From contig OX597816.1 in assembly GCA_951406725.2 (NCBI GenBank), forward strand, positions 29,202,001 to 29,266,000: a DNA stretch of 64,000 bases, read 5' to 3'. Numbering within the stretch: position 1 is the stretch's first letter; the number at the start of each line of letters is the position of its first letter. Below, piece after piece: positions 1 to 64,000 of the stretch. The stretch is from Octopus vulgaris (taxonomy: Eukaryota). Made by a program: the position numbers and the translations under genes. Below the pieces are notes generated by a model, which saw only the letters and a list, made by a program, of their open reading frames with translations, was not told the DNA's origin and searched no databases.

Positions 1-880
1 TGACTCTACATAGGACTATGAATTCTTTTCAGAGTTTTCCCTCTATTGCTTTTCATGGGGCATTAATATTCAGATTGTGATTAGTCATACATCTTAAATT
101 GTATTTAGGTTTTGTTTGTGTAGATTTGATGATTCTGTAGCTGGAGTAACGATTCGTGGTCCTAATCACACAAAATGCTAGATCGATCCTCAAACGTGTT
201 CACAAAGATGACATTTAGATTTATTCCTGAAGTGAAGATGTGTGAAATAAACAGTTAAACGATTTCAATTACATGCGTGAATATATTTAAAATGTGAGAA
301 TTGTTATAGCACGTAATTTGTTTATTCTAGACTAGTCTATTGGCAATTACTCACTTAACACTCTGTGAGGAATACACTTACGATGTTGTTGTACAGCAAT
401 TTAAGATAATCTCTGAGAAACGATGCTTCAGATATATTTCAGGTGATAATGATTACATTAGGACTTACAAGTGTCTGTTATATGCATGTCCGTGTGCGTT
501 TGTGTTTGGGGTGCACGTAAGAGTGTATGAGATGCACTTATGAGTTATTCCCTACTTGAATATATTTATTTCTGCCTCTGTATGAATCCATATGAGCACG
601 AACCTCTGTGTGCGTGTGTATGTGTGCATGCGTGCATTTATATCTGGTGAGAATGTGTATATGCGCGTCACTTGTGTATGAGAACGAATGCTTTATGCAC
701 TAGTGTCTGCATATATATTGGCATATATGTGGAGCGATGTGATGATGTGTTGTGCTTGGCACAACGTGGTGGTAAGTGGATCGTTGGTGGGGTGGGGAAT
801 GAGATTCGCTGCTGGAGTGAGATTCGGTATTGTTAGGGGGAGATAGAGATTAGCGTGTGTGTGAGCATGTTTGCACAAAA

Positions 881-1272
881 TCTTTATATATAAAAGTAAG
901 GTTGTGTGCTGTCTGTCTCCTACGATTTAGATTCCTAACTACTCCCACATTTTGCGGTGCAGTTTAACCAAAACCGGGTATCTTATAGTCGTGATTCATA
1001 TCGAGCCCTTCTGGGTATTAGCGCGCGTCTACGATGAGTCTACGATTTTAAAAAAATTACCATCAATTTTTCCCATTTTTAATGCATTTTTGGCATATAT
1101 AAGGGAAGTAACTCTCTAAAAATTATTATTAAATCTCAGAACGTAAAAAGCTACAGTAACACCCCCCCTTGTGGTTAGCCATATTGAGATGGCTATTATA
1201 CTTTATATCTCTAAAAATGCTTATATAGTTATTTCCCTTACAAACCTGAGCAACGCCGGGCGATACTGCTAG
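881..1272 (+). mobile_element. Non-autonomous Helitron-like element, copy 1
   Basis: 5' A|TC at 880/881 and 3' CTAG|T at 1269-1273. GC-rich hairpin (cctgagcaacgccggg) just upstream of CTAG, no TSD. First ~190 bp are nearly identical to 63472-63865. Confidence 0.85.
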
Positions 1273-1439
1273 TCATATATAGAAAGAATCTTAGGAGTTT
1301 ACAGATAATGCTTAAGGCTGAAAATTCAGTCAGAGGTCTGTACAGGATCGACTGTTAGGTATCTTGCTATTGCTTATGGGGAAGTCAGTATTAAGGTGGT
1401 ATATCTGGTTTCTCGGTAGCTAATGGCTTGTAGTTCACC

Positions 1440-1780
1440 GAGTATAGCAACAGCGGCAAGGCGGTTGATGATTCCCTGTAATGAATAATGCATACAGATC
1501 GGTGGCGAAAATACAGAGTTTCTCGGTAGCAGAGTTGGCAGTGGCGGACATTGTGTGAATAAGATAGAGCCTGTTGATGATGATCCATTCGATAATGGTA
1601 GGATTTATACTAGAGACCAAGAAATTTCCAGACAAAGCGAGAAAAGGATGCGGAGTTTTATCTATCTCTGCATCTAAGGAAATGCATACACCTTCTTTTG
1701 AAATCATTGGCCGTCATTATCAAGTGGCTAGCATAAGATGACACCTTGTGGGTAAATTATAGACTAAAATATATGCATAA
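1440..1780 (-). pseudogene. Decayed PLE GIY-YIG endonuclease fragment
   Basis: Minus-strand frames join to TANDFKRR...NSASFSRFVWKF...IEWIIINR/ALSYSHNVRHCQLCYRETL, paralleling GLSKLIWRL...LEWSILSVALPFDRGRRKCNLCVSEL in the 28.3 and 35.4 kb ORFs. Frameshifted. Confidence 0.65.
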
Positions 1781-2125
1781 CTATCTGTGATTATGTTTCT
1801 TTAAATATTGGGCTTAGGATCGGAAATAAGCTCTTTTTATTGCTTTAATCCCGAATCCCGAAATTGGACCCAATAATAATTTACTGTGAAGTTTTATTCT
1901 GTACATTTCATTTGCTCACTTACAACCCTTGTTTTTGTAGGAGTTTACAGTGGCATTTAGCGTATTTTTAGCGTCTTCTTATATCGTGTTAGAGCAGGTT
2001 ATTTTATGATCCATTTATTATAATTATATATTTGATATATATATAATTATTCGTTTTAGTATATAATTTATCTCATGTTGGCCACGTCATATTATCATTA
2101 ACATGATTTTATCCTGATTTCTATG

Positions 2126-2172
<47 letters not shown>

Positions 2173-3073
2173 CATGCACTAACGTATATATGTATATATA
2201 TATATGCACTAACACACACACGCATATATACATATATTTAATACATACATACATATATATGTGCTTACATACTTTTCGTGTTGATCGGGATTTACTTTTC
2301 ACATGACCGAATATCGCAGTGACTACAAAATATTTCAAAGAATAATAGTGTATAACATTAGGAAGCCTCATTTAAATACAGCGGTCTCATGCTGAAGAAT
2401 TACATTTCTTGTAGGAATTTCAACGAAAGAAATTTTTTTAAATATTTTGCTCGAAGAAATCTGATAAAATGTTTAATCCATGAAATGTATTAAAAGTACA
2501 TGGAAGCTGTCGGGCATATGAAAAATACTAGAAATGCGTGTGTGTATCTGGTTGTGCGTTCACACACTCTATATACACTCTATATAAAACCACTATACAC
2601 CGAGAGGTATCAACTAGGAACTGCTACATTTTGCCATCATCAGCTGATCTCATTCATGCAAATCTAATTTGCAAGTCCTAATCTCATTCAAGCAAATCTA
2701 ATTTTCAAGTCAGAATCAGCTTCGACATATTGACACATAGTAATAAAACTATTTTGAACAAGAGGCAATTCTTTCTTCAAGTCGAAATGAAGAAACCCTT
2801 TTCTCCTTATTAAAATACTTATCAATATCTTAATTGAGGTATTCTTAAATTTAACCACACTTACATAAAGTCACCGAAATAGCATGCATACCATCAGGAT
2901 TGAACTCTGGCGCACAATAAAATTTGTCCACTCATGGATTATAAAATATGGATGGCAACAATTGGAAGTTGATTCAACAGTTAGCTTTGTAATGGAAAAC
3001 ATTATTAACGAAACTGTGAATAGGTGATATTTTTAAACATTTCCTACTTAAGTACGTCCTATACACGTACACA

Positions 3074-3074
<1 letters not shown>

Positions 3075-3149
<75 letters not shown>

Positions 3150-3441
3150 CACAAACACACACAAGCACACACAAACACACACAGGTTCGCAAACAACACA
3201 TACACGAACACACACATATATAAAGAGACAGGAAGAGAGAGAGAGAGAGACAGCATGAGAGAGGGATAGCTACAGACATTTATATATATGTATGTATACA
3301 TATACATGCAATATGCCTGTTTGGATATGCAAGAGTGTGTGTAAATATTTGTATACATACATATATTCATATATATATATATTTATATATATGTGTGTAT
3401 GTGTGTATATATATATCTATATCTATCTATACACACACTCA

Positions 3442-3528
<87 letters not shown>
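3075..3528. repeat. (CA)n/(TA)n microsatellite cluster
   Basis: Simple repeats read directly. Confidence 0.95.
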
Positions 3529-3534
<6 letters not shown>

Positions 3535-4143
3535 TATTGAATTTCTAAATGTCTCAACGAGAATGAGCGGTGCTTGAGCGATAAAGTGATTGTATAAAGT
3601 CAACATAACGTTGACAGTCCCGTAGAGAGAATTGTACCACGGTTATATAGCCCTAGGAAGCATCAACGCTTCCTGTCGGCTTTGACACATTTCCTGTGTT
3701 CTTATATTTGCAAAGGGGAGGCAAGCACCCCCACCAGCTAGACCTAGTAGCCTGGAGACATGAATGTGTCTGTGTCTTGCCCGTCGTCAGTCTGGGTCTT
3801 GCCCGCTCATGTCCCGTTGAGGCATTTAGAAATTCATTATTTCTAATTACGGTGACCAGTGAATAAATTTCACTGTAAATAGATATATTCGCAAGGGCTT
3901 GGTAAGTATCACCGCTAGCGAAGACACGCTACTCTGGACTGACGACAGGCAAGACCCAGAAACATGCTTGTCTCCAGGTTGCTAGTTCTAGCTGGTGGGG
4001 GTGCTTGCCTCCCCTTTGCAAATATAAGGACACAGGAAATGTGTCAAAGCCGACAGGAAGCGTCGATGCTTCCTAGGGCTATATAGCCGTGCTGTAATTC
4101 CCTCTACGGGAGTGTCACGTTATGTTGGCTCTATACAACCACT
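3529..4143. mobile_element. Palindromic non-coding PLE-type insert with ~205-bp inverted arms
   Basis: Arm 3585-3792 is the reverse complement of 3937-4143 with scattered mismatches. The left arm has a ~55-bp extra tail. Flanked by (TA)n and contains an HHR motif. Confidence 0.8.
3934..3977 (+). ncRNA. Type I hammerhead ribozyme motif
   Basis: ctgga-CTGACGA-caggcaagaccca-GAAA-ca(tgct)tg-TC-tccag. Stem I CTGGA/TCCAG, both core boxes, GUC triplet; stem II weak. A decayed copy lies on the minus strand at ~3751-3795. Confidence 0.75.
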
Positions 4144-4158
4144 ATATATATATATACA

Positions 4159-5313
4159 CGAGGGGCGTTCAATAAGTAATGCCCCTGACCCACTTCCCAT
4201 AGCAGTAGAGCAACGACACTTGGCACAGTTATTAGTCTTTTCCTACATAGGAACTACCCAGAGTTATGCATTTCTCCCATCGTTTGATACTGCTCTGGAG
4301 ACCGTTTTTGTAGAAGACCCCAGCTTGGTCCTCCAACCACGACGTGACTTCAGAAATCAAGGCTGCATCATCTGGGAAACGCTTTCTTTTCAAAATCAAC
4401 TTCATGGCTAGGAAGAGGTGAAAATCAGAGGGTACAAGGGGAGGAGTTCATAGCTGCACGCCTGTGCTTCTGATCTGGTGACACGCGAGTTGTGGACCGG
4501 AGCGTTGTCCTGCAGGAGGAGGATGCCTTTGCTGATCTTGCCCCGCCTCTTGATTTTGATAGCTTCTCTTAATTTCCTCAAAAGTGAAGCATAATAGGCA
4601 CCTGTAATTGTGGTACCCTTTGCCAGGAAATCTGTCATCACTACTCCGTCCTGGGCCCGGAAGACTGTGAGCATGACCTTGTCATTGGAGGGCTGCACCC
4701 TTGCCTTCTTTGGAGGAGGTGAGTCACGGTGCTTTCACTGCATTGACTGGGCTTTGGTCTATGGATCATAGTGATGGACCCAGGTTTTATCCTGTGTGAT
4801 CAGTCTTTTGAAAAATTTTGACTCATCTTCTTGGCACATCTCCAAATTCATCCTCGAGCACTCAACGCGTTCTTGCTTCTGGAAAGGTGTAAGCAACCTG
4901 GAAATCCATCTGGCAGACACCTTTTGCATGGCAGCCTCAACTTGACGGACAGACGTCTCATCAACGGCAGAAGGGGGCGACCAGATCTGTGAGCTGTTTC
5001 CACAGAGTTCCGACTATGTTTGAATTCACAATGCCAGCGTTTTACAAGGTCATATGATGGGGCATCATCACCATAAGTTACTTTCATTTAATCAAAAGTC
5101 TCCCGTGGTGTGCGTCCTTTCAAATACAAAAACCAGATCACTGCTCGACACTCAACAGGCTCCATTTCACACTTGACTCAGTTCAAACACCTATAAATCA
5201 AAAACCACAATTAGTTCAGAGCTGTAATTCGCCACTTAATCTATAGACGTATAAATAAGTGCACATGCAAAATTGCAAGTGGGTCAGGGGCATTACTTAT
5301 TGAACGCCCCTCG
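4159..5313 (-). mobile_element. mariner transposon (irritans/Himar-like), defective
   Basis: 37-bp TIRs cgaggggcgttcaataagtaatgcccctgacccactt, TA at right flank. Minus ORFs KVMLTVF...GTTITGAYY...LLLQDNAPVH and the HTH region YGDDAPSYDLVKRW. Frameshifts and deletions. Confidence 0.93.
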
Positions 5314-5384
5314 TATATAACGGCTCTCCATGCTTGTTTGTTTTCCTTGTATGTCACCACTGTCCTGCTTTTCTTCAAATTCTT

Positions 5385-5520
5385 TTTCTTTTTGTAAGCT
5401 TGGTACATATTCTATCAGCGTCTTTTGCCGAATCGCTAAGTTATGGGAACATAAACACAGCAACATCGGTTGCCAAGTAATGGTGGGGGTACAAACACAA
5501 CCACCCCACACACACGCAAA
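5385..5520 (-). mobile_element. SINE family A fragment
   Basis: Matches the 3' half of 31261-31667 (cttagcg..ttcggcaaaaga..gatagaat). Confidence 0.7.
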
Positions 5521-5530
5521 TATGCACATG

Positions 5531-7180
<1,650 letters not shown>

Positions 7181-7189
7181 ATATACAAA

Positions 7190-7256
7190 GGCGCAGGAGG
7201 GGCTGTGTTGTAAGTAGCTTCTTCACCAACCACATGGTTTCTGGGTTCAGTCGCAC
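7190..7256 (+). mobile_element. SINE family A head fragment
   Basis: ggcgcaggaggggctgtgttgtaagtagctt...accaaccacatggtttctgggttcagtc matches the head of 31261. Confidence 0.8.
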
Positions 7257-8575
7257 AGCAAAGTTCTCGGAAACATCATCTATACTGTCTTAAACTAAAT
7301 TCTACACAGTGTGGCTTCAGAAGCGTGGTTTCCATAACTGATCTATTAAAAGTCTTCTGTAGTTTCTATCAATCATAGTTCACCCTTAAAGCAGCGCTTA
7401 ATAATAGATGAGTTACAAAGGTGAAAATAATGAATTAGCTTTTATATGACTGTCTGAAAATTTCGAATCAAAGCTTTTCGTGCACGCTGTTTGTAGCTGT
7501 ATTAGTGAAATGTAAATTTCTAAGATTGAGCTACTATTTTACTATAATTTTTGAAACAAATACAAGTCATACAAGTTATTTGAATTATTATTGCTCTTTT
7601 AAATAACTGGCGTGTTCTTTCAAATATACGTAATGAATGTATTTATACAAAATTGTTTTTATTGACTGTATTTTTCTTCTGTAATTAATATCATAGCTAT
7701 ATTTAAATTATAAGTTTAAAATATCGACTTCTTATTTAAAATAAGACCAATATTGAAGGTGGTGCATTTACCTGTCCGAATTAGCTCGGGTTTTGGACGA
7801 TATAGAAACAGATCATAGTGAAATGCTGAATTTATTAATATATCAATATGGAAGCCAGCAGTTATTAAAAAAAGATCGTGTATGTTTTTATATACAAATA
7901 TTTTTACACTAACAAATATTTTATACGTAAATTTTTACAATATATTTACTTTAAATGTTTATAATAATATTCTATACATAACTGCGTTTTTCATATCTTG
8001 CAATTACGAAACATTTCTAAAGCTGATGTTAGTTTAACAAAGTCTATTAACGTTTTTTTTTTCTTTTTTACCCAATATTAAGCCAATTCGTTGTGTACTC
8101 GTTTCGTTAAAAGCCGTTTTTATTTTAAGGAGAAAATATTGATCTTTGTCACAAGTAATCACTTGACACTAGTGTATATGTTTTCTGGCTATTCTCTTTT
8201 AAATTATACATGCAATTTTTGTTGATACATCACTTTAAACTTTACTTGAAATCACTTTTATGATTTGCTACCATTTCCGGAGAACTTTTTAATGCCTTTG
8301 ATATTGACTAACATATTTTGCACTGTCATATATTTTAGTTTACACAGGGTTACCATTCATGCAGTGAATGAGAAGAACACAAGATATGTAAATATTTATT
8401 CTGAATAGTTCGTTGTACTATACTTTAATATTTCAACACTTCCAATTACTAGATCAGATAAAAAGAGTTCCCTTTCCCTATGCTCTGAATACGATATACA
8501 TTAAAGCACTTTAGACAAACGCACACTGACACACACACCAGCATACACACAAAGGCCCACACACACACAAATATA

Positions 8576-8622
<47 letters not shown>

Positions 8623-8686
8623 CATATATGTGATATATGTATATATATATATATATATATACATATTTTCATACACACACACACAC

Positions 8687-8744
<58 letters not shown>

Positions 8745-9842
8745 CAACTCAGGCTCTGGTCGAATGCTAAATACAAGAAACTAACTAGGAAGATCTAAAT
8801 TATCCAAATCGGCCATATAGATAAAGAATTTTTTATTAACGATTTTTAGACACAGGAAACGTAAAGATGATTGCATGAAGACAAGAGCCAATACAGAAGT
8901 AGAAGGATAAATAAAGTGTATATGCAGTCATTACAAATCAGGACAGCAGAATAGAATATAAAATATTCAATGCCATTCATCAACCGAAAAGATATTTACG
9001 GTGGTTTCAGAGATTTTCTCTTAAACAATGTCTGAAACCGCTTCGATGCGATGGTTCGAAGTTATCAGAGAGAACGCATTACAGAAAAAATAACTACATA
9101 AAGGAAGTTATGGTTGGAACATAAGCAAAGTAAATACGTTTTCGATTCAGAAAGATAAGAAAGTAACCATAGAGCCTCTTTGGCAAGAAACAGAACAAGT
9201 GAAAGATTTAACGTGCAGAGAGAATTTTTTTTTAACAGAAGCCTGCAATGAGCTGAGTGACCGAAACCAAATAATTTGGCAGACAAACAATGAAAGACAG
9301 AAAGTGCAGAACAAGAAATTTTTTATGGGTAAACGTGTACAAGAATATATATCGGAGCGAAAAGACAAAATGAAAAGTGAGAGAGAGAGAAATGAAAAAG
9401 AGAAAAATGTAGACGAAAAATGTGTGAAGACAAGCGAGAGAGAAAAAGGAGAGAGTGAATGAGAGAGATATAGAATATAGAGACAAGGAGAGAGAGAGAG
9501 AGAGTAATGCCGTTGCTAATACATTGTACAAGTTACATTCCTAAGGGAGAGTAAAAACAGTTGGCAAATACGATTTGAAAATGACTGCAGAAAGCGGAGT
9601 ATAAAAACAGAAACTCATTGACGCGGCGGAATTTACACAGTGGAGTGTTAACAAAAAAGAAGAAAAATTACTTTCAAGTCGGAAGCTCTTCAAAATGAGA
9701 GTAATATCTTACAATCTGAGTATAACTGGAAGAGAAGGGACATACGTAGGAATGGCCCTGCACTAATTAGTATTTGAAATTTATAATAGAAAACGTTCAA
9801 AGTGCATATTACGCATACACACATACAAAAACACTCATATAC

Positions 9843-9915
<73 letters not shown>

Positions 9916-9952
9916 CGTATCTACGTATGTGCGTACGTATGGACACACACAT

Positions 9953-9986
<34 letters not shown>

Positions 9987-10204
9987 GTGTAGTAATTTTA
10001 TATTTGCATATACACCTTTTAGTATGCCGCTTAAAGACCGTTCACTGTATTCGGCTATCTGGTGTCATGAACAGTATGTATTTAAATGACACTGGATTTA
10101 CTTCAGGTGAGGCACCTCTCTGCATGGTTATCTATTCCGTGTGTGCATGTGTGTGTGTGTGTGCGAAGCGCTTTAGCATACGTATGCGGACATGTCTGTA
10201 CATA

Positions 10205-10477
10205 TATATATATATATACACATATAAGCATAAATGCATAAACTAATATTCACCTATTAGTATTTCGAGTATATAGGTATCTGTTGACAGCCCGATGTCT
10301 CTTCCAGTTATACTCAGATTGAAAGAAATTACTCTCATTTTGAAGAGCTTCCAGCTTGAGAGTAATTTTTCTTCTTTATTGTTAACTGTGTAAATTCTGC
10401 CGCGTCAATGAGTTTGTGTTATTATACTCCGCTTGCTGCAGTCATTTTTTTATCGTATTTTTATGTTTATGCGTGTG

Positions 10478-10525
<48 letters not shown>

Positions 10526-10800
10526 TGCGTATGAATTTGTATACATAAATTAGTTGATGTGGAATTATAAATCGATCAAGAGTAAGTAGATTTCTACACA
10601 TTGAAACCAATCTGACTTCAATGGCGACCAAATGAAAGAGTTGCTTTAACAAATATAAAAGAATCGTCAACGACGCACATTTAATGCCTCAGGCAAAAGT
10701 GTAGAGACACAGATATTGGGCTGTCAACAGATACCTATATAATCGAAATACTAATAGGTGAATATGATTTTATGTGTTTATGCTTATGTGTGTATATATA
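10205..10800. repeat. Inverted repeat, ~95-bp arms with ~410-bp spacer
   Basis: atattcacctattagtatttcga..tatataggtatctgttgacagccc (~10246-10292) is the reverse complement of ~10718-10764; homology extends outward into TA-rich flanks. Confidence 0.8.
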
Positions 10801-11680
10801 AATAATTTGTTGCCTCATGAATATAGAAAAAGCTTAGCGTCAGTTTGAATGTCTGTTTGTGATCTATGATTTGTCTTTCGTTCCATCCATGCTTGTTTTA
10901 TTGTTTGATGGTTACATTTAACGTGTTCCATTATCCGCGTAATGCATAGTATTTGATTCCCTCATTTACTGTTATTCTTATATTCTTCTGTTCTTTGTAA
11001 TTCGATATATTAGTTACACAAAAAGTGTTCTTCAATTTAACTCAAGCTACCTGTATACACAGTGTACAGGTAGCAAAAGACAACGACCAACAAAATAAGT
11101 GACAAGGCTATCCAGAGGTATTGCAGTGCGATCGTTTCAAATAACTCCATTTAATTGAACAATGCAATCTTTACATCAATTTAAATGCGGAGCAATTCTC
11201 AGCTGCATAAAGACATAGAATTTAATTAGATTAAAACAGATGGACACATTAGTATAATTTTACCTAAAATATCCAAGAAGGGAAGGAAATAGACAAAGAA
11301 CATGCTGTCTTCACTTTAGTTTAGAAGCTACTGAGGTATCAGGAAGAAAGATTTGTTACAGATTTTGCTTGTCACTGTTTTATGGGGTCAGCTTTAATTT
11401 ATGGACTAGTTTATCAAATCTTTGTATATCTAAGACCAAAAGAACAAGGAGCAGTGTCTGTTAGGAAAGAAGCTTAGGGAGTACAGAAGTCATAGTGAGT
11501 ATAGTCATAAAAAAAACTATCAAGATTTATTTGAAGCAATATCATGAGATTTGGTAAAGGAAATCTTAAATCAAAATGTTAGCTGACAATTAAAATAGCC
11601 AGCCACTAGTAGACTATTCATTATGAAACAGGGGAAATTTTTATCATGGATACTGAAGTTAGATATTTTAAGCAATATTG

Positions 11681-12498
11681 CTAAGGTGTTCTACCCTACC
11701 TGATCATTTTAATACTTCTTAATACTTTGTAATTGGCTTTAGATAAACCTAAATTATTGTACCCTTATAAATTCATACTTAGCTTATATAAAACAATATG
11801 GGTATCTTCAAACTTAAAAATAATATACTTAGATTACACTTTGATTAAAATATAGTTAGCTTGTTCTTTCGCCTCAATGCTAAATCTTCTAGATAACCCT
11901 AAATTTTAACTTTATACAATATGGCTATATTGTTTAAAATAGTTTATTTATCCCTTTCTTAAACTGTTCCACACTCCTGATCTTAGTATTTATATTGCCC
12001 TTTATTTTAGTAGCCCTTCTAGTAAAGTACCCCTAAGAAACTATAATATCATGTACGAATTAACACCAATAACTTTTAAAACCTATCTTATACCTATTAA
12101 TTTAAAATTAGTATATAATTAACATGTAATATAACATCAATATTCTTTTAACTAAAACCGGGTATTAGTCTTCATTGAAATAAGCTAAATATGTAAATAA
12201 ACAACTTTTAGTTCATAACACTTAAATTATTATACATATTCTATAAATTCTCTATTATATAAGGTATATATATTTTTATATGATTTTAGTGATTAGGCTA
12301 CTTTTATTCATTTTCTAAGGTGTTCTACCCTGCCTGATCATTTTATTATTTTATAATAGCCTTTAATAAATCTAATTTCTGTACCCCTATAAATTCATAC
12401 TTAGATTATATAAAACAATACCGGTATCTCCACAACGTAAAATAAACTGATTAGATTATAATTTATTTAGAGTATAGTTAACATGTCCCTTAGCCTCC
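11681..12498. repeat. Diverged ~190-bp direct repeats 634 bp apart
   Basis: ctaaggtgttctaccct.cctgatcatttta...ataaattcatacttag.ttatataaaacaata begins at both 11681 and 12315. Confidence 0.75.
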
Positions 12499-12869
12499 TG
12501 GTCAGGGTAACGTATTTTATTCTTGGGTAAAACACTTCAATTTACTTTACTCCAGTTTACCCACCTGGTGAAAATGAATAATCCTTTAACAAAACGGTTT
12601 CATTAGTCTATATGATTCGGAAAGGATCTTTATTAAACTTTTGTTTTAAAAAAATATATATACTTATGACTGTATGTATGTAGTGTTCCAGAGACTCAAA
12701 TGGAAAGGGTAGTTACTGCTAAAGTACTTTTGAACTTAGATGGCTCAATGAAGCAACTACGAAGGAACAGCAGCTACAACAATGTAAAATACAATGTAAT
12801 TTCACTTGGTCGTGTTTACAATTATAAGAAATAGGAACGGCGTATACACACTTTCTTCTTTAGTATATT

Positions 12870-13085
12870 CATTGGTTTCAAATTTTGGTACAAGCTCTGC
12901 AGTCTGTGGGGAGGTTATAAGTCGATTACATCGACACCACTGCTCAACTGGTATTTTATAGACTCCGAAAGGAGGTGAGGCAAAGTCGAACTCGGCCAAA
13001 GTTGAACTTAGAACGTCTAAACGGCCGAAAAGCGACTAAGCATTTTCCACGGTATTCTAATGATTCCACCAGCTTGCTACCTTAC
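12870..13085 (-). mobile_element. SINE family B, diverged
   Basis: Reverse complement resembles 26087-26321 (gagttcgactttgcctca.cctttcggagtc..gtcgatgtaatcgactt). Confidence 0.75.
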
Positions 13086-14846
13086 TTTAGCATATTTATT
13101 ATCAACAATATTTTCACGTAAATAATAATTTTCATTTTAGGCAAAATGTTACATACTTTGGCTTCCATACTTATCTGATACTAACTTATAATGGGTTAAA
13201 TAATAAACATGAACTTAAATTATCTATTAACCACATCAAGATAGATTTCGTTTTCTACTATCGCTCACAATCCATTCGACTCTTGCTATATTCCTGTTAA
13301 TACATTTATCAAGTTCAAACTTTTTCTGAGAAACTCAAGAAATAATATCAATATCTTCATTTGACATTATTTCCCTCAAGTATATCTAAGAAATCTTTAA
13401 AAGGTTACGTTATCTTTCCAGGAGAAAACAAATGCTATCTTATCGATTAAATTTAATGACTGGGGAAGAACTCCAAGACGAAAAGGTAAAATGTTAAGTG
13501 GTTTACGCATGAAGAATCTCATATTTACACCAGTCTATATGCTTAATCATTCAAGTAATTAAATTCCCAAATGTTTATTTTTGATACTAATCGACATTAG
13601 GGCAACTTACCAAAATGTGAAGTTATATCGAGATTAAGATGTTAACGTTATATTACAAGTGTGCGGTAGTTATGAACAATGCTGAGAGCATAACACAGGC
13701 TTTACAAGCTTTCACTTCATTTACTTTAGCTATATCTTATGATTTAAATTGCTGGCAAAATGTCAGAAACTAAACTTACACTTAGGTATAATTCTATTGC
13801 CTATCATTCATATAACATTTATAGAAACATTAGATGAATTATATAGTTTAGAATATACATAGCAACAAAAGTATGTTATTTCATAAACACAAAACAGATT
13901 AAATCAAACTTTTGCTCGACACTATAGCTCATTGGATTAATAAGAAAGATGGATTGAATTAAAATGTGACCTAGAGCCAATTATATATCAAGAGATAGCA
14001 GACATTAAACGATTTCAGTGTTGCGTTAATAAGGTCTCTTTATTTCTTATACAGTAACATTGAACACTTTCACACGAACTCACCCAAACGTACGTACATA
14101 CTCACATGCTTTCACTTTCACTACACTTACGTGTGTCAGTGCATAGTGTCTTGTGCCTCAACTGCTGGGGCATCTCTATAATCAAAGATATTTCAGTCAT
14201 GTTTTATATCTACAGTAACATTTTTGATGGAATACCTCCTGTTTTGTTGACAATAAATTTTGATCTGACTGACATTGGGTCGTTGAACTTAGGAGACGAA
14301 AACAACGAGAATAGGTTTCAGCTATTACAATTAATCCGTTCACTCTCATTTTATTTTAAATCATTCAGTTAAAAACATGAAAGCTTGTAGAAATATAATT
14401 TTGAAATAAAGCTATTTCATGAATTATACATAGACTAGGTTTCTTAATATTTACAACCCCATTTTTCAAACTATCGATCGTATCTCGAAGCGCTGCACAA
14501 GTGAGTCACTAAGAAAACTCTGTATAATATTTAAATATATTCAATAATTCTACTTTTTTTCTTTTTGCCACGTCAGATCACTGAAGAGTAATTGACGACA
14601 CCTTTGAAGTGTTGTAATTCCCACATAGAATAACAACAGGAAACACACAGCTGGTTTCCCGTTGCTATCCCAAAAGTATTTTTAGAGAAGACTAAATATT
14701 ATAATTTACATAGAGAAACGTCAGTCTCACGAGCCTAAGTGCGTAAAGAACCGGAAGAAATATTGCTAAGCACTTCGAAAAACGGTCTAAATTTTTTGTC
14801 TATCCATGACAAAACTTTCTTTCTTCTTCCACATGCACATACCTTT

Positions 14847-15166
14847 TCTTCTTCTTCTTCTTCTTCTTCTTCTTCTTCTTCTTCTTCTTCTTCTTCTTCT
14901 TCTTCTTCTTTTTCTTCTTCTTCTTCTTCTTCTTCTTCTTCCTCTTCTGCATCTTTTTCTTCTTCTTCTTCTTCTTCTTCTTCTTCTTCTCCTTCCTCTT
15001 CTGCATCTTTTTCTTCTTCTTCTTCTTCTTCTTCATCGTCTTCTTCTTCTTCTTCTTCTTCTTCTTCTTCTTCTTCTTCTTCTTCTTCTTCTTCACCGTT
15101 TTCTTCTTCATCTTCATCTTCTTCTTCTTCTTCTTCTTCTTCTTCTTCTTCTTTTTCTTCTTCTTC
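14847..15166. repeat. (TTC)n microsatellite
   Basis: Read directly; produces the poly-S, poly-K and poly-L ORFs. Confidence 0.97.
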
Positions 15167-15782
15167 ACTTCTCTCATTCGCAATTTATATTTGTTTTTAC
15201 ATTTCCCTTCCTCCATCTCCACCTACATCATAGCCTTCAACACCTTATTCAACAAGCAGTGGAAAATGTTAGTTGTAATTTGAATGAATATTATACCTGC
15301 CTATATAAAGTTAACGATCCATGAACAGAGTATGTGTGGGTCTATGTATGTATGTATGTATGTATGTATGTATGTATGTATGTATGTATGTATGTATGTA
15401 CGCAATTAAGTACTACTGATAAATCATACACTCAATATAAAACGAAAGCATGGAGATTTTTATTAAAAAATAATCAAATTTTGACGTCATTGTAATTACC
15501 TTTTTTATGTGTATTAAATCCCAAACTTACGTGTGTCCTAAGAAAGCTACATGCTGCAGCTTTTTGCCCGAAAACTATCTCTTTTAAGACGTATAGTATC
15601 ATAAAACACAACAGATTTCAGACCTTGGAGAAACGAAATCGATTCCGAAACCACTAAGTGAGGAATTGTGTGACACTAGCATGTCGGATCAGCCGTGAAA
15701 TTACGTATCCCTCGATGTTGCATCTGAAGTATCTTCTGTTCTTTATACTATACGCCAATAAAGGATTGCTTCACGGAGGAAA

Positions 15783-15812
15783 ATGGCGACATCTCGCGTT
15801 TCTCCAGCACAT
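15783..15812 (+). CDS. Possible short first coding exon of an unidentified host gene (MATSRVSPAH)
   Basis: aaaATGG start context, ten codons, then GTAAGT in phase 0, within a non-repetitive relatively CpG-rich stretch. No downstream exon or homology recognised. Confidence 0.2.
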
Positions 15813-16418
15813 GTAAGTTAAGTATGTTATAGAGAAAGCGATTTCTGTATAACTCTTAGAGCTGCTTCTATTACTTAATTCGGGGTTTATCCTACTGATA
15901 CGGCGCCATTTCAAATCAGTGTTTTCTTTATATACTATCTCCATATACTTCAGACTGGTTGATTCATTTTCTTTTAGGAAATGACACGTAAATGCGACTC
16001 TGACAAGCCCCAACAACAGTGAACCTTGTATCTGTGGCATTTCTAGTCGATTTTGGAGCGATTTCGTTTCGCTTCTCTCTTTTCCTCTCCTTCCTTGTCT
16101 CTGAATTATATTTTGTGTATTTTAACAATGCGACAATAAATGTAGTTTTCTCGGACATTTGAGTATATCATATAGATAAAGATTTCACTCTAGAGCTCTT
16201 TCTGTCGAATAATGTGTGTGTATGTGTGTGTGTATTTGTGCGTGTTATAGTGTAAATAAAGGGGAGTACTTGGAAGTGTGTCCTCGGGAAGTACAGCTGC
16301 CTGTTCACAGTTTTCTTTGTATCTTTGAAGAATTAAAGGAAGAATATTCTATATATTTTGCGTTCTAGATGTATATTTTAGTAACTTCTAATCTGTATTG
16401 AAGCACAAGGAATTAAAA

Positions 16419-16483
<65 letters not shown>

Positions 16484-17221
16484 GTTATTACTATTACTTT
16501 CTGTTGAATTTGTGGTTTCAAACTAGCGTGTAGCTAATCTGTTATGCATTTAATTTATATGACGCCTTCAGTTTGCTAAGTAGAAACAATTAAACATTCT
16601 TGATAAGTAATCTATTCCGTCAGATATATTTCCGCAGCTTAGGATAAAACAGTGAGTATTTGGACTAGAAACTAGCTTTTGAACACATTAACTTAGTGCC
16701 CCACTGTTAATCAAATGGAAAACATTCTTTTTCTCTTAATCATTCTTATTGAATTGCTATTTATATTAATGGGTTTAGATATTGATACATTGCAGTTAAT
16801 TTATCGATATTAAGTTGAAGAAGTTAATAATTGTAATCTTTTAATAGCATTTCGACGATATTGCATTTCTGAACACCACCCCGAACCTCAATACATTTAT
16901 CATAGTTATTTATAGTCATTGCATATCATATTCAATATCATTTTGTCAAAGAGAGTTATTCATTGAAAGTTTTGTTTTATGTAAGAGATATGTCAAATCA
17001 ATTTCTCTATGAATGAAGTAATAATATCTATCAGGAAGTTTTATTTGATGCCCCGTCTTTTGAAAGTTTAATGCTCTCGTGTCTCTATCTTTACTGAAGT
17101 TGAACTGATTGAAGTGATGATAGGTGTAATGAAATATTAGAAGAAACTATGGCTTTACATTCTAAAATCTTTATTTAATAAAGTCTTAGTGTGAGAATTT
17201 ATCTGTCTTTCTATCTCTCGA

Positions 17222-17450
17222 TATATGTATGTACGTATGCATGTGTGTATGTATGTATGTATGTATGTATGTATGTATGTATGTACGTATGTATGTATGT
17301 ATGTATGTATGTATGTACGTATGTATGTATGTATGTATGTATGTATGTATGTATGTATGTATGTACGTACGTATGTGTGTATGTATGTATGTATGTATGT
17401 ATGTATGTATGTATGTATGTATGTATGTATGTATGTATGTATGTATGTAT
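17222..17450. repeat. (TATG)n microsatellite
   Basis: Read directly. Confidence 0.95.
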
Positions 17451-17454
17451 AAAC

Positions 17455-17741
17455 AATTGAGAGTGAAGGACTCCTAGCCTTTGTTAGGGCATATTTCTAG
17501 GAGAAGGTAACTCAGGTAATTGGGATAACTCTGACATAAAACCTGCGGCTCAGTGGTTACCGATTATGTTGACTTGTTCTTCTTTTCGGATTATGGCTGC
17601 TGTTGCCTAGTGAGTGGGATTGACTCAGTGCACAGCCTTTCCTCACTTTAAAAAAAATCTTCTTGCACAGGCATTGCACGATAACAACATTGATTGAGTT
17701 TCGTGCAATGGCCATACTCGATAACGAGAGGGCAGCCACCA

Positions 17742-17742
<1 letters not shown>
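17455..17742 (+). mobile_element. Probable RTE-clade LINE 5' UTR fragment
   Basis: ctaggagaaggtaactc...aaacct resembles RTE/BovB-type 5' UTRs as I recall them. Confidence 0.4.
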
Positions 17743-17788
<46 letters not shown>

Positions 17789-17874
17789 ATGTATGTATGT
17801 ATGTATGTATGTATGTATGTATGTATGTATGTATGTATGTATGTATCCATGTATCCATGTACGTATGTATGTCT

Positions 17875-18105
17875 GTGACCGGGGAAGACCATTGTTGACC
17901 TTCAGGAACATTGTGCGCTCTAGGTCTAACTTATATTTTGGGCGGCTAATGAGCCCTGCTCTTGATAAGCATAGACGACTGCAAACATTGCAAACCAAGC
18001 TTTCCCCATTCACCACACCAGTAGCGCACTCTCGAGCAGCACGCTGACGTTTTTCATGTAAAATAGAGCTCTCTCAAAGGTGCCGACCCACTCCTTAACC
18101 TGGGA
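17875..18105 (-). mobile_element. RTE-like LINE 3' end
   Basis: C-terminal zinc-finger-like LVCNVCSRLCLSRAGLIS typical of RTE ORF ends, followed by a tetranucleotide tail. Confidence 0.65.
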
Positions 18106-18174
18106 GAAGGAAACACGATATATACATGTATGTGTGTGTTTGTGGTGTGCGTGCGTGCGTGTGTATGTGTGTAG

Positions 18175-19015
18175 AAGGTTGGAAAAAACTTCACTAGGTG
18201 ATATGTATAAGTAAAATAAGTCAAGGTTGAAAATGCTAAAATAATTTTATCATGAAGTAAATTTTAGTACCGGTTTCAGGCTTTGCGAGCAAAGCGTGAA
18301 AAACAGATTGTGGAAAAATTAAATGAAATGTCTTTTAAAAAATATTTTCATAGTTTTCAAATGCAAGAGATATTTCCCCCTTTTTTCTGCCTGACACTGT
18401 CTCCCTTTTTTTATTCATGTGAGATCTTGGTAGCAGGTAGAAGTTAGTAGTAGTCCTAATATTTGAAATGAATTCTTGGATTTGATTGTTTAAGCACCAG
18501 TAGGAGACGACGACAACGAAGAAGAAGAAGAAGAAGAAGAAGAAGAAGAAGAAGAAGAAGAAGAAGAAGAAGAAGAAGAAGAAGAAGAAGAAAAAGAAGA
18601 AGCAGAAATGCGTCTGTGGTATGACTGTAGTAGGATGTTGATGGAATCCTCTTAAATGGTAAAGTGTCCTGTTGTTGTCATTGTAGTGATTGAAACTGTT
18701 CTGAATAAATTTATGAGTAGTCACTGTTCTGAATATATAGTATTTAATATTTGCGTAATTATTATTCTAAGGCCTTCCAAAAGTGTCATTTGTGGAAGAC
18801 ATTCAAAAGCAGCTGTTTGTTTGCGGTGCAAAAGTCGATGTGTTCCCTGAATGCAATTTTTCTGTATTCCCGAATTTTGACCTGGGATCTATGTAGAGCC
18901 ATCCTTTGACGTAGACTGTGTTTTTGGTTTGGTCTATGTATTGCTCTCGACACCAAAAGCAAGTTAATACATATATTAGGTTCTCCGAGGCACATGTGAA
19001 CTTGCTTTTCAGTGC
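18175..19015 (-). mobile_element. Decayed PLE 3' end (GIY-YIG plus terminus)
   Basis: Frames join to FTCASENLIYVLTCFWCREQYIDQTKN / LRQRMALHRSQVKIREYRKIAF.EHIDFC (LIY...YIG variant). Only the 3' half of an HHR (GAAA-CCGG-TA, ~18267-18277) remains. Interrupted by (GAA)n at 18518-18600. Confidence 0.75.
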
Positions 19016-19044
19016 ATATATATATATACTTGTACATGTATGTA

Positions 19045-19090
<46 letters not shown>

Positions 19091-19367
19091 CATGTGTATA
19101 AGATACAGGCTTGAAACAAACATCTACTCCTCGAAGACAATATCTGAACATAGCCTATGCGCTTAGTGCAAGCAGTATAAAACCTCTCCGCCTACTCAAA
19201 TATCCTCACCTGATGTTCGTTGTATATTGTTGGAATAATATAATATAATACAATATAATATAATATAATATAATATAATATATTATAGTATAATATAATA
19301 TAATATATATATGTATATATATATATTATATATATATATGTATGTATATATATACATATATATATAA

Positions 19368-19429
<62 letters not shown>

Positions 19430-20157
19430 CACATATGTTTATGAATACACTCAAACACACACACACGGACACAAATAATCATGAAACAACGAACGATACT
19501 TATAAAAGATAAAACTACAATTCAATGACTTCAGGACGTGTTATATAATATTTCTAACACATAAAGTCGGTTAATGTTTAATATAGAATAGTATATAGGA
19601 AATACTTCTTTGCATACTAGTTCTCTCGGTGTATCTATATAGGCAGCCAAACATCAAATCAGTCTTTGAAATCTATCGAAAATGGTGGGAAAGTATAAAA
19701 AATGTCTTTTTACGTGTTTCAATGAAAATGCAGATTTTATTATAAGCTCAACATACGGTGTTTGTTGAAAGCAGATCTTTATTTCTTGTTCACCCTCTTA
19801 CTCTCTGTTTCCATCTCCATCTCCATCTCTCTCTCACAAACACACAACACACACACACAAACACACACACACTCTTCTTATGTCCACATCATATGGACTA
19901 TGATCGCATCTATTCCTTTGCCTTCTCTTTTCTGCCACTCGTCAGTTGAAGCTATGCAAGTCATCGCTATTGTCACAGCAGCAATCACAGAAGTAAAGCA
20001 ATATAGAGAATACTTCTCTCAAACACCTACGATAGAAAATACTGCAAGCTCATATTATTATGTGTTTTTTTGTCTCCAGCTTGTCTAACAACAATGATTG
20101 GATTGATTACTCCCTCTTATGTTTGTAATACATGTTTGTATGAATATATATATATAT

Positions 20158-20355
20158 ATCTGTAAAATAATATGTGACAATTATTCAATAGTCAAGATAA
20201 AACTCTGAGTTTCAGATGCCGAGGTGGAAATCCACAACACCATCTCTTCGGTTTTCTGATATTGAATAATTGTCACATATTATTTTACAGATAAATTTCC
20301 TCTATTTACATAATCTTGAGGTCTCTTTCTTTCTTTTGTTATCTTAACGTTTTTA

Positions 20356-20358
<3 letters not shown>
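20158..20358 (-). mobile_element. Mini palindromic insert in (TA)n with degenerate HHR
   Basis: Arms atctgtaaaataatatgtgacaattattcaata (20158-20190 and ~20259-20292). The minus strand between them reads CCGAAGA-gatg...catc-t-GAAA-ctcagag-TT. ~65-bp tail on the right. Confidence 0.65.
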
Positions 20359-20401
<43 letters not shown>

Positions 20402-20431
20402 TACATGCACATATATATGTACACATATTTA

Positions 20432-20505
<74 letters not shown>

Positions 20506-20644
20506 TGAGAGAGAGAGAGAGAGAGAGAGAGATAGTTAGATAGATATACATACATGCAAATATATGCAAAGGTAGTAACAGCGCATCCTAATCAGAACTG
20601 CCAAATTACGTTGGCAAATGGATTTTACTCGCTCTCTCTCTCTT

Positions 20645-20705
<61 letters not shown>

Positions 20706-21630
20706 CACAAGCGTATTGTACTATAGCCTTTATCTATACATGTACATACTCGCGCACTCATTGTCACATTGTAACATAGACTAGGAAAAAAGTTCCTGTG
20801 GGTAGTGACTCTTCCTGTATGAGTTGATGCTTGCACGAAATTCTCTCCTTCCGCATAACATTCGTACATTCGAGATGCATTCTGAGGAATTTCAACCGTG
20901 TTTGTGGTCTGCTACCACAACAGCTTCTTTGTAAGATCCAGTTAGCTCAAGACATCATCAGGAGGAACCACGTCCGGTTTCGGCCCTTACTCCTCTACCG
21001 TTTTTACGTGGCAGCCCCGCCCCTTTCGGTGGTGTCTTCAGCTCTGTTATTGGGTGCATGTCTTCTATCACCTGCTTTCTTCTGTTCCCTGGCCTCTTCA
21101 ATGTAGCGTCAACGAGTGTCAGCGTGCGACTGACTGTCTTGTCAAATTTCCCTTTAAATATCTGCTGTCAGACTCCAGTAGGCAGCCCCAGCAAGTTGTC
21201 AGGTGATACTGTCTCCACTTTAACTGACCAATGAAGGCGCGTAGTCTTGGCCTACGCATTCTCTAAACGAGACCGTCGCCTGTCAATCAGTGAAGCTAAT
21301 TCAATGTAAGCTTGTCTCGCCTCGTGATGTTATATTCCTGTCGGCATGTTTTGACTTTCAAGCCATTGTTCTGTGGATGCTTTTTTTTCTGGACTGACAA
21401 AATGAAAGAAGTATAATTTTAGCAGTAACCTAAATGTTGTTGTTGCTGATCTCCAATAAATCCGAAGCTCATCGATTATTGATCAAGTGGGTTCCACTTT
21501 CAGGTCCCTCTGACTTTTACATATTCGTTAAGGATTCCATTTGTTTTGTTATATTTTTAAAATTTTAGATGTATTTGTAAGCAGATCAGGGTATCAATTC
21601 TACCAATTGAAGTAAGTAGATAGGTGCTAT

Positions 21631-22199
21631 AGTATGAAATTAACAGCGGACCTTGAAGCAATCCAGAGAAAATTCACAAAGAAGATCGTCTCTTTGCAAC
21701 ATCTCAGTTACTGGGAATGTTTGAAACAGCTAAGACTCTACTCCCTGGATAGTAGACGGGAGAGGTATGCAGTAATATATATCTGGAAGATCCTGGAAGG
21801 AATTGTGCCAAATTTTGGCATTGAAAGCTACTCCAATGCTAGAACGGGACGACACTGTATAGTGCCAAACGTCCCAGCAATACCATCACGCTTCAGGACC
21901 AGTTACTACAAAAGCCTGGGTTTCAAGGACCCAGAGCTTTTTTAATATTCTCCCAAAAGAGTCTGAGGAACTTGCACAAAGTAGATGTAGGGGTTTTTAA
22001 ATCAAAGCTGGACCTCTTCCTGCCGAGAGTGCCAGATGAACCTACCTCACGGCAAGAGGTGCAAATGAGGGTAGATATATCAAGCTCCATTCTTCACCAA
22101 GTGCCACATATTAGACGAGGATCTTAGTAATAACAGTGTAGCAAAACGGCGGTGCTTCAGCATGGCCGCAGCTCTGAGCTGAAACTAGAGAGAGAAAAA
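21631..22199 (+). mobile_element. 5'-truncated CR1/L2-group LINE (RT C-terminus and 3' UTR)
   Basis: LEAIQRKFTKKI..LSYWECLKQLRLYSLDSRRERYAVIYIWKIL, then frameshifted FKSKLDLFL..VPDEP. The 3' UTR ends in a motif shared with SINE A. Confidence 0.85.
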
Positions 22200-24177
22200 T
22201 CTGTTTGATTCTTTCGTTCTCTCCCGGTGTGTCAAGCTTCTTATTTGTCTGTTTGTCTCTCTCTCTCTCTCTTTATCTTTCTCTTTCTTCCTTTCTCCCT
22301 CTCGCTCTTTCTCTCTCTTCCTTCTCAATATCACACATCTGCTGAAAATTTGGGAAGCATAAAATGGGATGAGTTTATAAAACGTTAGAAACATTCGAGA
22401 TTCTGCATGCTTTATCTAAGTTCCCTTTTCTTGTTGAAGCATTGAGATAAGAGTCAGAATAACTGAATTAGAAGATGCGCAGTGTGAATTAGAATTGCAA
22501 ATGTTATGTTCTCCTATGATGATACTGTCAGAATGCAGACATAATATGAAAAGCATAGATCGCTTGCTTCTCATAATGTAATCATTGTTTTCAATTATCA
22601 CGTGATATTTGCCCATAAAATCTATATGCATGCGACTGTAATGAATAAGAATTAAAGAGGCATCCAAGTAATCATATTAACAAGTGATAATCAACACAGG
22701 AGAATGAAGAATATATCTAAAGTATACAGAAATACTTGTCGTGTTCGAGTAGTGTTATTTATTAATAGAGATGAACAACTTAAGTGTTATTCCTGTAGAA
22801 ACGTCAGATGTTATAATCAGATTGGAATTGCAGATTACTAGAAATGTGTAAGTTCTGTGATAGTTTCAGATGATTCATTTAGAGAATACGTAGAAACGGC
22901 AGTAATTACTCCATAAAACATCGATTGACTTGTATAACTGATGTATTATATGCAGAAGGAGTCACGTAAATAAAACTGTAAATCGATAACTATATGCATA
23001 ATTTGAGAACTACGCACATACAAATATGTATATATGTTTATTATTTAAAATAATTTCATTTAAAAATTTTCAACCACAAATTTTGTACAGATTTTGCTGT
23101 AGTCAAATGTTCAAAGTAAATCATGCAAATTGTAGTTATTGTGTTGTTTGGCTTTCTTCTCTATTTAAATAGATTTGTCAGAAGGTACAATTCATTACAT
23201 GTAACTAAGTGATACACATGACTACACGCTTTGTTAAAATATGCCAGACAAAGCTTCTCGTAAAAAAAAAGTTGAAACATAAAGACTGTAATGAATTTTA
23301 ACTGAAGAAAAAGAATATTCATACGGGAATTTATAAATTCCATCGAAATGTGTCCGAGTGTTTTGAACACCTCTTTAAAATCATAGTTAGAGGAGATAGA
23401 AAGATAGGGAAAAGCCAACGTGGCTAATTCTATTTGATAGATGCAAACACTCAGCATTAACAACGTTCTTCATTTAACAGGTTAAAAGTATATAACAAAT
23501 TTTATGAATGGAGTTAAACTTCTTAACCGTAAAACGTTTCTAAATGTATTTTCTTGTACTTTATCTTCATAATTTTTCAAGGAGTAGCCATTTTATTAGA
23601 GCCTAAAGAAATTGCCGGATTGAGCATCGTGCCGTACAAAAGTGATATCCGATCACGAAAATTGAAAGGGCTTAACTCTTGAATTTCGAACATTATATAT
23701 ACTCCACCCAGCAGTGTGCAGGTTTGCTGATCCTGTCACCAGTTAACTACAAACTTGCTTTATTAATCTCTCTGTTATATGAACGATCATGATAATCAAA
23801 CACACACACACACACATACATACATACACACACACACACACATCTGTACCCAGACACATATACATTTGCACACATAAACGTTTGTATGTATTTTGTGAAT
23901 TCAGGATATATGTGCTGTTTGTTCGCAATTGTCGTTTATAAACTTGTGTTCTCTTAATATCAGACATGGTAAACAGTCCTTGGCAAATTTGTATTCCCTG
24001 ATGCTTGTACTTTATCGTCGATATTAAAATAAATATTGGTATTGTTTACAATTTAAAAATAAAAAATTCACCCATTACCTAAGCTTCTTAAAGGATCATT
24101 GAAAACCCTTTCTTCAATTAAATCTTTTTCCATATGAAGCTTCTACTTTAAGATGACTTTAAGATGAGATATATATA

Positions 24178-25449
24178 TTGGGTTGTCCGGAAAGTTCGTG
24201 CCGATTTATAGTAGCTTATCTTTCCACTTGTTTTAGAACATGGTTGAGTCCATAAAATAGGATTTGACTACACCTCCGTTTAGAGCATAGTTTAAGCTAT
24301 CTTTTCGTGGAAGAAGATTTATGTTCCCATAACCTGTGTTAATTCTGTAACCCTTTAAAATGGAAGATAAGAAATAGCATTGATGCTTTTCTTTTCCCGT
24401 AAAGGGAAAAATACCTCTCAAGCAACCAAAGAAATATGCGCAGTTTACGGTGATGTTTCTTTATCCGAAAGAACTGTACGGAAGTGGTTCACAAGATTCC
24501 GAGCCGGAGATTGTAGCCTTATTGATAAAGAGCGATCAGGCAGAGTATCCGCTACAGATGATGACCAAATGAAGTCATTAATTAAGAATAACCCACGTTG
24601 CAAACCTGAGAATTGGCAGAAAGCCTCAACCTATCAAAATCCGTCGTTCATGTGTACCTGGTAAAGCCTGGGTACACAAATCGCTACGATGTTTGGGTTC
24701 CACATGGGTTCAGTGAGAAGAACCTTTTGGATCGCATTTCCATCTGTAATTCGCTTTCTAAACGGATTGAGAAACGCGCTTTTTTAAAGCAAATTGTGAC
24801 AGGTGATGAGAAATGGATTATCTACCGAAATGTCCAGAGAAAGCGATCTTGGAGTAAGCGACATGAGCCACCCTTAGCCACCCCAAAAGCGGGTCTTCAC
24901 CATAATTTTTTTTTGATTTGTGTCTGGTGGGATTGGAAAAGAATTCTGTACTATGAGCTTCTCCCAAGTAACCAGACAATTAATTCTGAGAAATACGGCA
25001 CAGAACTGGACGAATTAAAAGCAGCAATTCAAGAGAAACGTCGAGAATTGGCCAACAGGAAGGGTGTTGTTTTCCAACATGACAATGTAAGACCGCACGT
25101 TCCTTTGGGAACCAGACAAAATTCCTGCAGCTCGCCTGAGATGTGTTACCCCATCCTCCATATTCACCAGATATTGCTCCTTCGGATTTCCACTTATTCA
25201 GGTCTCTGTAGAATAGTCTTAATGGTAAAAAATTTCAATTCCTTGGATGATGTAAAAATATACCTTGTTGAATTCTTTGCCATGAAACCACCTCAATTCT
25301 GAGAAGAGGATCTTTTCCAGTTAAAGGAAAGATGGAGACGCATTGTGCAACAAAACGTTTCATATTTGGTTGCTTAAAAATATAATGGCAAGTACCTATT
25401 GACTTTTTCTTTCCTTTAAAAATCGGCACGACCTTTCCGGACCACCCAA
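24178..25449 (+). mobile_element. Full-length (1272 bp) defective mariner transposon
   Basis: ~30-bp TIRs ttgggttgtccggaaagttcgtgccgattt with TA on both sides. Motifs WVPH, IVTGDEKW, HDNVRPH and frameshifted HPPYSPDIAPSDFHLF. Confidence 0.95.
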
Positions 25450-25683
25450 TAGTTTATGAAAGAAAATCAATTACAGAATAAATTTCCTACTTCCACACAT
25501 ACACACACACACACACAAACACACACAAGAGGAATGAATGTAAAAATACATTACGCAGGATATATTGTAGACAATTCAAAATTATCCACGAATGCATCAG
25601 TGGCCACAAAAATGCAATCAAAAAATTATTATATAAGAAGAGTGCAATAATTATGAATGAATCACAATTACAACGGGGAGGGT

Positions 25684-26705
25684 TAAAAACCTTTACATGC
25701 CTAGAAATAGCAGTCACATTCGCCACAAAATCACTATAACCATTCCTCAACCAAAAATGCTGTCGGCGAGCGACATGACATATAAAATTCAAGACCCAAC
25801 TAAAAATGAAAGATTAGTCCTCAATTGTAATTTCGAAATTAGGAACCAAAAATGGATACATTTGTCTCTTCAGAAGAAATTCCTGTACACAGATTTTAAC
25901 ACCAAAAACATACTTTGGGGCTTAACCTGTGACCCAACCGGCAAGAATAATGTATCAACGTCAATCTGTACAATTCAAATTCTGAATTCACGCGTCATGC
26001 ACACACACAGCGTTTATAAGAGGGGACCAGTTCAACTAGCCACTGCGAAGAACAGTTATATTAGTAAAGCAACGGTATTCTTAACTAATAAGGCGGCTAG
26101 CTGGCAGAAACGTTAGCAAGCCGGGCGAAATGCTTAGTGGTATTTCGTCTGCGTTACGTTGTGAGTTCAAATTCCGCCGAGATCGACTTTGCCCTTCATC
26201 CTTTCGGGGTCGATAACTTAAGTACCAATAACGCACTGGGGTCGATGTAATCGACTTGATACCTATGTCTGTCCTTGTTTGTCCCCTCTGTGTTTAGCCC
26301 CTTGTGGGTAATAAAGAAATGGGTATTCTTAACTGATGACAGTTGCTCTATTAATCTCTATTAATGTTCGCAGTGGCTAGTTGAAATAGTCTCCTCTTAT
26401 AAACGTTGTGCATGACGTTTGAATTCAGAATCTGATTTGTGTATATAGATTTTAACTGATTATTGTTGCCGGTCGGGACAAATGTGAATCCCCAAGGTAT
26501 GTTTTTTGTGTTAAACTCTATGTACGGGAATGTTCTGAAGAGAAGAATGAATCCAGTTTTGGTTCTAACTTTTATTTTTATTTAGGTTTTGAAACTGATG
26601 TCATGTCGGTCGCCGACAGCATTTATGGTTGAGGAGAAATGATATGAGTGATTGTAGAGACTTTATGATGGTTTTGACTGGTATTTCGAGGCATGTAAGG
26701 GTTTG
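25684..26705. repeat. Old long inverted repeat (foldback-like), ~350-bp diverged arms
   Basis: 25684-26050 pairs with 26366-26705, for example ttcaactagccactgcgaa/ttcgcagtggctagttgaa and atgctgtcggcga.cgacatgaca/tgtcatgtcg.tcgccgacagcat. A SINE B sits in the spacer. Confidence 0.8.
26087..26321 (+). mobile_element. SINE family B, full length
   Basis: tRNA-like head with B-box gagttcaaatt. 13-bp TSD ggtattcttaact at 26074-26086 and 26322-26334. Confidence 0.9.
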
Positions 26706-26811
26706 TAATTTATTCAATTATATAAATAAATGAATAAATAAATAAATATATATATATATATGTATGTATGTATGCATATATATATACATATATGATATAT
26801 ATATATATATG

Positions 26812-27306
<495 letters not shown>

Positions 27307-27415
27307 TACATACATATATGTATATATATATACATATATGTATATATAAACATACATACATATGTATATATATATATATACATAGATATATATGTATGTA
27401 TATATGTGTATATGT

Positions 27416-27449
<34 letters not shown>

Positions 27450-27472
27450 ATATACATATATATATGTGTATA

Positions 27473-27579
<107 letters not shown>

Positions 27580-27789
27580 TTTTGGTGAAATAGAAAGATG
27601 AATAATCTTGTTGCAGATTAATCAAAAGTTTAACCGATACCTTGGTAGCAAAAATCACAGCAGAAGAAAGCACGGTTGGAGGTACAACCATATGGTGTTG
27701 CAACCGTGCGTTGGTGCGGATAATTGAATTTTAATATTATTAGTGAATTGAAGAAATGGAGTTGAACGAAGATTGAACAGACATCCTTT

Positions 27790-27882
27790 TATTGCATTCT
27801 ACACGTGTTTCGAAAGCCACAATTTACCAAATTGCGATTGAATAAGGAGACCATATTGTGTCTTTCTCTTCAGGAAGAAATA
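27790..27882 (-). ncRNA. Type I hammerhead ribozyme motif (inverted arm)
   Basis: Reverse complement of 29670-29762. Confidence 0.8.
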
Positions 27883-28267
27883 GGAATTCCGTTGGCAGAA
27901 CAAAAACAGAACAGAGGCGCAGCAAAACAAATCGAACGTGGAGGCTCCTAAGAGCCCATAGCCAAACTGTTAATCAATGTATGTTGAAATCTGGTGGTGG
28001 ATGCCTTGAAGATATTTACAGGTCAGGCAGCGGTCAATCCGGTGGGTGAGAGCACGGGGTGCGTAGATGTTCTTTGTGACCGAGACTAAGGTTCTGAATA
28101 TTTTAAGAATATTAGGTCTATTATATGGGGCGAGTAAAAATCTACTTAGAAACATGTGTGTGTGAACTGTTCTATATGTGCGCGGCCGTAAGTTGGTAAA
28201 AAGCGCTACACAATGGTCACTGCTGAAAAATCTGTCAGGCGGCAGAAAATATTTTATGTGTTCGTGT

Positions 28268-28797
28268 GGGAAGATTCAGGGGTTATTCCGTTAGTTAATA
28301 GTGACGTAGTGGAAAATAAAGTAGTAGGCGGCTGCAGTTCTCCCAATCAATATAGTAACAGTAACGCAGTTCTAATTTCAGAAACTAATCCTAATAGAAT
28401 AAGGTTCATGTCGGGGAACTCCAAGATCAGAAATGCCGTTTACCAATGCAAGGTTTACACGGACTCAGATGTCTACTCATATGTCGGGGCCTCATCGTCA
28501 AAATTGGCCTTACGAATCTCCAACCATTACGCAACTTTTCGCGACGTGAATAAATTCCAAGCCACGGGACTTAGCAAGCTAATATGGCGATTGAAGAATA
28601 CGAACTCAAGCTACAGGCTGGAATGGTCAATTTTGTCGGTGGCCCTCCCATTTGATAGGGGCAGAAGGAAGTGCAACCTTTGTGTCTCTGAGCTTTACCA
28701 TATATTGTTCGCCAGAGACCGGATGGTAAACGGACTTTTACAGTCGGCTTTTCGATGCCCCCATTGGTGGCGTTATACTTATCTCGCTTATAACTGA
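28268..28797 (+). CDS. PLE GIY-YIG endonuclease domain, 5'-truncated but open
   Basis: NAVYQCKV...YSYVGAS...RISNHYATF...LSKLIWRLK...WSILS...CNLCVSE...RCPH; highly similar to ORF 35353-36264. Confidence 0.85.
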
Positions 28798-28975
28798 CGC
28801 TTATAAATGATACCTGCACACGGTTACCCTACTTATATGAGTATAGCCCTTGAAAATAATTTTTTGAAAAAGCTTTTTAAGATAGATAGGATTAACCCTT
28901 GCAAGGGGAATTACTCCCATTAGGCTAATGGTGTTTTGTTTTGACGACGTGAGGTTTGTTTTGACAAAGCATGAT

Positions 28976-29372
28976 TAGACGAACACACGAACACATAAAA
29001 TATTTTCTGCCGCCTGACGGATTTTTCAGCAGTGACAATTGTGTAGCGCTTTTTACCAACTTACGGCCGCGCGATTAAACGAACACACGAACACATAAAA
29101 TATTTTCAGCCGCCTGACGGATTTTTCAGCAGTAACCATTGTGTAGCGCTTTTTACCAACTTACGGCCGCGCGATTAAACGAACACACGAACACATAAAA
29201 TATTTTCTGCCGCCTGACGGATTTTTCAGCAGTGACTATTGTGTAACGCTTTTTACCAACTTACGGCCGCGCGATTAAACGAACACACGAACACATAAAA
29301 TATTTTCTGCCGCCTGACGGATTTTTCAGCAGTGACCATTGTGTAGCGCTTTTTACCAACTTACGGCCGCGC
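28976..29372 (+). repeat. 100-bp tandem repeat, ~4 units, inside the PLE 3' region
   Basis: gaacacacgaacacataaaatatttt begins at 28981, 29081, 29181 and 29281; units differ at only a few bases. Confidence 0.95.
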
Positions 29373-29669
29373 ACATATAGAACAGTTCACACACACATGT
29401 TTCTAAGTAGATTTTTACTCGCCCCATATAATACACCTAATATTCTTAAAATATTCAGAACCTTAGTCTCGGTCACAAAGAACATCTACGCACCCCGTGC
29501 TCTCACCCACCGGATTGACCGCTGCCTGACCTGTAAATATCTTCAAGGCATCCACCACCAGATTTCAACATACATTGATTAACAGTTTGGCTATGGGCTC
29601 TTAGGAGCCTCCACGTTCGATTTGTTTTGCTGCGCCTCTGTTCTGTTTTTGTTCTGCCAACGGAATTCC

Positions 29670-29762
29670 TATTTCTTCCTGAAGAGAAAGACACAATATG
29701 GTCTCCTTATTCAATCGCAATTTGGTAAATTGTGGCTTTCGAAACACGTGTAGAATGCAATA
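29670..29762 (+). ncRNA. Type I hammerhead ribozyme motif
   Basis: tatttcttc-CTGAAGA-gaaagacacaat...attgtggctttc-GAAA-cacgtg-TA-gaatgcaata. Long stem II, palindromic stem III, GUA triplet; stem I imperfect. Confidence 0.82.
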
Positions 29763-29810
29763 AAATGATGTCTGTTCAATCTTCGTTCAACTCCATTTCT
29801 TCAATTCACT

Positions 29811-29861
<51 letters not shown>

Positions 29862-30500
29862 AATATGTGTGTGTGTGTAATTTGAATAAGGAAAGAAGTT
29901 ACATTGACATTGAAGTTGTTTTTCCATATCATACAGAATGTTCTGTTATACATGAATATTGTATGTATGGGAATATGTAAAATTATACAGCCCATTCACT
30001 TTCTCGGATGTCATTTGTTGTAGGTACAAGCGGCCAACTGAATGCTTTAGTAGAAGTTCATTTCGTTGTGTTTACAATGTGTAAATAAAACGATATCTTA
30101 CAGCTTTCATTTGATATCTGCTGTAGATTCTGAGACAATATATTTGTTCTGTTTAAGTAGAATATCCCTATCTGGTTGGCTCCTAACCAATTGTGCCACA
30201 ATATAAATGGACATGCACAGAGAGTGTAAGAGTGTCGTATTGTCGAGGTTAATTACAACTATTGTGCATCTTGAGTAGAAAGTTTTGCGAGGACGTTATT
30301 GATTATCCCATTATATCGTACTTTGAACGTGCGATACAACTGTGGCGGCGAGGATTCGGACAATAACGCCACTGATACAACAGTGGCTTCGAGGTTTCGA
30401 ACAGTACCGTGGATTCGATCAATATTGAAACTGAAAATAGTAACTAAACGCAGTCGTAAAACAAAAAGAGCAGCAACAGCAGGAATTACAGAATTTAAAA

Positions 30501-30584
30501 GAGCATGTGGTCTAGTGGTTAAGAGCGCGGGCTACTAACCCCAAGATACCGAGCTCGATTCCAGGCAGTGACCTGAATAATTAC

Positions 30585-30639
<55 letters not shown>

Positions 30640-30790
30640 CCATCGAAAAATACCTTAGGACTGAGAACCCAGGTTCGAAATTTCCCCAAGTCACCTGATG
30701 AAGGCTGAAGGGTATATCAGCCGAAACGTTGTGTTAACAACAAACAAGATGAGGACAAATATCCGTCGAATGTAAATAATGTAAATAATT
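30501..30790 (+). mobile_element. tRNA-derived SINE family C with HHR in its 3' half
   Basis: A-box tggtctagtgg, B-box-like gagctcgattcc, internal (AAT)n, HHR at 30692-30733, terminal repeat (tgtaaataa)2. Confidence 0.8.
30692..30733 (+). ncRNA. Minimal type I hammerhead ribozyme motif
   Basis: cac-CTGATGA-a-ggctga(agggtata)tcagcc-GAAA-cg-TT-gtg. 6-bp stem II, loopless CG stem III, GUU triplet, stem I CAC/GTG. Confidence 0.75.
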
Positions 30791-31260
30791 CAATGAAGAT
30801 GTTGAACTAACCTTGCAGAAAATAGCTGAGGAATGCCAACAAATAATAAACCTTTGAGAAGATACAAGAAAAATAGAAGACAATAATAATAATGTACAAG
30901 CGTGTAAAGAAAGTATTGAAAGAAAAACATAAATCCAAATCCGTGCTATGGTTCCAGAGACACTCATTTTAAGAAAGATTGCCGCTTTAAAGATAAAATA
31001 TATATATATAAAGTGCGGTAAAATTGGGCATAGACTGTCAAAATGCTGGCTGAAGAAAAATGTAAAAATGGGAAACCGAAGAAAGTCTACTCAACAAAAA
31101 TAAATTATACCATAGATAACCGAAAACTTTGTGTCAGTATAAATAAATAGATTTTCAGACGAAAATGCAATTAGATACGGGTTCAGACGTATCGATAGGG
31201 CAACCTGGATGAAGATAGGAAGCCCGGTATCCAAAAAAGAAAAATACAACTACTAAGATA

Positions 31261-31667
31261 GCGTAGGAGTGGCTGTGTGGTAAGTAGCTTGCTTACCAAC
31301 CATATGGTTCCGGGTTCAGTCCCACTGCGTGGCACCTTGGGCAAGTGTCTTCTACTATAGTCTCGGGCCGACCAAAGCCTTGTGAGTGGATTTGGTAGAC
31401 GGAAACTGAAAGAAGCCCGTCGTATATATGTATATATATGTATGTGCGTGAATATGTTTGTGTGTTTGCGTTTGACCCCCAACATCGCTTGACAACCGAT
31501 GGTGGTCTATTTACGTCCCCGTAACTTAGCGGTTCGGCAAAAGGAACTGATGCAATAAGTACTAGGCTTACAAAGAATAAGTTATGGGATCGATTTGCTC
31601 GACTAAATGCGGTGCCCCAGCATGGCCACAGTCACATGACTGAAACAAGTAAAAGAGTAAAGAGTAA
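31261..31667 (+). mobile_element. SINE family A, full length
   Basis: tRNA-like head (gggttcagtccc), CORE-like ggcaccttgggcaagtgtctt, internal microsatellite, LINE-like tail. TSD taagatagc near 31254 and 31665. Splits the gypsy protease frame. Confidence 0.92.
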
Positions 31668-33231
31668 GATAGCTCACGGTGTGTCAGGGAAACGAGTTCA
31701 ATTATTGGGCGAAATTTCGCCAGAAATAAAGCTTAAACAAATGACGCACAAAAGTAAAAAAAAAATTATATCTAAAAACACAGTGAATCTGTTCAGACAG
31801 ATTTAAAGGAAGAATTCGTCCTGTGTGATCTACCATTGAATATATTATGTAATAAGTTGAATGCGTCGAGAGTTGCGTACCGAGGAGGGTAATTACTAAT
31901 ATTGTGTACCTTGAGTAGAAGGTTTTGCGAGGACATTATTGGTTAACCCGTTATATCGTATTTGGAATGTGCGACACAACAATATTGTAATAAAATTTAA
32001 AATAAAGTTAAGATAAAGTCCTTTCTTTTGATGAACCTACCAACGTTTCAAGGTTAACAGAGATGCTTAGGTTAAATGAAAGGTCTAAAATATATCATCC
32101 TATATGTATTCTTGGAAATTATGTGTGGTTAAGAATGCAATATAATAACATAAAGCAATAAGTATAATAAATATAAAAAAACACAAAAGACCCGTAATAC
32201 AAACAATAAATTTACAAGAATAACGATATAAAAAATTAAAAGCTACATAGAATGACAAGAGTCTCTACAGAAATCCAGAGGAGAAGGAGAGAAAGAAGGG
32301 GCGAAAGAAAAAAGGGGATGCTAATGGCATACAGACACAACCATAATTACAAAGGCAGTAATCATAACCTATAAGTACTTATATACAAAAGAAGATTAAT
32401 GGAGAAGATATAATGGAGAGATTGGTCAACAGGTTAGCTAGAAAACTGCATTGGCACAAACAAATAGGTACACAAGATAAATGGACGTAGTTTAGGCAAT
32501 AACCAGGTCAACGTAAAAAATAAATTTATGTTAGATAAATATTGGAATGTAAACAGATCATTTACAGAGATGTCATAAATTTACGAGCTGAAAGGCTCGG
32601 AAGAGTAGAGAAGAAAAAACAGAATCGATATTCCCAATAAACAAATATCGATAACCCATGGATCCCAATATTTCCATTAAACAATTTTGTTACAATATTA
32701 CTAAAGAATAAAGCAAGCCAAGTATTATAAATAATTATAAAGGCCATAAATGTTAATTAGGTTTAAAAGGATTTATAGAATTATAACGAATTATAAAGAA
32801 TTATGAAAGCCATAGGTAGGGAGGATATATTATGTTTGTACGCAATGCTTAAGGTTTCGTTCATCTTTGGATACTTTTGCGTATTTCCACCCAATATTCA
32901 ACTTCTTTCATCGATTAATTCCGTGCTGTGATTGTGCTTTGATTACCTAATTGTCCGACGTTGCGCCCTTCCGTCTAGTTACTTCATTTTGATATGGCTC
33001 ATCTTTCGTGAAATCTGCCTATAGTCTTCACAGTTGAAACTTATTGAAGTTTCTGGCATCTCAATTGTACTGTTGCAGATTGCAAAACGACAAGGACCTT
33101 CACTTCTTGGATGCATTCCCTGCTGAGACAATGGATTACGGTACTGCCTGATTTAGGTCACACTGTCTAGCCATCAACAGCAGTGTGCTTCACTTTCATG
33201 TTGTGAAACTATATTAATCCCCTTTAATGAA

Positions 33232-33300
<69 letters not shown>

Positions 33301-33376
33301 CTCTACACATATATATATATATGTATATATATAAGTATACACACACATACGCACACATATAATTATATATATATAA

Positions 33377-33413
<37 letters not shown>

Positions 33414-33437
33414 TATACACACACATACGCACACATA

Positions 33438-33518
<81 letters not shown>

Positions 33519-34197
33519 AAATGAATATATATTATATTTTAAAATATATCTACATAAACTTGACAGTGTGCATATATGCGTGCGTATGGTGATGAAACGA
33601 AACCAGTGTGATGAATGTGTAGAAAAGCAGGTGTCGATAAATTTGAAATTCCAATTAATTTTTACAAGTGATGCTTCAACGTTCTTCCCTCCTCTCAGTC
33701 TCCCATCTTTCTCTCCACAGTTTTTTTTTTCTCTTTTCCTGTGGTGGTGTTGGTAAAGCAGTGTTACTAATGATTTCTTCAGAATTCAATCTGCTACATA
33801 TTTTAAATACTTTCTGGGAAATAGGATTATCGAATTAATACAGATTGGATTTTTAAAAAAATACAAAGCAAATATATATAAATGTATTTCGTCTGAATAA
33901 ATGAGTTTCAGAAAAATTTACCTTCGTTTGAAGACAAGGAGGCGTTGCGTTATGTTTCATTATAAATGAACGATCGTCCACCTGTGTACACGCATACCCA
34001 CACTAACCGACAAATTCACACACTCTCAAACATAAACACATGGACGTTTAATCTTAAGTGTAAATCTAAGGATACGTAATTCTCTCTCTCTCTCTTTGTC
34101 TCTCTCTTTCTCCCTCTCTTTCCATCTCTTTCTCTTTTTCGCTCTCTATCTTTCCCGCTCTCTCTTTCCTGTCTCTCTGCCCACACATACACACACG

Positions 34198-34231
<34 letters not shown>

Positions 34232-34232
34232 C

Positions 34233-34322
<90 letters not shown>

Positions 34323-34462
34323 TTATATATACATACATACATGCAGATAGATCCAGAGATAGAGAGGTAGATAGATAGACATATCTATAAAGATATAAAT
34401 ATTCTATATATACAATGCTATATGCACGTATATCTGGATCTATCTGAGTTCTTCTCATGACA

Positions 34463-34533
<71 letters not shown>

Positions 34534-34583
34534 TTAGTGAATTGAAGAAATGGAGCTGAACGAAGATTGAACAGAAGTCGTTT

Positions 34584-34676
34584 TATTTCATTCTACACGT
34601 GTTTCGAAAGGCACAATTTACCAAAATCCGATTGAATAATGAGACCATATTGTGTCTTTCTCTTCTGGAAGAAATA
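34584..34676 (-). ncRNA. HHR motif with core mutation (CAGAAGA)
   Basis: Minus strand: tatttcttc-CAGAAGA-gaaagacacaat...attgtgcctttc-GAAA-cacgtg-TA-gaatgaaata. Stem I pairs over 9 bp with one bulge. Confidence 0.7.
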
Positions 34677-35352
34677 GGAAATCCGTTGGAAAAAACAAAA
34701 ACCGAACAGAGGCGGAGCAAAACAAATCGAACTAGGCTCCTAAGAGCCCATGGCCAAACTGTTTATCAGTGTATGTTGACAACGGGTGGTGGGTGCGTTG
34801 AAGATTTTAACGGGTCAGGCAGCGGTCATTCCTGTGGGTGAGGGCACTGGGTGTGTAGATGTTCTTTGTGACCGAGAGTAAAGTTCTGACTATTTAAAGA
34901 ATATTGGATGTATTATATGGGGCGAAACAAAATCTACTTAGAGACGTGTGTGTTTACTGTTCTATATATGTGTGCTGGCGCAAGTTGGTAAGAAGCGCTA
35001 TTTTCTGGTCACTGCTGAGAACTCCGTCAAGGGGTAGAAAACATTTTTTACGTACGTGTGTGCGTTTGATCGCGCGGCTGTCAGTTGTTAAACAGCTCTA
35101 CACAATGGTCACTGCAGTAAAAACCGTCGGGCGGCAGAAAAATATTTTATGTTTTATGTGTGCGTGTGTTCGTCTAATCATGCCTTGTCAAAGAAACCCC
35201 CCGTCGTCAAAAACAAAGCCCCATTCATCTCACAGGAGTAATTCCCCTTGCAGTGGTTAATCATATTTCTCTTAAAGGCTTTTTCAGAATTTATTACCAA
35301 GGGCTATTTTCATATAAGTAGTGTAACCGGGTGCAGGTATTATTTATAAGCG

Positions 35353-36200
35353 TTATTTATAAGCAAGATAAGTATAACGCCACCAATGGGGGCATCGAAA
35401 AGCCGACTGTAAAAGTCCGTTTACCATCCGGTCTCTGGCGAACAATATATGGAAGAGTTCGGAGACACAAAGGTTGCACTTCCTTCTGCCCCTATCAAAT
35501 GGGAGGGCCACCGACAAAATTGACCATTCCAGCCTGTAGCTTAAGTTCGTATTCTTCAATCTCCATATTAGCTTGCTGAGTCCCGTGGTCTGGCGTTTAT
35601 TCATGTCTCGAAAAGTTGCGTAATGGTTGGAGATTCGTAAAGCCAATCTTGACGATGAGGCCCCTACATAAGCGTAGACATCTGAGTCCGTGTAAACCTT
35701 GCATTGGTAGACGGCGTTTCTGATCTTGGAGTTCGCCGACGTGAATCTTATTCTGCTAGGATTAGTTTCTGAAATTAGAACTGCGTTACTGTCACTATAT
35801 TTGTTGCGAGAACTGCAGCCGCTTACTACTTTATTTTCCACTACGTCACTATTAACTAACGGAATAACCCCTGATTCTCCACTATCTATCAGAGTGCTGT
35901 CATTGCTAGTGCCCGTGGTGCTGCTATTGCCGGAAACGATGCTGGGGTTGCTATTGGGACTCTCTACCCTAACGAGCCGAGCTGCGCTCACCTCACTACT
36001 GCCATTGTTACCGTCAACTACAACACCCCTATTTATAACTATACCCCTAGTATATAATCCCTGGTTGGAGCTGAGATTATGAGTCACTGTACTGGCTCTC
36101 ATATCATTATTACTACTATTATTATTCCTACTGAGCATTAAACCGGGAGCGGAAGAAGCTGTGCCTCCAGAACAAGGAGTTGGTTTGTAAGGAGTTGGTT
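35353..36200 (-). CDS. PLE S/N/G-rich linker plus GIY-YIG endonuclease (partial ORF)
   Basis: ORF 35353-36264: low-complexity linker, then NAVYQC...YAYVGAS...CNLCVSE. The first ~20 codons are read-through from the inverted segment. Confidence 0.85.
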
Positions 36201-36204
36201 TAAG

Positions 36205-36590
36205 GAGTTGGTTTGTAAAACCAACGCATTCATAAACCGGATAAGATGGTTCGTTTTCTTCCACGAGAACGAAGATCTAAAATCGAACCGGACAACAGCA
36301 TCGTCCGAATACGGCCGGCTTTTTAAAACATTGGATACGCCGCCACCTAACCCAAGACTGAAGAAGTTTGAGGACGACCTGTGGGACATAGTTAGAAAGA
36401 TTAAGTTCAGGAAGTCACCCAGGAGAAATGCCCGCCTCAGATACCTAGATAAAATTACCAAGGACATTAATAGAACGGACGGAGTCCTGGTCCAGTCCGA
36501 CAAGACCAGGAACACATACAAGCTACCCATTAAGCAGTACCTAGATTTACTCGGTAAAGAGATCAAGAAAAATTATAGAAAAACCAATTG
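36205..36590 (+). pseudogene. PLE N-terminal (pre-RT) coding segment, inverted
   Basis: FINRIRWFVFF...LKKFEDDLWDIVRKIKF...VLVQSDKTRNTYKL..QY..LL: the DKT/DKG motif region that precedes PLE RTs. Confidence 0.75.
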
Positions 36591-36639
36591 GAGTACCAGA
36601 TGGGATTCATGGCTTCTAGCTGACGCGATGCTACGTGGT

Positions 36640-37350
36640 GCATGAAAGATTAGATTCGGGTTATTTTTGAAGAATCTGTTATCCTCGAACTGTTTCTTTC
36701 TGTTCACAAACCTTCTGATCTTCTGGCACTTTTCTATGATCTTCTGCTTTAATTGTTCTATTACTGCATCAAACCCGTTCTTCCGTATTATATATTTCTT
36801 CACTAATTTTTCCCGGTCTGTCTTTTTCCCATTGTTTTCCAGTTTCCTGTTAACATTGCTCAATATGTCTTTGATCTTGACTTGCCTGCATTATGTCCTT
36901 TTCAATGCATCGTTTCCACCATGGTTTCTTTGCTCCGCCATATTTTGTTCTCTTATATCGTAATTGTTCCTCAACAAGTAGTGCAATAGGTGGGAGGAGA
37001 TTCCTTGCTTGTATTTTCTCCTTCGTCTGGATGTATGGTATAACAATATTTATCTTTTGTGTTACCTTATTTATCATAGTCCTATCTATCCTTCTCATAT
37101 TTATGGAGATATTTTCTTCTGAAGGATTCAAGTCGGTGAGTCTTCTATGTAATTCAAACAATTCAATATCTAAAAGTTGGTTTATTTCCTCTGCATGTCA
37201 ACCTACCACAGTGTCAGGGTTCATAAAGGCAGAAAACATAGAACTTGATACTACCACTGCTATTTGAGGCCTACATCGAGCCGAAGTATACGAATATCTG
37301 GGAACCAATGAAGGTGATGGTATCTAACACTCTAAAATGAAAGCGAAAAT
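36640..37350 (-). pseudogene. R4/Dong-like non-LTR retrotransposon fragments
   Basis: Minus strand KPWWKRCIEKDI...KKYIIRKNGFDAVIEQLKQKI...KQFEDNRFF resembles the pre-RT region of R4-type ORFs. An inverted plus-strand piece at ~37280-37350 reads YEYLGTNEGDGI*HSKMKAKI (RT YLG motif). Confidence 0.65.
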
Positions 37351-38911
37351 CTGCCTCGTGGACACCCATTTCGTTCAGTGGGGACAATATCGTTCTGCTC
37401 CATAAATTTGTATGTTTTCTCCACGAGGATTAACGTTCTCATACTCCAAATTCTTCCTAATTCAAATTTTAAGGGAATTGATATTATTATTGTTGTTGTT
37501 GTTTCTTTTAGCCGAGTGAGGTGCGTTTATTTTTTACGGTACAGTTGTGAGTTATGAAGCCATTTTTACATATGTAAAAAATTCTACTGGTATATGAGTA
37601 GTATTAAAATGCAAAAATATTTGTTTACTGCTCAAAGTAGCTCAAAATAATATCAACAAATAAGATACGACCATTTGAGTAACATATAACAGACACTAAC
37701 AGAAATACGGTTATAAATAAACGTTCCAAAAATATGAATGATGTATATGGCGTGTTTGTCTGAAATCAGAGTTCATTCAATGATGCGCAAAAAAAAACAA
37801 ACAGTGTTCTCTAAAGATTTATGACTGAAATTTAGCCTGTGATATATGTGGCGATAGAAGCCATGCAATAGAGTTTTGACCAGAGAAAATTAGAGGAAAA
37901 AGTAGAATTTTATAACTATGTTGATAAAACAAACATCAACACAGACATTGCACAACGCAATTTCATCACACACTCAATAACATGCCATCACATAAAGGAA
38001 TCTTGCCTCCCTGTCTCTGCCTGGACGTCCATGGCTGCTGCGTCTGAAAGTATAGACACAGTGCTTACTCTCGCCTCTCACCAATTTTGTGTCCTTTGAT
38101 TTCAGGAATATATTCTGCTTAACGCCTGTTGTCTCATATCTGAAGACCTATCCACGATCACCTCCACTTCGTACCACATATCATAGTAAGGTTGGGTATG
38201 GAACGTGGCGTGAATGGTTTATGGATAGGGCCGACCACCAATACTTGTTTGTTCTCCACAAACCGGCTGACCTTGTTAGAGTTTTCTAATACTGCATCTA
38301 TGTAATATACTGCAAAATCTGTTCGTTACTTCAGATTATTTGCCACCTACTGGAATCATTCAATATCATACGTTCAACCTGTGAATTTTGTCTCCTGACG
38401 TCCCTGAAATACATATTGACTCATGAGACAGTTCTGCGGAAGATGAAACTCTAAGCATTCTTCTCACGCGAACGAGGATGCAAGAAGATTGTATCAGCAT
38501 ATGTAGAAGGCATTACCATAATATTGTCGGACAGCAAGTATATAAATGTGATTGGCAGGAGAGTCACATCAACCTCCTCCAAACACATATGGGTGAAGCT
38601 TAACGTCAGAACAGACAGGTCAATGCCGCCAAGGAACCTGGATTGCTTCCGTCCTCCAGAAGGAATGACACTGCTTTGAGTGACATGCCGGCTGGACAAT
38701 CTCACTCACTACCTGAGAAATAAATCTCTATAGATGAGACAGAAGTGATGGGCATCTTCATTATTTCCACCCCACCACCACCCCCATTACCGACTGACCG
38801 TCGTTCTTTCTTCTAATTGACTCCTGATCGGGATGGAGCATCTGCTCCTCTAGTTTTAGGGGAGTGTGACGGTATTAATCTGATCACTCACGTGATATGA
38901 TATGGCTGAAT

Positions 38912-39143
38912 GGCGGCGAGCTAGCGGAATCGTTAGCACGCCAGGCAAAATGCCTTGCGGTATTTCGTCTGTCGTTACGTTCTGAGTTCAAATTCCGCCG
39001 AGGTCGAATTTGCCTTTCATCCTTTCGGGGTCGATTAAATAAGTATCAATTACGCACTGGGGTCGATGTGATCAACTTAGACTCTTTGTCTGTCCTTATT
39101 TGTCCCCTCTATGTTTAACCTCATGTGGGCAGTGAAGAAAGAA
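38912..39143 (+). mobile_element. SINE family B, full length
   Basis: Homologous to 26087-26321. 17-bp TSD atatgatatggctgaat at 38895-38911 and 39144-39160. Confidence 0.92.
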
Positions 39144-40059
39144 ATATGATATGGCTGAATTGAGAACCATGATTGCTATGGCTCATGAGGCGTAAGTGTG
39201 CACTGAAGCTTCGGCATCTCCAGTGATTGTTTGACAAGTAAAGATGCGTGGTTACTGTTTCCAAATCACGCTTTTTCAAAACTCCTCCTTTTGACCAAGC
39301 TGCAGTTCTACGCCAAACACAGACCAAAGTGCGGCGCGTATGACATTGTGAAAGCCATCAGGCGTTGATAGCTCTCTTTAAAGAGGGCAATGTGGTCAAG
39401 GAGAAGTTCAACATTGGCGTTTTATAGAAGATTAGAAAGGGACAAACGTAACGAATTACTCGCAGAATGTGCCGATATGAATCAGTTGGCTACTCTGTTC
39501 CGGAAAACTTACGAGTCGAAACACAAGTATTCAGATATACCTCTCAAGACATTGCTAGCAAAAGGCACTGGCTGTTTGAAATAAACAATTTTTCAGTGCC
39601 CAAGCAATTATGATTTTGGAATTACATTGAAAATCTACTGTCATTCATGAGACGAATCTGTCTAGCAGCTGCGATCATATTGAACATCACTTTGCGATCT
39701 TCCTTTAAAGGGTAAACAGACCACAAATTTGGTGGGCAGTTGAAAAGGCTAGCACGGGCAAATTCTTCTGTGGTCAATTCCTTATTAATATATTTAAAGT
39801 TTGATTCGAAAATGAAAATGATATTGAAAAAGGTAAAGCTGCCTCCTCGCAAATTTGTTGAATGGTGGACGAGGCAACTCTTCGGTTCCTCTTGTAGATT
39901 AGACAAGAACAACTGGGAGATGACAAATTTAACAAAGAGAATCCAGGTAAAGAAAACTTATATTTGTGTTTTGCTTTTACTTTTGTGCCTTTCTTTTTTT
40001 TAACATGCGTTTTATATAACCCTACATTGTTATGTTCGGAAAGATCTCGAAATGTTATT

Positions 40060-40530
40060 ATTGTTTATCCTAGCAATGTTGTTTGAATTGCAGGTGCATT
40101 TCTTCCGCTTTAGATTCTGACTTCAAATTCCAGTGAAGTTGATTTGGCCTTTCATCTTATCGGAATCAATGAAAGTATTACCAGTGAAGCATTGGAGCCA
40201 ATGTAATAGACTAGCCCTTTCCCCCACATGTTCAGACCTTGTGCCAATAGAACGAATAATTATTATCCTTATAGAAGTTCTAGTAACAATAGTCGTTATT
40301 TTTCATGCTTTTTTTAAAACTGTGATCTGCCACAGCCGTTAGAGTATTAGAAAATAAATAGTTTCGATATTTTTCCGACGCATTTACTTACAAGTTCAAA
40401 TCTCGCTGATGACAACTTTACGTTACATGTTTTCGGAGCTGAGAAAAGCACCAACCAAGTATTAGGATCGTTGATATCAAGCACTGCCTTCCCTCATCCT
40501 AGCAGGCCTTGTGTCTAAATCGGAAGAAAT
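40060..40530 (+). mobile_element. Two highly diverged SINE B-like copies
   Basis: ttcaaattccagtgaagttgatttggcctttcatc and aagttcaaatctcgctgatgacaacttt resemble the family B core. Confidence 0.5.
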
Positions 40531-40829
40531 TAAGTGTAGAATTTTTAGAGGTTGGAAAATAGTCCCTGCGGTGTTTGTTCCACGACCTAAATTCAAATCA
40601 CACCGGTGTTAAATTCACTTTCCGACATTTCGATAAGTAAAGTACCAGTGAAATACCGAGGTCACTGTAATTAAAACAAGGGCCCGGGAACACGAGGCAT
40701 GGGGTGCAGTTCCACCCCCAAAATTTTGTGGAGGTGCAAAATTCACTATTGCACTCCCTACTTAGTTTTTCAAGGCTTGGAAAATGTAGCAAGAGTCACA
40801 ACACCCCTTGCAAGAATAGATTTGACAGA

Positions 40830-41350
40830 ACCACTATAAATATCAGCGCTCTGAGTGAGAGGTAACAGAGTAGGCGTTAATCACAGGAAGTCACAAGGTG
40901 TGGTTTTGGTAATTTGTCGGAATGTCGTTTATTGCTTCGCGTATATTTCGTGGAGAGTTTGTTAGATTGTTTTATTGTTGTTACCCTGCTTCGTTTGATG
41001 TTTTATTGTTACTACACGGTTATAGTGCAAACAAGTATCGTCATAAATAGTAGCGATACTACAATAATTGCCGACGAGTATCTACGTTACAATATTGGTG
41101 ACACGGATTGGAAGCTCATGAGGTCAGTTAACAAATTTTAGTGATACAAAGTTGTTAATTATGGAAGACCTATTAGCTTCTAGAATACTGTTGCAAAAGA
41201 AACAGGAAGAACAGCAACAGGTGTTGTAGAAACAAGTACTCCAGAAAGAAGAAAGACAACAATAGTTAATGGAGCTACGATTTAAGAAGTCCAGAAAAAT
41301 AGGTTCGTTTTCGTTAGACGGTGTATCGAAATCTATAGCAGATTTGGGTT
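40830..41350 (+). mobile_element. Possible LTR end, PBS and gag start remnant
   Basis: ...ttacaa followed by ttggtgacacgg (~41095), then a stop-interrupted Q/E-rich frame MEDLL...QEEQQQ. Confidence 0.35.
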
Positions 41351-42054
41351 TGCATCCGAGTTCTCTGGTTTATACTAGTGTGCGGTGAAAACTAAATAAA
41401 GTTGAAACAAAGGTGTTGTTCAAACTACTTATCAACCCATCAGTTGTTTATCACCGAGCTGGTAGATACATATATGAAAGGGGGATGAACAATCAAAACA
41501 TGTAGTATCATTTTAGAACATGTAATTTTTAATTCAATCATTCTTGCAGAGTAGTTATAGTATATAAGGATTAAGAAATAATACACAAAGTTCAGTACAA
41601 TTGTTTCTAGAATGGCTGATCAAGTGGATCATATTTCATTCAGTAAAGATTTCCGTGTTAGCCAACTATTTCGTCATTGGAGAGAAATAGTTAAATAATA
41701 TCGTTAGTTTTTATGTCTGTACATAAAAACTTGAGCAATGAAAACTCTTGGAACGTACTCTGAAAACGTCACCAGCGAGTATAAAATAATTATTTTCAGT
41801 GATTTGAAGCGGTACTTTTCTTTGTGCAATAATAAAAAATATTATACCTGCGTTTGATTTAATATTAGGATTGACAAAATTTCGGCCTGCCTTGTAATAA
41901 ACATTAGGACCTGAGTTTGCACACCCTAAGCAAATTTCTTTCCTGGGCCACTGGAATAAACACTTATTATTCTCAGATTTTCTGACCTTTTACCAACAAA
42001 TAAAATTACATTATTATTAGTAGTATCACCATCGTTATTAGCCTCACCCCCGCA

Positions 42055-42085
<31 letters not shown>

Positions 42086-42219
42086 CATTATTCATTACTT
42101 AGATATTTACACACTAATACACACTTCATAATCTACAACAAATGCGGCTCTCTCACATCTTTCTGCTTCCTTCCTCCTTTTCTTTTGAATATGACCACCA
42201 CCGCCACTATCTCGCTCGA

Positions 42220-42282
<63 letters not shown>

Positions 42283-42292
42283 CACCACCACC

Positions 42293-42369
<77 letters not shown>
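42220..42369. repeat. (TAC)n/(CAC)n microsatellite
   Basis: Read directly. Confidence 0.97.
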
Positions 42370-42744
42370 GGGTGCTGCTACTAATAACGCTATTGTTTTA
42401 TTATTGTATGCCTAAATGTGTACGAGAGTATTATACACAAGATTTGATAAATAAGTAGACATTTTGAAAAAAATGGAAGAACAATCGTTCATAATGTCAT
42501 AGGTTGTTGTTTTGCTTGCTTATTAATTACCATATTTGGCCTCTAGATTTATAATGCTGTCAAATGATAGACAGAACATTAGATTTCAATTCGCAAGTTT
42601 TATTTTTATTTATTTATAAGAATGTACATGTAGGTACAATAAAAGAGACTCGATATCTCTTCATATGTATCTTATAAACATATTTACATGTTTAAAGAGT
42701 GAGTGCGAGAGTGAAGATATGTACTTGCATATTCGTGTCCCCAT

Positions 42745-42801
<57 letters not shown>

Positions 42802-42937
42802 CATCTTTCTCTCTCTCACTCTTTGTCTGTGTCTGTCAGTATCTCTCTCTATACATATATATATATATAAATATATAAATATATACATATATATATATAC
42901 ATACACACACACACTTATATATATATATATATACACC

Positions 42938-42977
<40 letters not shown>

Positions 42978-43214
42978 TATATGTACATACAGTGAAAGAG
43001 TGAAATGAAAAATACATAAATTTATAAAGCATATATGAGATATATGCTAATCTGTATCACTGTGTGTGCGTATACGTATTTATGTATACATACATACAAC
43101 ATACATAATACCTACCAACATACATACATACATACATACATACATGTATATTCATATATATATGTGTGGCTCTGTGTATGTGCGTTAGTAAATATAAACA
43201 CCCAAATGCGTATT

Positions 43215-43365
43215 GGTGCAGGCGTGGATGTCTGGTAATAAGTTCGCATCCAAACCACATCTCCAGACTGAGTCTCTCTGCGTGACACTTTGGGCAAATG
43301 TCTCCTACCGAGGCATCGGGCCAACCAAAGTGTTGAGTCGATCCGGTACAAGGGAATTTGAAGAA
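43215..43365 (+). mobile_element. SINE family A 5' part, diverged
   Basis: ggtgcaggcgtggatgtctggtaa...gacactttgggcaaatgtctcct...gggccaaccaaag. Confidence 0.7.
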
Positions 43366-43367
43366 AC

Positions 43368-44276
43368 CCCGGTCTCGCGCGCGTTCCGCTCCACCGGTCA
43401 CTCTTTCCAACACCTGTCTATGTTCGGATTGTCATTGCACAGAGGCCATCCAGACTCCCGTTTGCGTCGTGAACTGGGATTAATCTTCTCTCTTCGCTCC
43501 TTTGCGCCACATGGGATCAACTGTCCTCCCCCTTTAATCTAACCTCCTCCCCTCTTCTCTCTCCTCCTCATCCCTACTTCCTCCACCCACCTCCTCTCTC
43601 TTGCTCCGACTCCTACTTCTCTTCATTCCTACCCACCTTCTCCCTTCTCCCCGTCATCGTCAACCCTCCCTCGTAATCCCACCCTTCCCCACACAATCTA
43701 ACCCCACATTCCCTATCCATCTAATTCCTACACCGCCCTTTCCCTTACACCCACTCCCACATACCCTACCTCTCCACCCTCTCAATCCCTCACTTTCCAA
43801 CACCATCACACCGCACACCACAACACTATACCATACACCTCCATACCACACAACACAACATCACATCACATCACATCACATCACCACGCACACACTAGCA
43901 CTGACCACTTCCCAGCCCCACATCCACACGCCTACACATACACACTCGCACACGTGAAGGGCTCTAGCCATCATCTATTCGCACATACATACTCTATTAT
44001 ACACACGCACGCGCACCTTCGTTGCGAGATCACCACTACTTTATTATCTCTCCTTCTTCCTAGCGGTCCTGTGTGAGCCCTTTGTCCAGCATTCACCATG
44101 ATAGATCGCTCGCTACTACACATTCTTGATTTTCTTTCCTTGTTTCTTTCTGTGTTCCTTTCTGTGGGAGAGCGTAGGCTCGAAACGTTAAAGACTTTTT
44201 CACTTCCCGAGCGTTAAAGTAATAGATCTGTTTGTTGTCTGCATCACCTGTCTTCGTCTTTTTTGTACATTCTTCC

Positions 44277-44280
<4 letters not shown>
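43368..44280 (+). mobile_element. PLE 3' end of a second family (endonuclease C-terminus plus terminus)
   Basis: PVSRAFRSTGHS...RRELGLIFSLRSFAPHGIN matches GIY-YIG C-termini of the PVAxHF...E..WI..L....P.GLN type. C-rich 3' region, HHR-like motif at 44158-44193, ends at (TA)n. Confidence 0.75.
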
Positions 44281-44331
<51 letters not shown>

Positions 44332-44514
44332 GCGTGTAGAGAGAGAGAAAGAGAACGAGAGAGTTTGTGTGAGATCGATAGAATACGTACTGAAATCGAT
44401 TAGTTCGACTAAGCACCAGCTTGGCCGCAATCCAATAACTAAAACAAGTATTAGACAAAGGTAAAAGATCCAAACAACACAGACACACACATGTGCGCAC
44501 ATACACACACACAA

Positions 44515-44620
<106 letters not shown>

Positions 44621-45054
44621 GTATATTATCTGTCGTGTGGGAGTGTATACATGACTAATACAAACGGATAATATTAAGCATATATATATCAGAACATAGC
44701 AGAATGCATGAGGTTTTGTGATAGCGAGAGACTGCTAGAATAAACGGTTATTCTACTATGACGTCAATTAGGTATGTTAGCTTGTAAATAAATAATATCT
44801 ACTTGTATATACTACCACATATGTAGCATCAATTGTGTTGATTGTATAATGAATAGCAGTGCAGCTTTCACTGCATTAAGTATACATACAATCAATGAGT
44901 ATATAATTTTATTATAGCTATATTCTCTTTCTCATTATATTATCGTTATTGACGTATTTTCCATCAGTCCCTCGATTTGGAAACATACTAGTATACTCAG
45001 TCAATGTTATGTACAGCTTTGTTTTATCAAGTGAAGCATTTGTCGGTGTCTGCA

Positions 45055-45098
<44 letters not shown>

Positions 45099-45207
45099 TA
45101 ACATTTATCATTTTGTATGTGCGTGCGCTGGTTTGTTTAGTCTGTCTCTTGCATTTGTGCGTATATTTGAGTATTTATCTATTTCATAAATTTTGATGTA
45201 TCTGTAT

Positions 45208-45426
45208 ACTCTTTACTCTTTTACTTGTTTCAGTCATTTGACTGCGGCCATACTGGAGCACCGCCTTCAGTCGAGCAAATCGACCTCGGGACTTATTCTT
45301 TACAAGCCCAGTACTTATTCTATCAGTCTCTTTTGCCGAACCGCTAGGTGACGGGGACGTAAACACACTAGCATCGGTTGTCAAGCAATGCTAGAGGGAC
45401 AAACACAGACACAAACATATACATAC

Positions 45427-45511
<85 letters not shown>

Positions 45512-45674
45512 TACGACATGCTTCTTTCAGTTTCCGTCTACCAAATCCACTCACAAGGCTTTGGTCGGCCCTAGGCTATAGCAGAAGACACTTGCCCAAG
45601 ATGCCACGCAGTGGGACTGAACCCAGAACCATGTGGTTGGTTAGCAAGCTACTTACTACACAGCCACTCCTGCG
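45208..45674 (-). mobile_element. SINE family A, full length
   Basis: Reverse complement of 31261-31667 with an expanded internal (TA)n. Confidence 0.93.
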
Positions 45675-46049
45675 GGTAAAAGTGAATGTGAATGGATGGG
45701 TGTGTATAATTGTGTCTGTAAATATATGTATGTGCATTTGTAGGTGAAAATATGTTTCTCCCGTGTATTCCAGTCCTTTTGTTATTTGCAATCATTTTCA
45801 AACATTTTTTTTTAAACCCATCCTTCTGCAATTCAAATTACCACTATTTTAGCGCTTGAATTTCAAATCAGCAAACATACCCTCACCCGAAATATTAATT
45901 TTATGTTCATTTCTACACCCTAATCACTACATTTGGGACTTTGTGTACTTTAAATAAATTGCAATTTTCACATTACTCGACCTAAATAGTTTAACCTACC
46001 AGTTAATACTTTTGAATTTTCATAAAATTAAAGCAAAGCAACTCGACAT

Positions 46050-46265
46050 ATTAGTTTCAAATTTTGGTACAATCCCAGCAAGTTCGGATAATACGGTAAG
46101 CCAATTTCATTGGCCCTATTACTCAAGTGATACTTACGTTATCGAATCTGAACGGCTGAAAGCAAAGTCGACCTTGGTGAAATTTGAACTCGTACGGTGC
46201 AGATGGACGGAAAACTGCAAAGCTTTTCGCCCGGTGTGATAACCATTCTGCCACCTCGCTGCCTT
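46050..46265 (-). mobile_element. SINE family B, diverged
   Basis: gcaaagtcgaccttggtgaaatttgaactc...ctgccacctcgctgcctt is the reverse complement of the family B head and core. Confidence 0.7.
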
Positions 46266-46690
46266 AAAAGAACTAGATACCTAAAAATCAAAACCTTATT
46301 CATAATCATTAGACGGCACAACCAATAAGGCAGCTGCTTGGCTTACAGCATTCTCTCACACTCACTTATATCTCTATCGTGTTTTATAGTTAAATAATGC
46401 AGAGTGTATCAGCTTATATATTTCTAATGAAAGTTTTGTCGATATCGACGCTTACCTATGTCTACTTGTCTTTGCATTTTACTTGTTTTATTCCTACGCT
46501 GATAACTACTCTATGGGGCTCTTTCGTCGAAATGTTAAGTTGAAGGGATGTAAACAAACTAACACCAGCTGTCAATCGGTGAAATAGAGTAAATTAATAT
46601 CATGGAACAAAGATAGATATATACATGCATGAATACATATTTACATACACACAGAAACACACGCACGCTAACGATAACACCCACATGCAT

Positions 46691-46756
<66 letters not shown>

Positions 46757-46895
46757 CACATCTCTTTTAATGAATGAAGTGAAAAAATATTTGTGAAGGG
46801 TTATCTATGCTAAACAAGTATGAGTTATAATTATTTCGTTGATAGACATGACTTTTTTCATCATTAGCCATATCTGCGTGTGTTACGTAGTTATA

Positions 46896-47291
46896 GGCAC
46901 ATGAATGGCTGTGTGGGAAGTAGCTTGCCAACCAACCACATGTTTCCGGGTTCAGTCCTACTGCGTGGCACCTTGACCGAGTATCTTCTACAATAGCCTC
47001 GGGCCGACCAAAGCCTTGTAAGTAGATGGAAACTGAAAGAAGCCCATCGTGTATATATATATATATATATATATATTTGTGTGTGCGCTTGTGTGTCCGT
47101 ATTTGTCTCCCACCATCGCTTGGCAACCGATGGCAACGTGTTTGCGTCCGTGTAAATCAGCGGTTCGGCAAAAGAGACCGATAGAATAAGTACAGGATTA
47201 CAAAGAATAAACCCTGCGGTCGATATGCTCGACGAAAGGCGATGCTCCAGCATGGCCTCAGTCCAATGACTGAAACAAATAAAGAATAAAA

Positions 47292-47292
<1 letters not shown>
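46896..47292 (+). mobile_element. SINE family A, near full length
   Basis: Head, CORE-like segment and tail all match 31261-31667. Confidence 0.9.
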
Positions 47293-47324
<32 letters not shown>

Positions 47325-47329
<5 letters not shown>

Positions 47330-47960
47330 TATAAAATGAGATAGGGGTTGACAATTCAACCCACCATGGGATAACATATATCCAATATACTGCTAGAGAG
47401 GTACCTAACAAGACAAATACATAAATGTTAAAAATTGCCATGCAATTAATTCATCTACTGTATTATGTGGGCAAAGGTAAAAATATTACCGTAAATTAAT
47501 ATAACAAAATTAGAAAATGGAGAAAACATACTTAAATCAATCAAACATCAACCATCAGATGATACCCAATCAATACTTTATTACACCATTACATAACAGT
47601 AAAGGCATTATACAAAATATATTGTAAATATAATTAGACAAGGAAATAGAAATATAAAATATAAAATATAATATATAATTATATCATATCTGACAGCTGT
47701 TTCGTCCGTAAGGGCAAGTATGGCTTATAGGTTAAATGAGGCATACTTGCCCTTACGGACGAAACAGCTGTCAGATATGATATAATTATATATTATATTT
47801 TATATTTTATATTTCTATTTCCTTGTCTAATTATATTTACAATATATTTTGTATAATGCCTTTACTGTTATGTAATGGTGTAATAAAGTATTGATTGGGC
47901 ATCATCTGATGGTTGATGTTTGATTGATTTAAGTATGTTTTCTCCATTTTCTAATTTTGT
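47325..47960. mobile_element. Near-perfect palindrome (~220-bp arms) in (TA)n with two half-HHRs
   Basis: Arms ~47503-47722 and ~47742-47960 with a ~20-bp spacer. Each strand reads ggac-GAAA-cagctg-TC-agat, but no CTGANGA box. ~180-bp tail on the left. Confidence 0.85.
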
Positions 47961-48262
47961 ATATATATATATATATATATATACACATACGTATATATGA
48001 GTTAGAGGGTATTCAACCATCTAAGAGAAAATAAATATCCAATATACTACTGGATGTATATCTATATATATATACATATGCTTATTGATGAAATGTATGT
48101 TAGGAGGTAAACGAAATTTTAACCATAATGTATAAGACAAGGAAGAAAATAGAAAAGATAATTAATTGCCAAACATCAGCTTACAAAGAAAAGCAAGATT
48201 CATTTATTAATTACAATCATATGAATAAATAAATATAAAAATGAATGAGAGAATATAATTCT

Positions 48263-48417
48263 ACTCTTGCAGGTGTTACTACTTTGAGAATCCAGCTTGC
48301 CAAAGTTGGCATATCATACCAAGATTATACAAAAATTGTACAAAAACTAAATAAAAATTAGGCAAAAATTGGACAAAAATTGGACAAAAATTGAATCCTA
48401 AAGCTTCATCAGAGAGT
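48263..48417 (-). ncRNA. Degenerate HHR motif
   Basis: Minus strand: actct-CTGATGA-agctttaggattc...ggattctcaaagta-GTAA-cacctg-CA-agagt. Stem I intact, second box and triplet mutated. Confidence 0.5.
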
Positions 48418-48540
48418 CCGTAATGGCATCAGAGAGTCCGTAAATTCCAAGATAATATTCAAAGATAGTGACATCACATCTTATTTTAATCCAATCTTCC
48501 TTGCCTTATAAATACATCCATCCATCCATACATACATACC

Positions 48541-48583
<43 letters not shown>

Positions 48584-48872
48584 CATTTCAAAATGTAACC
48601 AATTGTGAATCGTTGGCGATTTTCTTCCCCCGTCTTCCTTTCTTTTGGACTTGCCTCTCTTTCTTGAGAAGAGCGTTGTTTGAAATATTAAAACATCTTT
48701 CCTTCCTTGTGCGTTTGCTAATACTTTACATTTACCACGTCCTCGCGTTGTTGCTTTTTTGTGTTTGTCCTTATTTTTTGAGATTTACTATTTGATATAC
48801 GTATGTATGTATGTATGTATGTATGTATGTATGTATGTATGTATATGTGTGTGTATATATAACTATATATAT

Positions 48873-48908
48873 CGCAGGAGTGCCTGTGTGGCAAGAAGCT
48901 TGCTTCCC
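48873..48908 (+). mobile_element. SINE A head, interrupted
   Basis: cgcaggagtgcctgtgtggcaagaagcttgcttccc; a matching SINE tail reappears at ~50457-50535. Confidence 0.8.
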
Positions 48909-50455
48909 ACTGCGCTTGCGTTGTTGTCAGTGTTGTTCGTACCACTGATAGAAGTCACCACGCAGGTTTTGAGCTGGTAAAATAGTGATTAAAACAGGAG
49001 CTCAATTCTAAGGTAAGACCTTTGTTTTTTTGGTCCAGTGGGGGTCTGTTGTTTGCCGTTATTATTTTTTTTACAAACAAGAAGTCCTCACTGGATTCTG
49101 GACTTTGGTCTGTCTACAGTTGAGTGAATAGTTTTTCTCACTTAATTGTTAGAATTATTCTTTGGGGGCGTATCTCTCTTCCCAAAATTTGTTTGCTTTT
49201 AGTGAATAGTTTTGTTTTTCAAAAAATTGTGAAAATACACCGAAGATACAACTTCTGTTACCAATTTTTGTGGAAGCTGAGTTCTAAGTTGTGGCGTTCA
49301 GGGTTCAAGACGGATTACCAAATAGGCCTGGAATACCGAGTGGCCAGAAGATTTTTTGCTTGTTGTTTTTTTTAAACTGTAGACTATTTTTTTCCTTCTT
49401 CAATCTTTGTTATGACTTTCTTTTTATTGAACTCTTTTTTCTTTTCTTCCTTCCTTTTTGTTCTGACATTCTTTTGATTCTTTTCTTTTTCTTCTTCTTC
49501 TGAATTTTTATCTGAACTGTTTTTGGACTTTTTATTTAAAAAAAAAAACATGACAAAGAACAAGAACAATGTTTTCGAGTGGCAAATTGTCCCACCAAAA
49601 CAGTGTTTGAAAGTCTGTGAAGAGAGGACGGTGGTGTTGAGAACTTACTCTAAGTCGCTCGACACCATCACCCTATTTCAAAAGAATCTTATCGGAAGGG
49701 AGATGGCAGAGTATCTGCCACCAACTATTGAATTCATCTGCAGGGGGTGGGGTCAAATACGCAACTGTGTGGTTGCTATTTGACACCCCTGAGGAGGCTC
49801 GCATTTTTGTGAGCCAGCCCTTGGAGGGCAGAGTGATTTTGTTTCTTCCCATATATTTTGGGAGGAAGTTGACAAGGGCTTGGGTCTGTGTTTTGCCACC
49901 CGGAATAGAACCCGAGTTGACAGAGGACACTATCCGCCGGAGTATGGGTAGCAGCGAAGCCAAGCTCCTCAATGTAAAAATTTTACCTGCGGCTGATTGG
50001 GTGGGGTCAAAAGCGGTCTTGAGCCTGTGGGCCGATCAGACGAAATTTGAAAATGATCGGGTGCCGGTACCTGGTGATACTTGAGAGTCGTACCCCAGGT
50101 GTCATGGGTGCCCTGAGCCTGGCAACATAAAGAAAAATTGTCCCTAGGAACAAATTAAGGTCTTGGAGCAGTTGGTTGAAAGCTCTTTAGAAGAGGGAAC
50201 GGAGGTGGCCGCCGAGGATGTGGAGAACGCTTCAAAGAAGGGCCGCAAGAGGAATGTGAGCAACAATGGATGATCACTGAAGGATCCTAGGGATGAGGGA
50301 GGGGAAGCGAATCTCCCGGTAACGGAGGAGACGTACCCTCTCTTAAGTGAGAAGGAAAAAAGAGGAAGACGAAGAGAAACGGGACATTGTAACGGAATGT
50401 CCCGGAACCTCGTCGGTTGTGCCACCGGCCGGTGAAGAAGCACCGTCGGTTGGGG
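48909..50455 (+). mobile_element. ORF1-type LINE-like element, copy 1 (3' part missing)
   Basis: ~640-bp leader, then a frameshifted ORF from ATG 49550 (VVLRTYSKSL...GVKYATV.LLFDTPEEARIF...CHGCPEPGNIKKNC) homologous to 56000-57873. Confidence 0.8.
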
Positions 50456-50830
50456 TTGACGAAAACCCTCTAAAACAGTACTCCAGCAAGGCCGCAGTCA
50501 AATGACTGAAGCAAGTAAAAGAAAAATGAATAAAGGTATACACACAGAAAAGTGAAGAGTAGTCGATATCTTTAAAGAGTTTAGAATGTATAATCTGAAA
50601 GTAAAATATTGGTAGTGTCCCTAACGTTTTACCGTTGACCAGCTTCGCCAGGCTGTGTTCTATTTGTGTGTGGTACTTGAGAACCACTTAGAAGCGAAGT
50701 AACAGACACACACGTATATACACGGTGTTCGAGCTAAATCTGACAGTCTGCACACAAGGAAAAGAAAGCTTGACTCTTTGAGCTTGTACCACTATCACAA
50801 ACGGCTCCGGTAACTTCTGCAGTATTTCTA

Positions 50831-51480
50831 CTTTGTGACCCGGGAAAATCCCCCGAAAACCTCTTTCATTTTTGCAGAACAACTGGTATCTTTTTCAACT
50901 GTGGCCTACTCGGAGTAAGCCGTGGGATTACAATCGATAAAGTTAAAAGGGCAGAATTCGGGGCTGGTGAAGCCGTAGAAGTTCTCTGGCAGCCATTTCT
51001 GATTTTTTTTTTCCGGAGGTATACCAAGATGCCGTAGCTTCTCCTCCCAGGTTTTGACCAAAGTCTCCACACAGTCCCCTGAATTGAACTTAAATCCATA
51101 ATCAAGTATGCAGCTGCAGTCAGTACCCCTACTGTCTCCCACCTTACTAGCCACAGCTTCGTAGTCTCTTTGTGACCCGGGAAAAGCCCCCGAAAACCTC
51201 TTTCATTTTTGCAGAAAGTCTGCTGTCTTTTTTAACTGTGGCCTACTCGTAGAGTGAAAAGGGCAGAATTTGGGGCTGGTGAAGCCGTAGAAGTTCTCTG
51301 GCAGCCATTTCTGATTTTTTCTTTCCGGAGGTATACCAAGTTGCCGTAGCTTCTCCAGCCAGGTTTTCACCAAAGTTTCCACACAGTCCTCTAAATAGAA
51401 CTTAAAACCATAATTAAGTATACAGCTACAGTCAGTACCCCTACTGTCTCCCACCTTACTAGCCACAGCTTCGTAGTCTC
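50831..51480. repeat. Tandem duplication (337 + ~313 bp), possibly within a decayed hAT-like transposase
   Basis: ctttgtgacccgggaaaa begins at 50831 and 51168, giving duplicate minus ORFs (ASKVGDSRGTDCSCIL...). The hAT assignment rests only on weak AHVL..NSVKA and VE.LVKTW similarity. Confidence 0.8.
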
Positions 51481-51803
51481 ATTTGCAACTGTCCATATCA
51501 CGACTTACAGCCTTTACGCTGTTCACAGAACATGTGCAGATGTGATGTTGTCGGTATTTTCGTACCTGATCACAATAATCATGATATGAGTTGCTCTTTT
51601 CCAATGGTCATATGCCTTCTATTCTTCCATATCAGCTAACTTTATGTCAACTATAGTTTTAACCCTGGCCATTATTCTTCCGAATGCCGTTGACAGTTCA
51701 CGCATATATGAGATTGTTCGTGTAAAATGGAAACATAAAATTGTCAAGTTTGACTCGAACACTTGCATACACACACATACACACACACACACACACACAT
51801 CTT

Positions 51804-51835
<32 letters not shown>

Positions 51836-52229
51836 CACACACACATATAGGGAAAGAGAGAGAAAGATAGAGATAGATAAGAATATTGACATAAACATAT
51901 ACACATATGCATTTGTACATAAATGTATTGTATATTATGCATATGTATATATGTATATGTATATATGTGTGTGTGTGTGTATTTGTGTGTGTGCATATAT
52001 ATATATACATATATATATATAAAAGAGATAATGATGTCATTGAGACCCAAAGGTGTCAGGTAATGCTAAATAAGTGCTATAGACAGACCATAGTTAAGTT
52101 CCAGATTCGGTAATATTGCGAATATAGGGTTCAACATTGGTTCTATGTCAGCGTGTGTATATCAGAATTTTTGCGTAATGAGATAAAAAATCTAGGCTGT
52201 ATAGATATTAGAGCATTTATAGATAGAAG

Positions 52230-52281
52230 GTCTTACAGCTGTTTCTAGGATATTAATTAATAATATCCCTTCATTGGAGAC
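52230..52281 (-). ncRNA. Degenerate HHR motif
   Basis: Minus strand: gtct-CCAATGA-agggatatta(ttaat)taatatccta-GAAA-cagctg-TA-agac. All three stems present, first box mutated. Confidence 0.65.
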
Positions 52282-52441
52282 GGTGTGAGATGAAAGATTA
52301 TGTCATAGTTAGTTTTGATCTGATATAAAATAGTGTGAGGTGGAGGAAAGAAAATAGATGTAAGATATGTATAGGTATTTAATTCGTAAATCCGATTTAT
52401 AGGCATAATGTAAATAGGTGTAATATTCCAATACCCTTTTA

Positions 52442-52505
<64 letters not shown>

Positions 52506-54444
52506 ACGTACATTCGCGCACACACACATATATAACGCAGTCGAGAATCAATGGGACAATAACTTATAAATTTGTACCATTTTGATATAAAAATACGAAC
52601 TAACATATTACAGGTGAGCCTGTCCCCATTTTCGTCTACCACATCACGTAAAAATGCTTTGATCGGCTCGTGGTTATACTAGAATACTCTTTCACACGGT
52701 GCCTTGCAGTTGGACTGTACCTGGAACCATGTTGTTGGAAAGCAAACTTATTCAAAGATAATCATTCCTGAAACTATATCCACGCCTGCGCTTATATATC
52801 TAAGTTTGAATCAAAACAGTAAAATCACTACCAAGGAATACACGACAATAATTTCACTCTACCTTATACTTCGATATATCTGGAGTACGACTCCTTTCTC
52901 CGCGGTAAAGTAAGACGCTCTCAAGATGGTAGCATTTCTTTTGGTGTAATTCAGGAGTATGCGTGACATATAAAGATTGATATGTTTACCTATGCTAATC
53001 TACTTCGTATAGTTCTCCTATATTGTGAAACTCGATCATTTAATAATGAGAGTGACCATATTGAGGTTCACTTTATCAGTATTTATCCCTACTGTCTTGA
53101 TGGGAATGCTTAAGTCCCCTTGAGTGCGCCATTTTCAAAACAATTCTTAAACAATGTATAAGTTCTTTACAATTCCTTTTACATGTATGATGTTCGGATG
53201 GTTATTCCTGTGAAGAATTATCACTTATTTTATACACGACTTCGAAGCACATAAGAACAGTTACATGAAATGGGTGGAGTGGTTGACCAATACGCCAAAA
53301 TCCTCCCTGCAATCCTGGATTTACGATGGATCCTCGTTTATCATAATGTGCTAACCTTTGTCGTTTTCGTTGGATATAAAAACAGGAAACTCTCTTTCCT
53401 CACTTGTGATGATTCTACACGGGAAATGTTCGGCAGCACTTCGATGATGAACTGAGGGCAGTTCTTTGGTTAAGTTGAGAAGCACTGAAATGAGGGATCC
53501 ACTGATCAAGTTTAGACACTTACCGTAGATCATGATGTTGTTTTATGAAGTAACCTCAATTGAAATGTTTTCGAAATTATTGGGCAATTTGCTTATGATT
53601 TCTCGCAACTAGACATTTCTTAATATTGAAAGAACTTGCTCACCCAGATCGAAAGGAACCTGCGCAAGAAATCGTTCCAGGACGGAAATATACAAATCAT
53701 CACTTGCTTCTTTCATTTCCATAAATTTTTATATGTATGATGTTCGGATGGTGATTCCTGTGTAGAAATATCACTTATTTTATACACATAAGAACAAATA
53801 TTTATTGCTGCTTCCATTGCTGGAGAGCCACTTTCGAAATCATACACCAAGCAGGATCCGATAGGATCCCTATTTAAAAGGGTAAAGCCGACACAAACTT
53901 TACCACAATGGTACAAAGTAATCTGAAAATTAAGACATAAGCATTGCGATGTATAAACTGGTAACACTTTTAACGTTAATATTGAAACATTTCTTTCAAA
54001 GTGCTCATATCAAATATGCGACAAGACTTTCTTTCCCAAATAACAACTATATCATACATTTAAAATTATATGCATAAATATGCTCACTTGCACACAAATA
54101 TATCTATGTATGAGTGCGTAGGTATGTGCGTGTGAGCTTTCCAGTCACTGTGGGTATGTGTATGTGTGTGTGTTTGTGTATGTGCGTGTGTGTATGCTTA
54201 CCTTCCTGCTGGGGATAGAGCGCGTCGGCTATCAACTGGGAAGTAGAGAAAAATTTATACACAAACAGGAAACATAATATGAATTCTTGCAACAACATTG
54301 CTTGTGGTACAGAAAGACAAGTTAATACTGTTAAACCGGGTGACAGGATAATTCTACTCTCCATTTAGGCTGTAGCAAGATTTGAACTCAGATTTGTAAG
54401 ACCTAGAACAAATACCAGAACCCAAAGTTTGATTCAACATTCTT

Positions 54445-54745
54445 TTGTTTGTTTGTTCCTTCTCGAGCCATACCTGGCTTATAAGGGCCGGTTTCCCGGT
54501 TTCTTGGTGCATAAGTTCCCCACCTGGACGGGACTCCGGTCCGTCGCAGGTGAGCTGCAAGATGCAGGAGGAAAGAGTGAGAGAAAGTTGTGGCGAAAGA
54601 GTCAGCAGAAGTTACCTTCTGCCGGAGCCGCGTGGAGCTAAGGTGTTTCGCTCATAAACACACACATCCCCCAGTCTGATATTCGATCCCGCGATCCCTC
54701 GACCGCGAGTCCACTGCTCTAACCACTAGGCCATGTACCTCCACG
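54445..54745 (-). mobile_element. tRNA-derived SINE family D
   Basis: Minus strand: tggcctagtggttagagc...gggatcgaat (A and B boxes), body cctgcgacggaccggagtcccgtccagg, (ACAA)n tail. Confidence 0.8.
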
Positions 54746-55577
54746 TTCATCTTTCTTTCACTTACTTCAATTCACTGCGATTCAGCTGTACTAATTTTAT
54801 CGATCCTATATAGATGAAAAGCATTATTGATCTCGGCAGGATTTGAAATACGAGCTCAGTAAGTCTGTATAATTTTCGTGAAGCATTCTGTACAACTACG
54901 TAAACCACGCAGTAAAATTAATGCCACCTATAATGCCAATTTGCAACATGTTATTTAAATGCTAAAGCCATTACAACTAGTACAAGAGCGATAGTCCATT
55001 GACAATCAGTGGTGTTTTCTATTAACCTACTTAGTATCATTATAGCTCTATGTCCATATATGGCTTCAGCTTATATAGAAGATGTTAACTAGATAATTTA
55101 TGCACGCCTACGTGAACATATATCAAACTTTAATAGTGTGGCAGTTGCAGTCTCTCTATGTCATATATCTTTACTGAAAATACCTTCAATGTTTTAATGT
55201 GAACAAATAATTTAATGTTTTATTGCATCTGTATGAACACGTGCGAGTGTGTGTTTATGTGTGCACATATACATATACATATACATACAAACATATATAC
55301 ACACATAGTTACATATTATATATATATATATATATATCCACATATATTCGCATGTAGACGTAAAAAACATATACAAATTTGATTGAAATACACATAATCA
55401 TCATAATAAATGACCACTTGCTTTTTAAACATACCTGCATTTGTATTCGTACACATACGCACATCTCAGTTTTCTTAGTTACCTTGCTCCTGCAGGGAAA
55501 CGTGTATGCGAGCAAAATATATATACATGTATGAGTGTGTGAACTTCAGCATATATATATACATATATGAATATACC

Positions 55578-55999
55578 CTTTTACTCTCTTTTACTCTTTT
55601 ACTTGTTTCAGTCATTTGAATGCGGCCATGCTGGAGCACCGCCTTTAGCCGAGAAAATCGACCCCAGGATTTATCGTTTGTAAGCCTAGTACCTATTCTA
55701 CCTAGTACCTATTCTATCGTTTTCTGTTGTCGAACCGCTAAGTTACGGGGACGTAAACACACCAGCATCGGTTGACAAGCGATGTTGGGGAGGGGGGATA
55801 AACACAGTCACTCAAACACACACACATATACATATTCATATATACTACAGGCTTCTTTCATATATACTACAGGCTTCTTTCGTCTACCAAATCCACTCAC
55901 AAGTCTTTGGTCGGCTCGAGGCTATAGTAGAAGACACCTGCCAAGATGCCACACAGTGGGACTGAACCCGGAACCATGTGGATGGTAAGCAAGCTACTT
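55578..55999 (-). mobile_element. SINE family A body; its head is displaced to 57874-57912
   Basis: Tail and core match family A. The sequence breaks at ggtaagcaagctactt and resumes at 57874. Confidence 0.9.
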
Positions 56000-57873
56000 T
56001 ATTTTTAAAAATGTTGGCATAAAGTCATGATACAGAGTAGCTTGTGGGCTAGACAAAAAAACGCCCGCCGATTCTTTGCTTCTCTAAAACATAATTTTTT
56101 ACACAAGAAACAAACCGAGTTATTGAACCTCTTACTTCCGTTTTACAATTATTGGACTTTAGTCAATTTACGAATTGAGGCGCTGAGCCTCTATTACACT
56201 TAAACACTATAACACTGAGGCTTTTAAACTCTTGTCAATTTTCCTCCACAACATCTCTTGTGCCCGTATACTCCGCCAATACCCACGCCCCGTTTAAAAC
56301 TAAGGCGGGCTCCGAGTCGGCGTCGCCCGGCCACAAGCAATATTCCTCTTTGAGTTCCTCTTTGTCTTCCTCTAGGGTCGAGGTAGTCATTTCTACCGTT
56401 GGCGCCACAACCATCTGAAAATGGTGTCTCTTTCCCTGCCGGTGGCACAACGGACAATGTTACGGCTTCCTCTGTCGGTGGCACGATTCCCACCGAAGAG
56501 GCCTTGGGAGATGCCGGCAGTACACTGCATGCCTCCAGCACTGTCTCATGCTTTTTTCTCTTTTTCTCTTTTATCTTTGGTGCGGAAGGGGTTGGCTCCT
56601 TCGCCATAACCGCAGGAACCGCGCTTTTCTCCCGCAACGCCGGTATCATTGTTGCTCCACTTCTTCCTTTTCATCCCTTTTTTCGGGGCAGGTCACTTCC
56701 CCTCCTCCATCTCTCCTTCCGGAGGAGGAGGGGGTTCTTCCACAACTAACTGCTCCAGCACCCTGCTCTGGTCCTTGGGACAGTTCTTCTTAATGCGGCC
56801 AGGCTCAAGGCACAGATGGCACTTGGGTGGAGGGCGTCCCTCAAGAATCACCGGATACCTGGACCCGGCTATCCTCAAAACATCTGGGAACATCAGATCA
56901 TCGTCTGATTGGGTCCACAGGGTCAAAACTGCTTTTCACCCCACCCAATCAGCTGCAGGCATTATTTTAACATTCAACAGCTTGGCTCCGCTTCCACCCA
57001 GATCCTCGGCGGATAGTATCCTCTATTCCTGGTGGCAGCCCACAGACCCATGCTCTTGTCAATTTCCCCCCACGATATGTGGGCAGAAACAGAATTTTCT
57101 CCCCTTGCAGGGGCAGGCTCGCGAAGATGCGTGCCTCCTCAGGGGTATCAAATAGCAACCGCACTGTTGCATATTTGACACCGCTTGTAATAAACTTGAT
57201 GGTTGCCAGGTATTCTTCCAACATCTTCTCAATATCTACTTGAGATAACACAGTGATGGTGTAGAGGGACTTGGAATATGTCCTCAACACCACTATTCTC
57301 TCATTAAGGTCTCTTATCCACTGCTTGGGGAGCACAATTTCCCTCTCCAAGACAGTGTTTTTGCATTTTGTTGCCATGCTTGCAAAAAAATTAAGAAAAA
57401 TATTCGACACAAGATCCAAAATGTTCCAAATAAAATGTCCAATATATTCACATAAAAGAACAGAAAGACAGAGCAGAGAAAAGAACGAAGGAAAACAGTT
57501 CAATTCACGTCACTCAGGTAATCCACAAAAATACAGTTAGTTACTCCAGTTCACCGTCGTAGCACACAAACATTCCTCCACAAATTCATAAATTTTACAG
57601 ATTTTGGTATCGAGACACGCCCACAAAGCCAACAATTCTCACAGCTAAGCGAGTCACTCGACGCGACCGCAGCAGACAAATGTCTAGTACCCAGTGAAGA
57701 TTTCTTATTCGAGAAAAAACAATAGCAAAAAATAAAAACTCCCAACCGATTCCCTAAAAAGACAGATGCCCCCTTTGCAGTCTTTTATTCAAGACGGCTT
57801 CCAAGCACGTTAGTCACTTACACGGGTATTCACTCTCGTAAGTGACTGACAAACTGACGCATGCGAAAGCGAG
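56000..57873 (-). mobile_element. ORF1-only LINE-like element, copy 2 (1874 bp between TSDs)
   Basis: 16-bp TSD ggtaagcaagYtactt at 55984-55999 and 57874-57889. ~495-bp leader, one frameshifted ORF, ~230-bp 3' UTR ending ttttaaaaataa. No RT or endonuclease. Confidence 0.85.
56235..57377 (-). pseudogene. L1/Tx1-type ORF1-like protein with zinc knuckle (frameshifted)
   Basis: MATKCKN...VRLLFDTPEEARIF...TRAWVCGLPPGI...YPVILEGRPPPKCHLCLEPGRIKKNCP (CX2CX4[H to R]X4C), then a K-rich and low-complexity tail. Confidence 0.75.
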
Positions 57874-57911
57874 GGTAAGCAAGTTACTTACCAAAAGTCC
57901 ACTTCTACACC

Positions 57912-57943
<32 letters not shown>

Positions 57944-57948
57944 AATAA

Positions 57949-57999
<51 letters not shown>

Positions 58000-58004
<5 letters not shown>

Positions 58005-58195
58005 TATATAGAAGGAGCTTCTACAGGACTAGAACTGTTTCATTCAAGAGAAATCATCAGGAGCTTCCTGATGATTTCTCTTGAATGAAACAGTTCTAGT
58101 CCTGTAGAAGCTCCTTCTATATAATAAATTAATTTTACTCTGCTATGTATTGAGTACCTTATTTACTGTGGTTAACCCCGAATCAACCCGGGACC

Positions 58196-58198
<3 letters not shown>
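58000..58198. mobile_element. ~200-bp palindromic double-HHR mini element in (TA)n
   Basis: 58000-58129 is an almost perfect palindrome with a ~70-bp tail; (TA)n on both sides. Confidence 0.9.
58060..58114 (+). ncRNA. Type I hammerhead ribozyme motif (mirror copy on minus strand ~58014-58068)
   Basis: ggagcttc-CTGATGA-tttctcttgaat-GAAA-cag(ttctagtc)ctg-TA-gaagctcc. 8-bp stem I, short stem II TTC/GAA, stem III CAG/CTG, GUA triplet. Confidence 0.88.
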
Positions 58199-58239
<41 letters not shown>

Positions 58240-58242
<3 letters not shown>

Positions 58243-59426
58243 TGGTTGGACAAAATAATGGAAACATCTAGCGTCATAGCATCATAATTTTGATATATTT
58301 ATAAAACCGTCAAAATCTTGCTTGTTTTTATGTTTTTTTAAAATTTATTATTAATGTTGCGTAATATGTTTTGCTAAAATTGCAGTTTCTTTTCAGATAT
58401 CATCGAAAAAATATAATTACATTTCATTAAAATGACAAATCTATCGAACTTTCAAAGCGGCCAAAATGTTGGTGCCGCTATGAAAGGCGCTAGCGTAACG
58501 AAAATACCCGAAATGTTTGGTGTAACAAGAAGTACTCTCTCCGAAGTAATGACAGCCTTTGAGAAAGAGGGAAAATCTTCGTCGTCGAAACAAAACTTCA
58601 GAAGAAAAGCAAAACTTTGAGAAAGAGACTCTCGGACTGTCGAAATATTAGAAAGGATCACAAAGTACGGCTCCCAAAATTACTGCAGGGCTTAATGATC
58701 CACTTTCCATTAAAGTTTTTTGCTGAGAGCTGCACGAAGCCGGATTTCACGGGAGAACTGCAATCAGAAAACCACTGCTTTCAAAAACAAATGTTGCAAA
58801 GTGTTTACAGTAGAGTAAAAACCTACAGAATTGGTCCCTAGAGAAGTGGAAGATTGTTATTTTCTCGGACGAGTCATCCTTTGCCTTATTTCCGACCACC
58901 GAGTATACATGTGGAGACAACCAAAAGAAGCATTTGGCCAAGATTGCCTTCTTCCTGCTGTTAAACATGCAGGAGCATCGGTGATGATTGGAGTGGGAAG
59001 GGGCTATAGCTTGCAAGCCCGGCGGGCCAGTGGTTTCCCTTCATGGCAGATTTAATAGTCGACTATTCAAGCATTTTATATGATCAAATTCATCCTATGT
59101 TTGCAGAACTGTTTCTGGAGGTAAATGCAATCTTTCAGGATGATAATGCACCAATTCACACATCTAAAGTTTTTCCTGAATGGCCCGATCTACATTCTAG
59201 TGAAGTTGAACATATTATCTGGCCACCACAGCCACCAGATCATTTATAGTGTATTTTAGAAAAACAATTAAGGAGTCGATATCGTCCACCATCATCCCTA
59301 CAGGAACTGGAGACTCTTTTGGCTGAAGAATGGACAAAAATTATTTTGGAAGCAATTCAAACTTTGTATGAGTCCTTACCTCGAAGAATTCAAGCTATAA
59401 TTATTGCCACAGCGGGTCGTACCCCA
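58240..59426 (+). mobile_element. Tc1-like transposon, defective, cut by the assembly gap
   Basis: TA|CAGTG left end; motifs FSDES, VKHAGASVM, FQDDNAPIH, WPPQPPD, LYESLPRRIQA across frameshifts. Confidence 0.9.
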
Positions 59427-59526
59427 NNNNNNNNNNNNNNNNNNNNNNNNNNNNNNNNNNNNNNNNNNNNNNNNNNNNNNNNNNNNNNNNNNNNNNNNNN
59501 NNNNNNNNNNNNNNNNNNNNNNNNNN
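59427..59526. other. Assembly gap (100 N)
   Basis: Read directly. Confidence 1.
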
Positions 59527-59580
59527 AGAATTCTACAAAATTTTTTTTGCCACCCTATATTGATTAATTATATATATATA

Positions 59581-59740
<160 letters not shown>

Positions 59741-59927
59741 TAAGGGTAGAAATTGATATTTATCAATTAAGACCAGTGGTCTAGCATATTAAAAAAGAAT
59801 CCGAAGATTAAAATATTTATATATACCAATTAAGGACTGAACACGAAAAGTGGACAGTCAACATGCTAGATATAGACGTCAAATCGTCATTCTCCACAAA
59901 AGATTATGTTCTCAGATCAAACTCAAC

Positions 59928-60111
<184 letters not shown>

Positions 60112-60439
60112 TATATACATGCATATATATTAATAACACTATGTAACACAACTTTTGTCTTTCGGAAACAAATGATATTTCCTATTCGGTTAGGTCTAGA
60201 AAGTATGAATAATAGCTTCAAACTTTGTTTTTCTGGCCAGGATAAAAATATTTCTTAAGTTTAACTAATACCATTGGGAAAGGCGGAAAATGTGAACATT
60301 CCCATTCATTGAAAGCAAGATCAAAACAACATATAATTCAAAAGTGGCATTTATTTATTTATTCTAGGTTTGCAGAAAAGATACCAAAAAATATTTCGAA
60401 GCCATTAGTTTTTCGCAATTTACGCTTATACTCTAAATT

Positions 60440-62264
60440 ACTTTCACAAATAAGCGACCAAATATAGCCTTCCATCATATTGTCGTTATATGATCCTTGG
60501 TTACGGCGTTCAAAGTCCATTATATATTGGTGGAATCGCTCGCCTTGCTCCTGCAGCCCATGTTTCCATAGTTTTTCACCAGAGTCTCAGCAATCTCTAC
60601 TACATAGTTCACGACTTTGTTATTTCCCAGGAACCTTCGAACCACTGCAACAAAGGTGTTCCACGCTGATTCCTCCGTCCTCAGTGAGCTTCTTGGAGAA
60701 TTCCTTTGCACTCTAAGATCTTGTACATTTGTGGTCCGACGAAGACATACCGGCTTTCGTCTTTGATTCAGACAGCTTAGGGAAAAAGTCTTTAAGATAT
60801 CCGAAGGTTGCAGACTACTGGCCTATAGCCGAAAAATAACTGCTTCATAAAACCCAAGTTTATATACAGTGAAGGAAACAATACTTTCCGGGGGTTCAAC
60901 AGTGGCTCCCATTTGTTGTTTTTCTTCTCCACACAGAACTCGGTCCGCTGTGTCCAGTCCTGCCTCTGGTAGTTTTCTGCAGTCGCCCTGCTGTTCCAAA
61001 GGCAAAGATAACACGGGAAATAGGTAAAGCCGCATTGGAGGCCCATCAGAAAGGTCACCATTTTAAAGTCTCCAATAACCTCCCAACCGTACTCTTCATA
61101 TTTCAAGGCTTTAAGTAAGATCTTCACGCTGCTGTATTCCTCTATGAGCTGCCCTGAGTGAGCTATGAGCAGAGATAGATACATATTACCTTTGTGAAGT
61201 AGTACGTCTTTGAGGTAATTGGATGAGCTGTCAATGAAGAGGCGCCTTTCGCTGAGGTTACAAGCGATTCCAATAGCCTTAAACAAAGAAGTCTGATTAT
61301 GGCAGCAACAAAGCTTATCTTGACTGGTGAGAAAAACTTGAAAAATACTGGTTGTACTTTCTCTGATTTGTGATTTGCACAACTTCTTGTAACAAATCCA
61401 TCTTCCGGAGTCTCGATGCGAAAAGTTCAGCATTGGACTTTGTGAGACCAAGATCTTTGATAAGGTCGTTGAGGTTTTCTTGGTTAGAGTAATTTGGATT
61501 TCTATCTGTAGCTGCAGCTCTGAAAAATCTGGATCAACGATTTCAACCTCCTCTCGTGCTTTGCACCCTTCTGAATGTGGCTACTCTCTCTTTGGAGGTG
61601 TGGGTTCTGAGGGTTTAGGGCATTGGGGTACTAGGGCGATTGGTAACAGAAGCTCTGGATATATGAAAGCAGGTGCATTCTTGCCAGCTCGACGTTTAGA
61701 AGGGTGAGTCGTGCAGAAGAAGCAGTTTTTTCAGTGGATAGTTGATTCTCTCCAAATTCGTGAGATTACGAATCCCATGGCTCTCTTTTCCCCTCTGTAC
61801 CATACTGCAAAAGAGAAAAATAAGAATATGAGTATAACAATACAAATATATTAAAATTGCTTCCCCAACCATTCATCATCTTCCACCCATAAGGAAATAT
61901 TTACAATTAGAGATGTATTTACATTCTTCATTGTATGGTACTTGATTTTGTATATTATATCTTCATTAAATACAGCATACATATTTTCTATAACACTGGT
62001 TAAAAAAGAGGAAAAAAACACGAAACAAAAATCCAAAATTTTTACACTTGAAAATTCCACAATCCAGTTTTGTAGGGTTCGCAGCTGAAATGAGGTACCC
62101 AGTGTTTATCCTGAGTCCCAACAGGCATGGCGAAATAGGCCTCGTAGGCCTCACACATTTTAGCAGATCTTGTAACAAATTACGTTTTTGCTCTTCTCTT
62201 GATAAAAATCCTCGCAAATATAACAAAATTCATCTGCCGGATGTTTACAACTTATTGAAGCCAT
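60440..62264 (-). pseudogene. Decayed DNA transposase, probably Chapaev3 (CMC) type, with a likely intron
   Basis: MASISCKHPADEFCYIC...AYEAYFAMPVGTQDKHWVPHFSC, then WYRGEKRAM...IWRE...CFFC, RLFIDSS...VLLHKGN...GDFKMV...PCYLCLWNSR, QGERFHQ...ERRNQG. The family name is from recalled motifs. TIRs not located. Confidence 0.7.
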
Positions 62265-62455
62265 TAGTGACGGGTGCTGCAATCAATAACGCTGTGTGTC
62301 CACTTTGACAGCTAGACGTAGACTGAACTAAAGAGTCTATGTTTCCTGAATCGTTTTATTTATGGTGCTTTCAGTGTTGGCAAAAGGTTCTGGAAATAAA
62401 TATAGAGATATGTTTCCATGCAGCTTTGTCGTCCAATCGCCGTTCAAACTCCCAG

Positions 62456-62499
<44 letters not shown>

Positions 62500-63471
62500 C
62501 ATTAAGTAGCATACCTACTTTAAAAATATTGATTCAGATTAATATATTAATTCAGATTAATATATAACATACTTACATATATATGTATATACATATGCAT
62601 ATCTTTTTCATTTATGTCATAAAACACAAAAAATATGAAATAGGAAAACTTCGAACACGAACCTTTTTGCGACCAACGAAAGAAACAAATGGAATACAAG
62701 ATAAATTACATAAAGAACGATCCTTATATATATATATATATATGCTTAAATTTTTTGATCTATATATTTATTTGTCATACGCCATAATGTGCAAACTATT
62801 TGAAAGTATACTTGACAAATGTGACGTAATTGAAATTATAATTTCTTAAGAACAACGTAGGAAAATGCTACCATTGCTAACATTAGTACCAGTATGTAAT
62901 TTCCCGATGCCTTGATTTGAAATCAATTACATAATTGCCAATGCATGACACTCTCAGCACTTGTACCACAACTGTGTTAGAGCTTCTGATGAATAATATG
63001 AAGCACATACATATTTCGAAGATAGAATTAATACAGACGTTAACACACGCACACACATTAATTCTCTATTGTCGTATATAGAGTACTTCGTTGGTTGAAC
63101 GAAGGGCACTTCGTTGATTAAACTCTATGAAACCCAAGAATAAAAGTGCTTATTTTATACAGAGAACGGACCCTAATTTCTGTCGTGAACATTTCATCAA
63201 CGAGCATAGGGTCCTCTATAATACAGTTATATAAGGCATTGTTGTATTTAGATGTTTAACTTAATAATAAAGAGGAAAAGGAAAGCACAATAACTTAGAA
63301 TAAACCACCGGTATGTTTAACAAGTGGAATCAGACAATGAGTCTTGTGATGTGAAAGAGCGAAGCCTAATACTTCAATTACGTGAGTTGTAATGAAACAA
63401 CTCAGATACTTATATTTAAGTTTAATTTTATATATAGGAGCAGATTCCTCTTCAATGGCATTTTCTCTATA

Positions 63472-63865
63472 TCTTTATATATAAAAGTGAAGTTGTGTGT
63501 CTGTCTCCTACGATTTAGATTACTAACTACTCCCACATTTTGCGGTGCAGTTTAACCAAAACCGGGTATCTTATAGTCGTGATTCATATCGAGCCCTTCT
63601 GGGTATTAGCGCGCGTCTACGATGAGTCTACGATTTTATAAAAATTACCATAATTGTTTTCCATCTTAATGCATTTTTTCGCTATTATATAAGGGAAGTA
63701 ACTCTCTAAAAATGTCTACGATGAGTCAACGATTAAAAAAAAAATTACCATAATTTTTTTCCATTTTTGATGCATTTTTTTGCTATTTTTTGGCTATAAC
63801 TCTCTAAAAATGCTTATATAGTTATTTCTTTTACAAACCCGAGCAACGCCGGGCAATACTGCTAG
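63472..63865 (+). mobile_element. Non-autonomous Helitron-like element, copy 2
   Basis: A|TC...CTAG|T ends, hairpin cccgagcaacgccggg, homologous to 881-1272. Confidence 0.85.
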
Positions 63866-64000
63866 TTAGTTATACAAAGATTACCTGGGGACCTGAAACA
63901 TGTCCGGGTTTATAGTGCGTAAATCACCGGTAGGTTCAATGACATTAATATGCCATCTAAATTTGGTTTAATCGATAGCAGCCATATTAAGTTCAAAGTT

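Follow-up and report, generated by a model that had tools for sequence, protein, structure and literature searches.

The element described here is very probably a decayed member of a large family of ORF1-only non-LTR retroelements that occupies a fixed position in the head of an abundant octopus SINE, and whose copying probably depends on ORF2 supplied in trans by an intact L1/Tx1-type LINE that uses the same site. The copy in the window (the whole 64-kb stretch of DNA analysed) is an ordinary-looking fossil of an unusual system. It splits a tRNA-derived SINE (Table 1), whose head lies upstream and whose body of about 410 bp lies downstream in the orientation of the element. Three uninterrupted SINEs in the window are 72-79% identical to this body, and head and body are contiguous in these empty copies. 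The decayed nucleotides upstream of the element resemble the heads of uninterrupted SINEs at 31262, 45654, and 46918. Two 16-mers with one mismatch between them flank the element, and the 16-mer motif has six matches in the 64-kb window as against 0.09 expected. A 1,874-bp insertion splitting a SINE in the same orientation and a 16-bp target site duplication had both been predicted from the letters of the window, and both were borne out.

The interior of the copy is heavily decayed. ORF1 is interrupted by in-frame stops and spread over three frames in at least four pieces, which have 40-62% identity to the open 414-aa ORF1 of a young copy. The original prediction of one ORF1 with a gag-type knuckle held as far as ORF1 and knuckle remnants are concerned but not for a single open frame, and the knuckle itself has lost its histidine. 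The 3' end, ...TTTTTAAAAATA, has no poly(A), contrary to the A-rich end that had been proposed. Reverse transcriptase had been described as missing, in agreement with the lack of any match to the ORF2 of the candidate helper LINE (see below) inside the element. Pfam reported no domain in the ORF1 pieces of the window or in alignment A1. The best relatives are 75-82% identical over the 5' 1.1-1.5 kb, and the copy lacks about 130 and about 50 nt that are present in another copy (L002). Leaders vary from subfamily to subfamily of these elements. In the second family member of the window, an AAGAAG-type 16-mer is found at 48893-48908 and ORF1 remnants at 49551-50378, and the 3' junction has been lost.

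Table 1. Features of the ORF1-only element, its host SINE, and a second family member in the window
Feature	Position	Strand	Remark
Upstream target duplication copy	57874-57889	-	AAGTAACTTGCTTACC
Downstream target duplication copy	55984-55999	-	AAGTAGCTTGCTTACC
Host SINE head, 5' part (A-box side), decayed, 22 nt	57890-57911	-	by likeness to other SINE heads (see text)
ORF1-only element, old subfamily, 1,874 bp	56000-57873	-	
5' leader, 496 nt	57378-57873	-	
ORF1 remnant, at least four pieces	56259-57377	-	57377-56997, 57001-56552, 56628-56428, 56360-56259
CCHC knuckle remnant	56783-56824	-	His to Arg; intact knuckle in L178
3' terminal motif, decayed, without poly(A)	56000-56027	-	family form TGCC-N5-GGCA...AAATA
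Remaining host SINE (B-box side, body, short tandem-repeat tail)	55570-55983	-	
Second family member, more decayed, same SINE position	48874-50520	+	head, 16-mer, ORF1 remnants

A LINE that could supply the missing enzyme is found at the same site. At locus L099, a C-terminal piece of an ORF2 (zf-RVT) lies in tandem to a short element. A genome search with this piece gave 150 scored matches, and all 30 of the loci returned end at the same SINE target. Full-length copies of this young, intact LINE are 5.44 kb long and encode an ORF1 of 467 aa and an ORF2 of 1,133 aa with Exo_endo_phos, RVT_1, and zf-RVT domains; the best PDB match of the latter is human L1 ORF2p (E 8e-67). Eight copies are 98.6-99.8% identical. 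The LINE and the short element have identical site, orientation, junctions, and 16-bp duplication. An APE-RT partner sharing target, duplication, and 3' terminal motif, which had been put forward as something to look for, is therefore present in the genome. Older ORF2-bearing subfamilies (75-86% identical) use the same SINE site as well, implying that a helper lineage existed when the old subfamily seen in the window was active. Judged by its APE, RT, and C-terminal zinc-binding region, the LINE is of the L1/Tx1 group; it inserts sequence-specifically into a multicopy target, a Tx1 trait, and may belong to the Tx1 clade in the narrow sense; the homologues listed bear no clade names. An ORF1 with RRM and CCHC is consistent with Tx1 (available part of PMC5203782).

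At the DNA level the candidate helper and the short element resemble each other only in the last 35-36 nt or so. This shared 3' end consists of TGCC-N5-GGCA followed by 12-13 nt ending in AAATA, with no poly(A). It has 1,680 exact matches in the genome, compared with 18 for a reversed control. Among 67 distinct ends, pairing at the four stem positions is retained in 63, 63, 61, and 65, and the loop varies. A hairpin is plausible and not proven, since the stem is nearly invariant, compensatory changes are seen at the outer pair only, and the register is off in a few rows. The common target and 3' motif lead us to infer that the LINE mobilises the short element in trans.

The lack of ORF2 was claimed to be a property of the family, and this is what the listed matches of the 3' motif indicate. 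A flank-blind sample comprised 41 of the first 49 motif matches listed (the other eight were already in the set); three more loci were picked by hand. Among the matches listed, none of 19 elements with a type-A ORF1 has an ORF2 between ORF1 and the 3' end; five elements of the sample do carry ORF2, and their ORF1, where present, is of another type. A search for ORF2 in 39 young elements (1.9-2.3 kb) gave no match. A private deletion of ORF2 in the window copy is thus rejected, as the relatives sampled are also ORF1-only. Note that a rare ORF2-bearing element with a type-A ORF1 may be missed because the genome searches score only the best candidates.

ORF1 itself has been maintained. In a protein search, in which the best 138 of 11,953 candidates were scored, many open frames were seen; several ORF1s among the 30 loci returned have open frames of about 390-414 aa, which terminate 234-349 nt short of the 3' end. 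By the Nei-Gojobori method (33 stretches, 524 of 528 pairs binned), dN/dS is 0.13-0.25 in every dS bin, somewhat biased downward because the stretches were picked for open frames, and dS between subfamilies exceeds 1. On these ratios, the coding capacity of ORF1 is kept by purifying selection. The protein is predicted to have two RRMs and a CCHC knuckle: a structure model built from 51 sequences (pLDDT 92; 37 in an earlier fold from eight sequences) matches tandem RRM proteins. The knuckle of both ORF1s, that of the short element and that of the helper, falls just below the Pfam cut-off. The named protein homologues are from Octopus species. Contigs from four runs, whose RNA origin is no more than a guess, cover the young element, in one case nearly from end to end; these are not evidence of transcription.

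The ORF1s of the LINE and the short element are homologous (E 1e-18) and only 27-29% identical. The LINE is closer to a sister LINE that targets (TC)n, with 40% ORF1 identity, and the ORF1 of the short element forms a long separate branch; therefore, the short element is not a recent deletion of the helper. Nor does it correspond to HAL1 in the strict sense of an internal deletion of an identifiable L1 with the same ORF1. It might instead be the product of recurrent internal deletions of a hidden or extinct autonomous element, with the young LINE a mere co-resident. Internally deleted LINE copies do occur (L099, L281, and L306), and the ORF1 divergence means that the present LINE is not the direct parent. 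However, ORF2 is absent from the elements with type-A ORF1 examined, ORF2-bearing elements with a visible ORF1 have the other type, young full-length copies with mutual identities of up to 99.5% have ORF1 alone, and ORF1 has been under selection across subfamilies at dS above 1. We regard this origin as improbable, and a long-lived ORF1-only family served by the LINE is preferred.

The sister LINE (L142-L150) is also young. Its ORF2 is about 1,138 aa long (62% in the C-terminal region), its 3' end has a small hairpin-like motif and GAAATA but no poly(A), and in nine of nine loci fetched it is followed by (TC)n. A second ORF1-only lineage (L061 and L085; 1.44-1.49 kb) shares the SINE site and the 3' motif but has another ORF1, 33-39% identical to that of the helper; a search for ORF2 in these two elements gave no match.

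The host SINE may be of the Octopus OR/OK type (OK, OR1, or OR2). OR2 is mentioned in the available part of PMC4758252. The head of the host SINE is called tRNA-like by ARAGORN at a relaxed score, with no call by Rfam or by ARAGORN at default settings, and aligns best to Lys/Glu-type tRNA genes of the genome (score 56; shuffled maximum 47). The insertion point falls between the A-box and B-box regions of the head. Empty heads belong to three main subtypes that differ within the duplicated 16-mer (TTACC, TAACC, and AAGAAG...TTCCC). The SINE was also considered as a further client of the LINE and rejected, as its tail is a short tandem repeat without the shared 3' motif.

The original prediction allowed that the parent tRNA motif might be the target, the SINE being used merely through its resemblance to a tRNA gene. 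While the tRNA-like head and the small-RNA genes targeted by Tx1 relatives (PMC4494074, in part) would fit, a small sample (27 tRNA calls from 30 loci, few isotypes) lends this no support: the closest tRNA has six differences from the 19-nt target. In addition, all on-target junctions seen run on into a SINE body or another element, and 58,747 exact intact heads (33-nt pattern) are on offer in the genome. A tRNA gene as the real target is thus very unlikely, and the SINE head is taken as the target itself.

That the SINE head is a general target had been proposed from the single copy, and the best-scoring relatives and the listed 3' ends agree. A DNA search of the 2.8-Gb genome, in which the best 40 of 2,332 candidates were scored, yielded 30 loci including that of the window. 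Of the 29 relatives in this set, chosen by internal sequence, 23 have a SINE head immediately before their start; a 3' end could be recognised in 15, and 13 of these adjoin the target 16-mer. A common length was expected at about 1.9 kb. A common length exists, but it is 2,037-2,401 bp in 11 of the 12 relatives with both ends, and the 1.87 kb of the window copy is short for a family of about 2.0-2.3 kb. The junction pattern has 56 exact matches in the genome, mostly in other subfamilies with the identical 3' end; many of these copies are 5'-truncated, some down to 30-49 nt, with the SINE head still upstream. In the flank-blind sample of listed matches, 29 of 41 adjoin the target by a strict script test, five more adjoin visibly decayed or slipped targets, four are themselves unrelated sequence, and three could not be assigned either way. 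Target duplication, a fixed 3' end, and 5' truncation are hallmarks of target-primed reverse transcription (TPRT). Passive spread of one or a few insertions with the SINE or by segmental duplication, as seen for one 1.14-kb truncated insertion that recurs at least at eight places with upstream flanks 92-98% identical, is largely refuted as a general account and scarcely credible, since independent truncations of many lengths all retain the upstream head, a single element subfamily occurs in differing SINE subtypes, flanks beyond the SINE differ between copies, and tandem arrays mix subfamilies, and LINE with short element. The copies of the 1.14-kb insertion (L076, L077, L079-L083, and L086), all among the 56 junction matches, share their upstream flanks, which implies amplification within a larger duplicated unit.

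Head-to-tail arrays, whose units are parted by one target 16-mer, are found at L278 (G000:C1:29269600-29279430), L303, and L099, and include four short elements in a row as well as mixtures of LINE and short elements. Four other elements (L222, L223, L228, and L229) resemble the young subfamily at 96-97.5% identity beginning with position 358 but have an unrelated leader, which suggests 5' UTR replacement.

The SINE subtypes make it possible to see where the upstream copy of the duplication comes from. In one young subfamily, the 77 exact upstream junctions comprise 76 with TAAC, none with TTAC, and one with TTCC, although the search pattern admitted all three alike. Forty of these loci were fetched, and 39 have a 3' junction: 24 are TAAC on both sides, 12 are TAAC upstream and TTAC downstream, two are discordant in another way, and one is concordant and host-type. 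One element (L204) is full-length, yet its upstream copy is host-type. Mismatches between the two copies cluster at positions 10-15, with none at positions 1-6, where it should be noted that the pattern constrained the upstream copy. Four full-length LINEs in TTAC hosts likewise have TAAC upstream, three of them with a one-base slip. The controls that match the host are few: one 1.6-kb truncated LINE, in which both copies are the host variant, and one 30-nt LINE end with TTACC on either side. The paired count is relied on, because an unpaired Fisher test of upstream against downstream junction lists (P 3e-4) is confounded by a downstream pattern that also catches sister subfamilies with other leaders. 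As the upstream duplication is often donor-type, the RNA would carry target sequence at its 5' end.

A mechanism can be proposed from these observations. The leader of the short element would direct transcription, which would begin a few bases further upstream, within the duplicated target, and the element's own ORF1p, with the predicted two RRMs and knuckle, would coat the RNA in cis. The ORF2p of the helper would then bind the 3' hairpin motif in trans and nick the bottom strand at GGT^AAGTAGC. Reverse transcription would start at the last base of the RNA without poly(A), the top strand would be cut 16 bp downstream, and the end of the cDNA would anneal to the top-strand overhang, so that donor sequence would replace the final bases of the upstream duplication. 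Since the target is regenerated at each insertion, tandem arrays would result. Separation of the A and B boxes would likely silence the SINE copy through loss of its promoter.

In a wider reading, towards which we lean slightly, these elements form an undescribed three-tier parasite system that turns over jointly. The SINE would provide tens of thousands of safe landing sites for a LINE with a specialised endonuclease. At least two ancient ORF1-only lineages would exploit the LINE through a 3' hairpin of about 30 nt while retaining an ORF1p of their own that has diverged deeply. As subfamilies of LINE and half-LINE replaced one another, they would have used successive SINE subtypes, carrying the subtype sequence on the 5' end of their RNA.

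HAL1 is poly(A)-tailed and is not known to be site-specific. Non-autonomous LINEs that retain ORF1 are described as HeT-A, HAL1, and Ag-Sponge (parts of PMC5786205, PMC5753468, and PMC3627910). As in HAL1, as far as it is covered there, the octopus elements encode ORF1p only, have kept its coding capacity for long, and need ORF2 in trans. They differ from HAL1 in being site-specific in a SINE, in having no poly(A) and an apparent recognition through a short 3' motif, and in an ORF1 (predicted RRM-RRM-CCHC) that is so distant from that of the helper. HeT-A with TART/TAHRE is similar in being Gag-only and targeted, in forming head-to-tail arrays, in having ORF1 under negative selection, and in outnumbering the RT donors (available part of PMC5537684). 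In contrast, HeT-A is of the Jockey clade and is added to chromosome ends with poly(A), targeted by Gag (same source), whereas insertion of the octopus family is internal, at a nicked sequence, and leaves 16 bp duplicated.

Tx1 elements are reported to target DNA and LTR transposons, snRNA and 5S genes, and microsatellites: Tx1L is found in Tx1D, Tx1-Mar and SINEU in Mariner-N4_AMi, and Kibi and Koshi in microsatellites, and Tx1-Mar likely mobilises SINEU to its own target (excerpts of PMC4494074). In these accounts, as is proposed for octopus, an APE-type LINE is specific for a mobile element and also brings a non-autonomous partner to that target, and the (TC)n preference of the octopus sister LINE is like that of Kibi. 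Unlike in these accounts, the octopus target is a SINE head and not a DNA or LTR transposon, and the partner encodes a protein and is not a SINE. For R1, target sequence from upstream is present on full-length transcripts and anneals to the top strand, plain duplications are seen at truncated copies, and annealing of the cDNA to a top-strand overhang was proposed for the melanogaster type (available part of PMC2718515). The outcome there is a 9-bp target deletion or rearrangement (same source), while in octopus the last bases of a 16-bp duplication are overwritten, which the SINE subtype differences make readable.

Precedents exist for every ingredient; what seems not to have been described is their combination, the use of a SINE as target, and the depth of the ORF1 split. 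In an octopus repeat annotation of 2026, 13 L1-Tx1 families are listed as recently active, and the accessible portions of its text and supplementary file mention nothing on targets or ORF1-only elements (PMC13282606). No such case is found in the available parts of PMC4758252, PMC8869645, PMC9115989, PMC5035012, PMC3747384, PMC12988792, PMC5203782, and PMC3706591. The original prediction likewise knew of no description of this combination. Across the literature as far as accessible, no LINE targeting a SINE, no ORF1-only Tx1-type element, and no such SINE-targeting pair was found; Repbase or Dfam, outside this scope, could hold one.

If this account is true, sequence-specific LINEs can also use SINE heads, and HeT-A is joined by a second ORF1-only element that is targeted, from another clade. 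Why a non-autonomous LINE retains its own ORF1p, and whether an ORF1p of about 28% identity can work with the ORF2p of the helper, are testable questions because young open copies of helper and passenger exist. A natural site-specific ORF2p of the APE type, seemingly taking RNA in trans by a short 3' signal without poly(A), would be relevant to the design of RNA-templated insertion tools. One consequence for octopus genomics is that many SINE and L1-Tx1 calls are split or misread in automated annotation.

A whole-window repeat search was dominated by microsatellites. An RT remnant at 38144-38640 has 27-39% identity to the helper ORF2. Broken reading frames at about 58400-59360 look like what we take to be a Tc1/mariner transposase. 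A perfect inverted repeat (64-nt arms, 3-nt spacer) occupies 57999-58129, a short way upstream of the host SINE.

Follow-up and report, generated by a model that had tools for sequence, protein, structure and literature searches.

Inverted 5' copies, one-sided tails and pairs of hammerheads on opposite strands are all published features of Penelope-like elements (PLEs). PLE insertions are described with an inverted, 5'-truncated copy and with a tail of 30-40 bp that is present at one end only (PMC8557442). In the insertions analysed in PMC3846280, the inverted pLTR has a 15-bp overlap with the direct pLTR and is shorter than it by 37 bp, and palindromes are found at the head-to-head junctions. 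Pairs of minimal hammerheads that lie on opposite strands, 100-700 bp apart, have been ascribed to truncated PLEs; PLE hammerhead motifs act as dimers, and their activity is described as low and dimer-dependent (PMC4209133). In work on a PLE protein, the protein nicks and extends both strands and uses uncleaved RNA, and two internal start sites define the tail (PMC11167929). How the inverted structure is formed is called an open mechanistic question in PMC8557442.

The locus described here occupies positions 57999-58198 of a stretch of 64,000 nucleotides from Octopus vulgaris (contig OX597816.1, positions 29,202,001 to 29,266,000). This whole stretch is called the window below. With a probability of about 0.82, the locus derives from a PLE with an endonuclease, most likely a member of the Hydra clade: it would be a dead insertion with extreme 5' truncation, joined head-to-head to its own inverted copy. 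The part that was copied would most likely be about 140 nt of the PLE 3' end (the hammerhead and the tail, 58059-58198), to which the inverted copy was added.

Structure of the locus

The locus consists of a palindrome with a tail, set between two (TA)n runs (Table 1). The arms of the palindrome are complementary at 64 of 64 positions and enclose the loop GCT (58063-58065), for a total of 131 bp. With 0 mismatches in 64 bp, the locus is by all appearances young. As RNA, the palindrome has a predicted folding energy of -108.1 kcal/mol (z -26), and 0 of 200 shuffled sequences were equally stable. A first-pass annotation of this DNA had reported a palindrome of 130 bp with a tail of about 70 bp, located inside (TA)n and free of coding sequence. 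These four points are confirmed, the last of them for ORFs of at least 100 aa, none of which overlaps 57999-58198.

Table 1. Features of the locus at 57999-58198, and other loci in the window with the same or a similar layout
Feature	Position	Strand	Remarks
Left (TA)n target microsatellite	57912-57998 (to about 57999)		Imperfect; target-site duplication not readable in (TA)n
Left arm	57999-58062	-	Putative PLE end in inverted copy, tail absent; abuts (TA)n directly; 64/64 vs right arm
Mirror hammerhead	58013-58069	-	Core 58060-58054; H17 58022 (by mirror symmetry); 2 contiguous helix I pairs
Fold-back junction	58059-58069	+	4-bp microhomology 58059-58062/58066-58069 around loop 58063-58065; 58059-58067 also helix I 5' strand
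Type I hammerhead motif, Hydra-like form	58059-58115	+	Predicted cut 58106/58107; form matched by eye to published table
Right arm	58066-58129	+	Putative PLE 3' end, sense strand
One-sided tail	58130-58198	+	69 nt; probably the stretch between two reverse-transcription start sites (model of PMC11167929)
Right (TA)n target microsatellite	58199-58239		Tc1-like remnant from 58240 on
Locus with the layout	3529-4147		Tail 52 nt; arms 191/211; hammerhead cores in both arms, one degenerate
Locus with the layout	5650-6255		Tail 27 nt; no recognisable hammerhead
Locus with the layout	20154-20358		Tail 62 nt; no recognisable hammerhead
Locus with the layout	27580-29818		Tail 155 nt; perfect hammerheads in both arms
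Locus with the layout	47326-47960		Tail 173 nt; half hammerhead motif
Loosely fitting locus, not counted	25683-26708		Old inverted pair 295/354; degenerate cores in both arms; dispersed repeat inserted at centre

No second copy of the element was found in the 64-kb window, either by BLAST, which returned only the locus itself, or by a motif scan that allowed up to 3 mismatches. The unit is also not tandemly repeated at 57999-58198. A search for exact 26-nt matches in bacterial and archaeal genomes gave 0, as expected for an animal element.

The genome is AT-rich and abounds in microsatellites, and the neighbourhood of the locus is rich in remnants. To the left lies a LINE-like ORF remnant (56967-57509, minus strand), which was labelled by eye and has no Pfam match. 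To the right lies a Tc1-like remnant of a decayed DNA transposon (58240-59426, also labelled by eye), followed by an assembly gap of N at 59427-59526, 1.2 kb from the locus. Elsewhere in the window, a decayed mariner-like DNA transposon occupies 24176-25451, with the Pfam family Transposase_1 at 24610-25302.

The plus-strand hammerhead

The plus strand carries a hammerhead core in type I layout, with CUGAUGA at 58068-58074, GAAA at 58087-58090, and GUA with H17 at 58106; helix I is the open one. Helix I has 9 bp (58059-58067/58107-58115), helix II has 3 bp and a tetraloop, and helix III has 4 bp and a semi-palindromic loop of 8 nt. The G10.1-C11.1 pair is highly conserved in hammerheads (PMC4209133). 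Here helix II is closed by U.U (58075/58086) in its place.

The control for chance occurrence was a crude block-wise dinucleotide shuffle of the window (n=100). A descriptor as strict as the plus-strand motif, or one relaxed to a 5-bp helix I, found 0 matches in the 100 shuffled windows. The loosest descriptor found 7 cores in the real window and a mean of 0.58 per shuffle. The complete plus-strand hammerhead of the first-pass annotation is thus upheld by its core, its three helices and the shuffles. Rfam is silent: the whole window has 0 matches at the gathering score, and 0 of the 44 matches at E<=10 around the locus are hammerhead families. Other PLE-type motifs in the window are likewise missed by Rfam. 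Most of the 44 sub-threshold matches are microRNA-type hairpins that the palindrome or the (TA)n runs give rise to; a microRNA reading was rejected.

The 3' strand of helix I can also form a hairpin of its own over the cleavage site (58103-58122, -5.9 kcal/mol). In the folding model, this hairpin might hold back cleavage as a native brake, or else be what is left of a longer helix I that the parent had.

The mirror motif and the fold-back centre

The same core is present on the minus strand, at 58060. It failed a filter for at least 3 bp in helix I, having 2 contiguous pairs, and its best helix I duplex reaches -7.8 kcal/mol, compared with -14.2 kcal/mol on the plus strand. In a constrained fold of the mirror, the core-proximal pairs of helix I are lost. 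A helix I of 2 bp does occur in a hammerhead of D. virilis (PMC4209133). Stem I of the mirror had been noted earlier as imperfect, and the fold-back centre had been placed within the 5' strand of stem I; both observations hold, the second because 58059-58067 spans the centre. The description of the locus as two divergent hammerheads holds in part. There are indeed two cores on opposite strands that overlap at helix I, but they amount to one motif and its damaged mirror, not to two designed ribozymes.

The 3' strand of helix I (58107-58115) predicts its partner at 58059-58067, across the centre of the palindrome. Bases 58059-58062 belong to the left arm and yet extend helix I; if they were unrelated to it, the chance of this would be about 1/256. 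Because of this continuation, the parent element most likely already carried the 58059-58067 strand, with a 4-bp hairpin that involves the start of the core. This native 4-bp microhomology in helix I is then most likely the place of the inversion. In that case the overlap at stem I would be a scar of the junction, and the minus-strand ribozyme would be a copy that lacks its 5' strand.

Folding of the transcript

Taken alone, the 57-nt plus-strand motif is predicted to fold as a ribozyme. Its hammerhead fold has -15.1 kcal/mol and its minimum -15.4 kcal/mol, a difference within 0.3, and helix I has a probability of 0.91. For RNAs that start at 58056-58061, the predicted probability of helix I is 0.55-0.91, while it is 0.00 for 4 of 4 starts tested at or before 58050. 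Nine extra bases on the 5' side are already enough to abolish the predicted helix. The full 200-nt RNA has a minimum of -120.0 kcal/mol and a hammerhead fold of -15.7 kcal/mol, leaving a gap of about 104 kcal/mol. Whichever strand is transcribed, the complementary arm precedes the ribozyme.

The first-pass annotation had suggested that the transcript could alternate between a long hairpin and the ribozyme. A functional switch of this kind, or a bidirectional self-cleaving cassette, would make use of the folding shown by the isolated motif. The proposal is scarcely credible in view of the energy gap in the full RNA, the position of the complementary arm on both strands and the loss of helix I upon the addition of nine bases, and the alternation is not borne out. 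A read-through transcript would be predicted to form a 64-bp hairpin that buries both motifs, and therefore neither should cleave. If the locus is transcribed at all, the product would likely be double-stranded RNA. Pairing of helix III between molecules is possible (-12.8 kcal/mol), and it would need tandem copies, which are absent here.

Relation to Hydra-clade elements

The locus has an inverted, 5'-truncated copy arranged head-to-head, a tail on one side and a hammerhead in the terminal repeat, and in these it agrees with PLE insertions. At 69 nt, its tail exceeds the 30-40 nt that have been published (PMC8557442). An earlier suggestion of a minimal PLE insertion product is supported by these features, and a narrower wording is possible: the end of a Hydra-type PLE together with its inverted copy.

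Several points of detail are suggestive of the Hydra clade. As counted by eye in the table of PMC8557442, helix II is closed by U.U in 14 of 25 Hydra-clade families (11 of the 14 come from one species, two of them with an identical motif), and the same helix III stem is found in 4 of the 25. The target (TA)n is preferred by 26 of 27 Hydra families listed there, also counted by eye, and one Hydra family has a 5' inverted copy that bears an antisense hammerhead. From the numbers in the same paper, 26-149 nt separate helix I from the 3' end in 23 of 24 Hydra consensuses, a set that leaves out one family whose listed motif is at the 5' end. In the locus this distance is 83 nt on the tail side; at the short end it is 14 nt, below the Hydra minimum of 26 nt. 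Loop III is another difference, with 8 nt here and 1-3 nt in 25 of 25 Hydra families (PMC8557442). Naiads also target (TA)n, but they are described without canonical hammerheads (PMC8557442).

The parent element was found neither within the 64-kb window nor by a motif search of the PMC8557442 supplement. In that supplement, where line-wrapped FASTA can hide matches, three motifs from the ribozyme region had 0 matches. Two of three tail motifs also had 0 matches, and the third had 3, of which the 2 shown are unrelated elements. Since no parent was found and no ORF is linked to the locus, the assignment is drawn from the form of the motif and from the target, which make membership of the Hydra clade likely. 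No published description of the locus's family, or of palindromic PLE mini-elements, was found in the open-access literature.

Closure by U.U is also seen in an axolotl retrozyme, whose monomer reaches 22% cleavage in 1 h (PMC7229834). The locus might accordingly be a fragment of a non-LTR retrozyme monomer, taken from tandem repeats of 170-400 nt with type I hammerheads and inserted by the PLE machinery. Retrozymes are themselves proposed to be PLE derivatives and have been linked to PLE ends (bioRxiv 10.64898/2026.07.22.740005). Such an origin is nevertheless highly improbable, as the locus shows no tandem repeat, is arranged head-to-head with a one-sided tail, and has a unique part of only 140 nt.

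Loci of the same layout in the window

A self-comparison of the window gave further inverted repeats. Nine of these were chosen by eye and aligned; three short TIR-like pairs, as well as dispersed inverted copies, were left out before aligning. In 5 of the 9, one arm ends in (TA)n, while the other continues as a tail of 27-173 nt to the next microsatellite (Table 1). Besides the loosely fitting locus of Table 1, three further aligned loci were ambiguous and were not counted as matching. When the palindromic locus was compared by BLAST with eight other loci, the only shared sequence was a 13-nt AT-rich match. Because they share no sequence with 57999-58198, the siblings are regarded as separate families that show one process. 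The five are not proven PLEs, since two of them have no hammerhead and one has half of one.

The siblings bear on two other explanations of the locus. The first is a fold-back artefact of the assembly or of the library, which would fit the perfect arms, the position between low-complexity runs and the N gap 1.2 kb away. It is a very remote explanation: the symmetry ends before the tail, the flanks differ (LINE-like on the left, Tc1-like on the right), and older loci of the same layout have diverged arms (191/211, 280/291), which would not be expected of an artefact.

The second is that the 200 bp form a discrete mini-element, non-autonomous and descended from a PLE end, which spreads as a unit with the help of a PLE protein in trans. 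The 3' end and the tail, which are the likely cis signals, have been kept, and the absence of mismatches makes the locus young. Moreover, pLTR sequence alone sufficed for mobilisation in trans (PMC3846280), and non-autonomous PLE derivatives have been reported (PMC8557442). This explanation is improbable, however, because the window holds a single copy in 64 kb, because the RNA would be a 64-bp duplex, and because the same layout is found in unrelated sequences that differ in centre, in tail and in the length of the arms, which is what a general by-product would show. The self-contained mini-element proposed in the first-pass annotation therefore finds no support within the window, where there is one copy and where other families have the same layout. 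It is just as improbable that the 200-bp unit founded, or belongs to, a palindromic family of non-autonomous PLE derivatives, retrotransposed as whole units from hairpin RNA. If this were true, the mirror would silence the ribozyme in such a family, so that the template is never cut.

Further inverted repeats and hammerhead-like motifs of the window have features of their own. The locus at 47326-47960 is a near-perfect palindrome in (TA)n (227/230, with a 7-nt centre), each arm of which has only the 3' half of a hammerhead. Since the arms have only this half, its fold-back appears to lie within helix II. At 3529-4147, one of the arms is broken 2 nt ahead of the core, and within the 144-nt centre there is a piece that matches the tail, which suggests extra template jumps. 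Nested inverted repeats (150/163 and 90/100) surround microsatellites at 9566-10810, where the layout is ambiguous. A small element at 26932-27181 has inverted ends of 35 bp and a minus-strand hammerhead-like motif (core 27117) with a palindromic helix III. Finally, a hammerhead-like core at 30695-30745 (plus strand) has a clean helix II and no valid helix I or III; it adjoins (AAT)n and lies downstream of a tRNA-like stretch at about 30505-30575.

A sibling with an endonuclease

An informative sibling lies at 27580-29818. Its inverted arms are 535 bp long (532/535) and carry perfect hammerheads on both strands, with a helix II region of 55 nt. It also contains a GIY-YIG-like ORF (28192-28797), four tandem repeats of 100 bp and a one-sided tail of 155 nt. 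A second, older copy is found on the minus strand at 34532-36140. This copy has an endonuclease ORF as well, and its hammerhead core has a substitution. In both insertions the tail-less end meets (TA)n at the same nucleotide (34532 in the second copy), so this end is taken to be a fixed site.

An exhaustive search with the endonuclease ORF of the second copy gave 2542 relatives at E<=0.001. One of them, a 658-aa ORF, has the motifs DKT and YRDD as well as an endonuclease at its C-terminus; by eye it resembles the Hydra-clade alignment in the supplement of PMC8557442. Among the relatives that were scanned, 1 of 6 has a sub-cutoff match to GIY-YIG. An N-terminal ORF fragment at 36142-36645, on the strand opposite to the second copy, contains RW and DKT, motifs that are described for the Hydra clade (PMC8557442), and it matches the 658-aa relative weakly (E 0.002, 33 aa). 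ORFs of the clade are characterised by RWK, DKT and a CxCx5C linker, and by the lack of CCHH. The sibling endonuclease has no Pfam family; word-indexed homologue searches and a sequence search of the PDB were empty. In the ESM Atlas it falls into unnamed clusters and one cluster with GIY-YIG on 11% of its members. By motif comparison, 27580-29818 appears to be a Hydra-type PLE insertion.

The tail-less segment of this sibling is longer than the tail-bearing one (1547 and 689 nt), and the junction has a microhomology of about 3 bp. For this reason, a one-step fold-back of a single cDNA cannot make 27580-29818. Two cDNAs primed from opposite target strands can produce its structure.

Formation of the inverted structure

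The template that was copied into the locus had not been cut at 58106. Within the reading as a PLE end, two routes to the inverted copy can be described.

Two cDNAs. The GIY-YIG endonuclease of the parent would nick the (TA)n run, and the reverse transcriptase would copy uncleaved RNA from a distal start at 58198 and stop in the 5' strand of helix I. The opposite target strand would then prime a second cDNA at a proximal start, 58129, which is 69 nt further in; this step is suggested by the in vitro work on another PLE and by the sibling locus. In the last step, the two cDNA ends would anneal through the 4-bp microhomology at 58059-58062/58066-58069, which is present in the sequence, and would be filled in.

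Snap-back of one cDNA. Alternatively, a single cDNA that stopped at 58059 could have primed itself on the 4-bp hairpin, copied 60 nt and then become linked to the left (TA)n through microhomology; or RNA could have been self-primed on an antisense template (PMC3846280). At the junction, a 3-nt loop caps a stem of 4 perfect base pairs; the two arms agree at 64 of 64 positions, and the left end lies in an AT-rich stretch that is able to pair with (TA)n. Palindromic junctions are also read as self-priming in PMC3846280. As a DNA hairpin, however, the junction is very weak (about -1 kcal/mol). Furthermore, no single step of this kind can give rise to the sibling at 27580-29818, whose tail-less end is a fixed site that the second copy has as well.

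The product of a snap-back at the same 4 bp is identical to that of the two-cDNA route. If the locus is a PLE end, the two-cDNA route is estimated to have slightly better than an even chance and the snap-back slightly less than one; over all origins of the locus, the snap-back is a substantial but minority prospect.

As a single locus, 57999-58198 matters little, since it illustrates in short form a pattern of PLE insertion that has been published. With regard to the open question of how inverted structures form, it is a clean and apparently young record whose junction can be read to the base. Together with the sibling at 27580-29818, it leads to a testable model in which both (TA)n strands act as primers and two fixed start sites are used. 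The inner end lies within or next to the hammerhead in 3 of the 5 window loci that have hammerhead sequence. If centres do pile up at the ribozyme, this would hint that the motif has a part in bringing reverse transcription to an end.

Comparison with known systems

Hydra-clade PLEs. Penelope-13_HM, Penelope-9_HM and Hydra-1_Obim are examples from this clade (PMC8557442). Like the locus, they have a type I hammerhead near the 3' end, a short helix II that is closed by U.U and capped by a tetraloop, a 4-bp helix III, a (TA)n target and a truncated, inverted 5' copy with an antisense hammerhead. Unlike them, the locus has no ORF, has a loop III of 8 nt instead of 1-3 nt, and measures 200 bp as a whole insert. 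It also has no sequence match to the published families in the motif search of the PMC8557442 supplement.

Non-LTR retrozymes. These elements, notably HHR_Amex2, resemble the locus in being non-coding and in having a type I hammerhead with U.U at the base of helix II (PMC7229834). They consist of head-to-tail repeats of 170-400 nt that give circular RNA, whereas the locus is a single head-to-head unit.

Opposite-strand hammerhead pairs. The PLE pairs of Schistosoma mansoni and of the Cotesia bracovirus also consist of hammerheads on opposite strands that come from truncated PLEs (PMC4209133). The members of those pairs are 100-700 bp apart, while in the locus the starts of the two cores are separated by 8 bp, with an overlap at helix I. 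In contrast to the minimal hammerheads of that paper, the motif of the locus has a real helix III and no G10.1-C11.1.

Penelope elements of Adineta vaga. In these elements, for instance Pen2a_Av, an inverted copy overlaps the direct one at a short palindrome and the tail is one-sided (PMC3846280), as in the locus. The inverted pLTRs of A. vaga flank full ORFs and come with a tail of 31 bp and target duplications of 8-10 bp (PMC3846280), whereas the locus has a 69-nt tail and no readable duplication in its (TA)n.
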